Below, piece by piece: positions 1 through 32,902 of a DNA stretch of 32,902 nucleotides. Every line of letters starts with the position of its first letter. Position 1 is the stretch's first letter. The notes beneath the pieces are model-generated. The model saw only the letters and a list, made by a program, of their open reading frames with translations, searched no databases and was not told where the DNA came from. The stretch is from Eledone cirrhosa (Eukaryota), in contig CAXHJY010000635.1 of the NCBI GenBank assembly GCA_964016885.1, forward strand, positions 1 to 32,902. The letters run 5' to 3'. The position numbers and the translations under genes are program-made.

Positions 1-14739: not shown

Positions 14740-15808
14740 ACTGGTAATTTATTGTATGTCAGCTCAACAATATGGAGCAGTTATTAGTATTAAGGATACT
14801 ATTTATTGTTATGTATATAATAAAACCTTTTATGGTTATATATTTTTTATATACAAACCCCAAATAGTGAAAGATAGTCATTCATTACTATCTTATTACC
14901 AGTAAGATAAATAGCTAAATGTAATAACATAAGTTGTTTTACAGAGCAGTTATATAGAGATTACAATAATCAAAGTTCAGTTTAAATCATTTATTTGCTT
15001 ACAATTGTTTCCTCCAAACCGAGGTTTGGATTCTTCGGAGCAACTATTTAGTGATCTATAACATACTTGACCTCCTTTTCAACACAAGAGACATATAAAA
15101 ACATATGCATATATTGACCCACAGTGGGATGACATCCATCATAATGATATAGCATGGCAATTTACATACACAGGTTAAAGGATAAAAATAAAAATAAAAA
15201 TAAAAATAAAGCATTGGCAGTTTACGAAGATAAAGCAAGAGGAAAGTTTAGAGTAGTCAGTGTATGAAACAATCTCACGTGTAGCATGCACGCGTGTCTT
15301 ATTTATACAGGATTAGAGTGCGGCAGATTGTTACTTGTAGGATCAGGCAGTTAAAGCAGGCAATCAATAGTATTATATGGGCTGTATTGTTAAATCATTT
15401 TCTCGCATACACCTGTATGATATACAATCCCGAATGTAGAGAAATATCAAAAATATCGAACATATTATAAAACATATTATAACATAGGCAAAACAGCACC
15501 ACTGTCTTCGCACACACCACCACTCACATAATCCATGAAACGCAATATATAGACTACAGGACTATCACACAATCCACGATGATTCAGCATAGAACCAAGT
15601 TATAAACCATATCTTGTCGATTCTTAATTAATAGATCATGTTGTTTAGTTTTGTGAGATGATATTATATTCCGGAAGTGTATGTGTGACCAAGGGGAGTT
15701 AATGCGTAAGGGGAGTTAATGCCTAAGGTGAGGTAACTAGCTGATTTCTATAGTTAAATTTATTATCCTAAAGTACATTAATGGTGTTTCAAATGAGTCC
15801 CTATCATA
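14546..15808 (-). repeat. PLE-B 5' pseudo-LTR region
   Basis: Direct repeat of 9942-11177. Confidence 0.93.
14995..15043 (-). ncRNA. Variant type I hammerhead (CCGAAGA core) in the PLE-B 5' pLTR
   Basis: As 10391-10439, with a perfect stem II TCCAAAC/GTTTGGA. Confidence 0.75.
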
Positions 15809-16485
15809 AGTTCCCAGGCAAAGCGTGGACACAGGGAACTTATACAAAAATAATTCAGTGGATGGAAAAAAGCAAGCGAGGACTAGATTCCAGGACATTG
15901 AAAAAATCACTGCCTACTTAGTCGGTGGCGAATTCAAAAGAATCGATCACGTGACATCGAGGTCAATCAGTGAGGAGTGAGTTTGCCTGGGAACTTAGCT
16001 GAGAACAGCTCTCCCTGATGACGAAAGTATATTTCTCCATGTTGTTCCAATCGGAAACCATGTTTATTCCCTTTCAGAAACTAATTAGTTGGAGTGAAAT
16101 TTTAGTAAGTAAATTTTTATAATTTTCTTATTTTATGTCTTTCATATAATTGTTCAGCATCCCCTTGCATTGAACCACAAAGTTACTAAGACAAAACCTA
16201 TATATTTGCTAGCATAGGTATACATTTGTATATATATGTTGGTAGATATACTAATTCTTTATAATTACCTCCAAATTATTTTGTTGAGCAAAAATTTGCC
16301 AAAACTACTGCTATGCTTCATAGTAATAGCCAGGCTACGGTCTTATTAGCATCCTCACTCCTCCCTGATTGACCTCGATGTCACGTGATTGATTCTTTTG
16401 AATTCGCCACCGACTAAGTAGGCAGTGATTTTTTCAATGTCCTGGAATCTAGTCCTCGCTTGCTTTTTTCCCATCCACTGAATTA
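15807..16485 (+). mobile_element. Non-coding HHR element (retrozyme-like, ~532-nt monomer) with an inverted 175-bp second copy
   Basis: 15851-15981 is the reverse complement of 16354-16485; 15807-15822 is the reverse complement of 15982-15997; HHR at 16011-16094; no credible ORF; right end in (TA)n. Confidence 0.75.
16011..16094 (+). ncRNA. Type I hammerhead with a ~55-nt stem II
   Basis: CTCC/GGAG stem I; CTGATGA 16015-16021; C-GAAAG...CTTTC-A enclosing CATG..TTCC-aatc-GGAA..CATG; GAAA 16077-16080; palindromic stem III AACTAATTAGTT; GUU site at 16090. Confidence 0.8.
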
Positions 16486-16499
16486 TATATATATATGTA

Positions 16500-16544
<45 letters not shown>

Positions 16545-16561
16545 GTATATATATATATGTG

Positions 16562-16595
<34 letters not shown>

Positions 16596-16600
16596 TATAC

Positions 16601-16638
<38 letters not shown>
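16486..16638. repeat. (TA)n microsatellite
   Basis: Direct reading. Confidence 0.98.
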
Positions 16639-16647
<9 letters not shown>

Positions 16648-16692
16648 TAAACAAATAATGAATAAACAATTCCTTATATTAAACAAAAAAAG

Positions 16693-16847
16693 TTCATTAT
16701 TTAACGATCGTTTCTAGGATATATATGTGTTAGAATTGGTATGCATATTCAACAGATCTATGTACAAAATTATACAAAATTATACAAATTATCAAGATTA
16801 AATATACATACCAAACACATATATACGCCGTCTTCAGAAATAATGAA
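16693..16847 (-). ncRNA. Long-stem-II hammerhead, inverted PLE-C pLTR
   Basis: Reverse complement of 22947-23101. Confidence 0.85.
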
Positions 16848-17785
16848 GTATATTTATTGATAATAACAACAATTCAAAATTTCAGTTCAAAATTGACCAA
16901 TGAAAACACAAAGGGTTAAATGCAGTTTGGTGTGTGTATATACATGTAAAACCCTTACACATATTTTACAAAAATGTATGTATAATTTGTATACGCATAC
17001 TAAAAGGATGGATGCAAATACAAAATTTCAAGGTTAATGTCTCTGTAAGCTTACTTTGCGCAGATAAGATGCGCATTGATACTTATGAAATCAAGTATAT
17101 AAATATATTTTTTCATACTCACACATATCAGTACAATCACACATACACGCGCGTATATGCATAAATATACACATAACCACGAACATACAAACACACACAC
17201 ACCCCCACTCACATTTATATATGTGGATATAAAATCATAAGCACATGGATATTAATTCACTCACATAAAACACTGGTACACACATTTCTAGATCAAGATA
17301 CAGAAATTAGGTGGGAGGGGGGGGAAGGGTCAGTATTCAATTGTCTGAGCAGACTGCCTAATATAAATGTATCTATAAATTAAGAAAAATAAAAAAATAA
17401 AACAATAAAATATAATAAATATAATATAATATACATACACATACAGATATATACACATACATACATGTACACACACATAGAAATATTTACGCATACACAC
17501 ATACACACATACATATACAGTCATACACACACATACACCTACACGAACATACACATACACATATATAAAGATATATATATACACACACACGCACGCAACA
17601 CATACACACATACACATATATATAAAAAAAATAAATAATAAAGATATATACCCATATATATATATACACATACACATATATATATATATATATATATACA
17701 TATACATACACATACATCTAAATATACATACGCATACACACACACATACATGTACATACATGTACATATACGCACATCGACATAC

Positions 17786-17816
<31 letters not shown>

Positions 17817-18091
17817 TAGACATATAGATACATACACACACAACTTACATACACACATATATATATACACATGTATATTCATACATAGAATTAGATATAT
17901 AATCATACATACATATGTACTTACTTATACTCATATATACAAATACATACGCATCCATATATGCGTATATACATAAAAAACCGCTACAACCTCACATAAA
18001 CTCAGACATACAAATAAAAATAATAATAAAAAGGCATATGTATATACATACACACACGCATTAATAGAGATATACATATACACATACATAC

Positions 18092-18127
<36 letters not shown>

Positions 18128-18414
18128 ATATATATATATATGTATATACACACACATACACTCATACATACATATAAATATATATATACACATAGATATC
18201 CACACACTTATACCACCATAAATACACATACAAACACCCACATATACATATATATACACACGTATACATATATATATATATATACACACACACATAAAAA
18301 ACAGACATGCACATATATATATATTTTTTTTACACTTATATTTATACATATTATATACACATACACAACCTCACTTATACACACATACACATAAGTTATA
18401 TTATAATAATGAAG

Positions 18415-18453
<39 letters not shown>

Positions 18454-18555
18454 TACATATATATACATACATACATACACATACATACATACATATAAAC
18501 ATATACATACATAAATACACACGTACGAATATAGACATATATTCACACATAGACA

Positions 18556-18612
<57 letters not shown>

Positions 18613-19739
18613 ATATACACAGACACATATACACATTCACATATATATATATATGTGTGTGTGTGTACACACACATATATACACACACACACACAAATAC
18701 ACATAAACACATACATATGCATACATGCACACACACACACATATATCACATAGATACGAAGATAAACATATAAATAGAGAGACATACATATATATACAAC
18801 ACACATACACACACATACATACACGCGCATATACATATACATATATATATACACATATATATATTCCTATATATACATACATACACATATATACACATAT
18901 ATACACATACATACACATATACGTACACACATTCACATACACATACATATATAATGCATATATACACATATATACATACATATACACACTCATATATACA
19001 CACGCAATCTTACATTCATATTTGCATGCGCATATATGTATTTTTATATTTAGATATAAATACCCAAACCTATATAGACACCTACCTACATATATATTCA
19101 TACATAGACGCTTACAAATACAGATGATAATAGTATGGGGGAAAGGGGGGGTTTGGAGAAGGGGATCAAAGTAAATATATGTTTCAAGAAACATAAAATA
19201 TTTTCCGTATCTTTATCCAATGTATGTTCTTATATATTTTCAGTGTTAGGAAACATAACCAACAAGAACTAAGGCAAAATCTATGCATCTCAAAATAAAT
19301 AAGTATACCATTAATCATATGTTAACTAAACCAAAAATAGTCAACATATTGACTTCTAAGGTGTAAATTAGTTAGGTTTATAATATTTGAAGCAGAATTT
19401 TGAAGTTAAACAGTAGTAGATTATTAATTACAGTATAATTAAATTAAAGTTAATAACGTTATGGTATCAATATTAGGAAATGAATTTAGTAATAGGGAAA
19501 AAAAACACACAAATAAAAATAAAATAAAGTATTACATCGGTAGTAGAATATAAATTATATGTTAACTAAATTAAAAATTATATATTTATTTCAATAGTAT
19601 ATGTTAGTTAGGTATACAATACATAAAGCAGATATTGTATTTCATCAATAGCATAATATAATTATATGCAAATAGAAATCAAAATTAATACGCATACATA
19701 TACATAAACATACACATATATATATATATACATATATAT

Positions 19740-19788
<49 letters not shown>

Positions 19789-20324
19789 TATACACACATA
19801 TATACATACATACACATATACATACACACACACACATACACATACACATATACATATACATATCTTTTTCAAAAAATTGCATAGAATATATTAACTAGGT
19901 ATATATCCAAAACACATCCCATTCTATGATTACATGACATTCTGCAATTCGTCTGTATAAGGATACTAATTTTAAGCAAATTAAAATTAAAATTTTAGGT
20001 TGATTAAAACTAAAACCAAATAATAAATATATTTCTAAAATGTATATTAATTAGGTCTATAATACTAAAAATTATTTCTCTGTCATTGGATACACGATAT
20101 TATTTTGTTATATTTTATCTGTAAAAGAATTATAATAAAAGGTTTAAATAAGTTAAAATTAATCTATAAATTAAATTACTAAGTATATATTAGTAATATT
20201 TAAAGGTTTTTCACAATTTATGATTACATAATATTTTATATTCTCATCTGTAATAAAATATTAATTAAATTAAATTTATAGGTTAACTAACAATTAAATT
20301 AAATTAATTTCTAAAATAATGTTA

Positions 20325-22400
20325 TTAATTAGGTTTATAATATTTAAATGTTTTTTTTAATTTATGATTACACGATATAATTAATTCCTGTCGTTTATTT
20401 AATAAGATATCCTTAGACTTCATTATTTCAAATAGTTCTTGGGAACATAATCTACATTCATTTCTATTATTTTGATAAGGGGTGGCTCTTTTGAGCACAC
20501 TCCAGGTCAAATCATATTTTATATTCTTATTTTTATAACTATTGATTTTTTCTGCTAGAGATGTTGTATTAGCCAGTGCGGCATTTTTAAAACTATGCTT
20601 GTGGGTATTAAACCTTGTCTTAAAATTGTTAGAGGTAGCTCCTATATATGAGCAAATAGAATCTTTAGTTTTAACATTACATTTATAGACTATGTTGTTA
20701 ACAAGACAATTCCCTTTTAATGGGCAGTTTGCTTTGTTTCTACAGTTACATCCTTTCGTTAATTCTGTATTTGAGGAGATATTATGGTTAATTTGATGTA
20801 CTGGTGGTATACTTATGGTTTTCTTACATTTATATGCATTATATGCACTTATATTTTGTTTTATGTTATTTGTTGTAGAGTATGAGAATTTAACTGTAGA
20901 CCTATTTAAGATTTGATGGTATTTGTGGTTTGGCGGGAAGTTTTTCTCAAGGATATAAAAAAATTTTTTAGCAATACTATCCTTAACTTGTAAATTAAAA
21001 GGAGCATTATACCAAGTAACCCGTCTATTACGGTTTCTATGTTGTTTATTATTTTTATTATTTTTATAGGTTGTATCGTGATTTTTACTAGGAGGATTAA
21101 TGTTAATGATCTCACCACAACTATTTTTAGTTATATTTGTAGATTTAGGTGTTTTATCCTTTTTATTAGGAGTTTTATTATTAATATTTATTATAGTTGT
21201 ATGATGAGTAGTTTTTTGAGAGTTACTATACTTTATATTAGAAGATTTAGTATTTTGGGGTATAGTGTGGGTGGCATTTAGGTGTGTAGTTTTCATTTGG
21301 TGTTTGTTGGTAATATTATGTTGTATGCTTTCAGTATTTTTAGTAGAAGGTATATACTCTAATCTATTTTTGTGGCCACTTCTATCTAGAGCTTCGTTAT
21401 AGAAGGTCGCATTTTTATCAAATACATCTTGGTTAGAAGAAAGGTTAGAAATTCTAAGTGATATATTATATGCAAGGTTTTTAAGGATAGATTTAGGGTG
21501 ATTAGATTGTGAGTGTATGTAATGTAAGTTTTGGTTAGGTTTATGGTAAGGTTGGTAGATACCCGTAGCTAGATCTAAAGTTATATCTAGGAAATTTACT
21601 ACTTTACTTGTTTTTTCAAAAGTAATATTAAGATTATAATAGTCTTTAAGGAAAGTTCTAATATGTTTTTTGTTTTTTTCGATTTCTGAAAGGCTAAGGT
21701 TGTTAGAAAGAAGAAGACAGTCATCACGATATAAACCACCTTTGAGGTGGGGAAAAGAGGCATTTATGTTGAAAAGGAGAAAGAGGCCCACAAGATCAGT
21801 AATTTGGGCGGAATCGCTTGAACCCATAGTAATATCAAAAAGATTACTGTATGTGTTTCTGGTCCAGTATTCATTCTGAAATTCAATAAGTGTTAGTCTA
21901 GCATGTGTAATAATGTTAATGTCATCCAAAGTTAAGTTAGATCTATTTTTAGCAAATATCAATGCTTTGTTCAGGAGTATAGGTGATATAGAAGAATAGT
22001 AATTATCTATATCAAATTGTAGGAAAGAAGCAGAAGATTTACACCTAATATTTTTAAACCAGTTAATTACCTGGGAGGTGTTTTCCCAGAGTGGTAAAAT
22101 AACGTGTTTTCTTATTTGTGGGATGACTCTATCTAAAATTTTTTTGCTAATTATTCCAATATCTGATTTGGAGGGACATATAAGTCTAATAGAAGGATTT
22201 GAGTTAAAGTTAGATTTGTGATCTTTCAGGTTGAAGTGTGGTCTTTTCAATGCCAAAGGTTCAGTTCTATCTTCAATGTTTAGTTTTTTTACTATGTTGT
22301 GTGTTTTGTTGTTGATGTTGGTGAGTGACACATTATTAGATTTTTTATAATTTTTTCTGAGTTCTTTATATATGAACTCATTATAATGTTCAATATCCAT
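20325..22400 (-). CDS. PLE-C RT + GIY-YIG, N-terminally truncated copy (691 aa)
   Basis: The translation is identical to the last 691 aa of the 23424-25886 ORF. Confidence 0.85.
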   Translation of the reverse strand: MDIEHYNEFIYKELRKNYKKSNNVSLTNINNKTHNIVKKLNIEDRTEPLALKRPHFNLKDHKSNFNSNPSIRLICPSKSDIGIISKKILDRVIPQIRKHVILPLWENTSQVINWFKNIRCKSSASFLQFDIDNYYSSISPILLNKALIFAKNRSNLTLDDINIITHARLTLIEFQNEYWTRNTYSNLFDITMGSSDSAQITDLVGLFLLFNINASFPHLKGGLYRDDCLLLSNNLSLSEIEKNKKHIRTFLKDYYNLNITFEKTSKVVNFLDITLDLATGIYQPYHKPNQNLHYIHSQSNHPKSILKNLAYNISLRISNLSSNQDVFDKNATFYNEALDRSGHKNRLEYIPSTKNTESIQHNITNKHQMKTTHLNATHTIPQNTKSSNIKYSNSQKTTHHTTIININNKTPNKKDKTPKSTNITKNSCGEIININPPSKNHDTTYKNNKNNKQHRNRNRRVTWYNAPFNLQVKDSIAKKFFYILEKNFPPNHKYHQILNRSTVKFSYSTTNNIKQNISAYNAYKCKKTISIPPVHQINHNISSNTELTKGCNCRNKANCPLKGNCLVNNIVYKCNVKTKDSICSYIGATSNNFKTRFNTHKHSFKNAALANTTSLAEKINSYKNKNIKYDLTWSVLKRATPYQNNRNECRLCSQELFEIMKSKDILLNKRQELIISCNHKLKKTFKYYKPN

Positions 22401-22946
22401 ATTTTTCTTAATTTATAGATACATTTATATTAGGCAGTCTGCTCAGACAATTGAATACTGACCCTTCCCCCCCCCCCTCCCACCTAATTTCTGTATCTTG
22501 ATCTAGAAATGTGTGTACCAGTGTTTTATGTGAGTGAATTAATATCCATGTGCTTATGATTTTATATCCACATATATAAATGTGAGTGGGGGTGTGTGTG
22601 TGTTTGTATGTTCGTGGTTATGTGTATATTTATGCATATACGCGCGTGTATGTGTGATTGTACTGATATGTGTGAGTATGAAAAAATATATTTATATACT
22701 TGATTTCATAAGTATCAATGCGCATCTTATCTGCGCAAAGTAAGCTTACAGAGACATTAACCTTGAAATTTTGTATTTGCATCCATCCTTTTAGTATGCG
22801 TATACAAATTATACATACATTTTTGTAAAATATGTGTAAGGGTTTTACATGTATATACACACACCAAACTGCATTTAACCCTTTGTGTTTTCATTGGTCA
22901 ATTTTGAACTGAAATTTTGAATTGTTGTTATTATCAATAAATATAC

Positions 22947-23101
22947 TTCATTATTTCTGAAGACGGCGTATATATGTGTTTGGTATGTATATTTAATCTT
23001 GATAATTTGTATAATTTTGTATAATTTTGTACATAGATCTGTTGAATATGCATACCAATTCTAACACATATATATCCTAGAAACGATCGTTAAATAATGA
23101 A
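22947..23101 (+). ncRNA. Type I hammerhead with a ~116-nt stem II, PLE-C 5' pLTR
   Basis: Perfect 10-bp stem I TTCATTATTT/AAATAATGAA; CTGAAGA 22957-22963; long stem II (TATATATGTGTT/AACACATATATA, TGGTATGTATATTTA/TGAATATGCATACCA, ATCT/AGAT); GAAA 23080-23083; palindromic stem III AACGATCGTT; GUU site at 23091. Confidence 0.87.
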
Positions 23102-23445
23102 CTTTTTTTGTTTAATATAAGGAATTGTTTATTCATTATTTGTTTAATATTTTATCTTGACTCTGTATACCGTTTATCTTTCACCGAAAGTGGTTTTTCA
23201 TTACATCTCTTCTTTCCATGATATCCGGAATACATTGAGTTCTTCATACGGATTGGACACTACCGTAAACTCTTGGTAGATTTATCTACATAATTTTGCT
23301 CCTATTTTCACGGAAATATTCGTATTTTTGTACTGTATGTGTGTATTAATTTTATATTTATGTATAAACATATATATATGTATGATTTTGTAAACCCATA
23401 TACATTTAGTTGAGCTCTTTCAATTGTCCATCATCCATATCACAA

Positions 23446-25886
23446 TGGAAAAACAATATTTAGGAACCTCCTTAAAAAACACACCAATACCTTCTAAGGA
23501 CGACTTCTTACTCCTTATGATTCAGAAAACTAATAATTTTATCAGAAGGGTTAGATGGAGAGCCTACCACTTCGATAGAAAATCTAAACAAGCAGATCGG
23601 AAATATATGTATGATTTCAATACTTACAAGAATCCACCACACAATTTTTTACTTGAAGACTTCGAGAAAGACCTTTTTAATTTAATTAAACACCTCAAAT
23701 TTAAAAAGTATAAATCCGTCTTTCAAAAGGACCTTGATTCTACCCTATTGGACCTAAAAAAGTCTAAAAAAATCCATGTCCACTCGGACAAAACTGGTAA
23801 CTTGTATCATATGGATATTGAACATTATAATGAGTTCATATATAAAGAACTCAGAAAAAATTATAAAAAATCTAATAATGTGTCACTCACCAACATCAAC
23901 AACAAAACACACAACATAGTAAAAAAACTAAACATTGAAGATAGAACTGAACCTTTGGCATTGAAAAGACCACACTTCAACCTGAAAGATCACAAATCTA
24001 ACTTTAACTCAAATCCTTCTATTAGACTTATATGTCCCTCCAAATCAGATATTGGAATAATTAGCAAAAAAATTTTAGATAGAGTCATCCCACAAATAAG
24101 AAAACACGTTATTTTACCACTCTGGGAAAACACCTCCCAGGTAATTAACTGGTTTAAAAATATTAGGTGTAAATCTTCTGCTTCTTTCCTACAATTTGAT
24201 ATAGATAATTACTATTCTTCTATATCACCTATACTCCTGAACAAAGCATTGATATTTGCTAAAAATAGATCTAACTTAACTTTGGATGACATTAACATTA
24301 TTACACATGCTAGACTAACACTTATTGAATTTCAGAATGAATACTGGACCAGAAACACATACAGTAATCTTTTTGATATTACTATGGGTTCAAGCGATTC
24401 CGCCCAAATTACTGATCTTGTGGGCCTCTTTCTCCTTTTCAACATAAATGCCTCTTTTCCCCACCTCAAAGGTGGTTTATATCGTGATGACTGTCTTCTT
24501 CTTTCTAACAACCTTAGCCTTTCAGAAATCGAAAAAAACAAAAAACATATTAGAACTTTCCTTAAAGACTATTATAATCTTAATATTACTTTTGAAAAAA
24601 CAAGTAAAGTAGTAAATTTCCTAGATATAACTTTAGATCTAGCTACGGGTATCTACCAACCTTACCATAAACCTAACCAAAACTTACATTACATACACTC
24701 ACAATCTAATCACCCTAAATCTATCCTTAAAAACCTTGCATATAATATATCACTTAGAATTTCTAACCTTTCTTCTAACCAAGATGTATTTGATAAAAAT
24801 GCGACCTTCTATAACGAAGCTCTAGATAGAAGTGGCCACAAAAATAGATTAGAGTATATACCTTCTACTAAAAATACTGAAAGCATACAACATAATATTA
24901 CCAACAAACACCAAATGAAAACTACACACCTAAATGCCACCCACACTATACCCCAAAATACTAAATCTTCTAATATAAAGTATAGTAACTCTCAAAAAAC
25001 TACTCATCATACAACTATAATAAATATTAATAATAAAACTCCTAATAAAAAGGATAAAACACCTAAATCTACAAATATAACTAAAAATAGTTGTGGTGAG
25101 ATCATTAACATTAATCCTCCTAGTAAAAATCACGATACAACCTATAAAAATAATAAAAATAATAAACAACATAGAAACCGTAATAGACGGGTTACTTGGT
25201 ATAATGCTCCTTTTAATTTACAAGTTAAGGATAGTATTGCTAAAAAATTTTTTTATATCCTTGAGAAAAACTTCCCGCCAAACCACAAATACCATCAAAT
25301 CTTAAATAGGTCTACAGTTAAATTCTCATACTCTACAACAAATAACATAAAACAAAATATAAGTGCATATAATGCATATAAATGTAAGAAAACCATAAGT
25401 ATACCACCAGTACATCAAATTAACCATAATATCTCCTCAAATACAGAATTAACGAAAGGATGTAACTGTAGAAACAAAGCAAACTGCCCATTAAAAGGGA
25501 ATTGTCTTGTTAACAACATAGTCTATAAATGTAATGTTAAAACTAAAGATTCTATTTGCTCATATATAGGAGCTACCTCTAACAATTTTAAGACAAGGTT
25601 TAATACCCACAAGCATAGTTTTAAAAATGCCGCACTGGCTAATACAACATCTCTAGCAGAAAAAATCAATAGTTATAAAAATAAGAATATAAAATATGAT
25701 TTGACCTGGAGTGTGCTCAAAAGAGCCACCCCTTATCAAAATAATAGAAATGAATGTAGATTATGTTCCCAAGAACTATTTGAAATAATGAAGTCTAAGG
25801 ATATCTTATTAAATAAACGACAGGAATTAATTATATCGTGTAATCATAAATTAAAAAAAACATTTAAATATTATAAACCTAATTAA
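23446..25886 (+). CDS. PLE reverse transcriptase + C-terminal GIY-YIG endonuclease (probably Hydra-group)
   Basis: First ATG near 23446 (MEKQYLGTSLKNTPIP; the ORF track opens at 23424 on TTG). SDKT, QFDIDNYY, TMGSSDSAQ, GGLYRDD, NFLDITL, YQPYHKP, CNCRNKANC, IVYKC..YIGAT..FKTRFNTHKHSF, CRLCSQE, LLNKRQE. No stops. Confidence 0.93.
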
Positions 25887-26349
25887 TAACATTATTTTAG
25901 AAATTAATTTAATTTAATTGTTAGTTAACCTATAAATTTAATTTAATTAATATTTTATTACAGATGAGAATATAAAATATTATGTAATCATAAATTGTGA
26001 AAAACCTTTAAATATTACTAATATATACTTAGTAATTTAATTTATAGATTAATTTTAACTTATTTAAACCTTTTATTATAATTCTTTTACAGATAAAATA
26101 TAACAAAATAATATCGTGTATCCAATGACAGAGAAATAATTTTTAGTATTATAGACCTAATTAATATACATTTTAGAAATATATTTATTATTTGGTTTTA
26201 GTTTTAATCAACCTAAAATTTTAATTTTAATTTGCTTAAAATTAGTATCCTTATACAGACGAATTGCAGAATGTCATGTAATCATAGAATGGGATGTGTT
26301 TTGGATATATACCTAGTTAATATATTCTATGCAATTTTTTGAAAAAGAT

Positions 26350-26422
26350 ATGTATATGTATATGTGTATGTGTATGTGTGTGTGTGTATGTATATGTGTA
26401 TGTATGTATATATGTGTGTATA

Positions 26423-26471
<49 letters not shown>

Positions 26472-27598
26472 ATATATATGTATATATATATATATGTGTA
26501 TGTTTATGTATATGTATGCGTATTAATTTTGATTTCTATTTGCATATAATTATATTATGCTATTGATGAAATACAATATCTGCTTTATGTATTGTATACC
26601 TAACTAACATATACTATTGAAATAAATATATAATTTTTAATTTAGTTAACATATAATTTATATTCTACTACCGATGTAATACTTTATTTTATTTTTATTT
26701 GTGTGTTTTTTTTCCCTATTACTAAATTCATTTCCTAATATTGATACCATAACGTTATTAACTTTAATTTAATTATACTGTAATTAATAATCTACTACTG
26801 TTTAACTTCAAAATTCTGCTTCAAATATTATAAACCTAACTAATTTACACCTTAGAAGTCAATATGTTGACTATTTTTGGTTTAGTTAACATATGATTAA
26901 TGGTATACTTATTTATTTTGAGATGCATAGATTTTGCCTTAGTTCTTGTTGGTTATGTTTCCTAACACTGAAAATATATAAGAACATACATTGGATAAAG
27001 ATACGGAAAATATTTTATGTTTCTTGAAACATATATTTACTTTGATCCCCTTCTCCAAACCCCCCCTTTCCCCCATACTATTATCATCTGTATTTGTAAG
27101 CGTCTATGTATGAATATATATGTAGGTAGGTGTCTATATAGGTTTGGGTATTTATATCTAAATATAAAAATACATATATGCGCATGCAAATATGAATGTA
27201 AGATTGCGTGTGTATATATGAGTGTGTATATGTATGTATATATGTGTATATATGCATTATATATGTATGTGTATGTGAATGTGTGTACGTATATGTGTAT
27301 GTATGTGTATATATGTGTATATATGTGTATGTATGTATATATAGGAATATATATATGTGTATATATATATGTATATGTATATGCGCGTGTATGTATGTGT
27401 GTGTATGTGTGTTGTATATATATGTATGTCTCTCTATTTATATGTTTATCTTCGTATCTATGTGATATATGTGTGTGTGTGTGCATGTATGCATATGTAT
27501 GTGTTTATGTGTATTTGTGTGTGTGTGTGTATATATGTGTGTGTACACACACACACATATATATATATATGTGAATGTGTATATGTGTCTGTGTATAT

Positions 27599-27655
<57 letters not shown>

Positions 27656-27757
27656 TGTCTATGTGTGAATATATGTCTATATTCGTACGTGTGTATTTAT
27701 GTATGTATATGTTTATATGTATGTATGTATGTGTATGTATGTATGTATATATATATA

Positions 27758-27796
<39 letters not shown>

Positions 27797-27915
27797 CTTC
27801 ATTATTATAATATAACTTATGTGTATGTGTGTATAAGTGAGGTTGTGTATGTGTATATAATATGTATAAATATAAGTGTAAAAAAATATATATATATGTG
27901 CATGTCTGTTTTTTA

Positions 27916-27947
<32 letters not shown>

Positions 27948-28081
27948 CGTGTGTATATATATGTATATGTGGGTGTTTGTATGTGTATTTATGGTGGTAT
28001 AAGTGTGTGGATATCTATGTGTATATATATATTTATATGTATGTATGAGTGTATGTGTGTGTATATACATATATATATATA

Positions 28082-28120
<39 letters not shown>

Positions 28121-28393
28121 ATGTATGTGTATATGTATATCTCTATTAATGCGTGTGTGTATGTATATACATATGCCTTTTTATTATTATTTTTATTTGT
28201 ATGTCTGAGTTTATGTGAGGTTGTAGCGGTTTTTTATGTATATACGCATATATGGATGCGTATGTATTTGTATATATGAGTATAAGTAAGTACATATGTA
28301 TGTATGATTATATATCTAATTCTATGTATGAATATACATGTGTATATATATATGTGTGTATGTAAGTTGTGTGTGTATGTATCTATATGTCTA

Positions 28394-28424
<31 letters not shown>

Positions 28425-28505
28425 GTATGTCGATGTGCGTATATGTACATGTATGTACATGTATGTGTGTGTGTATGCGTATGTATATTTAGATGTATGT
28501 GTATG

Positions 28506-28539
<34 letters not shown>

Positions 28540-28800
28540 TATGTGTATATATATATATGGGTATATATCTTTATTATTTATTTTTTTTATATATATGTGT
28601 ATGTGTGTATGTGTTGCGTGCGTGTGTGTGTATATATATATCTTTATATATGTGTATGTGTATGTTCGTGTAGGTGTATGTGTGTGTATGACTGTATATG
28701 TATGTGTGTATGTGTGTATGCGTAAATATTTCTATGTGTGTGTACATGTATGTATGTGTATATATCTGTATGTGTATGTATATTATATTATATTTATTAT
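26350..28800. repeat. Low-complexity TA/TG/TATG tracts inside the PLE-C 3' UTR (mirrored at ~17410-19860)
   Basis: The irregular pattern is reproduced almost base for base in both arms. Confidence 0.9.
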
Positions 28801-29365
28801 ATTTTATTGTTTTATTTTTTTATTTTTCTTAATTTATAGATACATTTATATTAGGCAGTCTGCTCAGACAATTGAATACTGACCCTTCCCCCCCCCTCCC
28901 ACCTAATTTCTGTATCTTGATCTAGAAATGTGTGTACCAGTGTTTTATGTGAGTGAATTAATATCCATGTGCTTATGATTTTATATCCACATATATAAAT
29001 GTGAGTGGGGGTGTGTGTGTGTTTGTATGTTCGTGGTTATGTGTATATTTATGCATATACGCGCGTGTATGTGTGATTGTACTGATATGTGTGAGTATGA
29101 AAAAATATATTTATATACTTGATTTCATAAGTATCAATGCGCATCTTATCTGCGCAAAGTAAGCTTACAGAGACATTAACCTTGAAATTTTGTATTTGCA
29201 TCCATCCTTTTAGTATGCGTATACAAATTATACATACATTTTTGTAAAATATGTGTAAGGGTTTTACATGTATATACACACACCAAACTGCATTTAACCC
29301 TTTGTGTTTTCATTGGTCAATTTTGAACTGAAATTTTGAATTGTTGTTATTATCAATAAATATAC

Positions 29366-29520
29366 TTCATTATTTCTGAAGACGGCGTATATATGTGTTT
29401 GGTATGTATATTTAATCTTGATAATTTGTATAATTTTGTATAATTTTGTACATAGATCTGTTGAATATGCATACCAATTCTAACACATATATATCCTAGA
29501 AACGATCGTTAAATAATGAA
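29366..29520 (+). ncRNA. Long-stem-II hammerhead, PLE-C 3' pLTR
   Basis: Identical to 22947-23101. Confidence 0.87.
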
Positions 29521-29705
29521 CTTTTTTTGTTTAATATAAGGAATTGTTTATTCATTATTTGTTTAATATTTTATCTTGACTCTGTATACCGTTTATCTTT
29601 CACCGAAAGTGGTTTTTCATTACATCTCTTCTTTCCATGATATCCGGAATACATTGAGTTCTTCATACGGATTGGACACTACCGTAAACTCTTGGTAGAT
29701 TTATC

Positions 29706-29766
<61 letters not shown>

Positions 29767-29768
<2 letters not shown>

Positions 29769-30114
29769 CATCATTTTCATCATCATTTCATTTTACGTTC
29801 GCTTTTTCCCTGCTTGCAAGGGTGGGACGGGAACTGATTCTGGCTTGATTTCTACAGCTGGATGCCCTTCCTAACACCAACCTCATTTACAGTGAGTGCT
29901 GGGTGCTTTTTTGCCGTGGCACCTCCACGACCACTTTGCAGTGGAATGATAGGGACCCCAGTCCATATCATCTCATTTCTACAGCTGAGTAAACTGGAGC
30001 AATGTGAAATAAAGTGTCTTGCTCAAGGAAACAACACATCACCCGGTCTGAGAATTGAACTCACAACATTTTGATTGCAAGGCCAATGCTCTAACCACTA
30101 AGCCATGTGCCTCC
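29767..30114 (-). mobile_element. tRNA-derived CORE-type SINE with an RTE-derived 3' tail
   Basis: Minus strand starts GGAGGCACATGGCTTAGTGGTTAGAGC (A box), GTTCAATTC (B box), CCTTGAGCAAGACACTT (CORE-like), then GGTTGGTGTTAGGAAGGGCATCCAGCTGTAGAAA and an (ATG)n tail like the RTE 3' end. Confidence 0.88.

Positions 30115-32902
<2,788 letters not shown>

Follow-up and report, generated by a model that had tools for sequence, protein, structure and literature searches.

A non-coding hammerhead-motif retrozyme of Eledone cirrhosa, likely inserted into (TA)n by a Hydra-clade Penelope-like enzyme

Circular RNAs have been shown for the retrozymes of coral, mussel and axolotl, with Penelope-like elements (PLEs) proposed as their helpers (PMC7229834). 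Frog retrozymes have been linked to pLTRs, and eight of nine frog retrozyme dimers stayed uncut in vitro (10.64898/2026.07.22.740005). Hammerheads of the PLE type are reported to cut weakly and as dimers (PMC4209133). Among PLEs, the Hydra clade targets (TA)n, and its autonomous members carry a single ORF with RT, a C-terminal GIY-YIG and the motifs RWK, DKT and CxCX5C (PMC8557442). In the available text of these sources, mobilisation of animal retrozymes by PLEs via circles is proposed, not shown (PMC7229834; 10.64898/2026.07.22.740005), and how PLEs come to insert in tandem and in inverted form is a question left open (PMC8557442).

Here we describe a locus of E. cirrhosa in a stretch of 32,902 nt (the window), which is an entire contig (CAXHJY010000635.1) of a 3.0 Gb genome. 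We conclude that the element at its centre is very probably a clipped copy of a ~535-nt non-coding hammerhead-motif retrozyme, likely pasted into (TA)n by a Hydra-clade PLE and probably copied off a circular RNA. The family is a new one among known animal non-LTR retrozymes. From the DNA patterns described below we infer that the retrozyme RNA would be expressed, cleaved and probably closed into a circle.

The window copy and its family

The window copy consists of two opposed arms (Table 1). A sequence-only reading had described a plus copy running from 15982 to 16485 into (TA)n, and a minus copy that repeats its last ~131 nt, continues for 28 nt and then gives its first 16 nt. Our alignments bear this out, with the end of the plus arm placed at 16486. 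The minus arm, read from 15981 to 15850, matches 16354-16486 with two substitutions and one 1-nt gap over 133 columns (an overlap of 132 nt). Past a bridge of 27 nt (15849 to 15823; 28 nt if the plus arm is taken to end at 16485) it reproduces the opening 16 nt of the plus arm without a mismatch, for which the chance expectation in the region is about 3e-7. The ~532-nt monomer (504+28) with one hammerhead deduced earlier is correct for the window copy, which holds a single hammerhead and no second ribozyme; natural tandem units measure 535 nt, from which the window copy differs by a 4-nt deletion and one extra C.

Table 1. Positions of the retrozyme, its structural features and the flanking elements in the window
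Feature	Position	Strand	Remarks
PLE-B, Hydra-clade	9884..15808	-	partial tandem; frame 12268-14661; 3' end in (TA)n 9839-9883
PLE-B hammerhead-like motif	14995..15043	-	CCGAAGA core; predicted cut after 15000
TA common to retrozyme minus arm and PLE-B 5'-truncated end	15807..15808		
Retrozyme minus arm	15807..15981	-	final 159 nt of the unit followed by its initial 16 nt; no spacer to plus arm
Hairpin across unit join	15807..15842	-	arms 15842-15834 and 15815-15807
Bridge	15823..15849	-	missing from plus arm, present in natural tandem copies
Retrozyme plus arm	15982..16486	+	unit positions 1-505; ends in (TA)n at non-standard site
Type I hammerhead, PLE type	16011..16094	+	cut predicted after 16090
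Short-end (S) site	16144..16148	+	read through in window copy
Conserved hairpin just 5' of long-end site	16202..16251	+	20 pairs, 98.5% of cells paired, 3 two-sided
Long-end (L) site	16259..16263	+	read through in window copy
(TA)n tract separating plus arm from PLE-C	16484..16641		
PLE-C, Hydra-clade, two-armed	16641..29709		open 830-aa frame 23394-25886

A search of the genome for the family gave at least 211 matches with 40 of 2,867 candidates scored, and a 20-nt ribozyme core had 9,418 exact genome matches, against 0 for its reversed control. The first 100 listed core places fall into 62 clusters, from which we extrapolate to ~5,800 sites genome-wide. Among these 100 places, same-strand neighbouring ribozymes lie 522-571 nt apart in all 19 cases within 2 kb, and of 19 cases of opposed neighbours 18 stand back-to-back. 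The tandem copies without ORF that the earlier reading predicted at a ~532-bp period were thus found, with a period of 535 nt; in one locus (L009) two adjoining units are identical over 535/535 nt. The end-to-start join occurs in 44 of 45 young insertions (86 joins). Subfamilies diverge down to about 70% identity. The unit has a GC content of 34%, a longest ATG frame of 37 aa and a longest stop-free frame of 65 aa (in two units), and no LTR layout was seen among the copies compared. L074-L077, which lie on C1 inside a span of 1 Mb, are four near-identical copies of a single insertion and represent a segmental duplication; they were counted once in the join and young-locus pair counts, and all four were kept in the rare-variant count.

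The 132-nt inverted ends of the window copy, taken by themselves, and the similar look of three short copies (L147, L162, L165) would suit a MITE that moved as DNA and whose terminal inverted repeats measure 130 bp. The inverted overlaps vary from copy to copy, however, so that no fixed 130-bp repeat is borne by other copies; arms extend to 1.2-1.5 kb in some of them, units stand head to tail, and the RNA structure covaries. The variable overlaps and tandem units rule this reading out for practical purposes.

Hammerhead motif and RNA structure of the unit

The hammerhead was identified with our own descriptor and by covariation; Rfam gave no ribozyme match for the retrozyme in 14600-16480. Its parts follow in the order 4-bp stem I, CUGAUGA, an extra C, 6-bp stem II with a long loop, an extra A, GAAA, stem III and GUU. 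Stem III is palindromic (16080-16089), one stem II pair is mismatched in the window copy (16028), and two stem II pairs show compensatory changes in 13 copies. The site of the predicted cut is clean, by eye, across 63 aligned ribozyme copies. Cleavage is nevertheless uncertain because of the GUU triplet, the 4-bp stem I and the 55-nt stem II region.

In 20 natural units, 42 pairs selected from the consensus fold are paired in 98.2% of cells, compared with 29-43% in slid controls. Two-sided changes occur at 8 of these 42 pairs. Both figures are to be read with the facts that one alignment served to derive the structure as well as to score it, and that copies related to each other do not count as independent. 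For one unit, the circular fold lies 3.7 SD below 30 shuffles; the ribozyme region shows no unusual stability by itself, and an unconstrained fold of it does not give the ribozyme.

The hairpin TAAGTTCCC/GGGAACTTA, which the earlier reading placed at the closure of end to start, is conserved and lies within the unit: its seven pairs are paired in 97.9% of cells over 20 units, with a two-sided change at one pair. It is not the ligation point but lies ~100 nt upstream of the cut, and the "join" is merely where the plus arm happens to begin. A perfect 13-bp join hairpin in one query was rejected as evidence of covariation, being an inversion junction.

Further features of the unit were observed. 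In the consensus fold a CACUCC segment (unit ~377; window 16354-16372) pairs with the 3' strand of the ribozyme (16087-16098), and the modelled pairing could possibly block the ribozyme within the circle. Several 5' ends, that of the window minus arm included, fall at unit 377-398. A CACGTG box with flanking TGATTG words (window 16366-16391) is near-invariant across subfamilies, and a TATA-like word lies ~25 nt ahead of the unit start (window 15844); the two may form an internal promoter.

Insertion ends, helper and proposed mechanism

In the young subfamily, two TATA sites mark where the arms give way to (TA)n: a short-end site (S) 62 nt and a long-end site (L) 177 nt past the cut. Analysis of ends took in 59 of the 62 listed clusters, with three left out, and yielded 42 back-to-back pairs. 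All 32 pairs in which both ends are canonical combine one S with one L (p=5e-10 against independent choice of ends), and the other 10 of the 42 have a non-canonical or artefactual end, such as internal hairpin matches in L148 and L149. Among 45 young loci selected by similarity, 17 of 18 pairs have mixed S/L ends, and the single S/S pair is that of L006. A fuzzy end detector produced many false long ends; its end counts were dropped, and its orientation and spacing counts were kept. Mixed ends are also found in PLE-B, where 10 of 11 pairs (49 loci) combine ends at 44-49 and 213-218 nt and the eleventh has an end at 204, and the arms of PLE-C stop 61 nt and 199 nt beyond the cut of its own ribozyme.

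Measured against these sites, the window copy is atypical and clipped: both of its outer ends, at unit positions 505 and 16-17, lie off the sites of the family. The exact pattern of the position-505 end running into (TA)n occurs twice in the genome, and the left-type end (position 16-17) into (TA)n had 0 exact genome matches with one pattern spelling, so no third regular end was seen. Such outer ends make the window copy a poor witness by itself, and because they differ from the priming sites of the family its shape is probably partly secondary. The earlier proposal of a retrozyme inserted by PLE-style inverted priming is thus supported by the ends of the family as a whole and not by those of the copy for which it was made.

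Rare variants are common to opposite arms of an insertion in 48/348 cases, compared with 445/71,919 between insertions. This sharing fits one template per insertion, a fit to be weighed with its inflation by subfamily structure and with gene conversion, which could contribute. Only 11 of 107 5' ends lie within 20 nt of the cut (five hairpin artefacts set aside); as the ends are spread and not piled at the cut, copying appears to run through the cut site. An A>G excess, the scar of an edited RNA template, was not seen (76/12,561 vs 106/17,130 for T>C).

The family displays the insertion behaviour of the Hydra type, with a (TA)n target, tandem and inverted structure and a one-sided tail. Together with the neighbouring elements this points, at the level of the clade, to a Hydra-clade PLE enzyme as helper. 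Compared as DNA, the unit resembles PLE-B, PLE-C and PLE-D in low-complexity sequence only, and the comparison singled out no helper family; its ribozyme core is nearest in layout to that of the PLE-C family.

That resemblance, a ribozyme of the PLE type (PMC4209133) and the descent of frog retrozymes from pLTRs (10.64898/2026.07.22.740005) would agree with the sequence being the terminal repeat of a low-copy coding PLE. We consider this very improbable: arms that pass the long end wrap round to the unit start, the PLE-B and PLE-C loci examined contain no retrozyme match, and none of the sampled copies runs on into an ORF of its own parent, contrary to what such a repeat had been expected to do. 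An ancestral pLTR origin may still apply, since ~100 of roughly 5,800 sites were sampled.

For the retrozyme reading, we propose the following course. Tandem copies would be transcribed, their ribozymes would cut, probably as dimers via the palindromic stem III, and the cut unit would be ligated into a circle. Where a (TA)n tract is broken, the DNA 3' ends would each pair with one of the two UAUA sites of the RNA. Two reverse transcriptases would then copy inward, past the cut site and often beyond one unit, until the two cDNA ends meet and join in the middle of the insertion.

The same family and helper might also do without a circle, if the template were a linear uncut multimer, or a cut monomer with precise template jumps. 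Either would leave the same DNA pattern, a weak ribozyme would leave multimers uncut, and coding PLEs are tandem as well (PLE-B in part, PLE-C with units 6.7 kb apart). The clean cut site fits template jumps less well, however, linear read-through from an internal start would presumably not by itself lengthen arrays, and circles are on record for other animal retrozymes (PMC7229834). We therefore regard a linear template as unlikely and a circle as the more probable.

Neighbouring elements and the junction with PLE-B

The retrozyme lies between two elements that both carry Hydra-clade motifs, and Pfam gave no family for the frames of either. PLE-B has RWR, DKT and CxCx5C as defined in PMC8557442. 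It is a partial tandem in which 9942-11177 repeats 14546-15808, with a second hammerhead-like copy (predicted cut after 10396). The core of this motif reads CCGAAGA, not CUGANGA, and the C at that position is present in 42/42 motif matches of the PLE-B family. The arms of PLE-C are 99.9% identical to each other, and at least 150 copies match it at 98-100% identity across a searched segment of 152 aa, most of them in an open 830-aa frame; some units are in tandem ~6.7 kb apart. PLE-C is a very young, separate insertion that looks recently active, and its family is younger than most retrozyme copies. In its hammerhead (window 16693-16847 (-), 22957, 29376) the stem II region spans 116 nt and the triplet is GUU.

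Other repeats of the window were noted. Positions 1-1909 hold an unrelated tandem array of 467-nt units (4.1 of them, 100% identical) with a hammerhead in each unit and weak Rfam HH9 matches; it ends in (TA)n and is cut off by the contig start. A small inverted pair at 3676-5178, with hammerhead-like cores at 3923 (-) and 4941 (+), lies between (TA)n tracts, and two LINE reverse-transcriptase fragments leave (TA)n tracts at 2084-3064 (-) and 7830-9444 (+).

The fusion of the minus arm to the 5' end of PLE-B at a shared TA, as first noticed from the sequence, is confirmed, and the overlap consists of the TA only. We lean towards a later PLE-B insertion with deletion as its origin. Elsewhere, co-linear partners of the retrozyme are diverse and include non-PLE repeats, which argues for a generic process of insertion plus deletion: judging by translation, we take the partner in L119 and L121 to be another PLE type, that in L120 an RTE-like LINE and that in L124 a SINE-like repeat. 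The right end of the window copy is likewise clipped, and no second copy of the junction was found in 40 scored of 1,717 candidates.

Alternatively, the junction could be a chimera made in a single event, in which the enzyme, having begun with PLE-B RNA, changed over to the RNA of the retrozyme at the TA they share. We treat this as a real if tentative possibility: no (TA)n separates PLE-B from the retrozyme, private divergence is similar on the two (9/664 vs 21/2,287, p=0.38), and a jump at 9945 lies inside the PLE-B arm. Furthermore, L108 contains two direct head-to-head joints of retrozyme with another Hydra family, and in L119-L124 the missing part of the arm was not found past the partner within the 10 kb examined. 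The L108 joints (1490-4646 and 7470-9613) are 5 kb apart and involve one further Hydra family, with pieces 98% identical; the second arm continues into a small hammerhead element.

More doubtful, though worth stating, is the combined proposal that a Hydra-clade reverse transcriptase, passing between its own RNA and a retrozyme circle during a single integration, produced both the window and L108 junctions, and that the S/L rule reflects an asymmetric two-enzyme complex reading fixed marks of structure on whatever RNA circle it binds. If true, it would name the clade of the helper and give a model for the inverted and tandem insertions of PLEs.

Comparison with known retrozymes and Hydra-clade PLEs

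The family gives genomic support for the proposed Penelope-type mobilisation of retrozymes; what the window copy contributes is one more family together with some chimeric joints, not a new principle. With a short RNA whose priming sites are mapped and whose hairpins covary, and with a Hydra element that seems active in the same genome, the system would lend itself to compact tests. We found no paper on a two-fixed-end rule or on retrozyme-PLE chimeras, subscription papers being outside the scope, and the pattern was not found in literature on two-sided priming or template switching by PLEs with hammerheads, on octopus retrozymes or on in vitro PLE integration.

The hammerhead resembles the minimal hammerheads of PLEs, as far as these are described in the available text of PMC4209133, in its short helix I, long helix II, palindromic helix III and extra nucleotide ahead of G10.1-C11.1. 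It differs in an added A that separates helix II from GAAA, a structured loop II of 43 nt and the GUU triplet; the term GUU does not appear in that text.

Like other metazoan non-LTR retrozymes, so far as the sources available in part describe them, the family is built of tandem units that lack an ORF and bear a single type I hammerhead, its GC is low, its copies number thousands, and PLEs occur in the same genome. Its unit of 520-570 nt exceeds the 170-400 nt of the retrozyme circles shown (PMC7229834) and falls within the 51-972 range of a vertebrate survey (10.64898/2026.07.22.740005). In contrast to those retrozymes, this family has a PLE-type ribozyme with GUU and opposed arms whose two ends in (TA)n are fixed and unequal, a feature the accessible descriptions do not include.

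With Hydra-clade PLEs the family shares (TA)n targeting, partial tandems, an inverted 5'-truncated arm, a tail at one end only and a hammerhead upstream of the ends (PMC8557442). It departs from them in having no ORF and no DNA similarity to the three Hydra families compared, and its tail measures 115 nt, compared with 30-40 bp for Naiads (PMC8557442).
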